Origin: Candidatus Saccharimonadota bacterium
GTDB taxonomy: Bacteria; Patescibacteriota; Saccharimonadia; Saccharimonadales; Saccharimonadaceae
Direction: 5' to 3'
DNA: 32,000 nucleotides
Assembly (NCBI GenBank): GCA_023898645.1
Contig: CP060232.1
Coordinates: 870,001-902,000 of the forward strand
The notes beneath the pieces are model-generated. The model did no database searches, was not told the DNA's origin, and was given only the letters and a program-made list of their open reading frames with translations. The number at the start of each line of letters is the position of its first letter. The stretch's first letter is position 1. This document shows, piece after piece, positions 1-32,000 of the stretch. The position numbers and the translations under genes were made by a program.

Positions 1-1303
1 CCATCTGAATCATCGTTATGTCCATCCCCTGCCCAAATACCATGTTTGAATAGCGCACTGCATTTCCTTGTACGCTGTCTGGGGAAATAATAATCCCCGG
101 CGATTCGCCAGTAAGTTCAATACCAGTCAATCGTCCAAATCCAAATCGATTATGAAAATAATCATAAATCGTATCGCGTGCTTTCTTAGTGATATGAGAA
201 CCATCACCAAGACGTTCCGCAATAGTCACCATGCCAGTGTTTAACGAATCTGTCAGTGCTGTTTGCATGGTCTGAGTACCAAGGGCTTCCGTAGTGGAGG
301 CGTTCTGAATAGTTGTCCCGTCCACCTGAATAGTGCCTCTGTTATAAAAGGTGGATGACGGAGTAATGATATTTTTATCGAGACCAGCTGAAATTGTCAA
401 TGACTTCACTACGGAACCAGCCTCATATGGTGCCGATATGATAGCATTTTGATACACGCTTTCGCTTTTCACCCTACCATAATCAGTGGGGTTATACGTA
501 GGCAAATTCGCCATTGCCATAACCCTGCCAGTCTGCGGATCCATAACGACAGCACTGCCGTTTGTCGCACCCGTGCGCTTCAAGCCAGCAGCCAATGCTT
601 TTTCGGTATACGACTGGATGTTACGATCAAGTGTCAGAGCAATATTTTGACCGTTTTTTGCAGGTATATCGACGTTCTGATTGCCAATCGTAAGCGGTAC
701 GCCACTAACGTCAGTAACAGATTTTAATAATCCGTCCTTTCCTGTTAACTGATCATTCAACGCTCCTTCAATACCATACTGTCCATCTCCATTGGCATTC
801 ACAAACCCCAATGTTTGTGCCGCTAGACTTCCCTCTGGGTAGACTCTTTGTGACTGCTCCTGAAACCCAATTCCGGTAAAATTCTCTTTTTTTATTGACT
901 CCGCCTGTCGACGTGTCAAAGCAGTTCCAAGTATCTGATACCTAGTGTCTTTCCGACCGAGAAGCGAATCAAGATTTGGCCTAAGGTTGCTTCCCGCCAA
1001 ACGTCGAATCGTACTAACAACCTTGCCGGGATCCGAAACTTCAGTCGGATCGGCAAACATCGTATATACCGTCTGATTAATGACCAGAGGCACAGGCGAA
1101 GATCCATCAAGCCCATAAATAAGTCCACGTTTCGCAGGAATAATTAATGGCTTTATCTGTTCAGCGTCAGATTGCTTGACATAATAATCGTGTTTCATGA
1201 TTTGCAAATAAAACAAACGACTGACAAATATAAACATTATGCCAAGTAAAAGTACGGCAAGAACTTTTGAACGACTACCTTTATGAAACGCCAACGGCTG
1301 CAT
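1..1303 (-). CDS. ftsI: Penicillin-binding protein, FtsI/PBP2-type transpeptidase (N-terminal ~434 codons; ORF continues past the left window edge)
   Basis: Absent from the supplied ORF track because it has no in-window stop. My own translation from the ATG (complement of 1301-1303) reads MQPLAFHKGSRSKVLAVLLLGIMFIFVSRLFYLQIMKHDYY... (N-terminal TM anchor), then ...PYEAGSVVKSLTISAGLD (SxxK motif), then ...YSNMVFGQGMDITMIQM. No stop occurs down to position 2. It lies 13 nt after the ftsL stop in mraZ-rsmH-ftsL-ftsI order. Confidence 0.85.
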   Translation of the reverse strand, partial: MQPLAFHKGSRSKVLAVLLLGIMFIFVSRLFYLQIMKHDYYVKQSDAEQIKPLIIPAKRGLIYGLDGSSPVPLVINQTVYTMFADPTEVSDPGKVVSTIRRLAGSNLRPNLDSLLGRKDTRYQILGTALTRRQAESIKKENFTGIGFQEQSQRVYPEGSLAAQTLGFVNANGDGQYGIEGALNDQLTGKDGLLKSVTDVSGVPLTIGNQNVDIPAKNGQNIALTLDRNIQSYTEKALAAGLKRTGATNGSAVVMDPQTGRVMAMANLPTYNPTDYGRVKSESVYQNAIISAPYEAGSVVKSLTISAGLDKNIITPSSTFYNRGTIQVDGTTIQNASTTEALGTQTMQTALTDSLNTGMVTIAERLGDGSHITKKARDTIYDYFHNRFGFGRLTGIELTGESPGIIISPDSVQGNAVRYSNMVFGQGMDITMIQM

Positions 1304-1316
1304 AAATCAATTATAC

Positions 1317-1691
1317 CTAGCGAGCATAATCCGTAGCCGCTGGAGCAACCATGGCTTTCGCCACTTTAGATTTCTGCACCGACTCCAAAGCTGTCAACCG
1401 TGCATTTTCTACCTCTAAATCACTTTTCTTCGTAGAAAGACTTGCAATCTGGTTGTCTATTTTTTGCGCTTCGTAATCATAGCTTGTTGCGCGTGTTGCT
1501 TGCGTTAAATATACCAAGCCCAACACGGTAACCATCATAGCGACTAGTATAGTGTGCATCACCGGTCCTAATTTAATGCTTGAGACAAAAGCTACCGTAT
1601 TTTGATTGCGGTTCCATCCGCCTCCACCGGCGGTCGAAAGTGATGCTCGTCTGCGGCTAGAGTAGAATTGTTGAGTTGTTTGGTATGACAT
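1317..1691 (-). CDS. ftsL: FtsL-like cell-division protein (single TM helix plus short coiled coil)
   Basis: 124 aa with a TM segment (HTILVAMMVTVLGLVYL) followed by a heptad-like region (IASLSTKKSDLEVENARLTALES). Its position between rsmH and ftsI is the canonical ftsL slot. Confidence 0.7.
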   Translation of the reverse strand: MSYQTTQQFYSSRRRASLSTAGGGGWNRNQNTVAFVSSIKLGPVMHTILVAMMVTVLGLVYLTQATRATSYDYEAQKIDNQIASLSTKKSDLEVENARLTALESVQKSKVAKAMVAPAATDYAR

Positions 1692-1731
1692 GTGGTGGAT
1701 TCTCGTATTCTATTTATTTTTGTTTTCGATA

Positions 1732-1795
1732 GGCTTGCGCTGCAGATTCTCATTAGGATCGGCTGCGCAAGCCGGCGATATGTTTCCATATCGCC
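1732..1795 (-). other. Two abutting perfect 9-bp-stem hairpins in the rsmH-ftsL spacer
   Basis: GGCTTGCGC (1732-1740) pairs with GCGCAAGCC (1765-1773) across a 24-nt loop. GGCGATATG (1774-1782) pairs with CATATCGCC (1787-1795) across a 4-nt loop. Neither orientation has a following U-run, so these are not classical terminators. Confidence 0.5.
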
Positions 1796-1905
1796 TACTT
1801 GCTTTCAGGCTATTTGAATCGAACGGCGACTTTTGTGTCGACCGATTCGTTTCTCACCGGTATATGGATTGGCATGTGGTGATGCCTCCTCTTTGTTTTT
1901 TTGTT

Positions 1906-2802
1906 TTATATTTTCACTGCTGCGCGTAGCTTTGCACTACGTGCACGCGGATTGGAAACGTCATACGTTGCTCCGTCGATCGGTTTTTTGGTCAGAATCT
2001 TTAATTCTGCCTCAAACCCGCTAGCTACTTGATCGGCAAAGTATCGTTTGACTAGACGATCCTCCAGGCTATGGAAACTGATTACACCTACCCTGCCGTT
2101 TTGCGTTAACAGCTTTGGGAGGAGTGGCAATACAGTTTCGACTTGCGTCAATTCCTGGTTGACCGCTATCCGGAGCGCTTGAAAGGTGCGCGTGGCCGGG
2201 TGGATTTTACTCCAGCGACCACGATGTTGTCGCTTAATCAGTTCCGCGAGATCTTCTGTCGTGTCCAGCGGTCTGCCCGCAACAATCGCGTTGGCTATTC
2301 GCCTAGCGACACCCGGCGATTCCTCGCCGTAGTTGCGGATTATACGCGCCAGTTCATCTGCAGATGCAGTATTTACCAGCTGTTTCGCCGTCATTTCCTG
2401 TCGACGATCCATGCGCATGTCCAACGGACCACTGTGTGTAAAAGAAAACCCTCGTTCGCTCTGATCGAGCTGTGGTGACGACACCCCCAAATCGATCAAT
2501 ACTATATCGAACTGCTTTCCCTCTTCAATCAACTGCCTTGTAGCGCTGACAAAATCGGTATGCAGTAGTCGAGCGCCTTTTTTACTGAACCCAGCAAGCT
2601 GAGATATTGCAAAATCGTCACGATCGACTAATGTAGCACGTGATTCACAACCGGTAGCCCCTAAAATAGCTTGTGCGTGGCCGCCATACCCGGCCGTCAG
2701 GTCGAGATAACTCTCGCCCGGCTTAGGGTCTAGCAGCTCCAGCGTGCTATCCAGAAGTACTGGTATATGCAAATCATAATGTGGTGGATGTGCTTTACTC
2801 AT
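1906..2802 (-). CDS. rsmH: 16S rRNA (cytosine1402-N4)-methyltransferase RsmH/MraW
   Basis: 298 aa. Family-typical N-terminus HIPVLLDSTLELL...YLDLTAGYGGHAQAIL and later GVISFHSLEDRLVK. Located downstream of mraZ. Confidence 0.93.
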   Translation of the reverse strand: MSKAHPPHYDLHIPVLLDSTLELLDPKPGESYLDLTAGYGGHAQAILGATGCESRATLVDRDDFAISQLAGFSKKGARLLHTDFVSATRQLIEEGKQFDIVLIDLGVSSPQLDQSERGFSFTHSGPLDMRMDRRQEMTAKQLVNTASADELARIIRNYGEESPGVARRIANAIVAGRPLDTTEDLAELIKRQHRGRWSKIHPATRTFQALRIAVNQELTQVETVLPLLPKLLTQNGRVGVISFHSLEDRLVKRYFADQVASGFEAELKILTKKPIDGATYDVSNPRARSAKLRAAVKI

Positions 2803-2809
2803 TCCCTAT

Positions 2810-2818
2810 ACTATACCA
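2810..2818 (-). promoter_or_regulatory. Extended -10 element TGgTATAGT, 7 nt upstream of the rsmH ATG (leaderless-type spacing)
   Basis: The reverse complement of 2810-2818 is TGGTATAGT. It is followed by ATAGGGA and then the ATG at 2802. Confidence 0.55.
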
Positions 2819-3112
2819 TTTGATACAATATAGAGTTTCGAGATCACCTAACTGATAACAGCGCTTTTTGTTTTTTGGTGTGTTTGTTTTAGTTATAAGT
2901 GTCGATGGCGATGAGGTACAAAGTAGCTCATGTGTGCCATCAGTTGAGAGACTTATGTGTTGTGAGGTGGAGTTTTTTTGGGAGGTGTGTTTTGAGGAAT
3001 GTGCGTCCGGTCTTTTTTCACTAAATGTGGTTCCGGTAGGTTTCCACGCACTGTTACCAGATAGTTGATCTCGAGAGTTTTAAATTGTCAAAGAACAGGC
3101 AAAACCAAACGG

Positions 3113-3484
3113 CTAGTCTGACGCATCCGGTCGCATCACTCGCCAGTAACTACCAGCACGTACGGCGACCAAGCCCCTATTTATTCCGGCAAAGTCCAGC
3201 AAGTGTTGCTCGATGGTGACCCTGCCCTGCTTGAGATCAAGCGAGGCGTTAGTCTTTCCTCGGCGGAACCTGACATTAATGTCAGCTACCCGCTCGTCGA
3301 GAATACTGCCGTTCAGCTCCGGCTCTACTTCTTTGTCCCACGTTACTTGTGGATACATATGAAGGTAGTCGCCAAAACCTCTGGTAATCACGACACCCGA
3401 TGCAAACTCTGCACGCAACTCAACAGGTATCGTCAAACGATGCTTGTCATCGAGCTTCCGTTCAAAATAGTCTACACTTGGCAC
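3113..3484 (-). CDS. mraZ: Transcriptional regulator MraZ (short, 123 aa)
   Basis: Two AbrB/SpoVT-like half motifs (LDDKHRLTIPVELR and LDLKQGRVTIEQHLLDFAGI). First gene of the mraZ-rsmH-ftsL-ftsI order. GTG start preceded by GAAGGGA. Confidence 0.85.
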   Translation of the reverse strand: MPSVDYFERKLDDKHRLTIPVELRAEFASGVVITRGFGDYLHMYPQVTWDKEVEPELNGSILDERVADINVRFRRGKTNASLDLKQGRVTIEQHLLDFAGINRGLVAVRAGSYWRVMRPDASD

Positions 3485-3557
3485 CTTGGTTCCCTTCGGT
3501 GGCGATGATGGGCTTTAATTTTTAATTGTGGTTTTTGTTTTGATTGCCACTGAATTT

Positions 3558-3590
3558 ATCATACTACCCACATTTACCCACTACAACCCC
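3558..3590 (-). promoter_or_regulatory. Candidate mraZ promoter (-35 TTGTAG, 17 nt, -10 TATGAT) overlapped by three direct [T/G]GGGT repeats with 10-bp phasing (MraZ-operator-like)
   Basis: The minus strand reads GGGGTtgtagTGGGTaaatgTGGGTagTATGAT. Repeat complements lie at 3586-3590, 3576-3580 and 3566-3570. The -35 complement is at 3581-3586 and the -10 complement at 3558-3563. Confidence 0.55.
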
Positions 3591-3623
3591 CAATTTTGAT
3601 TTTTTTGTAAGAATATATCCTTT

Positions 3624-3645
3624 TATCCACAAAACTGTGGATAAC
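3624..3645. promoter_or_regulatory. Perfect inverted pair of consensus DnaA boxes: TTATCCACA-aaac-TGTGGATAA
   Basis: 3624-3632 is TTATCCACA and 3637-3645 is its exact reverse complement. The pair lies about 40-60 nt upstream of the candidate mraZ -35. Confidence 0.5.
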
Positions 3646-3712
3646 TTGCAAAAACCCGGCATATGTGGGGTACGGCTACTCTGCTAAGCACAATCCCAAT
3701 TAAGCAAGAAAT

Positions 3713-3738
3713 AAAAAAGGCCTCGAAATAAAGAGGCC
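3713..3738 (-). terminator. Rho-independent terminator after the HAD hydrolase gene
   Basis: The minus strand reads GGCCTC-tttatttc-GAGGCC followed by TTTTTT, starting 20 nt past the stop at 3758. Confidence 0.75.
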
Positions 3739-3757
3739 GCTATGGCAAAGTTACAAA

Positions 3758-4447
3758 TTACGTAAGCGTATCAATTGCGGCGTACAGGTCCTTACAACGA
3801 GTTACGTTATCTGGCACGCTACCTTGTTGAGACGGTAATTCATTTGCCGGATCAAGCACCCAGTAACCGTGCGAAGGCTCGCCTGGAAACTCGCTAAAAC
3901 TAACAGCCTTGTCGTCAATCATAATGATTCGATCGACAACGCCGCTGCCAAAAGCCTCTGGTAGGTTGAATATGCCGCTTTCATCTTGCCAACTACTGAT
4001 TAGCCTGCCCTTTTCCTTGTGCACCATAACAATGTGATTCGTCTGTTCAAACCCAGCTGCGGTAATCTTCAAGCCTTGCCACATTGGGTTACCGTACGTC
4101 AATATGCCGTACTGCTTGTCATTTGACTCTAGCCACTCGATTAATTCTGCAGCTCCTGGAAGCAGCATATTGAGCGCCTGGCACTCTTGGACAAAAGCCT
4201 TTTTAAGACTATTCCATTCGTCGCCCCTATCTAGCTCATACAGATGTTCGCGTACATAACCTGCGGTATCAAAAGAGTCGCCACGTGCCTTCATGTCTTC
4301 GTTCGCCTTTTCAATCTGTTCGCGAGGAATATCAAAATAATTATGCGCAATTCCAATAAAGACTTCGAACAACTTATCCGAGTCGACAAGCGTCCGATCG
4401 AAATCAACGATGTAAAAGTCGATGCTATTTGTTGCTGACATTGTCAT
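3758..4447 (-). CDS. HAD-superfamily hydrolase
   Basis: DxDxT motif I near the N-terminus (FYIVDFDRTLVD) and a C-terminal acidic motif (IMIDDK). The track start at 4456 is TTG; the first ATGs are at 4447 and 4441. Its 5' end overlaps the 3' end of the yvcK-like gene. Confidence 0.7.
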   Translation of the reverse strand: MTMSATNSIDFYIVDFDRTLVDSDKLFEVFIGIAHNYFDIPREQIEKANEDMKARGDSFDTAGYVREHLYELDRGDEWNSLKKAFVQECQALNMLLPGAAELIEWLESNDKQYGILTYGNPMWQGLKITAAGFEQTNHIVMVHKEKGRLISSWQDESGIFNLPEAFGSGVVDRIIMIDDKAVSFSEFPGEPSHGYWVLDPANELPSQQGSVPDNVTRCKDLYAAIDTLT

Positions 4448-5447
4448 ATAGCTCAATTATAGCATTCGCCACAGAGCCAGTATCGTGACGAATGAGCGAA
4501 CGCGTCACCGGCAAAGAGTCACCTGTTTCACGCTCTGCAATTAGTCCCAAGAATGAACCGCCCACTGCTAAATAATGCTTGCTTGACAGCCTTTCGTGAT
4601 CTACGTCAACAAGATACGCACCTTCGTCTTTGTAGCGTCGTGCCAGCCGTGCGTCTGGTTGCTGCTGGTTGTACAATACAAAATCAAGAAAATGCCCGCC
4701 TGCAAACCGTTCAATTTCATCTGCATGGTCAGCGACTGTAAAGCCTTCTGTCTGACCAGTCTTCGTTACAAGATTTGACACATATATCTTCTTGGCTCGT
4801 GATTCACGCAGCGCCTCCCCTATACCGTCGATGACGAGCAGCGGGCCCAGCGAAGTGTACAAATCACCAGGCGCGATGACAATCATATCAGCGTCTTTAA
4901 TGGCTTTAAGCGCTATAGGATTCGCAGATGCAGACGGAGTGAGTGATAACTTGGCCTTGCGAGGGTCGTGTTTGAAATATTCCGCATCGATAATACGCTC
5001 TCCGTGAAGTTCAAAACTCACCTCGGGCCACTCAAGTTTTAGCCGCACATTGTCCAATGTCGCAGGTATTACCATGCCGTTTACTCGCAGAATTTCGGAA
5101 GCAGTCTCTACTGCCTCACTGAAATTGCCCGTTACCTTTTCAAGCGCACTTAAAAGAATATTGCCAAATGAATGCCCCTGAAATGTACCTTCTTCAAACC
5201 GATAATTAAATAAATCTCGAACTTTTGGTGAATTACTCAGCGCCACAAGACACTGACGAATATCTCCCGGAGGCAATGCGCCTAACTCATCGCGCAATAC
5301 TCCGGTGCTACCGCCGTCATCGGCCATGTTCACCAGTGCGGCAATCTGATGGGTGTGATTCTTTAAGGCGCTTAGTAATGTAAAACTGCCCGTTCCCCCG
5401 CCTATAACGGTAATTTTGCGTTCAGTTGGTGCAAATGGTTCTTTCAT
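4425..5447 (-). CDS. yvcK: YvcK/CofD-family (UPF0052) protein, gluconeogenesis-factor-like
   Basis: 340 aa. KITVIGGGTGSFTLLSALK...NMADDGGSTGVLRDELGALPPGDIRQCLVAL is the family signature. Confidence 0.88.
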   Translation of the reverse strand: MKEPFAPTERKITVIGGGTGSFTLLSALKNHTHQIAALVNMADDGGSTGVLRDELGALPPGDIRQCLVALSNSPKVRDLFNYRFEEGTFQGHSFGNILLSALEKVTGNFSEAVETASEILRVNGMVIPATLDNVRLKLEWPEVSFELHGERIIDAEYFKHDPRKAKLSLTPSASANPIALKAIKDADMIVIAPGDLYTSLGPLLVIDGIGEALRESRAKKIYVSNLVTKTGQTEGFTVADHADEIERFAGGHFLDFVLYNQQQPDARLARRYKDEGAYLVDVDHERLSSKHYLAVGGSFLGLIAERETGDSLPVTRSLIRHDTGSVANAIIELYDNVSNK

Positions 5448-5458
5448 GTCGTTAATCT

Positions 5459-5467
5459 AGTATAACA
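5459..5467 (-). promoter_or_regulatory. Extended -10 TGtTATACT, 11 nt upstream of the yvcK-like ATG
   Basis: The reverse complement of 5459-5467 is TGTTATACT. Confidence 0.45.
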
Positions 5468-5504
5468 ATGGTCGCACGTAAAAAGCATCTTTTCGCTTTT
5501 AGAT

Positions 5505-5513
5505 TGCTATAAT
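5505..5513 (+). promoter_or_regulatory. Extended -10 TGcTATAAT, 10 nt upstream of the ATG at 5524
   Basis: 5505-5513 reads TGCTATAAT. Confidence 0.5.
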
Positions 5514-5523
5514 AAGCCAGGTT

Positions 5524-6372
5524 ATGATTCCATTTATTCTAAGGCAGGTCTGGCGTTTATTAATTTTCATATTAGGCGCCTGTGTACTATATGAGTTGAT
5601 CTTGATGTTTTGGCCCGGCACCGGTAGCCGCCTAGCGATATTCGCTGCAATGTTTTTTATATACTGCGTAATGGCCTACGGGGTTATACCTTCACTATTC
5701 CGGCTATACCATTTTCTCATTGAGCACGACCACATTCCCCTCTATGCCACGTACGGCGACGGCTGGGCATCAGACCCAGTCAACATCGCCATTGTCACAC
5801 GCGATCGACGTCACCTGCGACGCGCCATGCAGCAAGCTGGTTGGTACGAAGCCGACCCGCATACACTATGGAACAGCTTACGCGAAGCCTGGTCTATCAT
5901 TTTTAACCGCCCCTACCCTAATGCACCTGTCAGCACGTTGTACCTTTTCAATCGTCGTCACGATATCGCCTTCGAAATTCCCACGAACGATAAAATGAGC
6001 GCCCGTACGCGTCACCACGTCCGTTTTTGGCGACTTGAACCTCCCAGGAAGAATCGTCATGATCGCGGACATTTTGATTACTGGAGTAGCAAGCTACTCC
6101 AGTGGCTACATCGTGAACGCGACATCTGGATTGGCGCTTCAACGGAAGATTTCAAGCCACTCGACATCCGCTGGCGCACAGGGAGTCTGACACATGGCGT
6201 CCGTCACGAAACGGACAAAGAGCGTGACTTCATCATTCAAACGCTCCGTGATCAAAAATTAGTAAAATCCGTCAGCAAAACGGAGCCTGGTGAACATTTC
6301 AAATTTCGTGGCCAATCATTTCGTACGGTATACATGACCGATGGCAGCATCAAAGTCGTCCAGCTTAACTAA
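5524..6372 (+). CDS. Membrane protein with LssY-like C-terminal domain (function unknown)
   Basis: Two N-terminal TM helices followed by ...SDPVNIAIV...LRRAMQQAGWYEADP..., which resembles the LssY C-terminal domain family from memory. This was not verified by search. Confidence 0.5.
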   Translation: MIPFILRQVWRLLIFILGACVLYELILMFWPGTGSRLAIFAAMFFIYCVMAYGVIPSLFRLYHFLIEHDHIPLYATYGDGWASDPVNIAIVTRDRRHLRRAMQQAGWYEADPHTLWNSLREAWSIIFNRPYPNAPVSTLYLFNRRHDIAFEIPTNDKMSARTRHHVRFWRLEPPRKNRHDRGHFDYWSSKLLQWLHRERDIWIGASTEDFKPLDIRWRTGSLTHGVRHETDKERDFIIQTLRDQKLVKSVSKTEPGEHFKFRGQSFRTVYMTDGSIKVVQLN

Positions 6373-6373
6373 A

Positions 6374-7897
6374 CTAAATAGTCACGTCTTCGCCAAAGTG
6401 CTTTTGCAGTCGCATCAGTATGCTGTTTTCATGTCGGCCTAGCTTTTTACTCATTTCTTTCAAGGAAACGCCATTCTGAAAATCAAGCTTTAACGTATCA
6501 TCGTCAGTCTTTTTCCAGGACATATAAGCGTTCGGATGCGTCTCACGCATCTTTGCAATCTTTTCCGCCCAATTACTACTCCCCTTTTTCTTTCTGACTG
6601 GTTCTGGCGCTTTTTTTCGTTTTTCTGCTTTTTCAGTAAGATGCGCAAATTTTTTAATATCTGAAACAGCACGTGACACAAGAGTCTCGTTAATATGCTG
6701 AGCATCATCGCTGACACGAAGCGCCATACGATTGAGTCCTGCCAAGTACAAATTATCCAAATTCTTAACTCGGCTCAACGCTACGTAACCCATACCTTCA
6801 ACAAATGCCTTGCTCAAATCAATCCGAGCCGAATCGAGTGTCATGCCCTGTGATTTATGTACCGTAATTGCCCACGCTAATCGCAGCGGAATCTGTGTGA
6901 TGCCCGCCCGCTTCTTGTCACCATCTCGTTGCTCCCATGTCTCAGGCATCATCGTTATTGTCTTACCGTTCCGAAATTCCACGATCGGATAGTTTGTCAG
7001 CGCATCAAAAGCCACAACAACACCCAGGCTGCCGTTTGCATATTTTCGATCAGGCGAGTTTTTTACCGCCATGACCAGCGCACCTTCTTTTAGCTTCAGG
7101 TCAATCGGCGCCAGCACGGACCTTTGCAAACTTTCTACGTAATTAGCAGCTCCGGTCGTCGACTGCGTATAGGTATATTCATCGCCCGGTAATGCATCTA
7201 GCTTCGCCTGATTGATACGATCTACGTCGACATTAGTCGTGTGCAATTCAGTCAAGTCGCCATCGGGTAATTCTATGTCCGCCCTAGCCAGCAATCGTTC
7301 TGCATGATGACGACGCACATCGCCGTCACGCATCGCATCCAAAATCTCAAGTAACTGAGCGTCGTCTTGACGATGCTGCTCCTGCAAATAGCAGATTGTC
7401 GGATCCAACTCTCTCCATACGTTACTGTTCACTACAAAACCGCCAGCCCGAGTATCGCCACGATTGATTGGCGGTAGCTGAAAGAAGTCACCCGACATAA
7501 CGACCTGAATACCACCGAAAGGCTCGTCAGGCCTTTCGCGCACCAATCGGCATGCCATGTCGACCATATCCAAACGGAAATCGTGTAACATACTGATTTC
7601 GTCAATTATCAGCACGTCTGTCTTTTCGATGATGTCATGTCGCCCCTTGCTGACATGATCGGCAAAGCCGTGCGGCAGTTCATCTTGCACGCCAATACCC
7701 GCCCATGAATGAATAGTTGTTCCGCCTAGATGTGTTGCGGCCAGACCTGTCGTCGCAGTGACTGACACGTGTTTACCATTGGCCTTTGCCAGTCTAATAA
7801 ACTGATTCAACACATACGTCTTACCCGAACCTGCAGGTCCGGTAAGAAGCACGCTCTCACCTGCTAATAATATCTCCAATGCCAACGCTTGATCCAT
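6374..7897 (-). CDS. Pif1/RecD-like SF1 DNA helicase with basic linker and C-terminal HTH-like tail
   Basis: Walker A LTGPAGSGKTY, Walker B/motif II LIIDEISM, SGDFFQLPPI, and C-terminal TVHKSQGMTLD. The tail has a KRKKAPEPVRKKKG linker followed by LKEMSKKLGRHENSILMRLQK. Confidence 0.85.
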   Translation of the reverse strand: MDQALALEILLAGESVLLTGPAGSGKTYVLNQFIRLAKANGKHVSVTATTGLAATHLGGTTIHSWAGIGVQDELPHGFADHVSKGRHDIIEKTDVLIIDEISMLHDFRLDMVDMACRLVRERPDEPFGGIQVVMSGDFFQLPPINRGDTRAGGFVVNSNVWRELDPTICYLQEQHRQDDAQLLEILDAMRDGDVRRHHAERLLARADIELPDGDLTELHTTNVDVDRINQAKLDALPGDEYTYTQSTTGAANYVESLQRSVLAPIDLKLKEGALVMAVKNSPDRKYANGSLGVVVAFDALTNYPIVEFRNGKTITMMPETWEQRDGDKKRAGITQIPLRLAWAITVHKSQGMTLDSARIDLSKAFVEGMGYVALSRVKNLDNLYLAGLNRMALRVSDDAQHINETLVSRAVSDIKKFAHLTEKAEKRKKAPEPVRKKKGSSNWAEKIAKMRETHPNAYMSWKKTDDDTLKLDFQNGVSLKEMSKKLGRHENSILMRLQKHFGEDVTI

Positions 7898-7903
7898 CAG
7901 TCT

Positions 7904-7912
7904 AGTATACCA
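7904..7912 (-). promoter_or_regulatory. Extended -10 TGgTATACT, 6 nt upstream of the helicase ATG (leaderless-type spacing)
   Basis: The reverse complement of 7904-7912 is TGGTATACT, followed by AGACTG and then the ATG at 7897. Confidence 0.55.
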
Positions 7913-7938
7913 ATACTAAGCAACTTGCCTAAACACTA

Positions 7939-9573
7939 CTACTTCGAGCGCGTCACTTGATAAACGATCGTACCTCTCGTTGATTGAACTACTGGAAACT
8001 GCGCAAGAAAATGATCATTAACTTGATACGCTCGGCGCAACTCATCATCGACTACAATGTATGACACTCGATAGTAAGCCAACAGTTTTTTAGCGTTGTC
8101 AGAACCAGAAACAATCTCACCTATGTCTTGTCGTACCTGAGTGTAGTCGATTCCGTAAGACCAGAGCCAACCATCATACGCCATTAACGCCTGCGTATTG
8201 CTTAGCATGGTATACGGCTGGTCACTTTTTTGACTATCTATAATAATCGCGCCAGAAGGAGCAATGCTTCGAAAATGAGCTACTGCTTGATAATCGGTTG
8301 CTTGCACTAACGTGTACGTGTGGGTATCGAACTGAGACATATGAACAATATCGAGCAGTCCCGAGCCGCCAAGCAGCACGACACATACGACAGTTAACAC
8401 CTTTTCTTCATATCGACGACGCTGATCCCACCATGCGAGTAACTGCATCACTATAGGTATAAGCAAAAATAGATAACTATAAGTAAATAACTTCGTATTG
8501 TCCCATTCCCATACCTGGAAAGACACGAAGTGACACACGGTAAAAATACCCAGTGCACTTATAAACAACGGATGCGATAGCCATTTTTGTCGCCAAGCAG
8601 AGTAAACGCCAAGCGGCAGTAAAATGCCAAAATTCAATAACTCAAAACCGAGTAAGTTATGTCCAGCCGACATCCAGCCAAGCTGCCAATGCGGTAAGCT
8701 GCCGCTGCCACTATTTAAGAGTAGAAAGTACCAGTACGCCCCGATTCCTATCTCAGCGACAAGTGCATACCATAGAAATAGTCCATATTGCCGACGGTAC
8801 CGTAGCAAATAAACTGCCGACACTATCACGACTACGATAAGTGAATGCGGATGTATTATGGTTAAAATACCAGCGAGAAGTCCGGCGCATACCGCTTGGT
8901 ACACCGACGCCTTTTTAGCGACCATTCGCTCCAAAATCAATATGATCGAAAGTGCTATGGGCAAGCCAAACAAAAAATTACGTTGCGGTAGCATTTCTCC
9001 TACCACGAAATTGATGAAATAAATTCCATGTTCGGGCATATGCGTATACCATTCATGCGTCACGCCATACTCGCTCAGATAATACAAAAATCCTAAACCA
9101 CCGCTCAGCAAAAACAAACTCAAGGCAACTACTGCACTTTTTACCCGTCCGGTAAAATGATACGCAAATCGGTAGAGTACATACAGCATTATTATCGTCA
9201 TAAAAATACTTGGCACAATAAATGACGGCACCACCCCTACCCCTGTTCGCATAAGTAATCCTGAAAGCGCGTCCGGCAAAAACGGATACGTAAACTTGGC
9301 ACCTGCAAATAATGGATGAGCCAGAAACCAATCATGAGGTGCCCGATAGGCAAAAACTGAGGCGTAGGATAAATGACTCGCCCAATCCGCCCATAGCAAA
9401 GAATGCCCGGAAACTATATCTCCCTTGGAATCATTGCGAAATACATTAACCCAAAGCCAAATAAAATAACCACCCCATAGCGCGAATACAGCGAATAAGC
9501 CACGTTGGTAGTTATTCAAGCTCCGTAATGCCATGCGGGATTTTTTTAGAACAGCTTTTTTAGACCACTTCAT
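7939..9573 (-). CDS. Large polytopic integral membrane protein with C-terminal soluble domain (a GT-C-type glycosyltransferase is only a guess)
   Basis: 544 aa with many hydrophobic helices over the first ~400 aa, followed by a hydrophilic ~130-aa tail. I could not name any diagnostic motif with confidence. Confidence 0.5.
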   Translation of the reverse strand: MKWSKKAVLKKSRMALRSLNNYQRGLFAVFALWGGYFIWLWVNVFRNDSKGDIVSGHSLLWADWASHLSYASVFAYRAPHDWFLAHPLFAGAKFTYPFLPDALSGLLMRTGVGVVPSFIVPSIFMTIIMLYVLYRFAYHFTGRVKSAVVALSLFLLSGGLGFLYYLSEYGVTHEWYTHMPEHGIYFINFVVGEMLPQRNFLFGLPIALSIILILERMVAKKASVYQAVCAGLLAGILTIIHPHSLIVVVIVSAVYLLRYRRQYGLFLWYALVAEIGIGAYWYFLLLNSGSGSLPHWQLGWMSAGHNLLGFELLNFGILLPLGVYSAWRQKWLSHPLFISALGIFTVCHFVSFQVWEWDNTKLFTYSYLFLLIPIVMQLLAWWDQRRRYEEKVLTVVCVVLLGGSGLLDIVHMSQFDTHTYTLVQATDYQAVAHFRSIAPSGAIIIDSQKSDQPYTMLSNTQALMAYDGWLWSYGIDYTQVRQDIGEIVSGSDNAKKLLAYYRVSYIVVDDELRRAYQVNDHFLAQFPVVQSTRGTIVYQVTRSK

Positions 9574-9627
9574 ATTCTTAGAAAATTCTAACGCTTACGA
9601 TGCTACTGAACAAGTCAAGACGGACGA

Positions 9628-10068
9628 TCAAACAACCTTCTGTGGAGCCTTCAGGTGCATCTCGCGTGCTTTATTTGCCCATTCGTCGGCCATTTCATTA
9701 CCTTCATCGCCTTCGTGTCCACGTACCCAGTTGAGCGTTGCATTCGAATGAATGTACAGCGGATAAACAGCCTGCACGATATCAAGATTTTTAATATCAC
9801 CGCCCTTTTTGCGCCAGCCCTTCGCTTCCCAGCCGGCAGCCCATTTGGTTATGACATTTATCCAAAATTCACTGTCTGTATAGATCTCACAAGTCTCGCC
9901 ACCCGCATCTTCAAGTGCCGCTTTAATTGCTAGGCCCTCCATGCGAATGTTAGTCGTCTCATGTAGGTCCTCGCCGCCTACAATATATGGTTTATTGTCG
10001 CGGATTACCGCAAACCCACCCGGACCCGGATTCGGACTAGCGCTACCATCTGTGTAATACACAATCAT
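9628..10068 (-). CDS. rnhA: Ribonuclease HI
   Basis: 146 aa. IVYYTDGSASPNPGPGGFAV...TNIRMEGLAIKAALE...IYTDSEFWIN...WVRGHEGDEGNEMADEWA carries the DEDD catalytic pattern of RNase H type 1. Confidence 0.93.
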   Translation of the reverse strand: MIVYYTDGSASPNPGPGGFAVIRDNKPYIVGGEDLHETTNIRMEGLAIKAALEDAGGETCEIYTDSEFWINVITKWAAGWEAKGWRKKGGDIKNLDIVQAVYPLYIHSNATLNWVRGHEGDEGNEMADEWANKAREMHLKAPQKVV

Positions 10069-10075
10069 TCATTCC

Positions 10076-10084
10076 AGTATACCA
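10076..10084 (-). promoter_or_regulatory. Extended -10 TGgTATACT, 7 nt upstream of the rnhA ATG (leaderless-type spacing)
   Basis: The reverse complement of 10076-10084 is TGGTATACT, followed by GGAATGA and then the ATG at 10068. Confidence 0.55.
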
Positions 10085-10096
10085 CTACTTATCGCC

Positions 10097-10124
10097 TTGC
10101 CAGTACAGCATAAAAGATTATAAT
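10097..10124 (+). promoter_or_regulatory. Promoter for the PafA/Dop-like gene: -35 TTGCCA, 16 nt, -10 TATAAT, then 7 nt to the ATG
   Basis: TTGCCA is at 10097-10102 and TATAAT at 10119-10124. ACCCCTT follows, then the ATG at 10132. Confidence 0.6.
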
Positions 10125-10131
10125 ACCCCTT

Positions 10132-11511
10132 ATGCATAGCGTTACTGAGACAAAAATCACGCCAGACATGTTTTTCAATGAAGAGCCACCAGAGCGAATC
10201 ATCGGAGTCGAAGATGAGTACGATATTCAGATAGCAGCACAACCGAGTGGTTCATCCGCTCAAGCGGGTGATTATATATCTCAACAGGCAATCAAAAATG
10301 CCGGACTTCGAGTTCTTGGTAACTACACGGAAAACGGCGCTAAACTTTACCAGGATATGGGTCATGCCGAATATTGTACGCCAGAATGCCTAGGCCCCTA
10401 TCAAGCCGCCGCAGCAGACATAGCGGGGATGCATGTTATTGCGTCAGTCGTCGAAGCGTCGGGGCTAAAACACAACGGATTGTACCGAATTAGTGGTACA
10501 TGGGACAATGCAGAGTATGGAACAACTAATGGTGTCCATGAAAACTTTATGGCTCCGGCGTCTATTTCTCATAACAGCCTTCTTGTTAATCTTCTCCCCA
10601 CCTATTACGCTACTAGACTAGGTACTATGGCGGGCACTATTTCTCGTAACAAATATATTTTTTCTCAAAAAGAACATGGTATCGGCGACGCCCCAATCGA
10701 AAGGCATCTTATCCGACGTGTCTCGCACGGCAGCAAGCCAATGGCGCTAATATTAAAGGAAGAATCAGAAACCGTCGGCAACGGCTGGCTACGACTTGAA
10801 ACCAGATACGCTGACGCACCGATATCACTGGCAGCTCGTCGCCATGCTCTCGCCACGACATCTCTTATGCTACGCCTGGTCGAGCATGAAAATCTGTTCA
10901 ATGAAAGTGAGTTCGACGACATCATTCTTAAGGATCCCGTTTCCGCTACACACGTATTCATGAGAGACATGTCACTTCGAAAAAAAGCCGAGGTACGTTC
11001 CGGTAAGCGCCTCAATATGCTCGATATCGAAGAAAAACTCGCGGAAAAAGTACTATTCCTGTGCGAGCGTATAAAACTGCCTGAAGACGAAATCGATGCC
11101 GCAAATATCTGGCCAATTATCAATGCCGCATTCCGCCGTAGTAACCCAGCGAAAGCTGATTATGACCCCTACTTACTGCGTGAATACGGAGTTGCCACGA
11201 AACATTATTGGCTCAAGCGTATCGGTGCGTTCGACAAAGGCGACGCTGAATCAAAAACACGCTCTTTGCAATGGGACAGAGTGCTTCCTACGGGTAACGG
11301 TATCGCAATGATGAAAAATTCCAAAACCGTAGACCCAGAAGTAGAGACACTACAAACAACCGCCCCGCTTACACGTGCGGCCATACGCCAACAATTCATA
11401 CAGGAATTCGAAAACAATCCAAAAGCAAGAGTTACTGACTGGAACGGTGGCATTTTGCCACCCAGAAGTATACCTATAGACTTTTCAGACCCGTACGGTT
11501 ATCGCGACTAG
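10132..11511 (+). CDS. Pup ligase/deamidase family protein (PafA/Dop homolog, divergent)
   Basis: 459 aa. Alignable by eye to mycobacterial PafA as I recall it: [10 protein letters not shown] vs [30 protein letters not shown] vs [30 protein letters not shown] vs [26 protein letters not shown] vs LLPFLVTRQLICGAGKV. It directly abuts a Pup gene. Confidence 0.8.
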   Translation: [459 protein letters not shown]

Positions 11512-11736
11512 CTACTGGCCGCCCTTTTGCTTGTAAGCATTGACGAACTCTTCGGCGTTCTCTTCTAGTACGTCATCCATCTCATCAAGCATACTATCAA
11601 TATCATCGACAGTTTCCGAAGACCATTCTGCTTGATTATCTGCGGTAGCAGCCCTGCCTAAATCTCTAGTTGTTGACTCGTCGTCGTCACTACGATTTTC
11701 ACGACCCGATACTTGTCCACCTTTTTCACCTGCCAT
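11512..11736 (-). CDS. pup: Prokaryotic ubiquitin-like protein Pup (GGQ C-terminus)
   Basis: 74 aa, acidic and low-complexity. The C-terminal LDEMDDVLEENAEEFVNAYKQKGGQ is nearly identical to the actinobacterial Pup tail (...DDVLEENAEDFVRAYVQKGGQ as I recall it). SD AAAGGGGG lies 4 nt before the ATG. Confidence 0.9.
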   Translation of the reverse strand: MAGEKGGQVSGRENRSDDDESTTRDLGRAATADNQAEWSSETVDDIDSMLDEMDDVLEENAEEFVNAYKQKGGQ

Positions 11737-11805
11737 AGAGCCCCCTTTTGTTATAAGGCTATTTTACTCCTTAGTCAGGTTATTGCAATACAGCCACAAG
11801 CGTCA

Positions 11806-12021
11806 TTAAAGTAACTTTTTAATACCGCCCAGAACCAAGCCCTCTATACCGCCAACCATTTCGATAGTATTGATCCAAAATTCTTTTTTTGTATACTCCA
11901 GTAATACCAGCCGCCCCAATTCGCACAACGTTACAACACGCACGTCATCGCGCCTTGTATCCGCCTCCAATGCGCCCTCGGGGTACACATTTTGGTCTTC
12001 GTATTCATGATTTTTTGCCAC
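11806..12021 (-). CDS. Hypothetical 71-aa protein immediately upstream of pup
   Basis: GTG start preceded by AAGGGGGA with 4 nt spacing, the same SD type as pup. Acidic N-terminal half and hydrophobic Gly-rich C-terminus (MVGGIEGLVLGGIKKLL). No family recognised. Confidence 0.5.
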   Translation of the reverse strand: MAKNHEYEDQNVYPEGALEADTRRDDVRVVTLCELGRLVLLEYTKKEFWINTIEMVGGIEGLVLGGIKKLL

Positions 12022-12087
12022 ACTATCCCCCTTATTGAAAGTTCTCTATTTTCGACAAAACTTCAAGATTTTACTCATATGCCGTCA

Positions 12088-12633
12088 TTATACCAAATCT
12101 ACATCAGTTATTTCCGTTGCCCCGCGGTATACATAACGCTGGCGCATATATGGCAACACGTCGAATCGCAACACGCCAGAAAGCACCGACAGAAACGTCA
12201 CCAAGTCACCCACCATACCCATATACGACCCAGACAAAAAGTTATACGGAAACCAAAATGCCGTCGGCATAAAAGATACAAAACGAATATGTTTCGGGTT
12301 CTTTTGCCACATCGCAGTCGATGCCAACATCATAGCAATAAATGGCAAAAGGCTCGTCCAGTCTCTCCAGGTAACTAATGTCATCATCGCATACACAAAT
12401 ATCGACAATTCAAATATCCATTCATAACCCCTGTACTTATCAAACACGTAACTCCGAACCGCACCCAAAAGCACCATACCAGCACCTGTATACGCTCCGA
12501 TAAAGAAGTAATAGAGTGACCATGCCAAGCACGAAGCAACTTGAGTCTTTAAAATAAGACTTCTCTTGTTGAGCTGAAACGATGCAATTAACAGACCGAT
12601 ACCGATCAATCCGATAAGTTGCACAAATAACAT
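12088..12633 (-). CDS. ygjV: YgjV-family inner membrane protein
   Basis: Two repeated 3-TM halves alignable to E. coli YgjV as I recall it: QLIGLIGIGLLIASFQLNKR...FFIGAYTGAGMVLLGAVRS, and LLPFIAMMLASTAMW...YNFLSGSYMGMVGD...VLRF. The start is moved to the ATG at 12633, just before the first TM helix; the track start is 12675. Confidence 0.65.
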   Translation of the reverse strand: MLFVQLIGLIGIGLLIASFQLNKRSLILKTQVASCLAWSLYYFFIGAYTGAGMVLLGAVRSYVFDKYRGYEWIFELSIFVYAMMTLVTWRDWTSLLPFIAMMLASTAMWQKNPKHIRFVSFMPTAFWFPYNFLSGSYMGMVGDLVTFLSVLSGVLRFDVLPYMRQRYVYRGATEITDVDLV

Positions 12634-12756
12634 GCTCTGTACCCCTGTAAATTTCAGTGTTTTATATGCACACAATCATCATAGCACCACATATGGCAAA
12701 ATGGATATGGTTTTTATATTTATTACATATCTAAAACCAAGGGCGTCGTTTAGCTA

Positions 12757-14058
12757 CTAAGCCAGTGAGTCAATTGTCACACGCTTTTGCTCAGTCGTAT
12801 CGCGATCACGGATAGTCACCGTATTATCCTCGAGCGTGTCAAAGTCAATCACCACGCAGTAAGGCGTGCCTATTTCGTCTTGACGGCGATAACGCTTACC
12901 GATGTTTCCGTTATCGTCCCACATCACGTTACCATGCTTCTTTTTCAAGATGTTATACACTCCCCTCGCCTTCTCTACCAGCTCAGGTTTGTTTTTGAGC
13001 AGCGGCGATACGCAATATTTTACAGGGGCCAAATGCTCAGGGAATTTCATGACAATGCGCTTTTCACCGTTCACTTCGTCTTCTGTATAAGCAGCACTTA
13101 GCACGGCCATAACTGACCGTTCTACGCCGAACGACGGTTCAATCACATGTGGAATAAATTTTGTGTTCGTTCCTTTGATGGTATATTCCATACTCTTGCC
13201 GGCATTATTTTGGATGTTCATCAAGTCAAAGTCAGTGCGGTACGCCAGGCCTAACAATTCTTCTTTGCCAATCGGAAAGTCATACTCTATATCGATAGTA
13301 CGCTTGCTATAATGCGCACGATCTTCCGCAGGAACTTCCAGTTCGTGAACCTTGTCTTGCGGCAAACCAAGTGCATCTAGGAATGCGTGCACGTCCTTGA
13401 GCAGCGCATCAAACGATTCTTGCCATTTGTCCGGTTCTACAAAGTATTCGATTTCCATCTGTTCAAACTCACGACTGCGGAATATGAAATCACGAGGACT
13501 AATTTCGTTGCGAAACGCCTTGCCCTGTTGCGCCAAACCAAACGGCAAATCTGGGTAAAAACTGTCTACAACATTTTTATAGTTCGTAAAGATTCCTTGC
13601 GCAGTTTCGGGTCGAAGATAGCTAATTGATGTATCATCCTCGACAGCACCGACATGGGTTTTAAACATCATATTAAATTGACGCGGTTCACCAAACGTGT
13701 CCTCTTTGCCACAAGTTGGGCACTTGCTAATATCGATTTTATCCGCTCGGAAGCGTCCGTGACAATTACTGCATTCAACCAGCGGGTCTGTAAAAGTTGC
13801 GGTATGGCCGCTCGCTTCCCATACTTTTTTATTCATCAATATAGCCGCGTCTACCCCGTACATATCTTCACGGTCGTCGACGAACATCTTCCACCATAGC
13901 TGCATAATATTGCGCTTCAAGGCAACGCCGAGTGGCCCGTAGTCCCACGTACCGCTTAAGCCGCCGTACACGTCGGAGCCAGGATATATAAACCCGCGGC
14001 GCTTCGCCAAGCTCACGATGTTTTCCATGGCTACGTTCTTCTCTGTTGTATCACTCAT
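12757..14058 (-). CDS. glyQS: Glycine--tRNA ligase (homodimeric GlyQS type)
   Basis: 433 aa. LAKRRGFIYPGSDVYGGLSGTWDYGPLGVALKRNI, a Cys cluster (CSNCHGRFRADK...CPTCG), class II motifs, and a C-terminal anticodon-binding region. Confidence 0.93.
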   Translation of the reverse strand: MSDTTEKNVAMENIVSLAKRRGFIYPGSDVYGGLSGTWDYGPLGVALKRNIMQLWWKMFVDDREDMYGVDAAILMNKKVWEASGHTATFTDPLVECSNCHGRFRADKIDISKCPTCGKEDTFGEPRQFNMMFKTHVGAVEDDTSISYLRPETAQGIFTNYKNVVDSFYPDLPFGLAQQGKAFRNEISPRDFIFRSREFEQMEIEYFVEPDKWQESFDALLKDVHAFLDALGLPQDKVHELEVPAEDRAHYSKRTIDIEYDFPIGKEELLGLAYRTDFDLMNIQNNAGKSMEYTIKGTNTKFIPHVIEPSFGVERSVMAVLSAAYTEDEVNGEKRIVMKFPEHLAPVKYCVSPLLKNKPELVEKARGVYNILKKKHGNVMWDDNGNIGKRYRRQDEIGTPYCVVIDFDTLEDNTVTIRDRDTTEQKRVTIDSLA

Positions 14059-14070
14059 AATTCTCAGTCA

Positions 14071-14079
14071 ATTATAACA
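14071..14079 (-). promoter_or_regulatory. Extended -10 TGtTATAAT, 12 nt upstream of the glyQS ATG
   Basis: The reverse complement of 14071-14079 is TGTTATAAT. The leader is too short for a T-box. Confidence 0.5.
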
Positions 14080-14100
14080 CATTGCAATTTTTCATGTTTA

Positions 14101-14109
14101 TGGTATTAT
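14101..14109 (+). promoter_or_regulatory. Extended -10 TGgTATTAT for the small two-gene module
   Basis: 14101-14109 reads TGGTATTAT. It is followed by a ~28-nt leader carrying SD AGGAG (14135-14139), 5 nt before the ATG at 14145. Confidence 0.5.
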
Positions 14110-14144
14110 AGAAAATAACAGTCGACCCTACGTTAGGAGTTCAA

Positions 14145-14429
14145 ATGAAGACTGTCGCATATTTTACCAAGCGACAACTTAGGTATATGTCTCGCCTACC
14201 AGGCAGAGCGTTCACTGCACTAATTGCGGTCGGCGAAAACGCCATATCCATGGCACCAAATCGTATCGCCCGTGTTAACACTAGCCTGAAAGGCGTGCAA
14301 AATGCCTTCGACGAAATCATCGAGGGAGTGTGCGAAAACGTCAGCCACCTTGCGTGGCTCGTGGATGCAAACTTTAGTGACAGGTATGTCACCGATTCAA
14401 CACCCCATCCACTTCTCGTTTCAAAATGA
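14145..14429 (+). CDS. Hypothetical 94-aa protein (first gene of a coupled pair)
   Basis: Good SD (TAGGAG) and an ATG start. Its stop overlaps the next start (ATGA at 14426-14429). No family recognised. Confidence 0.55.
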   Translation: MKTVAYFTKRQLRYMSRLPGRAFTALIAVGENAISMAPNRIARVNTSLKGVQNAFDEIIEGVCENVSHLAWLVDANFSDRYVTDSTPHPLLVSK

Positions 14430-14638
14430 TTCGCCGTTACACAACCCCTAAGAGAGGGGCGCCAGTGAAAAAAATATCACTACGAAAGTACGCCCGGCTA
14501 CAACAAGTAATGCGATTCAGTCATATGCCTGAACGGCACATGACTATACGGCATGAACTGGCCGTAGTGATTCTCGAAAAGGCAAAAGGCGTAGGCCGAT
14601 TCTTGATTGCCCCGCTACGTGCCATGAGTCGTCGCTAA
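14426..14638 (+). CDS. Hypothetical 70-aa strongly basic protein (second gene of a coupled pair)
   Basis: 4-nt ATGA overlap with the upstream ORF. R/K-rich (MIRRYTTPKRGAPVKKISLRKYARLQQ...). Followed by a GC-stem hairpin. Confidence 0.45.
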   Translation: MIRRYTTPKRGAPVKKISLRKYARLQQVMRFSHMPERHMTIRHELAVVILEKAKGVGRFLIAPLRAMSRR

Positions 14639-14643
14639 CACAT

Positions 14644-14682
14644 CGCCCCGCTCTCGTCGACAACAGTCACGGGCGCGGGGCG
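14644..14682 (+). terminator. Hairpin CGCCCCGC...GCGGGGCG followed by CTTTAATTTAT (weak terminator candidate)
   Basis: 8-bp GC stem (14644-14651 pairing with 14675-14682) with a long 23-nt loop. The T-rich tail is imperfect. Confidence 0.35.
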
Positions 14683-14698
14683 CTTTAATTTATGAAGA

Positions 14699-14827
14699 TT
14701 AAAAAACTTTAAACAAAATGAAGAGCTGCAAGACTGCAGCTATAACAACGATAATCACGCTTACAACCTGTTGCCAGCGTGGCTCAGGTATATGCGTCTG
14801 AAAATCATCCTTTTGTGGCCTTTTCAT
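14699..14827 (-). CDS. Candidate 42-aa single-TM micro-protein downstream of ybjQ (below the ORF-track cutoff)
   Basis: My translation is MKRPQKDDFQTHIPEPRWQQVVSVIIVVIAAVLQLFILFKVF. The ATG at 14827 begins 1 nt after the ybjQ stop codon (14829-14831). Confidence 0.35.
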   Translation of the reverse strand: MKRPQKDDFQTHIPEPRWQQVVSVIIVVIAAVLQLFILFKVF

Positions 14828-14828
14828 G

Positions 14829-15161
14829 TTATATTTTTTTAATTTTTACGGCCGTACCATAAGCTGCCACTTCGTTCATACTACCACCTATTTCACCGGT
14901 ATCGAACCGCATGGCAATCACTGCATTAGCCCCCTTTTCGAACGCCGCCTTTTTCATACGCTCTGTCGCTTCAATCCTACTATCTGCCAAAAGCTTCGTA
15001 TAGCCACGGATTTCACCACCGATAATCGACTTTAAACCGGCGCCAATATTACTGACTACATTTCTACTTCGCGCTAACACACCAAAGACTTCTCCATAAA
15101 CTTCCACAACTTCATATCCCGCTACGTCATTTGTCGTTACGACCAAAATATCATTGTTCAT
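14829..15161 (-). CDS. ybjQ: YbjQ-family (UPF0145) protein
   Basis: MNNDILVVTTNDVAGYEVVEVYGEVFG...SIIGGEIRGYTKLLADSR...ANAVIAMRFD is the family pattern. The start is moved to the ATG at 15161, which has SD AAGGAG 4 nt upstream; the track start is 15200. Confidence 0.85.
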   Translation of the reverse strand: MNNDILVVTTNDVAGYEVVEVYGEVFGVLARSRNVVSNIGAGLKSIIGGEIRGYTKLLADSRIEATERMKKAAFEKGANAVIAMRFDTGEIGGSMNEVAAYGTAVKIKKI

Positions 15162-15219
15162 GGTGCTCCTTTTCGTGTTATGCTTTTCAGAATTTAGCAT
15201 AACATATCTAGTAAAAGTG

Positions 15220-15247
15220 TTGTGAATCTGTGTAATTGTTATATACT
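15220..15247 (+). promoter_or_regulatory. Promoter: -35 TTGTGA, 16 nt, -10 TATACT
   Basis: TTGTGA is at 15220-15225 and TATACT at 15242-15247, upstream of the 15284 ORF. Confidence 0.5.
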
Positions 15248-15283
15248 ATCCATTGGCACATCCAACTGATGAAAGGGATGGAT

Positions 15284-15577
15284 ATGTCTGCACAAAGTAA
15301 AAGCAAGGACTTCACGCAACGTATCCGTAAGTTAGCTGAACTACTGGAAGATATCGGCAAGGTTGTTTCCTCAGCCATATCGACAGAAGCTCAGCGCTAT
15401 AGCCAAGAGGACACGCGTCAGCGATTCCGCCAGGCAAAAATGAAATTACGAGACGCTAGCGACAACGCAGAGTGGATTGCAAGAAACGAGCTTCGGCTCG
15501 TGGCATGGCGTGCGCAATCAGTCGGCAAAGACATTTCAGCCCTGATTGCCGACTTTTCCGCTACTTCTCGCTCCTAA
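15284..15577 (+). CDS. Hypothetical ~97-aa helical protein
   Basis: The ATG at 15284 is preceded by AAAGGGA. The sequence is charged and helix-prone (MSAQSKSKDFTQRIRKLAELLEDIGK...). No family recognised. Confidence 0.5.
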   Translation: MSAQSKSKDFTQRIRKLAELLEDIGKVVSSAISTEAQRYSQEDTRQRFRQAKMKLRDASDNAEWIARNELRLVAWRAQSVGKDISALIADFSATSRS

Positions 15578-15584
15578 GCCACAC

Positions 15585-15662
15585 GAGGGATCGCGCTCCC
15601 TCATGCACCCCCGCCCCCCGGTTGACGAATGTCCCGGGGGTGCGGGGACCCATCTCATTTTT
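15585..15662. terminator. Two hairpins between convergent genes, the second very GC-rich and followed by a T-run
   Basis: GAGGGA-tcgcgc-TCCCTC lies at 15585-15602. CCCCCGCCCCCCGG (15608-15621) pairs with CCGGGGGTGCGGGG (15634-15647), giving 13 bp with one bulged T. ACCCATCTCATTTTT follows. Confidence 0.55.
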
Positions 15663-15666
15663 GATC

Positions 15667-16356
15667 TTATTTCAACACTTGCTGCAACGCCGCATGTTGA
15701 CGAGCAACATACACGCAATCTACCAAGTACTCATTCATACCGCCAACTTGTAAAATAATACTGAGCGGCTTTGCTGCCGCTAGTCGCAATACCTTAATAT
15801 GGCCAGCGCCTATACTCCCTTTTTCATCTATTATGAAACCATTCTCCTGACTATCGTAGCGATACGTTTTGTCGCTTTCCAATTTGCTACCCTGACAATC
15901 CCGCAGCGTATTTAGTTCATCACCCAACAACGCCGCCACCCTTATATAAAACCATGTTTGTGTCAGAGCGATAGGCACCGTCAGCACATCAAGAGCCGCC
16001 AAAACTTCTGCTACGATGTCATACCATTCAGACTCGTCCAAACTCGCGCTTGCCCGGGCAACCTGCGCCAAAACTTCATACGCAAATTGCATACGATCAT
16101 AATCTTCCAATATATGACGATAGAACTGTACCAAACGAGCAGACGTCAACAAACTCAAGTTCCCCTTGCCTTCGCCCACAACAACGTCGCACACAGCAAA
16201 CAACTCTATACCGCCCGCTAATTTCGATTTTTCTTTACGCACGCCGCGTGCCATCACGCTCAATCGTCCATCCGGAGTCAGTAAATCAAGCACGCGATCA
16301 GCTTCGCCATAATTCGTTCGGCGCAACACTATAGCGCGCGTCCGAGACGTTTTCAT
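15667..16356 (-). CDS. recO: DNA repair protein RecO
   Basis: 229 aa. The N-terminal OB-fold signature RAIVLRRTNYGEADRVLDLLTPDGRLSVMARGVRKEKSKLAGGIELF is typical of RecO. Confidence 0.88.
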   Translation of the reverse strand: MKTSRTRAIVLRRTNYGEADRVLDLLTPDGRLSVMARGVRKEKSKLAGGIELFAVCDVVVGEGKGNLSLLTSARLVQFYRHILEDYDRMQFAYEVLAQVARASASLDESEWYDIVAEVLAALDVLTVPIALTQTWFYIRVAALLGDELNTLRDCQGSKLESDKTYRYDSQENGFIIDEKGSIGAGHIKVLRLAAAKPLSIILQVGGMNEYLVDCVYVARQHAALQQVLK

Positions 16357-16742
16357 GCCATGCCTATGGTGACACTTCGCACCGCAGCTACTACGTCATC
16401 AGGCCGCATAGAAGCACTGTCGAGCAATCTTTTTACTCCATATGGTTCAAGGTCTTCAAGCTTTAAATCAAGTTGTCCGCCACATACAATAACTGGTATT
16501 TTAGCCGTATCGACATATGTCTGTAGTTCATGTAAAAGACCTAGTCCACTCGTACCACTTAGTAGCAGGCTCATCACGATTGCCTCGGGTAACTTTTCGT
16601 CTATCATGTCTATGGCGGCGTAGCCATTCGATGCTCTAGATACCGTAAAACCGTTCTTTGTTAGTACGCGCTCATAATGATCGCCAAGCCATGGCTCACT
16701 TTCTACAATAAGTACCGTTTTATTTGCAGTGTCGTCGCTCAT
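16353..16742 (-). CDS. Receiver-domain-like protein lacking the phospho-acceptor Asp (pseudo-receiver)
   Basis: From the ATG at 16742: MSDDTANKTVLIVESEPWLG...EAIVMSLLLSGTSGLGLLHEL...IPVIVCGG. By-eye alignment to CheY puts E/S at D12/D13, Ser at D57 and Gly at T87. ATGA overlaps occur at both ends (HK-like stop and recO start). The longer track ORF (to 16937) overlaps the upstream gene by 199 nt and is rejected. Confidence 0.65.
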   Translation of the reverse strand: MSDDTANKTVLIVESEPWLGDHYERVLTKNGFTVSRASNGYAAIDMIDEKLPEAIVMSLLLSGTSGLGLLHELQTYVDTAKIPVIVCGGQLDLKLEDLEPYGVKRLLDSASMRPDDVVAAVRSVTIGMA

Positions 16743-17470
16743 AATAAACTTGTCTGTCCGGAAACATGTAAATCCACGTAAAACGTCGCACCGTCTCGAT
16801 GACGAATATGCCCAACCACGCTGTCCATCATTTCCGCCAGACGTCGAGCGGCAATCAGCCCCATGGCACTTGTTGTCGGTCGAGTTGAAATTGGAGCTGC
16901 CGCACGTCGTGCCACGCGACCTTCGATACGCTGCCACATGTCAATCGGTACTGCAGGACCATAATCTCGTACTCCAATTCGCACGTAGCTACCGTGACCA
17001 CTGATTGTCATGCGAATTGGGTGATTCTCAGAACCATAGTGAAGTGCATTGTCACCAAAACTCATCAATATCTGCTGTAGTACTCGTCTATTGCCGACCA
17101 ATAGCGGCACCCTAGAACGTGAACGAAGTGTAATTTTCTGACCATGCGCCGTAAACAACGGCGACAATTCGTGTATAACTTCCTGACACACGCTTACAGG
17201 GTTAATTGGTTCAAGTAAAAATGATTGTTTATCGTTCGTCGCCATACTGAGGCTTGACGCCAAACGCAATGCCCGCTCGCTCGTCAATGTCAACTGCTTA
17301 CTAAGCAACTCCCTCTCTCGTTCCGACAACGAGTCTGCCGAAATTGCTAATCCCAACTGACGCAAAAGTATAAGTGGCGATATTAACTCGCCAGCCGCGG
17401 CCATAGTCAGTGTAGAGTCATCCAACAAACTCTCCGTAATCCCTAATCGACCCATCGACTCACTACTCAT
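16739..17470 (-). CDS. Soluble histidine-kinase-like protein (DHp plus HATPase_c) with Gly at the phospho-His position
   Basis: AAAGELISPLILLRQL aligns with the H-box SHELRTPL. An N-box-like GDNALHYG, a G1-like VRDYGPAV and a degenerate G2 SAMGLIAARRL are present. There is no TM or sensor domain. The track start at 17494 is TTG; the ATG at 17470 sits 10 nt downstream of TGcTACACT (complement of 17481-17489). Confidence 0.7.
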   Translation of the reverse strand: MSSESMGRLGITESLLDDSTLTMAAAGELISPLILLRQLGLAISADSLSERERELLSKQLTLTSERALRLASSLSMATNDKQSFLLEPINPVSVCQEVIHELSPLFTAHGQKITLRSRSRVPLLVGNRRVLQQILMSFGDNALHYGSENHPIRMTISGHGSYVRIGVRDYGPAVPIDMWQRIEGRVARRAAAPISTRPTTSAMGLIAARRLAEMMDSVVGHIRHRDGATFYVDLHVSGQTSLL

Positions 17471-17588
17471 CACTGAATTTAGTGTAGCACGCAATTACCA
17501 CATAAAATGCTGTATTAAAATCGTCATATGCAGAGCCCCCACAACAACACACCCTGCAGACTGAAAGTAGTCCTTTTTCGAGATATAG

Positions 17589-18245
17589 CTAAGAGTTAAA
17601 TGTGACCGTACGGATAAGTGCGCTGAAGTCGTCCTTGAAGGTGTCTTTCGCATCGGTACGTAGTGTAATCGTCTTGTCGCGGCAGCGATAGATCACCGCG
17701 TCACCACGTATATCACTGCTGAAATCGCCAGACAATCGCGTATACGGCTGTCCATTAGACGAGCCCGTAGAAGACAGCAGCTTACCTGTCTGTATAAGGT
17801 TTTGATACTGGGCAAGTACGTTGTCATAATCTCGCTGTTCAATCAATACGCGAAGTGCAAACTGTTGTGAATCAGTTACATTCGGTACAATACCCGGGTT
17901 TAAGTAAGCCTTATAATTACCCCCGTTAACAAGTTTCTCAGATTCGTATGCGCTCCACGTCCTTGGGTACTGGAATCTAAGACCGCAATAATCATCAGGG
18001 GCTTTAAATGTCTGATTCGGTTGTTTTGCCTCCTCGAGATACTTCGCCTCGTCTCGAGTCGACTGATCTTCCTTAGCCTGCGCAACTTTAATCGCAATTT
18101 TTTGATCAAGATTACTCTGTGCATCTTGGTATGCCACAAATGCCCAGATACCGAAAGAACCGAGACCAAGCACTAATACACTAAGACCGATGACGGCCAC
18201 CATTAATCCTGAAACGACGCCTGATTCATTTTTATGCAAACTCAT
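17589..18245 (-). CDS. Membrane-anchored extracytoplasmic protein, unknown function
   Basis: N-terminal TM (VVSGLMVAVIGLSVLVLGLGSFGIWAFVAY) followed by a soluble domain. The ATG at 18245 lies 7 nt downstream of TATAAT (complement of 18253-18258), so I prefer it to the track start at 18254. Confidence 0.6.
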   Translation of the reverse strand: MSLHKNESGVVSGLMVAVIGLSVLVLGLGSFGIWAFVAYQDAQSNLDQKIAIKVAQAKEDQSTRDEAKYLEEAKQPNQTFKAPDDYCGLRFQYPRTWSAYESEKLVNGGNYKAYLNPGIVPNVTDSQQFALRVLIEQRDYDNVLAQYQNLIQTGKLLSSTGSSNGQPYTRLSGDFSSDIRGDAVIYRCRDKTITLRTDAKDTFKDDFSALIRTVTFNS

Positions 18246-18287
18246 GAGTGTCATTATACTTACGCTTCTTACGTCTGTAAAGAGAGT

Positions 18288-18791
18288 TTACGGTTCAAAA
18301 AGATAAAGATCATGTGCATGAAGTTTTTTTACTGGCTTAACTCCGCGCAAACCAGCCCCGTATGTAATACACAAGAGTGGTTGGCCATGCTTTTTCACAT
18401 GATTCCTTAATTTGTTTGCCAGCTTTTCAGAATCGCGCGAAACCGAAAACACATAAACCACTGTTGTATCCGCTGGAAAATCGATCAACCACATATCAGC
18501 AAGTTTTGTTGTTTGACGCTTGTCGCCCACCGCCAATATACGGCTAACGAACACAAGAACCGGATTCAATTCGTAGCCTATAGCACGCGCACCGTAGCTT
18601 GTTGCTAAGCGCAAAATAACACCGTCCCCCGAACCCAAATCAACCAATATGTCGCTCGATTTCAATTTATATAATTTTGTCAGGGCCAACTTAACGTAGC
18701 GACGATGACTCGGCAGGTAGGGAGCGCCTCGAAAGACGACAAATCCAAACGTGAAGACAACAGCAAAAAGTACCCAAAACCATGCCATCAT
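18288..18791 (-). CDS. Class I SAM-dependent methyltransferase with N-terminal TM helix
   Basis: Motif I is ILVDLGSGDGVILRLA, followed by GYELNP. An N-terminal hydrophobic segment is present. ATGA overlap with the xseB stop. Confidence 0.6.
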   Translation of the reverse strand: MMAWFWVLFAVVFTFGFVVFRGAPYLPSHRRYVKLALTKLYKLKSSDILVDLGSGDGVILRLATSYGARAIGYELNPVLVFVSRILAVGDKRQTTKLADMWLIDFPADTTVVYVFSVSRDSEKLANKLRNHVKKHGQPLLCITYGAGLRGVKPVKKLHAHDLYLFEP

Positions 18792-19006
18792 ACGTCGGCG
18801 TCAGTATCCGTCTTAAATGATTTCTTAACTAGTTGTATATCGTTAGCTACGACCTCTAAGTCGCGCTCGATCTCCGTCGCTAATTTAGCCGCTTCCTTCA
18901 ATTTAGTACTCGCCTGCTCCAGCTCAAAATCTTCTCCCTCAAACCACGCGACGAGTTTATCTAGTTCTTCAATCTTTTCTTGTATGGTTTTGTCACTTTT
19001 GCTCAT
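18788..19006 (-). CDS. xseB: Exodeoxyribonuclease VII small subunit
   Basis: EKIEELDKLVAWFEGEDFELEQASTKLKEAAKLATEIERDLE is the typical XseB helical hairpin. It lies directly downstream of xseA. The first ATG is at 19006; the track TTG start is at 19015. Confidence 0.85.
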   Translation of the reverse strand: MSKSDKTIQEKIEELDKLVAWFEGEDFELEQASTKLKEAAKLATEIERDLEVVANDIQLVKKSFKTDTDADV

Positions 19007-20087
19007 AATGTTCAATCCTTGCCTTTATTATAGCTCTACTCAGTTCGATGTCGATCAGACCTCCTTCGTTTAGCTGCCCACGGACAATCGCATAACCGCG
19101 CTCCAACACGCGCTGAGGATCCAATTCAACGAGTAGCCTTCGCGTTTGCATTATTTGCTGGCGACGCCAATCGAGCTTCTCTTCAACTTTCTCAGTTGCA
19201 GTTTCAATACTTCCCTCAAGCTGTCTACGTAAACCATCAAGCAGATTAAGCACTTTCGGCACAAGAGACTGCGCCTTGAATCGTGAAGTACGAATAACGT
19301 CTTGCCGGTCGGGCACGATAATCTGCGCAGCATTACTCGGCGTAGCCGCTCGAACATCCGCCGCTAGATCACAAAGTGTCATATCCACCTCGTGACCTAT
19401 GCCAGTTACAACAGGCACGCGACTCGCTGCAATCGCCCTCACCAGGTGCTCGTCATTAAATGCCGCCAAGTCATCCGCACTACCGCCACCACGAATCATA
19501 ACGATTATCTCTGGCAGTTCCTCCTGAGTATTAAAATAGTTCAGCGCTCTGATAATCTGATCCGGCGCATCATTTCCCTGCACCGTTACTGCCGCCACGT
19601 CTACACGCAGCCCACCCCAACGATCATTAAGTATCTTTATAAAATCTGCGTATCCTGCCGCCTGCGGACTACTAACAACAGCGATATGCCGAGGTATGCC
19701 AGGTAACTGTCGCTTGCGTTCAAGTGCAAAGAGACCCTCTTTGTCTAGTTTTGCTTTTAGTAATTCAAAACTTTTCTTTATACTTCCTTCACCGCTTAGA
19801 CGAACTGCCTTAACGGTGAGACTAAACTTTCCCCATTGGGTTAGTTTTGGCGTTGCCGTTACCACTACCTTCATACCGTCCTCAATCGGCACGCGCAACT
19901 GAAACAGCATCATGAAACAGCCGACACTACCACCTTCATCTTTGAGATCAAAAAAGACAAACTTACCTTGATTAACCTTAAAACTAGCGATCTCACCCTC
20001 AACCTCAATCAACGGGTACGCATAATCCAGCGTCTGATTGACTACTGCTATAAAGTCACTGACTGTCAATTTTGGGGCCACGACCAT
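18993..20087 (-). CDS. xseA: Exodeoxyribonuclease VII large subunit
   Basis: 364 aa. N-terminal OB fold (LTVSDFIAVVNQTLDYAYPLIEVEGEIASFKVNQGKFVFFDLKDEGGSV), a catalytic core (IVMIRGGGSADDLAAFNDE...TGIGHEVD), and a short C-terminal coiled coil. Confidence 0.9.
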   Translation of the reverse strand: MVVAPKLTVSDFIAVVNQTLDYAYPLIEVEGEIASFKVNQGKFVFFDLKDEGGSVGCFMMLFQLRVPIEDGMKVVVTATPKLTQWGKFSLTVKAVRLSGEGSIKKSFELLKAKLDKEGLFALERKRQLPGIPRHIAVVSSPQAAGYADFIKILNDRWGGLRVDVAAVTVQGNDAPDQIIRALNYFNTQEELPEIIVMIRGGGSADDLAAFNDEHLVRAIAASRVPVVTGIGHEVDMTLCDLAADVRAATPSNAAQIIVPDRQDVIRTSRFKAQSLVPKVLNLLDGLRRQLEGSIETATEKVEEKLDWRRQQIMQTRRLLVELDPQRVLERGYAIVRGQLNEGGLIDIELSRAIIKARIEHYEQK

Positions 20088-21108
20088 TGTCTCCGTACTT
20101 CGTCAAAGCGTATTGATAGAACACGTAGCCAAGTGCAATCGTACCCATCAATATAACGACGCGAGCCAGCAAGATACCAGCAATAGCAACGTCTCCAGCT
20201 ATACCCGCGAACGCCAAAAACGTCACCATGATAGCCTCGTACACTCCCGCGCCACCAGGTGTCAGCACTATAAATCCAGCTACGCTTGCCACACCGTAAG
20301 CAATTAAAATCGGTGCCGGGTTAAACACTTCACCAAGCGACCAAAATGCAATCATAAATAATCCAGCATCACCAAGTGTATAAATGAGTCCCCATATAAA
20401 CGGTACTACCAGTAATTTTTTGTCATGTTTAAGTTCCAAAAAATCAGAATGCATATCATCCAAAAAGTCCTTAATCACATCATGCCCTAATAATTTCCGA
20501 CGTTTACCAAGCGTCACGCGTCTGGTCAGCATGTTGATCGTGTCAAATAGCCAAACAGCAAATTTATCAATCCTACGCCTACTACTCAATACGTAAATCA
20601 ACGCCAAAATTACCAGGAATATACCACCAAAAAGCCCAGCGCTTGCCAATATAATCCACCTGTTAATAGTACCGTCAACGGTTACGGCGAATAGTGCCAC
20701 AAGTAACAAAACCAGAAATGCAATAAATGTCATAACATGACGCACCACTTGCGCCATCGTTGCACGACCCGCCCCTATGCCAAGGTGATTCAATCGCCAC
20801 GTCAAATAAGACACTCCACTCACGCCGCCACTTGGCAACACATGGTTAACGAAATTTCCTTCGAGTGCAATTCTTGCTAACTCCCAATTACTGGTTTTTT
20901 TCATCTGCCCCTTACCGCGCAAATATGAAAAGATCATCTCGCCGCCTGCATAATAAACCAATATCTGAAGAGGTATCATAAGCGCTAAAATCCATAAATT
21001 AACCTGCCCAAGGAGATCCCACGCTTTAATAAGTTCCTGCCTGGAAAGGAACAGGACAATCGCAAGTAGTACCACTGTTACCAGGCTCAACCATGCACGA
21101 AAAGACAT
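20056..21108 (-). CDS. Flippase-like / lysyl-phosphatidylglycerol-synthase TM-region family membrane protein (UPF0104-like)
   Basis: 350 aa with ~8 TM helices. The N-terminal pattern (TM, then ELIKAWDLLGQVNLWILALMIPLQILVYYAGGEMIFSYL) matches my memory of this family. Not verified by search. Confidence 0.55.
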   Translation of the reverse strand: MSFRAWLSLVTVVLLAIVLFLSRQELIKAWDLLGQVNLWILALMIPLQILVYYAGGEMIFSYLRGKGQMKKTSNWELARIALEGNFVNHVLPSGGVSGVSYLTWRLNHLGIGAGRATMAQVVRHVMTFIAFLVLLLVALFAVTVDGTINRWIILASAGLFGGIFLVILALIYVLSSRRRIDKFAVWLFDTINMLTRRVTLGKRRKLLGHDVIKDFLDDMHSDFLELKHDKKLLVVPFIWGLIYTLGDAGLFMIAFWSLGEVFNPAPILIAYGVASVAGFIVLTPGGAGVYEAIMVTFLAFAGIAGDVAIAGILLARVVILMGTIALGYVFYQYALTKYGDNGRGPKIDSQ

Positions 21109-21130
21109 GATTTTAGTATATACTAACGCT
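21109..21130. promoter_or_regulatory. 22-bp divergent intergenic region consisting of 6 nt, the palindrome AGTATATACT, and 6 nt: overlapping back-to-back TATACT -10 boxes
   Basis: The palindrome is at 21115-21124. Read on either strand it gives TATACT followed by 6 nt and an ATG (minus-strand gene ATG at 21108, plus-strand gene ATG at 21131). Confidence 0.55.
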
Positions 21131-22291
21131 ATGTATATTGCGATGCTAGGTCGCCAGCCCGCTATCAGTATGGCCGAACTTGAACGTACGTTTGATGACG
21201 TACGTTGGTTTTCTCATGACATGGCACTTGTTAATACGGACGAACTCGACATCGAACAGCTTGGCGGAACCGTCAAAGCAGGGCGCGTTATTCTAGAGCT
21301 AAGCGGAGCCGATTGGCGCAAGACCAGCGTGGAACTTGTCCGTACTTATTTTGAAAAATGGTCGTCCGCTACTGGTAAAATAACGCTCGGTGTCAGTGTG
21401 TACGGATTTAAGGTATCGCCTCGTGACGTACAACGAACTGGTCTCATCTTAAAATCACAGCTCAAATCAAAAGGAGTTAGCTTACGACTCGTCCCTAACG
21501 AGCAGCCCATTCTTAGCACAGCCACCAGTCACCACAACAAACTAGGTCTTTCGCCTAACAAGATTGAGCTACTTGTTGTCCGCGGCCACGGCGGCAAAGT
21601 AGTCATAGCTGAAAGTACAGGTTCGCAAAATATTACAGCTCTCGCCCGTCGTGACCAAGCCCGTCCAGCCCGTGACGCGTTCGTCGGTATGTTGCCCCCG
21701 AAATTAGCACAAATAATGATCAACCTCGCCAAGCCCAGTGGCCGTCCGCCCGTTATTCTTGATCCATTCTGCGGCACTGGAGTCATCTTACAAGAAGCCG
21801 CACTCATGGGCTACGATGCCAATGGCACCGACTTATCCGAAAAGATGGTTAGCTATAGTCAGCGGAATCTTGAATGGCTTAAAGAAAAATACAATACTCG
21901 ATCACGACTAACAGTAAGTGCCGGCGACGCCATGACGACCATCTGGGACCAGCCTATCGATGCCGTCGTTTGCGAATCCTATCTTGGGCAACCGTTCAGC
22001 GCGCCACCATCCCCCAAGAAATTAGAGGAAGTCGTTGGTAACTGCGATCACATCATCTCTGGCTTCTTGGCAAACATTTCAAACCAAATCGAACCAGGCA
22101 CACCACTTTGCGTTGCCGTTCCCTCATGGCGCGGAGCAAATGACTGGTTTACTCACCTACCCCTGATTAAAAAACTTGATCAGCTCGGCTATAAACAAAT
22201 TGAATTTAAAAATGTAAATGCAAAAGACCTACTTTATTACCGTCCAGATCAAGTCGTAGCCCGCGAGCTGCTAGTACTTGAAAAAAAATAA
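21131..22291 (+). CDS. RNA methyltransferase, UPF0020/Trm11-RlmL-like (N-terminal THUMP-like region plus class I MTase)
   Basis: Motif I is LDPFCGTGVILQEAALMGYDANGTDLS, followed by later motifs (VVCESYLGQPF). The track start at 21107 would overlap the divergent gene's start codon, so the ATG at 21131 with a TATACT-N6 promoter is preferred. Confidence 0.65.
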   Translation: MYIAMLGRQPAISMAELERTFDDVRWFSHDMALVNTDELDIEQLGGTVKAGRVILELSGADWRKTSVELVRTYFEKWSSATGKITLGVSVYGFKVSPRDVQRTGLILKSQLKSKGVSLRLVPNEQPILSTATSHHNKLGLSPNKIELLVVRGHGGKVVIAESTGSQNITALARRDQARPARDAFVGMLPPKLAQIMINLAKPSGRPPVILDPFCGTGVILQEAALMGYDANGTDLSEKMVSYSQRNLEWLKEKYNTRSRLTVSAGDAMTTIWDQPIDAVVCESYLGQPFSAPPSPKKLEEVVGNCDHIISGFLANISNQIEPGTPLCVAVPSWRGANDWFTHLPLIKKLDQLGYKQIEFKNVNAKDLLYYRPDQVVARELLVLEKK

Positions 22292-22311
22292 TAGGCCTCT
22301 ATTGGCCTAAT

Positions 22312-22367
22312 AAAAAAAATAGCAGGTAAACCAGCTGGGGTATATCGCCCCAATCAGTCTACCTGCT
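22312..22367 (-). terminator. Rho-independent terminator for the small minus-strand gene
   Basis: The minus strand reads AGCAGGTA...(inner GGGG/CCCC stem)...TACCTGCT followed by ATTTTTTTTA. Outer stem complements are at 22360-22367 and 22321-22328, with the T-run at 22312-22319. Confidence 0.65.
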
Positions 22368-22398
22368 TATGCTCCTAGAAACGATAGCTAGCGTTAGA

Positions 22399-22527
22399 TT
22401 AACTAATCACCCAAGCTATCAGCCAGACACATCCCACGGCTAATACAACAGTTGCAACTACCATCACGGTAACAACAAGCAGATTAACCAGATTGGAAAC
22501 ACCCGGAATCCTGTCTATGCGCAACAT
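22399..22527 (-). CDS. Candidate 42-aa single-TM micro-protein
   Basis: The ATG at 22527 is preceded by a strong SD GGAGGGA (complement of 22534-22540) with 6 nt spacing. The peptide is MLRIDRIPGVSNLVNLLVVTVMVVATVVLAVGCVWLIAWVIS. It is followed by a good terminator. The track start at 22584 lacks an SD. Confidence 0.45.
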   Translation of the reverse strand: MLRIDRIPGVSNLVNLLVVTVMVVATVVLAVGCVWLIAWVIS

Positions 22528-22626
22528 TGGCGCTCCCTCCACTCCTAGCTCCAATATACTCATACCATACAAATTTTTAACCATTTCGTCAACTTATTGT
22601 TTCAGAATATTCATACCTAACAGGGG

Positions 22627-22655
22627 TTGACGTGAAGGTAATTATCCTATACAAT
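22627..22655 (+). promoter_or_regulatory. rpmA promoter: -35 TTGACG, 17 nt, -10 TACAAT
   Basis: TTGACG is at 22627-22632 and TACAAT at 22650-22655. The leader carries SD AGGAG at 22681-22685. Confidence 0.7.
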
Positions 22656-22691
22656 AGTCTAGAATTTTGATACTAACTAAGGAGTTTACTC

Positions 22692-22964
22692 GTGTCACAT
22701 GTCAAAGCTGGCGGTTCCAGCAAAAATATCCATGATAGTCCCGGTCAACGTCTAGGCGTTAAGCGTTTTGGTGGCCAAAAAGTCAATGCCGGCGAGGTAC
22801 TCGTCCGACAGACAGGTTCCACTAAAGTCGCTGGTCCTGGTACTTACATAAGCCGCAACTTCACTATTCATGCCGCAGTTAGTGGCACAGTTGAATTTGC
22901 AAAGGTTAAAAAGACCAAGTTTACCGGCAAGTCCGTTCCTCGAACGCAAGTCATGGTTAAATAA
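22692..22964 (+). CDS. rpmA: 50S ribosomal protein L27
   Basis: MSHVKAGGSSKNIHDSPGQRLGVKRFGGQKV compares with the bacterial L27 consensus MAHKKAGGSTRNGRDS..KRLGVK. GTG start lies 6 nt after AGGAG. Confidence 0.93.
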   Translation: MSHVKAGGSSKNIHDSPGQRLGVKRFGGQKVNAGEVLVRQTGSTKVAGPGTYISRNFTIHAAVSGTVEFAKVKKTKFTGKSVPRTQVMVK

Positions 22965-22981
22965 TACCGCTTATAAACAAA

Positions 22982-23006
22982 ATGGCCCCAACGGGGCCAT
23001 TTTTTT
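22982..23006. terminator. Bidirectional rho-independent terminator between rpmA and the response-regulator gene
   Basis: ATGGCCCC-aac-GGGGCCAT is flanked by an A-rich tract upstream and TTTTTTT downstream, so it reads as a hairpin plus U-run on both strands. Confidence 0.8.
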
Positions 23007-23748
23007 ATGAAGTCATACCCAGGTGATGCTTGACTCGTTCAACCACATCACCAATGACAACTTGCGACTTAACTAAATAATCATCAACGCCGAGAGTTTC
23101 GGCTTTTTCCTTATCTTTCGGCTGGCTAAGCGCCGTTAGCATGATGACGCGTATATTGGCCGTTTCGGGAGTGTGACGAAGTATATCTAGTACGTCAAAC
23201 CCGCTTATCTTCGGCATCATCGCATCTAAAAGGAGTAAATCTGGTTGGATTTCCTTTGCAGCCTGAAGCGCCTCTTCGCCGTTATGAACCTCATGGATCT
23301 CAAAGCCTTCCAGTTCCAGTCGAGAGCGATACACTGCCGCCAAAGCTTCATCATCCTCAACAAGCAAAATCTTCTTACCAGACGTGTCGCCAACAGGCTG
23401 TTCGTCTTCTTGGTGGTACTGGCCATCTACCGTCGAACTATTATCGCCGTCCGGGACATCCGAGTGCTCTTCGGTACTATCTTGTGCCGTGTCGCCAGAA
23501 TTATCTCCTGACTCATTGCTTTCGCCCTGATCGTTCTCTTCGTGTCGATCATACATGTCATGCAAATCATTTGAATCAGAACTACTCTGCGACTGGTCAT
23601 CACGGCGCTCTTCTTCGAAGCCGCCCGAGCCCTCTTGAACCTCAGAAGACTCGTCTACGACTTCATTATTTCCTTGATCTTGAGAACCGAATCGATCGAA
23701 TTGATCCTGCTCATTTTCTTGTTTTTGTTTATCTTCTTGATCTTGCAT
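23005..23748 (-). CDS. Single-domain response regulator (canonical receiver) with ~120-aa acidic low-complexity N-terminal extension
   Basis: The C-terminal half KKILLVEDDEALA...DLLLLDAMMPKISGFDVL...VIMLTALS...DYLVKS has all receiver hallmarks. The N-terminal half is D/E/Q/S/N-rich (MQDQEDKQKQENEQDQ...). No DNA-binding or enzymatic output domain is present. Confidence 0.8.
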   Translation of the reverse strand: MQDQEDKQKQENEQDQFDRFGSQDQGNNEVVDESSEVQEGSGGFEEERRDDQSQSSSDSNDLHDMYDRHEENDQGESNESGDNSGDTAQDSTEEHSDVPDGDNSSTVDGQYHQEDEQPVGDTSGKKILLVEDDEALAAVYRSRLELEGFEIHEVHNGEEALQAAKEIQPDLLLLDAMMPKISGFDVLDILRHTPETANIRVIMLTALSQPKDKEKAETLGVDDYLVKSQVVIGDVVERVKHHLGMTS

Positions 23749-23782
23749 ATGCTTTTATACTACTACACCGCTTGCCAAACGT

Positions 23783-24988
23783 CTACTGGCCCAAATACTT
23801 GATGGCAGCATCGAGCTGCGGGTCGCGACCAGCAACCACGTCAGACGCTGTCAGCGATACCGTTTTATCTGGTGTAATACCTTGTTTATTAATATTTTTA
23901 CCATTCGGCGTATACCATTTCGCAACTGTAACTTTCAAGACTGCGCCATTTGGAAGATCGAGAAGTTTTTGCACGCTTCCTTTGCCAAACGTCTTTTCTC
24001 CAATCAGTGTCGCCGCATGATGGTCCTGTAATGCACCAGCAACGATTTCACTGGCACTAGCGCTTGAACCATTCACTAACACGACCGTCGGTATACCATC
24101 GAGCACAGGGTCGTTACTAGATCGCAATTCGTCAGTAGTCACGCCGTTCGTTCGTTCACTAACAACAAGCTGATCGCGTAACCATATACCAGCTACATTT
24201 TGAGCTGCAGTCAACAGTCCACCACCATTACCGCGAAGATCAAGTACAACCGCCTTTACATTGTTCTTCTTAAAGTTCTCCGCAGCCTTACGCGCACTAT
24301 AACTTGTAGTTTCATCAAATCGCGTGAGCGTCAGTATACCTACTCCATTTTGAATCTTACTCTCAACGCTTGGTGCAGTAATTTTTGCTCTCGTAATCGT
24401 AAAGTCCTTTATATCGATTCCTCGCTGTATGGTCAGCTTAACGGGCTTTCCTATGTTGCCACGGATCTTATTGACCGTATCATTGACAGACCAACCAGAG
24501 GTTGATTTTCCATCAACTGCAACGACAGTATCACCAGGCAATAGCCCTGCCTTCATAGCCGGCGAATCAGGTAGCGCCCTGATAATCGTCACCTTGTCAT
24601 TGCGATTACCAATCTCAGCACCAATACCACCGCCAATATCGCCATTTAAGTCTTTGTTGAAGTCATTAGCTTCTTTTTTATTCATATAGATAGTGTAATT
24701 GTCACCTGCCGCCGCTACTAATCCACGGCTAGCGCCCTCAATCAATGACTGATTACTCAGCGTGCCATCAAAGTTTGCTTTGAGCTCACGAAATGTCGTC
24801 TGTACGCTTGAAAGATCCAGCGTATCTGATGTCACCTTAACGCCAAACGTCGGAGCTATCAGATTAACAATCTGATCATTGCGCGTACCGGCACTATAAC
24901 CAAGTAGAAAAACCAGTGCCAGCGAAAGCACAAATGCGCCAGGAGTAAAACTCCACTTTTGTTCAGTTTTTTTCGTATTCACTTGCAT
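23783..24988 (-). CDS. S41 family C-terminal processing peptidase (Ctp/Prc-like) with PDZ domain
   Basis: N-terminal TM/signal anchor, PDZ-like SPAMKAGLLPGDTVVAVDG, VLDLRGNGGG, catalytic Ser region NGSSASASEIVAGALQD, and Lys region TFGKGSVQ. Confidence 0.88.
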   Translation of the reverse strand: MQVNTKKTEQKWSFTPGAFVLSLALVFLLGYSAGTRNDQIVNLIAPTFGVKVTSDTLDLSSVQTTFRELKANFDGTLSNQSLIEGASRGLVAAAGDNYTIYMNKKEANDFNKDLNGDIGGGIGAEIGNRNDKVTIIRALPDSPAMKAGLLPGDTVVAVDGKSTSGWSVNDTVNKIRGNIGKPVKLTIQRGIDIKDFTITRAKITAPSVESKIQNGVGILTLTRFDETTSYSARKAAENFKKNNVKAVVLDLRGNGGGLLTAAQNVAGIWLRDQLVVSERTNGVTTDELRSSNDPVLDGIPTVVLVNGSSASASEIVAGALQDHHAATLIGEKTFGKGSVQKLLDLPNGAVLKVTVAKWYTPNGKNINKQGITPDKTVSLTASDVVAGRDPQLDAAIKYLGQ

Positions 24989-25064
24989 CTATTATAGCGC
25001 AAAAAGCTTAAGAATAACTCAAGAGCCTAATTTTACTACAATAAAAACTCTTCGCTCGGATTTT

Positions 25065-26264
25065 TTAGAAATAGATGTATGTATCGTATGTCGCAGCCGA
25101 CACGCGCATCTTACTGTAATTGCCCCAGCCTGGGCCACCTGCATTGTAATAATTGTACTGGCTTACGTCGACGGTACCATCACCATTAACCGCCTCTACC
25201 CAAACGGCGTGGCCATACTCACCCGCCGAAATGATGCCAATTGAGTTAACACGTGGCGTGTTGCCAGTCTCGTAACCAGCCGCCACAGCGCTGGAAGGCC
25301 ACTGATTTGCATTCCCCCAATACATCGGGAAATTGCCACTGTAATGCCCTGCACGCCACGCTGCATAACTAACACATTGTCGGCAACCGTAGCCTAAGGC
25401 ATCCGTACCATCACCGTACGTACCACCATGTGAATATACATTCGAATCAACCCAACAACCAGCTTCCCACGGGTAACCGCCCTTGTTCGGATCGCCTGGC
25501 AAGATATTCGCAGGGATACCACCGCTAGCAGCACGGATAGCAGCTTCAATCGCTTCCTGCTGCTTTTGCTGGACCTCTAGCTTCTGACTTTCACGCTGAG
25601 ACACTAGGCTAGCATACGCAGCCTCCTGACCTTTCGTTTGAGCGATTAGTTGCGCTAACTGATTTTGTTTTGCCACAAGAGCATCCTTAGCCTGCTTTTG
25701 TTCGGCAATCACTCGGTCCACATCCTTTTTCTGTTGCTCTAGAAGCACCTTGGTACTTTTAATAGTCGTGATTGCAGTCACTAAATTATCACGAATGGTA
25801 TTGCGGTAAGCCTGCTTGTCTACAAAGTCGGCAATACTTTTACTACTAGCGAGCATTTCAAGTGGTGATACGTCACTATCCACATACAAATTGGCAATCG
25901 TGTCACCAAGTGCATTTTGATTATCAATAATCTTCTGTTGATTGTCCGCGATCTGTTTGCTAAGTTTATCGTGCTCGGCCTGCTTTAAATTAATTTGCTT
26001 CTGAATGACGTTTGCTTGCGCCTGAAGTGCACTCTTCTCTTTTTTCAAGGAGTCAGTTTGACCGCTTAACTTCTTTGCTTGCGCTTGATAGCTATCGATT
26101 TCAGACTGAATTCGAGAAATCTGGTCATCGAAACTATCAGCCTTTACCACCTTGATAATCTGAAACGGTGTTGTCGCGACAAACAAAAGAGTTACCGTGA
26201 GTATTGCTAGTTGTTTCGCGGTAATTTTTATTTTCACGACCGGCATGGTGGACCATCGTTTCAT
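25065..26264 (-). CDS. PcsB-like secreted peptidoglycan hydrolase: signal/TM, long coiled coil, C-terminal CHAP domain (paralog A)
   Basis: Heptad-rich region (QISRIQSEIDSYQAQAKKLSGQTDSLKKEKSALQAQANVIQKQINLKQAEHDKL...). The CHAP domain has a Cys motif (GCRQCVSYAAWRA) and a His motif (GEYGHAVWVEAV). Confidence 0.8.
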   Translation of the reverse strand: MKRWSTMPVVKIKITAKQLAILTVTLLFVATTPFQIIKVVKADSFDDQISRIQSEIDSYQAQAKKLSGQTDSLKKEKSALQAQANVIQKQINLKQAEHDKLSKQIADNQQKIIDNQNALGDTIANLYVDSDVSPLEMLASSKSIADFVDKQAYRNTIRDNLVTAITTIKSTKVLLEQQKKDVDRVIAEQKQAKDALVAKQNQLAQLIAQTKGQEAAYASLVSQRESQKLEVQQKQQEAIEAAIRAASGGIPANILPGDPNKGGYPWEAGCWVDSNVYSHGGTYGDGTDALGYGCRQCVSYAAWRAGHYSGNFPMYWGNANQWPSSAVAAGYETGNTPRVNSIGIISAGEYGHAVWVEAVNGDGTVDVSQYNYYNAGGPGWGNYSKMRVSAATYDTYIYF

Positions 26265-26273
26265 TCTGGGGTG

Positions 26274-26282
26274 ATTATAGCA
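26274..26282 (-). promoter_or_regulatory. Extended -10 TGcTATAAT, 9 nt upstream of the paralog A ATG
   Basis: The reverse complement of 26274-26282 is TGCTATAAT. Confidence 0.45.
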
Positions 26283-26310
26283 TAAGCACTATGATTTGTC
26301 CAGATACGGA

Positions 26311-27504
26311 CTAGGCGTTCGGGAAGCGAAGAAAGATAACGCCAGAATTTTTGATCCACATAGTACTGTATTCACCGGTTCCATAGAAGTTATATTGGCT
26401 CACAAACACGTTGTCACCGCTCACCGATTCTACAATCATTGCATGTCCTATAGGCGAAAAGGGATACGTTGCCGGTAGAATTACTGCATCGCCGGGCTGA
26501 GGAGAGCCAACCTGGAACGCACCGCTGTATGCAGGCGCGCTGTAAGTCCACTGGCCTGCATTACCTTGTCCGTTGAAATTACCGACATATTTATGGAACC
26601 GCGCCGAAAGAGCCCAGGCTACGTAACTAACACATTCTCTGTTGTATAAACCCCATGGATCAGCATATGTATCTTGACCGCCACAGTATGGATATCCGCC
26701 GCCGCCACCGCACCCTTGGTTACCGCTCCAACCCCAGTACTGGAAATTACCGACGACTCCGCTATTACCGCTACCCGCAGCAATGAGCGACGCGTAATAG
26801 GCTCGTTGAGCCGCAGCGGCCGAAGCAATCTGGTCCTTAGCGCTACTCACAAGACTTTGATATGCAGCTTCTTGACCTCGAGTCTCATTTACAAGCTGCT
26901 GCTGCGTTGCCTCTTGTGCTGCTAGCTGATTATTTTGAGCCTTAAGCTGGCTCAATACCTTTTCAACTGCCTGTTTGTCACTATCAAGACGTGCTTTTAA
27001 TTGCTTAATCTGGGCAATTGCACTATTCAATTGATCCCGAACAGACGACCTATACTCCTGTTTGTCTACAAAATCACCAATATTCTGGCTACTCGCTAAT
27101 AATTCAACCGTCGAGATATTGTCATCGACGTATAGGTTCGCAAGTACGTCACCGAGTACATTTTGGGTTTTGGACAATTTTACTTGGTTTGCGGCAATAT
27201 CAGCCTGTAACTTCTCGTGCTTTTTCTGATTAATTTCAATTTTAGTCTGCAACGCATTAATCTGCGCACCTATTTCGTAGAGCTTGTTTTGCAACGTATC
27301 TGCTTTGGCTCGTAACTGATTTGCTTGTGCTTGGTACTCATTTGCTTTGGACTGTAGTGATGCAATCTGATCATCCCACTCGTCGGCAAGTGCGTGTTGT
27401 ACATACGCAAGTGGCACGCTCACTGCAATCAACAGTGCCATACTAGCCAGTAAGAACCGTCTAGGCAAGAATCTTCGGCGGAAAGTGGTGGACGCCTTTT
27501 TCAT
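26311..27504 (-). CDS. PcsB-like secreted peptidoglycan hydrolase: signal/TM, coiled coil, CHAP domain (paralog B)
   Basis: From the ATG at 27504: MKKASTTFRRRFLPRRFLLASMALLIAVSVPLAYV (signal-like), then a coiled coil, a Gly-rich insert GCGGGGGYPYCGG, and CHAP motifs Cys (NRECVSYVAWAL) and His (IGHAMIVESV). The track start at 27567 is a TTG adding 21 unlikely residues. Confidence 0.8.
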   Translation of the reverse strand: MKKASTTFRRRFLPRRFLLASMALLIAVSVPLAYVQHALADEWDDQIASLQSKANEYQAQANQLRAKADTLQNKLYEIGAQINALQTKIEINQKKHEKLQADIAANQVKLSKTQNVLGDVLANLYVDDNISTVELLASSQNIGDFVDKQEYRSSVRDQLNSAIAQIKQLKARLDSDKQAVEKVLSQLKAQNNQLAAQEATQQQLVNETRGQEAAYQSLVSSAKDQIASAAAAQRAYYASLIAAGSGNSGVVGNFQYWGWSGNQGCGGGGGYPYCGGQDTYADPWGLYNRECVSYVAWALSARFHKYVGNFNGQGNAGQWTYSAPAYSGAFQVGSPQPGDAVILPATYPFSPIGHAMIVESVSGDNVFVSQYNFYGTGEYSTMWIKNSGVIFLRFPNA

Positions 27505-27563
27505 ATGTACTTCTATGGTAATACTACCCTGTTTCTGCGTCAATACGCTTAAGCTTATACTTA

Positions 27564-28541
27564 TCAAAGTTTGAGGTACTTACGAGTCGCCAGTAATGAC
27601 GAAACTACACCTATTGCCGCACCAACAAATATCATGGCTAGCAGCAAGAACGGCATATATTGTGTCACAATATGAATCGTATTCGAAATCGCAATCTGAT
27701 AACTATCAAGCGAATCCTTTACAGCATACAATATCGCCACGCCGAGTCCAGTCGCAATGACGGCCGCAATAAAGCCGTACACGACTGCCTCTACCACAAA
27801 CGGCCCGCGTATAAAGCTACGATCCGCACCAATGAGCTTCATCATCTGAATCTCTTCTCTGCGGTTAAATATAGCCATACGAATGGTATTAAAGATGATT
27901 AGCGACGAGATAATGATAAAGATAGCACTAGCAAGTAGCCCTGCGTTCTGAGCAAATTGAATAGCTATACCGATATTCTGAATGGCACTGCGTCGCTCAC
28001 CACTAAACGACGGTTGACGATTTGGGTCTGCATATTGTTTATATAGATCATCATTTTTGACGAAGCGATCCAGCTGCGAGGGGTCATTAATGTCAACGAT
28101 ATTCACCCGGAACGTCCCCGGAAACTTGTTCGTAGCTTCGTTAAGCGCTTCAAGTGTCTGTGCATCGCCCTTGTTTTGATCGGCGAAGTCAGACCGCGCC
28201 TGGTCGGGACTAACGTAACGCACGCGTTTTACGCCGGGAAGTTTTGCTATTTTGTCCTGAATCTGGCTGGCGGCATCGCTAGGCGTGGTCGTCTGAACAT
28301 AAATCGACATATCAGTCTTCGCCTTAATGGCATCGACCGTATCCACCAGCACCTGCCGTGCGACAAGTGTCATAAAGATAATCAGCAGTGTAATTGTCAT
28401 AACTGCCGTCGCAGCGACTGTTAGCCAAGCATTACGACTAAAGTTATTTACACCATAGCGACACATACGCACGAACGTCAGCCACTTGCGGCGCGTTTGC
28501 TTACTCTGTGTTAATGCTCGAGGTGCGTTATTTTTTCCCAT
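27564..28541 (-). CDS. ftsX: Cell-division ABC transporter permease-like protein FtsX
   Basis: Basic N-terminus, TM1, a large extracytoplasmic loop (VDAIKAKTDMSIYV...VRYVSPDQA), then three C-terminal TM helices with the FtsX-type pattern. The ATG at 28541 lies 1 nt after the ftsE stop codon (28543-28545); the track GTG start is at 28574. Confidence 0.88.
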   Translation of the reverse strand: MGKNNAPRALTQSKQTRRKWLTFVRMCRYGVNNFSRNAWLTVAATAVMTITLLIIFMTLVARQVLVDTVDAIKAKTDMSIYVQTTTPSDAASQIQDKIAKLPGVKRVRYVSPDQARSDFADQNKGDAQTLEALNEATNKFPGTFRVNIVDINDPSQLDRFVKNDDLYKQYADPNRQPSFSGERRSAIQNIGIAIQFAQNAGLLASAIFIIISSLIIFNTIRMAIFNRREEIQMMKLIGADRSFIRGPFVVEAVVYGFIAAVIATGLGVAILYAVKDSLDSYQIAISNTIHIVTQYMPFLLLAMIFVGAAIGVVSSLLATRKYLKL

Positions 28542-28542
28542 A

Positions 28543-29229
28543 CTACTGCCTATAACTTCCCTGCGCCTGATCACTGACTACCTTGCCATGATCCAACGTA
28601 ATGACTCGACGCTTGAGTTTGTTCACGATTTCAACATTATGCGTTGTAAGCAACACTGTCGTTCCGTATTTATTGATCTTCTCGAGTAACCGTACAATAT
28701 CCCAGCTGTGTTTTGGGTCCAGGTTGCCAGTAGGTTCGTCCGCTATCAATATTTTTGGCTGACGTACAACCGCACGCGCAATTGCTACGCGCTGACGCTC
28801 ACCGCCAGAAAGCTGATGCGGAAACTGACTTTCTTTACCAGTTAATCCTACGAGTTCAATGACTTTTGGCACAGTATTTTTAATCTCATGACCAGTCATG
28901 CCGGCAATTTCTAAAGCAAACGCAATATTTTCATAGACAGTACGTTGTGGTAGTAATTTAAAATCTTGAAAAACAACGCCAATCTTGCGACGCAGTAAAG
29001 GTATGTGCTTGTCTTTAAGCGTGTCATAGTCAATACCTCCAACGACAATCTTGCCGCTAGTCGGCTTCTCTTCTCTGGTCAACAATTTAAGCAAAGTCGA
29101 TTTGCCTGCACCACTAGTACCAACGATGATAACGAACTCTTTAGGTTCGACATGTAAACTGATGCGGTTTAATGCCGACTTATTGCTGTTTTTTCCGTAC
29201 GTTTTCGTAACCCTATCAAGAAGTATCAT
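28543..29229 (-). CDS. ftsE: Cell-division ATP-binding protein FtsE
   Basis: 228 aa. Walker A GTSGAGKST, Q-loop, ABC signature LSGGERQRV, Walker B ILIADEPTGNLD. Located directly upstream of ftsX. Confidence 0.93.
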   Translation of the reverse strand: MILLDRVTKTYGKNSNKSALNRISLHVEPKEFVIIVGTSGAGKSTLLKLLTREEKPTSGKIVVGGIDYDTLKDKHIPLLRRKIGVVFQDFKLLPQRTVYENIAFALEIAGMTGHEIKNTVPKVIELVGLTGKESQFPHQLSGGERQRVAIARAVVRQPKILIADEPTGNLDPKHSWDIVRLLEKINKYGTTVLLTTHNVEIVNKLKRRVITLDHGKVVSDQAQGSYRQ

Positions 29230-29239
29230 TGCTTTTCAT

Positions 29240-29245
29240 ATTATA
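29240..29245 (-). promoter_or_regulatory. -10 TATAAT, 10 nt upstream of the ftsE ATG
   Basis: The reverse complement of 29240-29245 is TATAAT. Confidence 0.4.
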
Positions 29246-29395
29246 GCATAAGTATTGTTTAATAAGAACAAGTGAAATCAGTATTTCACATCTATTTTCT
29301 GCACTTTATGGCGGACTTATACACAAACAATAAGTAGATTAAAACAGCGGCTTTGAGAATGCCGTTTCAACGTTATCTATAAGCCTACGAAGAAG

Positions 29396-30478
29396 CTATT
29401 CGCCTAATTGTGATTCCAGATAGGCTTCTATAAAGCCATCAATCTTGCCGTCGAGCACCGCCTGCGGATCTTTCTCTTCATATTTAGTACGAGTGTCCTT
29501 CACTAACGTATACGGATGTAGTACATAGTTACGGATCTGTGAGCCCCAGTTTGCCGATTCTCCAGCGCGTAAATCAGCAATCGATTCAGCATGTTGTTCC
29601 ATCTGTAATTGGGCAAGCTTAGAACGCAAGATCTTCATAGCCGTTTCCTTATTTTGCAACTGGCTGCGTTCGTTCTGAATCGCCACAACCAAGCCAGTCG
29701 GCACATGAGTCACTCTCACGGCGCTATCAGTCGTATTGACTGACTGACCGCCATGGCCACCCGCGCGATAAACATCAACTTTCAAATCTTTGTCATCCAA
29801 CTGCACTTCATCCGGCGTATCAATTTGCGGCAAAACCTCCACCAGCGCAAAGCTCGTCTGGCGTAAATTATCGCTATTAAATGGACTTAGCCGTACCAGC
29901 CTGTGAACACCATTTTCAGACCGCAATTTACCGTAAACATAGGGGCCGGTTATTTCGATGACACTTGACTTGATCCCAGCTTCCTCGCCAGCTGAGCGTT
30001 CAACGGTCGATGCATTCATACTAGACTTTTCCGCCCAACGTAAATACATTCGCTCTAACATCTCGGCAAAATCCTGCGCATCAGTACCGCCCACTCCGGC
30101 GCTTATGCGAATAATTGCATTATGATCATCATATCTTCCGCTATACAGCAATTCCTTTTTGCGATCAGCAAATTCATTTTCTAAAGCCTCTATCTGGCCT
30201 TCAAATTCACTTCGTAAACTGTCGTCACCCAACGCCATCAGCTCGGCCATATCATTCACCTGGGCTTGTAATGTCTGCCACGGCTGCACCATTGCGCCTA
30301 ACGCCGCCTGTTGTTTACTCATAGCCTGCGCATTAGCAGGATTATTCCACACCTCGGGCACGGCAAGTTCGTCATCAAGCGACTGCAATTGCTTGGCTTT
30401 TACGTCAATAGCAAGCTGTTCGTACGCGACAGCTATATCATCCTTCAAAACCTGTATTCGTTTCTCAAGTGGTTGCAT
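29396..30478 (-). CDS. prfB: Peptide chain release factor 2 (single uninterrupted ORF, no programmed frameshift)
   Basis: 360 aa. SPF tripeptide context (RLSPFNSDNLRQTSFALVEV) and GGQ motif (YRAGGHGGQSVNTTDSAVRVTHVPTG). Confidence 0.92.
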   Translation of the reverse strand: MQPLEKRIQVLKDDIAVAYEQLAIDVKAKQLQSLDDELAVPEVWNNPANAQAMSKQQAALGAMVQPWQTLQAQVNDMAELMALGDDSLRSEFEGQIEALENEFADRKKELLYSGRYDDHNAIIRISAGVGGTDAQDFAEMLERMYLRWAEKSSMNASTVERSAGEEAGIKSSVIEITGPYVYGKLRSENGVHRLVRLSPFNSDNLRQTSFALVEVLPQIDTPDEVQLDDKDLKVDVYRAGGHGGQSVNTTDSAVRVTHVPTGLVVAIQNERSQLQNKETAMKILRSKLAQLQMEQHAESIADLRAGESANWGSQIRNYVLHPYTLVKDTRTKYEEKDPQAVLDGKIDGFIEAYLESQLGE

Positions 30479-30485
30479 AGATTAA

Positions 30486-30513
30486 ATTATACAGTACTAC
30501 CTCGTGTTACACT
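30486..30513. promoter_or_regulatory. Divergent -10 boxes inside the 41-nt prfB/murI intergenic region, both with leaderless-type spacing
   Basis: Minus strand: TATAAT (complement of 30486-30491), then 7 nt to the prfB ATG at 30478. Plus strand: TGtTACACT (30505-30513), then 6 nt to the murI ATG at 30520. Confidence 0.55.
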
Positions 30514-30519
30514 GGTGAC

Positions 30520-31185
30520 ATGATAAAAATTGGTGTATTTGATTCAGGCGTCGGCGGTGAGGCTGTCGCAGAAAGATTACGTCAATTGTTTCCTGAAGCC
30601 AAAATCATATCGGTAAACGACAGCGCCAACGTACCTTATGGCACCAAAGCGGCGCACGAGATTACTCGTCTAACAGATTCCGCTATACAGCCACTACTCA
30701 AGGCAAAATGCGACGCAATTGTTATCGCTTGTAATACCGCAACGACAAATGCCATCAATCATCTTCGCGCCACCTACCCTAAAGTCCATTTCGTTGGCAT
30801 TGAACCTATGGTTAAACCAGCAGCCAAACTGACCAAAACAAGTGTCATTGCCGTCCTCGCTACGCCCAGCACTTTAAAAAGCCACCGCTACGCAGAGTTG
30901 AAGCGTCAATGGGCGCCAAAACTTACTGTTATTGAGCCTGACTGTGCCAACTGGGCCTCGTTCATCGAACGAGGAGAACTACAACGGGTCGACGTACACG
31001 TAGCTGTTCACGAAGCACTAAGATGGCACTCAGACGTAATCGTACTTGGTTGTACCCATTACCATTGGCTGAAAGACCGCATACAGGCCATCGCAGGCCC
31101 GAGTGTACGCGTACTTGAGCCATCCGATGCAATCGGTGCCCGCATAGAATCACTTCTTTCTACAGACTCTCTACTGCCTGTATAA
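30520..31185 (+). CDS. murI: Glutamate racemase
   Basis: 221 aa. IGVFDSGVGGEAV...NVPYGTK..., first catalytic Cys context VIACNTAT, and second VLGCTHYHWL. Confidence 0.9.
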   Translation: MIKIGVFDSGVGGEAVAERLRQLFPEAKIISVNDSANVPYGTKAAHEITRLTDSAIQPLLKAKCDAIVIACNTATTNAINHLRATYPKVHFVGIEPMVKPAAKLTKTSVIAVLATPSTLKSHRYAELKRQWAPKLTVIEPDCANWASFIERGELQRVDVHVAVHEALRWHSDVIVLGCTHYHWLKDRIQAIAGPSVRVLEPSDAIGARIESLLSTDSLLPV

Positions 31186-32000
31186 ACTGATTACCGCGAT
31201 CAGCGTAATCCTTGAACATATCAAAACTCGCACAAGCCGGGCTAAGTATGACTACGTCACCAGGCTCAGCAGTTGCGGCGGCTGTTTTTACAATTTCATC
31301 CATTTTTAATGTCGTATCGTACCTGTTATACCGAGCAAAGCCAACCTCTTTGAGAGCCGCCTCTATCTTTGGAGCTTCTGTTCCTATTAGTAAAACCCTG
31401 CGCATTGAATCAACGTTATCCATGACAGCTTGAGCCAGTTCACCATACGAAGCACCTTTGTCAGACCCGCCCAATATCAGAATTTTCGGCGCCTCAAACG
31501 ACTTTATAGCTGCTATCGCACTACCCGGTGTTGTCGCTATACTATCATCGTAATATTCAACTTCATTAACATCCTTAACTAATTTAAGTCTGTGAGGTAG
31601 CCCCTGAAATGCCAGCAGCCCTCGCTCAATTTCATTACCGTCTCTTACCCATGGCCACACAGCACTGATTGCAGCGCACGCATTTTCACGATTATGTACC
31701 CCAGGTAATTTCAACGAGGCTACTGAACACAATTCTTGTTCACCATAATAAAACTTACCTTCTCGTACATGTCCTGCATCATCACTCGGATACGCCATAG
31801 TCTTACCTGGCGACTGTTTTGCAATTAGTTCGGAGTATTGATTACCCTGTAAATAAATAGTTAAGTCTTCTGGCTTCTGATGCTTAGCGATGTTTGCCTT
31901 TGCCCCAACATAGTCATCGAGATCTTTATGTACATCCAAGTGCTCCGGTTCAACACCCAACACGACTGCTACATGCGGACTAACATCGATATCCCATAGT
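31160..32000 (-). CDS. murD: UDP-N-acetylmuramoylalanine--D-glutamate ligase MurD (C-terminal ~280 codons; ORF continues past the right window edge)
   Basis: Mur-ligase central and C-terminal motifs (EPEHLD..., LPGVHNRENA, HRLKLV, YYDDSIATTPGSAIAAI, ILGGSDKG, ILSPACASFDMF). The reading frame stays open upstream of the track's GVEPEHLD start (a GTG at 31963) to the window end. The last 26 nt overlap the murI 3' end. Confidence 0.85.
   Translation of the reverse strand, partial: LWDIDVSPHVAVVLGVEPEHLDVHKDLDDYVGAKANIAKHQKPEDLTIYLQGNQYSELIAKQSPGKTMAYPSDDAGHVREGKFYYGEQELCSVASLKLPGVHNRENACAAISAVWPWVRDGNEIERGLLAFQGLPHRLKLVKDVNEVEYYDDSIATTPGSAIAAIKSFEAPKILILGGSDKGASYGELAQAVMDNVDSMRRVLLIGTEAPKIEAALKEVGFARYNRYDTTLKMDEIVKTAAATAEPGDVVILSPACASFDMFKDYADRGNQFIQAVESL

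What the first reader, a model, noticed from the sequence alone, without database searches (positions are those of the whole stretch)
10132..11736. Pup (…KQKGGQ) paired tail-to-tail with one divergent PafA/Dop homolog, and no proteasome or Mpa/ARC gene within 32 kb
**Seen in sequence**
- A 74-aa acidic protein ends in LDEMDDVLEENAEEFVNAYKQKGGQ. This is essentially the actinobacterial Pup C-terminal helix with its GGQ tail.
- The adjacent 459-aa ORF aligns by eye with PafA/Dop at the N-terminal ExE(Y/F), the NGA(K/R)LY..G.(H)(P)EY..EC block and the HEN(Y/F) block. It is divergent elsewhere; for example, the region matching RPIINTRDEPHAD reads [17 protein letters not shown].
- The two genes are convergent and their stop codons abut (TAG at 11509-11511; complement of 11512-11514). 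Their transcripts must therefore overlap or share a terminator-less junction.

**Established knowledge**
- A GGQ-ended Pup needs deamidation by Dop before ligation by PafA.
- Canonical loci are co-directional: mpa-dop-pup-prcB-prcA...pafA.

**Inference**
- This may be a minimal pupylation module with only one enzyme visible. That enzyme could be bifunctional, or its partner could be elsewhere in the genome.
- The module may be proteasome-independent, as described for Corynebacterium.
- It sits in a genome whose other genes look like those of a reduced or CPR-like organism.
- Pup also carries a second KGGQ near its N-terminus (MAGEKGGQ).
Basis: partly seen in the sequence, partly recalled or inferred. 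Interest (0 to 1): 0.75.

Follow-up and report, generated by a model that had tools for sequence, protein, structure and literature searches.

The report
Two-gene Pup tagging module in Saccharibacteria
A tiny-genome bacterium of the TM7/Saccharibacteria group carries a real Pup protein tag next to one very divergent Pup-handling enzyme that is neither the known ligase nor the known deamidase. The pair could show how bacterial "ubiquitin-like" tagging works with minimal parts.

Summary
Window 11512-11736 (-) encodes a 74-aa Pup (Pfam 66 bits). Its last 28 residues are 22/28 identical to actinobacterial Pup and end in GGQ. Window 10132-11511 (+) encodes a 459-aa Pup-ligase-family protein (Pfam 113 bits; AF2 pLDDT 92.6; TM 0.75-0.78 to both Dop and PafA). 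The stop codons abut.

The window matches GenBank proteins USN96326-USN96331 on a 1.13-Mb contig. It is syntenic with Saccharimonadaceae MAGs, so the organism is a CPR bacterium.

The enzyme scores about 80 bits on both the PafA and Dop equivalog models (cut-offs 551 and 492). It lies in a Saccharimonadales-only clan (200/200 NJ bootstraps) outside PafA and Dop. It lacks the Dop-loop, keeps the catalytic Asp and metal ligands, and mixes PafA-like and Dop-like discriminator residues.

The enzyme-Pup pair is convergent, -22 to +12 nt apart, in 10 of 10 lineages examined, although flanking genes differ. Eight Pups end in Gln (GGQ or NGQ) and two in GGE.

No proteasome or Mpa gene was seen near any locus.

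One caveat remains. A second, Pup-unlinked clade of the family sits beside the ATP-synthase operon in other Saccharimonadales contigs. Three searches found no such copy on the 1.13-Mb contig, but whether they would have detected one is uncertain. "One bifunctional enzyme" is therefore plausible, not shown.

The parts
10132..11511 (+). 459-aa enzyme of the Pup-ligase/deamidase (PafA/Dop) fold family. It belongs to a Saccharimonadales-specific clade (type A) and matches GenBank USN96327.1.
   Evidence: - Pfam PF03136: 112.7 bits.
- PafA and Dop equivalog models: only 82 and 78 bits, against cut-offs of 551 and 492.
- AF2 model: pLDDT 92.6, pTM 0.93.
- Foldseek: TM 0.77-0.78 to Dop (4b0r, 7oxy) and 0.75 to PafA (4bjr).
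- Exact sequence match to USN96327.1.
10333..10389 (+). Catalytic block [19 protein letters not shown] (residues 68-86). It holds Y73 (metal ligand), D75 (catalytic Asp) and E80 (metal ligand).
   Evidence: - Aligned to Dop NGARLYVDHAHPEYS(A/T)PE(C/V) and PafA [20 protein letters not shown].
- D75, E80 and G69 are invariant and Y73 is present in 22 of 23 type-A homologs.
- Residue roles are taken from PMC8599861.
10210..10218 (+). E27-D28-E29 of the GhExE ATP/Mg motif.
   Evidence: Invariant in 23 of 23 homologs. Corresponds to Dop Glu8 and Glu10.
11512..11736 (-). pup gene: a 74-aa acidic protein (pI 4.05) ending in KGGQ. It matches GenBank USN96328.1, named 'ubiquitin-like protein Pup'.
   Evidence: - Pfam PF05639: 66.1 bits. 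TIGR03687: 59.5 bits.
- PDB phmmer hits Mtb and Acidothermus Pup.
- Exact sequence match to USN96328.1.
- pI.
11515..11598 (-). Pup residues 47-74 (DSMLDEMDDVLEENAEEFVNAYKQKGGQ). This is the predicted two-helix enzyme-binding segment plus the reactive C-terminal Gln.
   Evidence: - 22/28 identical to the Acidothermus Pup fragment crystallised with Dop (7oxy_B).
- Mean pairwise identity among 10 Saccharibacterial Pups is 50% in this segment, against 24% in the N-terminal part.
11509..11514 (.). Tail-to-tail junction: TAG (enzyme) directly followed by CTA (pup stop on the minus strand). No intergenic base and no terminator-like hairpin nearby.
   Evidence: Sequence. No terminator-like site between about 10790 and 12258. 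The same convergent geometry, -22 to +12 nt, is seen in 10 lineages.
10097..10124 (+). Promoter-like site TTGCCA-16-TATAAT (11/12). It ends 7 nt before the enzyme's ATG and there is no Shine-Dalgarno sequence, so the mRNA may be leaderless.
   Evidence: Consensus scan and upstream sequence. This is a consensus match only and is not verified.
11741..11788 (-). Putative pup expression signals. TTGCAA-16-TAAAAT (9/12) lies at 11788-11761. The Shine-Dalgarno-like AAGGGGG (plus-strand 11741-11747) lies 4 nt upstream of the pup ATG.
   Evidence: These are consensus matches only.

Best explanation
**What it is**
- The window comes from a Saccharibacteria (TM7, CPR) genome. It carries a self-contained two-gene pupylation module.
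- Pup is a disordered acidic 74-aa tag. I infer that its last ~28 residues fold into two helices in the enzyme's binding groove, as actinobacterial Pup does on PafA and Dop.
- The adjacent 459-aa enzyme has the full PafA/Dop fold with an intact ATP/Mg site (E27, E29, Y73, E80, H136, and E223 in place of a His) and the catalytic Asp (D75).

**How it most likely works (inferred)**
- The enzyme phosphorylates the side chain of Pup's C-terminal Gln or Glu. It then passes the activated carbonyl to lysine amines of target proteins, forming an isopeptide bond.

**Where the enzyme sits in the family (shown)**
- It is orthologous to neither PafA nor Dop. It belongs to a Saccharimonadales-only branch outside both.
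- It mixes PafA-like traits with Dop-like traits.
  - PafA-like: no Dop-loop, an aromatic residue at discriminator position 7, and D-V/M-G after the catalytic Asp.
  - Dop-like: no extra residue after the catalytic Asp, Pro at position 15, and a predicted non-helical alpha-loop.

**The deamidation step (inferred, unproven)**
- Eight of ten cognate Pups end in Gln, and no Dop ortholog or second family member was detected.
- The most likely arrangement is that this one enzyme also does the Gln-activating (deamidase-type) first step. It would then act as a natural mixed ligase/deamidase.

**Downstream fate (inferred from absence only)**
- The fate of tagged proteins is probably not a canonical Mpa-proteasome.
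For: - **Family scores.** Both proteins pass their curated Pfam cut-offs by a wide margin.
- **Fold.** The model is confident (pLDDT 92.6) and matches both Dop and PafA end to end at TM 0.75-0.78.
- **Active site.** The metal and catalytic residues named for Dop in PMC8599861 are invariant in 23 type-A homologs. His241 is replaced by an invariant Glu, and there is an additional invariant Arg225.
- **Not PafA or Dop.**
  - The window enzyme scores 82 and 78 bits on the equivalog models, and all Saccharimonadales types score 50-125 bits. True Dop scores 609-637 bits and Verrucomicrobia-type homologs 229-288 bits.
  - The split {PafA, Dop, other-phyla homologs} | {Saccharimonadales types A, B, C} has 200/200 NJ bootstraps. 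The PafA-Dop distance is 0.91, against 1.83 and 2.33 from type A to Dop and PafA.
- **No Dop-loop.** The GxExE-to-NGxxxY spacing is 43 residues, as in C. glutamicum PafA. In Acidothermus Dop it is about 80.
- **Conserved module.** Enzyme and Pup are convergent, -22 to +12 nt apart, in 10 of 10 type-A lineages (enzyme 35-61% identical where measured). Flanking genes are unrelated outside the closest relatives.
- **Pup termini.** GGQ in four lineages, NGQ in four, GGE in two.
- **Mechanistic precedent.** An engineered Dop/PafA hybrid used PupQ plus ATP directly for ligation. The PafA/Dop ancestor has been proposed to be a promiscuous ligase (PMC7947786).
- **No second copy found.** No second PF03136 gene lies in the window or within +-10 kb of any locus. 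Three database searches found none on the 1,134,346-bp contig.
- **No proteasome or Mpa** in the window or among the called genes of any fetched locus.
Against: - **No biochemistry.** Ligase, deamidase and target identity are all inferred.
- **The genome was not searched.**
  - The word-index searches missed many homologs of about 40% identity that the exhaustive search found (versus 37).
  - Failure to find a second copy on the 1.13-Mb contig is therefore only moderate evidence.
- **A sister clade exists (type C).**
  - It sits in a conserved locus: ATP synthase, glutaredoxin, CobA-like gene, enzyme, SNase, GT2.
  - It has intact catalytic residues, and some members have a longer N-terminal insertion. 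It could be a Dop-like partner if it co-occurs with type A.
- **Missing conserved residues.**
  - The Arg of INTRDEP, which is essential in PafA (R193A is inactive), is not conserved here.
  - The alpha-loop Thr-Thr is also absent from the window enzyme.
  - The chemistry may therefore differ from the canonical enzymes.
- **Proteasome absence** rests on local context only.
Confidence: 0.65

Rival explanations
1. It is a two-enzyme system after all. The Pup-linked enzyme (type A) is the ligase. A distant paralog (type C, next to the ATP-synthase operon and a CobA-like gene) elsewhere in the same genome is the deamidase/depupylase. This would be a duplication and division of labour inside Saccharibacteria, independent of the actinobacterial PafA/Dop split.
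For: - Type-C genes exist in Saccharimonadales contigs in a conserved locus, with intact ExE, NG..Y.D and H.N motifs.
- Some type-C members carry a 60-78-residue GxExE-to-NGxxxY spacing, at the position of the Dop-loop.
- No Pup gene lies within +-10 kb of any type-C locus.
- Types A and C form sister clades inside one Saccharimonadales clan. Their internal depth is about as great as the A-C distance, which fits an old duplication.
- Most Pups end in Gln, which in Actinobacteria goes with a separate Dop.
Against: - No contig carries both types. This holds among the roughly 40 A/B and 45 C-type or other proteins listed, including A/B contigs of 1.13 Mb, 407, 357, 286 and 278 kb and a C contig of 293 kb.
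- Three searches with type-A, type-C-profile and type-C-medoid queries found only USN96327.1 on the 1.13-Mb contig.
- The loci differ in G+C: 0.41-0.48 for A and 0.48-0.53 for C.
- The best-sampled type-A organisms (32, 10 and 5 contigs) have no equally sampled type-C counterpart (at most 4 contigs).
- The type-C insertions are variable. They lack the conserved Trp/acidic motif of the Dop-loop (PMC8599861).
Confidence: 0.3
2. The enzyme is mainly a hydrolase (Dop-like deamidase/depupylase), or the pair acts on the host's pupylation system rather than on the bacterium's own proteins. Cultivated Saccharibacteria live on Actinobacteria, which use Pup. The near-actinobacterial Pup could serve as a decoy or be conjugated by host PafA.
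For: - Pairwise sequence and fold scores are slightly higher to Dop than to PafA: 52-55 versus 24-26 bits and TM 0.77-0.78 versus 0.75.
- The alpha-loop is predicted non-helical, as in Dop.
- The Pup C-terminal 28 residues are 21-25/28 identical to actinobacterial Pup in the window clade, while the enzyme is only about 21% identical to Dop or PafA.
- The L006 Pup even matches the Mtb Pup segment that PDB entries show bound to Mpa.
- The actinobacterial host association is stated in PMC10633639 (abstract).
Against: - A deamidase paired with a tag but no ligase has no obvious use.
- No secretion signal or secretion genes are linked to the pair in the Pfam annotations seen for any of the loci.
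- The enzyme clade is old and specific to Saccharimonadales, not a recent transfer from hosts.
- It lacks the Dop-loop and the Dop-specific His after the catalytic Asp.
- It carries PafA-like residues at several discriminator positions.
Confidence: 0.07
3. It is a decaying relic of a transferred pupylation locus with no present function.
For: The enzyme is very divergent from PafA and Dop. Some related lineages (type B: L011, L014, L015, L021) keep the enzyme without an adjacent Pup.
Against: - Both ORFs are intact.
- 37 positions are invariant across 23 homologs that are only 32-78% identical to the window enzyme, and these include every catalytic residue.
- The pair is kept together in 10 lineages whose flanking genes differ.
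- The model folds with high confidence.
- The identical protein was recovered from 5 independent assemblies.
Confidence: 0.03

Closest known systems
Actinobacterial pupylation (Pup, ligase PafA, deamidase/depupylase Dop; M. tuberculosis, C. glutamicum, Acidothermus)
   Same: - The tag is the same: the C-terminal 28 residues are 22/28 identical and end in GGQ.
- The enzyme has the same fold, the same GhExE, Tyr, Asp, Glu and His active-site residues, and probably the same acyl-phosphate chemistry.
   Different: - Only one family member is visible, and it is orthologous to neither PafA nor Dop (about 80 bits on either equivalog; separate clan at 200/200 bootstraps).
- It has no Dop-loop, lacks the Thr-Thr of the alpha-loop and the INTRDEP Arg, has His241 replaced by Glu, and has a new invariant Arg225.
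- The genes are convergent rather than co-directional.
- No mpa or prcBA lies nearby.
- The host organism is a CPR epibiont.
Proteasome-less pupylation of Corynebacterium glutamicum (summarised in PMC8223512)
   Same: Pup tagging without adjacent 20S genes. It shows that pupylation can have a role that does not involve degradation by a proteasome.
   Different: Corynebacterium keeps canonical PafA, Dop and the ARC ATPase in a canonical locus. Here none of these orthologs is seen.
Single-copy PafA/Dop homologs of Planctomycetes (used as outgroup in Hecht et al. 2020, PMC7947786)
   Same: One gene related about equally to PafA and Dop, outside the duplication.
   Different: - The Planctomycetes proteins are 29-31% identical to PafA and Dop and partly align with the Dop-loop.
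- The window enzyme is about 18-22% identical in structural alignments (22-28% in sequence alignments) and has no loop.
- In the tree made here, the Saccharimonadales clan separates from every homolog from other phyla that was included.
- No Pup linkage was reported for the Planctomycetes proteins in that paper.
Engineered Dop2PafA-alpha(Ac) hybrid enzyme (PMC7947786)
   Same: A mosaic of PafA-type and Dop-type residues. The hybrid could use Pup-Gln plus ATP directly to form conjugates, which is the activity a lone enzyme paired with Pup-GGQ would need.
   Different: The hybrid is a laboratory construct that retains the Dop-loop. The window enzyme is natural, lacks the loop, and its activity is untested.
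UBact systems of Nitrospirae, Verrucomicrobia and some candidate phyla (recalled from memory: Lehmann et al. 2017; not held in the library searched)
   Same: Pup-like tags and PafA/Dop homologs outside Actinobacteria, including (as recalled) some CPR groups.
   Different: As recalled, UBact ends in R-[T/S]-G-[E/Q] and comes with Mpa, proteasome and two enzymes. Here the tag is a true Pup (KGGQ) and only one enzyme is visible.

Membership tests
Pup (PF05639 / TIGR03687) | Profile score above the curated cut-off | tested here: met
   PF05639: 66.1 bits against 27. TIGR03687: 59.5 bits against 41.45.
Pup (PF05639 / TIGR03687) | C-terminal Gly-Gly-Gln or Gly-Gly-Glu | tested here: met
   The window Pup ends in KGGQ. 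Relatives end in GGQ, GGE or the variant NGQ.
Pup (PF05639 / TIGR03687) | Small acidic protein whose C-terminal ~30 residues match the PafA/Dop-binding helices | tested here: met
   74 aa, pI 4.05. 22/28 identical to the Acidothermus Pup fragment of 7oxy.
Pup (PF05639 / TIGR03687) | Conjugated through the C-terminal Glu to lysines of target proteins | not testable with these tools
   Needs biochemistry or proteomics.
Pup-ligase/deamidase superfamily (PF03136) | Profile score above the cut-off and the full two-domain fold | tested here: met
   112.7 bits against 25. TM 0.75-0.78 to Dop and PafA over about 460 columns.
Pup-ligase/deamidase superfamily (PF03136) | GhExE, Tyr, catalytic Asp, Glu and His metal/ATP site | tested here: met
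   E27, E29, D75, E80 and H136 are invariant and Y73 is present in 22 of 23 homologs. Dop His241 is replaced by an invariant Glu223.
PafA (TIGR03686 equivalog) | Score at or above the equivalog cut-off, and placement inside the PafA clade | tested here: not met
   82.2 bits against 551.3. It falls outside the PafA+Dop side of the tree at 200/200 bootstraps.
PafA (TIGR03686 equivalog) | No Dop-loop | tested here: met
   GxExE-to-NGxxxY spacing is 43 residues, as in C. glutamicum PafA.
PafA (TIGR03686 equivalog) | L-D-V-G-S insertion after the catalytic Asp, A-T-A before EC, and a helical alpha-loop with H.WEG.SSATTRS | tested here: not met
   - The window reads [13 protein letters not shown], one residue shorter than PafA, with Pro rather than Ala.
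- The alpha-loop is 2-3 residues shorter, lacks the Thr-Thr, and is predicted non-helical (pLDDT about 75).
- Sources.
Dop (TIGR03688 equivalog) | Score at or above the equivalog cut-off, and placement inside the Dop clade | tested here: not met
   77.6 bits against 492.3. True Dops score 609-637 bits. Tree.
Dop (TIGR03688 equivalog) | Conserved Dop-loop of about 40 residues before strand beta2 | tested here: not met
   Absent: the spacing is 43 residues against about 80 in Dop. Loop definition from PMC8599861.
Dop (TIGR03688 equivalog) | His directly after the catalytic Asp (D-H-A-HPEY) | tested here: not met
   Met in the window and Val in 16 of 23 homologs. No homolog has His.
Canonical Pup-proteasome locus | mpa/arc and prcB-prcA next to dop-pup, with pafA nearby, all co-directional | tested here: not met
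   None of these genes is in the 32-kb window or among the called genes of any related locus. Enzyme and pup are convergent. The genome-wide question could not be tested.
UBact | C-terminal R-[T/S]-G-[E/Q] (definition recalled from memory) | tested here: not met
   The tail is Q-K-G-G-Q, and the Pfam hit is to Pup itself.

The most novel reading that the evidence does not exclude
The Saccharibacterial enzyme is a natural one-enzyme pupylation catalyst. It would take Gln-ended Pup straight to a lysine isopeptide, activating the amide and transferring it without a separate Dop. It would also descend from a lineage that split off before, or apart from, the PafA/Dop duplication. That would make it a living counterpart of the promiscuous ancestor proposed for PafA and Dop, working in a proteasome-free, ultra-small epibiont.
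Probability: 0.3. Interest if true: 0.8.

Novelty: new variant of a known kind. Interest (0 to 1): 0.62.

Why it matters
- **Scope of pupylation.** It is regarded as essentially an actinobacterial system built on two specialised paralogs and, usually, a proteasome. Here a true Pup is kept with a single enzyme from a separate branch of the family, in many lineages of a reduced-genome CPR group.
- **If the enzyme is alone.**
  - It must combine the Dop-type and PafA-type half-reactions.
  - That would give a natural test of the 'promiscuous ancestor' idea. So far that idea has been explored only with engineered hybrids.
  - It would also define the smallest known protein-tagging system of this kind.
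- **If a distant paralog elsewhere does the Dop job.** Saccharibacteria would have reinvented the ligase/hydrolase split independently.
- **Host link.** Cultivated Saccharibacteria live on Actinobacteria, which use almost the same tag. This raises the testable question of cross-talk between epibiont and host.
- **State of knowledge.**
  - Both genes are already named by NCBI's pipeline.
  - Full-text searches found no paper that links pupylation with Saccharibacteria or Patescibacteria.

Tried and rejected
1. **Mistaken paralog.** P0185 sits on the same 126,574-bp contig as L008 and looked like a second paralog. The look-up showed it is the L008 type-A enzyme itself, so this was dropped as co-occurrence evidence.
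2. **Contig-length fingerprint.** I looked for a second family member whose 'longest contig' was 1,134,346 bp, using three searches: P0001, a 30-sequence type-C profile, and P0041. None was found. The word index misses many homologs, so this counts only as moderate evidence.
3. **Public collection scans.** The genome-contig scan returned 6 loci and the metagenome-contig scan 4. That is too few for statistics. The metagenome loci (L021-L024) had no Pup.
4. **Enzyme-Pup fusion model.** AF2 on an enzyme-Pup fusion was meant to test docking. The Pup part had pLDDT 31-62 and formed one long helix, so it was uninformative.
5. **Other libraries.** PADLOC gave no hit for either protein. Rfam found nothing and ARAGORN found no tRNA in the window.
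6. **Literature.** Combinations of pupylation, PafA, Dop or Pup with Saccharibacteria, Patescibacteria, candidate phyla or Parcubacteria returned nothing relevant. The UBact paper and Ozcelik et al. 2012 are not held.
7. **A third conserved gene.** The 71-aa ORF at 11806-12021 upstream of pup has no family hit and no tblastn match in the syntenic L006 and L007. It was rejected as a module component.
8. **Special meaning of the abutting stops.** Rejected. Two of the three other convergent pairs in the window are just as tight.


Full report
**1.

- The window has an ORF at 10132-11511 (+, 459 aa) and one at 11512-11736 (-, 74 aa). The enzyme's TAG (11509-11511) is directly followed by CTA (11512-11514), which is the pup stop on the other strand.
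- The 74-aa protein scores 66.1 bits on Pfam Pup (cut-off 27) and 59.5 bits on TIGR03687 (cut-off 41.45). The 459-aa protein scores 112.7 bits on Pfam Pup_ligase (cut-off 25), E 2.9e-32.
- Against solved structures, Pup residues 47-74 (DSMLDEMDDVLEENAEEFVNAYKQKGGQ) align with Acidothermus Pup DAILDEIDDVLEENAEEFVRSYIQKGGQ at 22/28 identical residues. They match M. tuberculosis Pup equally well.
- Pfam scans of the window's ORFs of at least 100 aa taken as genes show ordinary housekeeping genes: mraZ/mraW, CofD, a PIF1 helicase, RNase HI, GlyRS, RecO, XseA, FtsEX, RF2 and Mur ligase. There is no 20S subunit and no Mpa/ARC-type ATPase.

**2. Where the window comes from**

- The enzyme, Pup, RNase HI and GlyRS are exact matches to GenBank USN96327.1, USN96328.1, USN96326.1 and USN96331.1. 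These sit on a 1,134,346-bp contig labelled 'MAG: Candidatus Nomurabacteria bacterium'.
- NCBI already names the two proteins 'proteasome accessory factor PafA2 family protein' and 'ubiquitin-like protein Pup'.
- The gene order is mraW, mraZ, HAD, CofD, LssY, PIF1, RNase H, enzyme, Pup, YgjV, GlyRS, RecO and onward. It matches two MAGs found by a scan of one genome per species. One of them is titled Candidatus Saccharimonadaceae. Neighbouring proteins are 42-89% identical.
- All other titled relatives are Saccharimonadales or Saccharibacteria. The organism is therefore a TM7/Saccharibacteria (CPR) bacterium, and the 'Nomurabacteria' label is probably wrong.
- The identical enzyme occurs in five independent Logan assemblies.

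**3. The enzyme is neither PafA nor Dop**

- On NCBI's equivalog models it scores 82 bits for PafA (cut-off 551) and 78 bits for Dop (cut-off 492). True Dops score 609-637 bits. The roughly 450-aa homologs of Verrucomicrobia-type bacteria score 229-288 bits on both models. Every Saccharimonadales homolog tested scores only 50-125 bits on both.
- An exhaustive HMMER search found 1034 cluster representatives (50% identity level) at E<=1e-3 and 105 at E<=1e-30. This is a large, fast-diverging radiation.
- I built a neighbour-joining tree on 232 core columns. The split {C. glutamicum PafA, five Dops, Verrucomicrobia-type and PafA-leaning homologs} | {all Saccharimonadales proteins} appears in 200 of 200 bootstraps.
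  - The PafA-Dop distance is 0.91.
  - The distance from the window's clade is 1.83 to Dop and 2.33 to PafA.
  - NJ on saturated distances is crude and the tree is unrooted. It does exclude nesting inside PafA or inside Dop.
- The AlphaFold model is confident (pLDDT 92.6, pTM 0.93). It superposes on Dop (TM 0.77-0.78) and PafA (TM 0.75) over the whole length, followed by YbdK/GCS2 and glutamine synthetases.

**4. The active site is intact but rewired**

- Using the Dop residue roles given in PMC8599861, the correspondences are:
  - Glu8 and Glu10 = E27 and E29
  - Tyr92 = Y73
  - Asp94 = D75
  - Glu99 = E80
  - His155 = H136
- These are invariant in 23 homologs that are 32-78% identical to the window enzyme, except Y73, which is present in 22 of 23.
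- His241 is replaced by an invariant Glu223. Two residues further along the same strand there is an invariant Arg225, where Dop has Ile.
- The Arg of INTRDEP is not conserved, although PafA R193A is inactive. Instead the family has a conserved R-R and an invariant K-P (RR..G.KP).

| Discriminator (Hecht et al. 2020) | State in this family | Resembles |
|---|---|---|
| Dop-loop | Absent (spacing 43 residues, as in PafA; about 80 in Dop) | PafA |
| Position 7 | Aromatic in 23/23 (PafA Phe, Dop Ile) | PafA |
| After the catalytic Asp | V/M-G | PafA |
| Insertion after the Asp | No extra residue | Dop |
| Position 15 | Pro in 20/23 | Dop |
| Alpha-loop | Predicted non-helical, pLDDT about 75 | Dop |

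- The Dop-specific His after the Asp is absent.
- Hecht et al. showed that a hybrid of this general kind could both depupylate and ligate. It could also use Pup-Gln plus ATP directly for conjugation.

**5. The pair is a conserved module**

- Every clade-A homolog (the window's own clade) whose contig I could read has a Pup gene immediately downstream on the opposite strand. These are the window, L006, L007, L008 (= L020), L009, L010, L012, L025, L026 and L027.
- The ORF ends lie 0, 1, 1, 7, -22, -7, 8, 12, 3 and 1 nt apart.
- Enzyme identity to the window is 35-61% where measured. Outside the three closest genomes the flanking genes are unrelated. Adjacency and orientation are therefore selected.
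- The tightness is not special to this pair, because two of the three other convergent pairs in the window are equally tight.
- No terminator-like hairpin lies near the junction, so overlapping transcripts are likely but unproven.
- Pup termini are GGQ in four lineages, NGQ in four and GGE in two.
- Mean pairwise identity among the ten Pups is 50% in the last 28 residues and 24% before that. Selection is therefore visible on the enzyme-binding part. It is not evident on the region that, in mycobacteria, binds Mpa.

**6. Is there really only one enzyme?**

This could not be settled. Other Saccharimonadales contigs carry family members in different settings.

- **Type B** (P0038; L011, L014, L015, L021) nests within clade A. 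It has tRNA-Cys and tRNA-Leu downstream and no Pup.
- **Type C** (P0041, P0175, P0115, P0107; L016-L019) lies in a conserved block: atp operon, glutaredoxin, CobA-like gene, enzyme, (kinase), SNase, GT2.
  - Its catalytic motifs are intact, its N-terminal insertions vary, and no Pup lies within 10 kb.
  - It forms a weakly supported sister clade to A.
  - If type C co-occurs with type A, it is the obvious candidate for a Dop-like partner.

Evidence against co-occurrence:
- The three word-index searches listed no second member on the 1.13-Mb contig. No contig length is shared between type A/B and type C proteins.
- G+C differs between A and C loci.
- One apparent co-occurrence, P0185, turned out to be the type-A gene itself.

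Those searches are known to miss homologs at about 40% identity (compare). I therefore put about 0.3 on a hidden partner.

**7. Proteasome independence**

- No PF00227 or Mpa-like gene appears in the 32-kb window or among the called genes of any of the contigs examined.
- The whole genome was not searchable here. This stays an inference, helped only by the lack of conservation in the Pup N-terminal half.

**8. Literature**

- Full-text searches found no paper that combines pupylation, PafA, Dop or Pup with Saccharibacteria, Patescibacteria or candidate phyla.
- Hecht et al. list homologs in NC10, Armatimonadetes, Verrucomicrobia, Nitrospinae, Firmicutes, Proteobacteria and Planctomycetes. They do not list CPR.
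- From memory, the UBact paper mentions some CPR groups. I could not check this.

**9. Verdict**

- The finding is real and more than an annotation curiosity. It is a conserved two-gene Pup module in Saccharibacteria whose enzyme is a third lineage of the PafA/Dop family.
- It is a new variant of a known system, not a new kind.
- The exciting reading, a natural single bifunctional enzyme, is open and directly testable.

Noticed in passing
L016:6304-7782; L017:1156-2685; L018:676-2205; L019:10001-11470: A second clade of Pup_ligase-family genes (489-516 aa) occurs in Saccharimonadales. It sits in a conserved block (F-type ATP synthase operon, glutaredoxin, CobA/CobO/BtuR-like 189-aa gene, enzyme, AAA_33 kinase, SNase, GT2) with no Pup within 10 kb. 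Some members have a 60-78-residue insertion where Dop has its loop.
   Followed up: partly
L011:10010-11401, L014:10001-11392, L015, L021: A well-sampled low-GC (0.38-0.40) lineage has a clade-A-like enzyme (P0038) but no adjacent Pup. tRNA-Cys and tRNA-Leu lie directly downstream instead. Pup is either lost or located elsewhere.
   Followed up: partly
window 10097-10131: A near-consensus promoter (TTGCCA-16-TATAAT) ends 7 nt before the enzyme's ATG, and no Shine-Dalgarno sequence is present. The mRNA may be leaderless. L008 also shows a -10-like GATAAT 7 nt before its ATG.
   Followed up: partly
window 6372/6374 and 31160-31185: Other convergent gene pairs in the window also abut (1-nt gap) or overlap (26 nt). 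Tail-to-tail packing is therefore a general trait of this genome.
   Followed up: yes
whole window: The GenBank record labels the organism Candidatus Nomurabacteria, but gene order and 42-89% protein identity match Saccharimonadaceae/Saccharimonadales MAGs. The taxonomic label is probably wrong.
   Followed up: partly
L006:11394-11615 (-): This Pup (…ATAGQERREKLSEDTDGILDEIDEVLEENAEEFVRGYIQKGGQ) is nearly identical to M. tuberculosis Pup (…STAAGQERREKLTEETDDLLDEIDDVLEENAEDFVRAYVQKGGQ), including the part that binds Mpa in mycobacteria. Its syntenic relatives (the window and L007) are not. Possible explanations are retention of an ancestral sequence or exchange with an actinobacterial host.
   Followed up: no
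L008:11424-11696, L010:3473-3691, L012:11419-11652, L025:7731-7967 (all -): Four Pup homologs end in Asn-Gly-Gln instead of Gly-Gly-Gln/Glu. I have not seen this tail variant described.
   Followed up: no
window 11713-11736 (-) and L006: The window Pup starts MAGEKGGQ and the L006 Pup starts MGNLESGGQ, so both have a GGQ near the N-terminus. The other eight lineages do not. It is probably a clade-specific Gly-rich N-terminus.
   Followed up: yes
window 7939-9573 (-): A 544-aa multi-pass membrane protein has no Pfam, NCBIfam or PADLOC hit. tblastn found no counterpart in L006 or L007, although the genes on both sides are syntenic.
   Followed up: partly
window 25065-29229 (-): Two paralogous coiled-coil + CHAP-domain proteins (399 and 418 aa) lie directly downstream of ftsE-ftsX. 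The arrangement resembles a PcsB-type FtsEX-controlled cell-wall hydrolase set, here duplicated.
   Followed up: no
window 17589-18791 (-): Two ORFs (221 and 167 aa) have no Pfam or NCBIfam hit. The 167-aa one has a weak PADLOC match to mad2 (27.9 bits). Both are conserved in L007 (71% and 42% identity).
   Followed up: no
window 29396-30478 (-): Release factor 2 is encoded as one uninterrupted ORF (TIGR00020, 440 bits, model positions 3-352), without the programmed frameshift common in bacteria. Its presence fits standard use of UGA as a stop codon.
   Followed up: no
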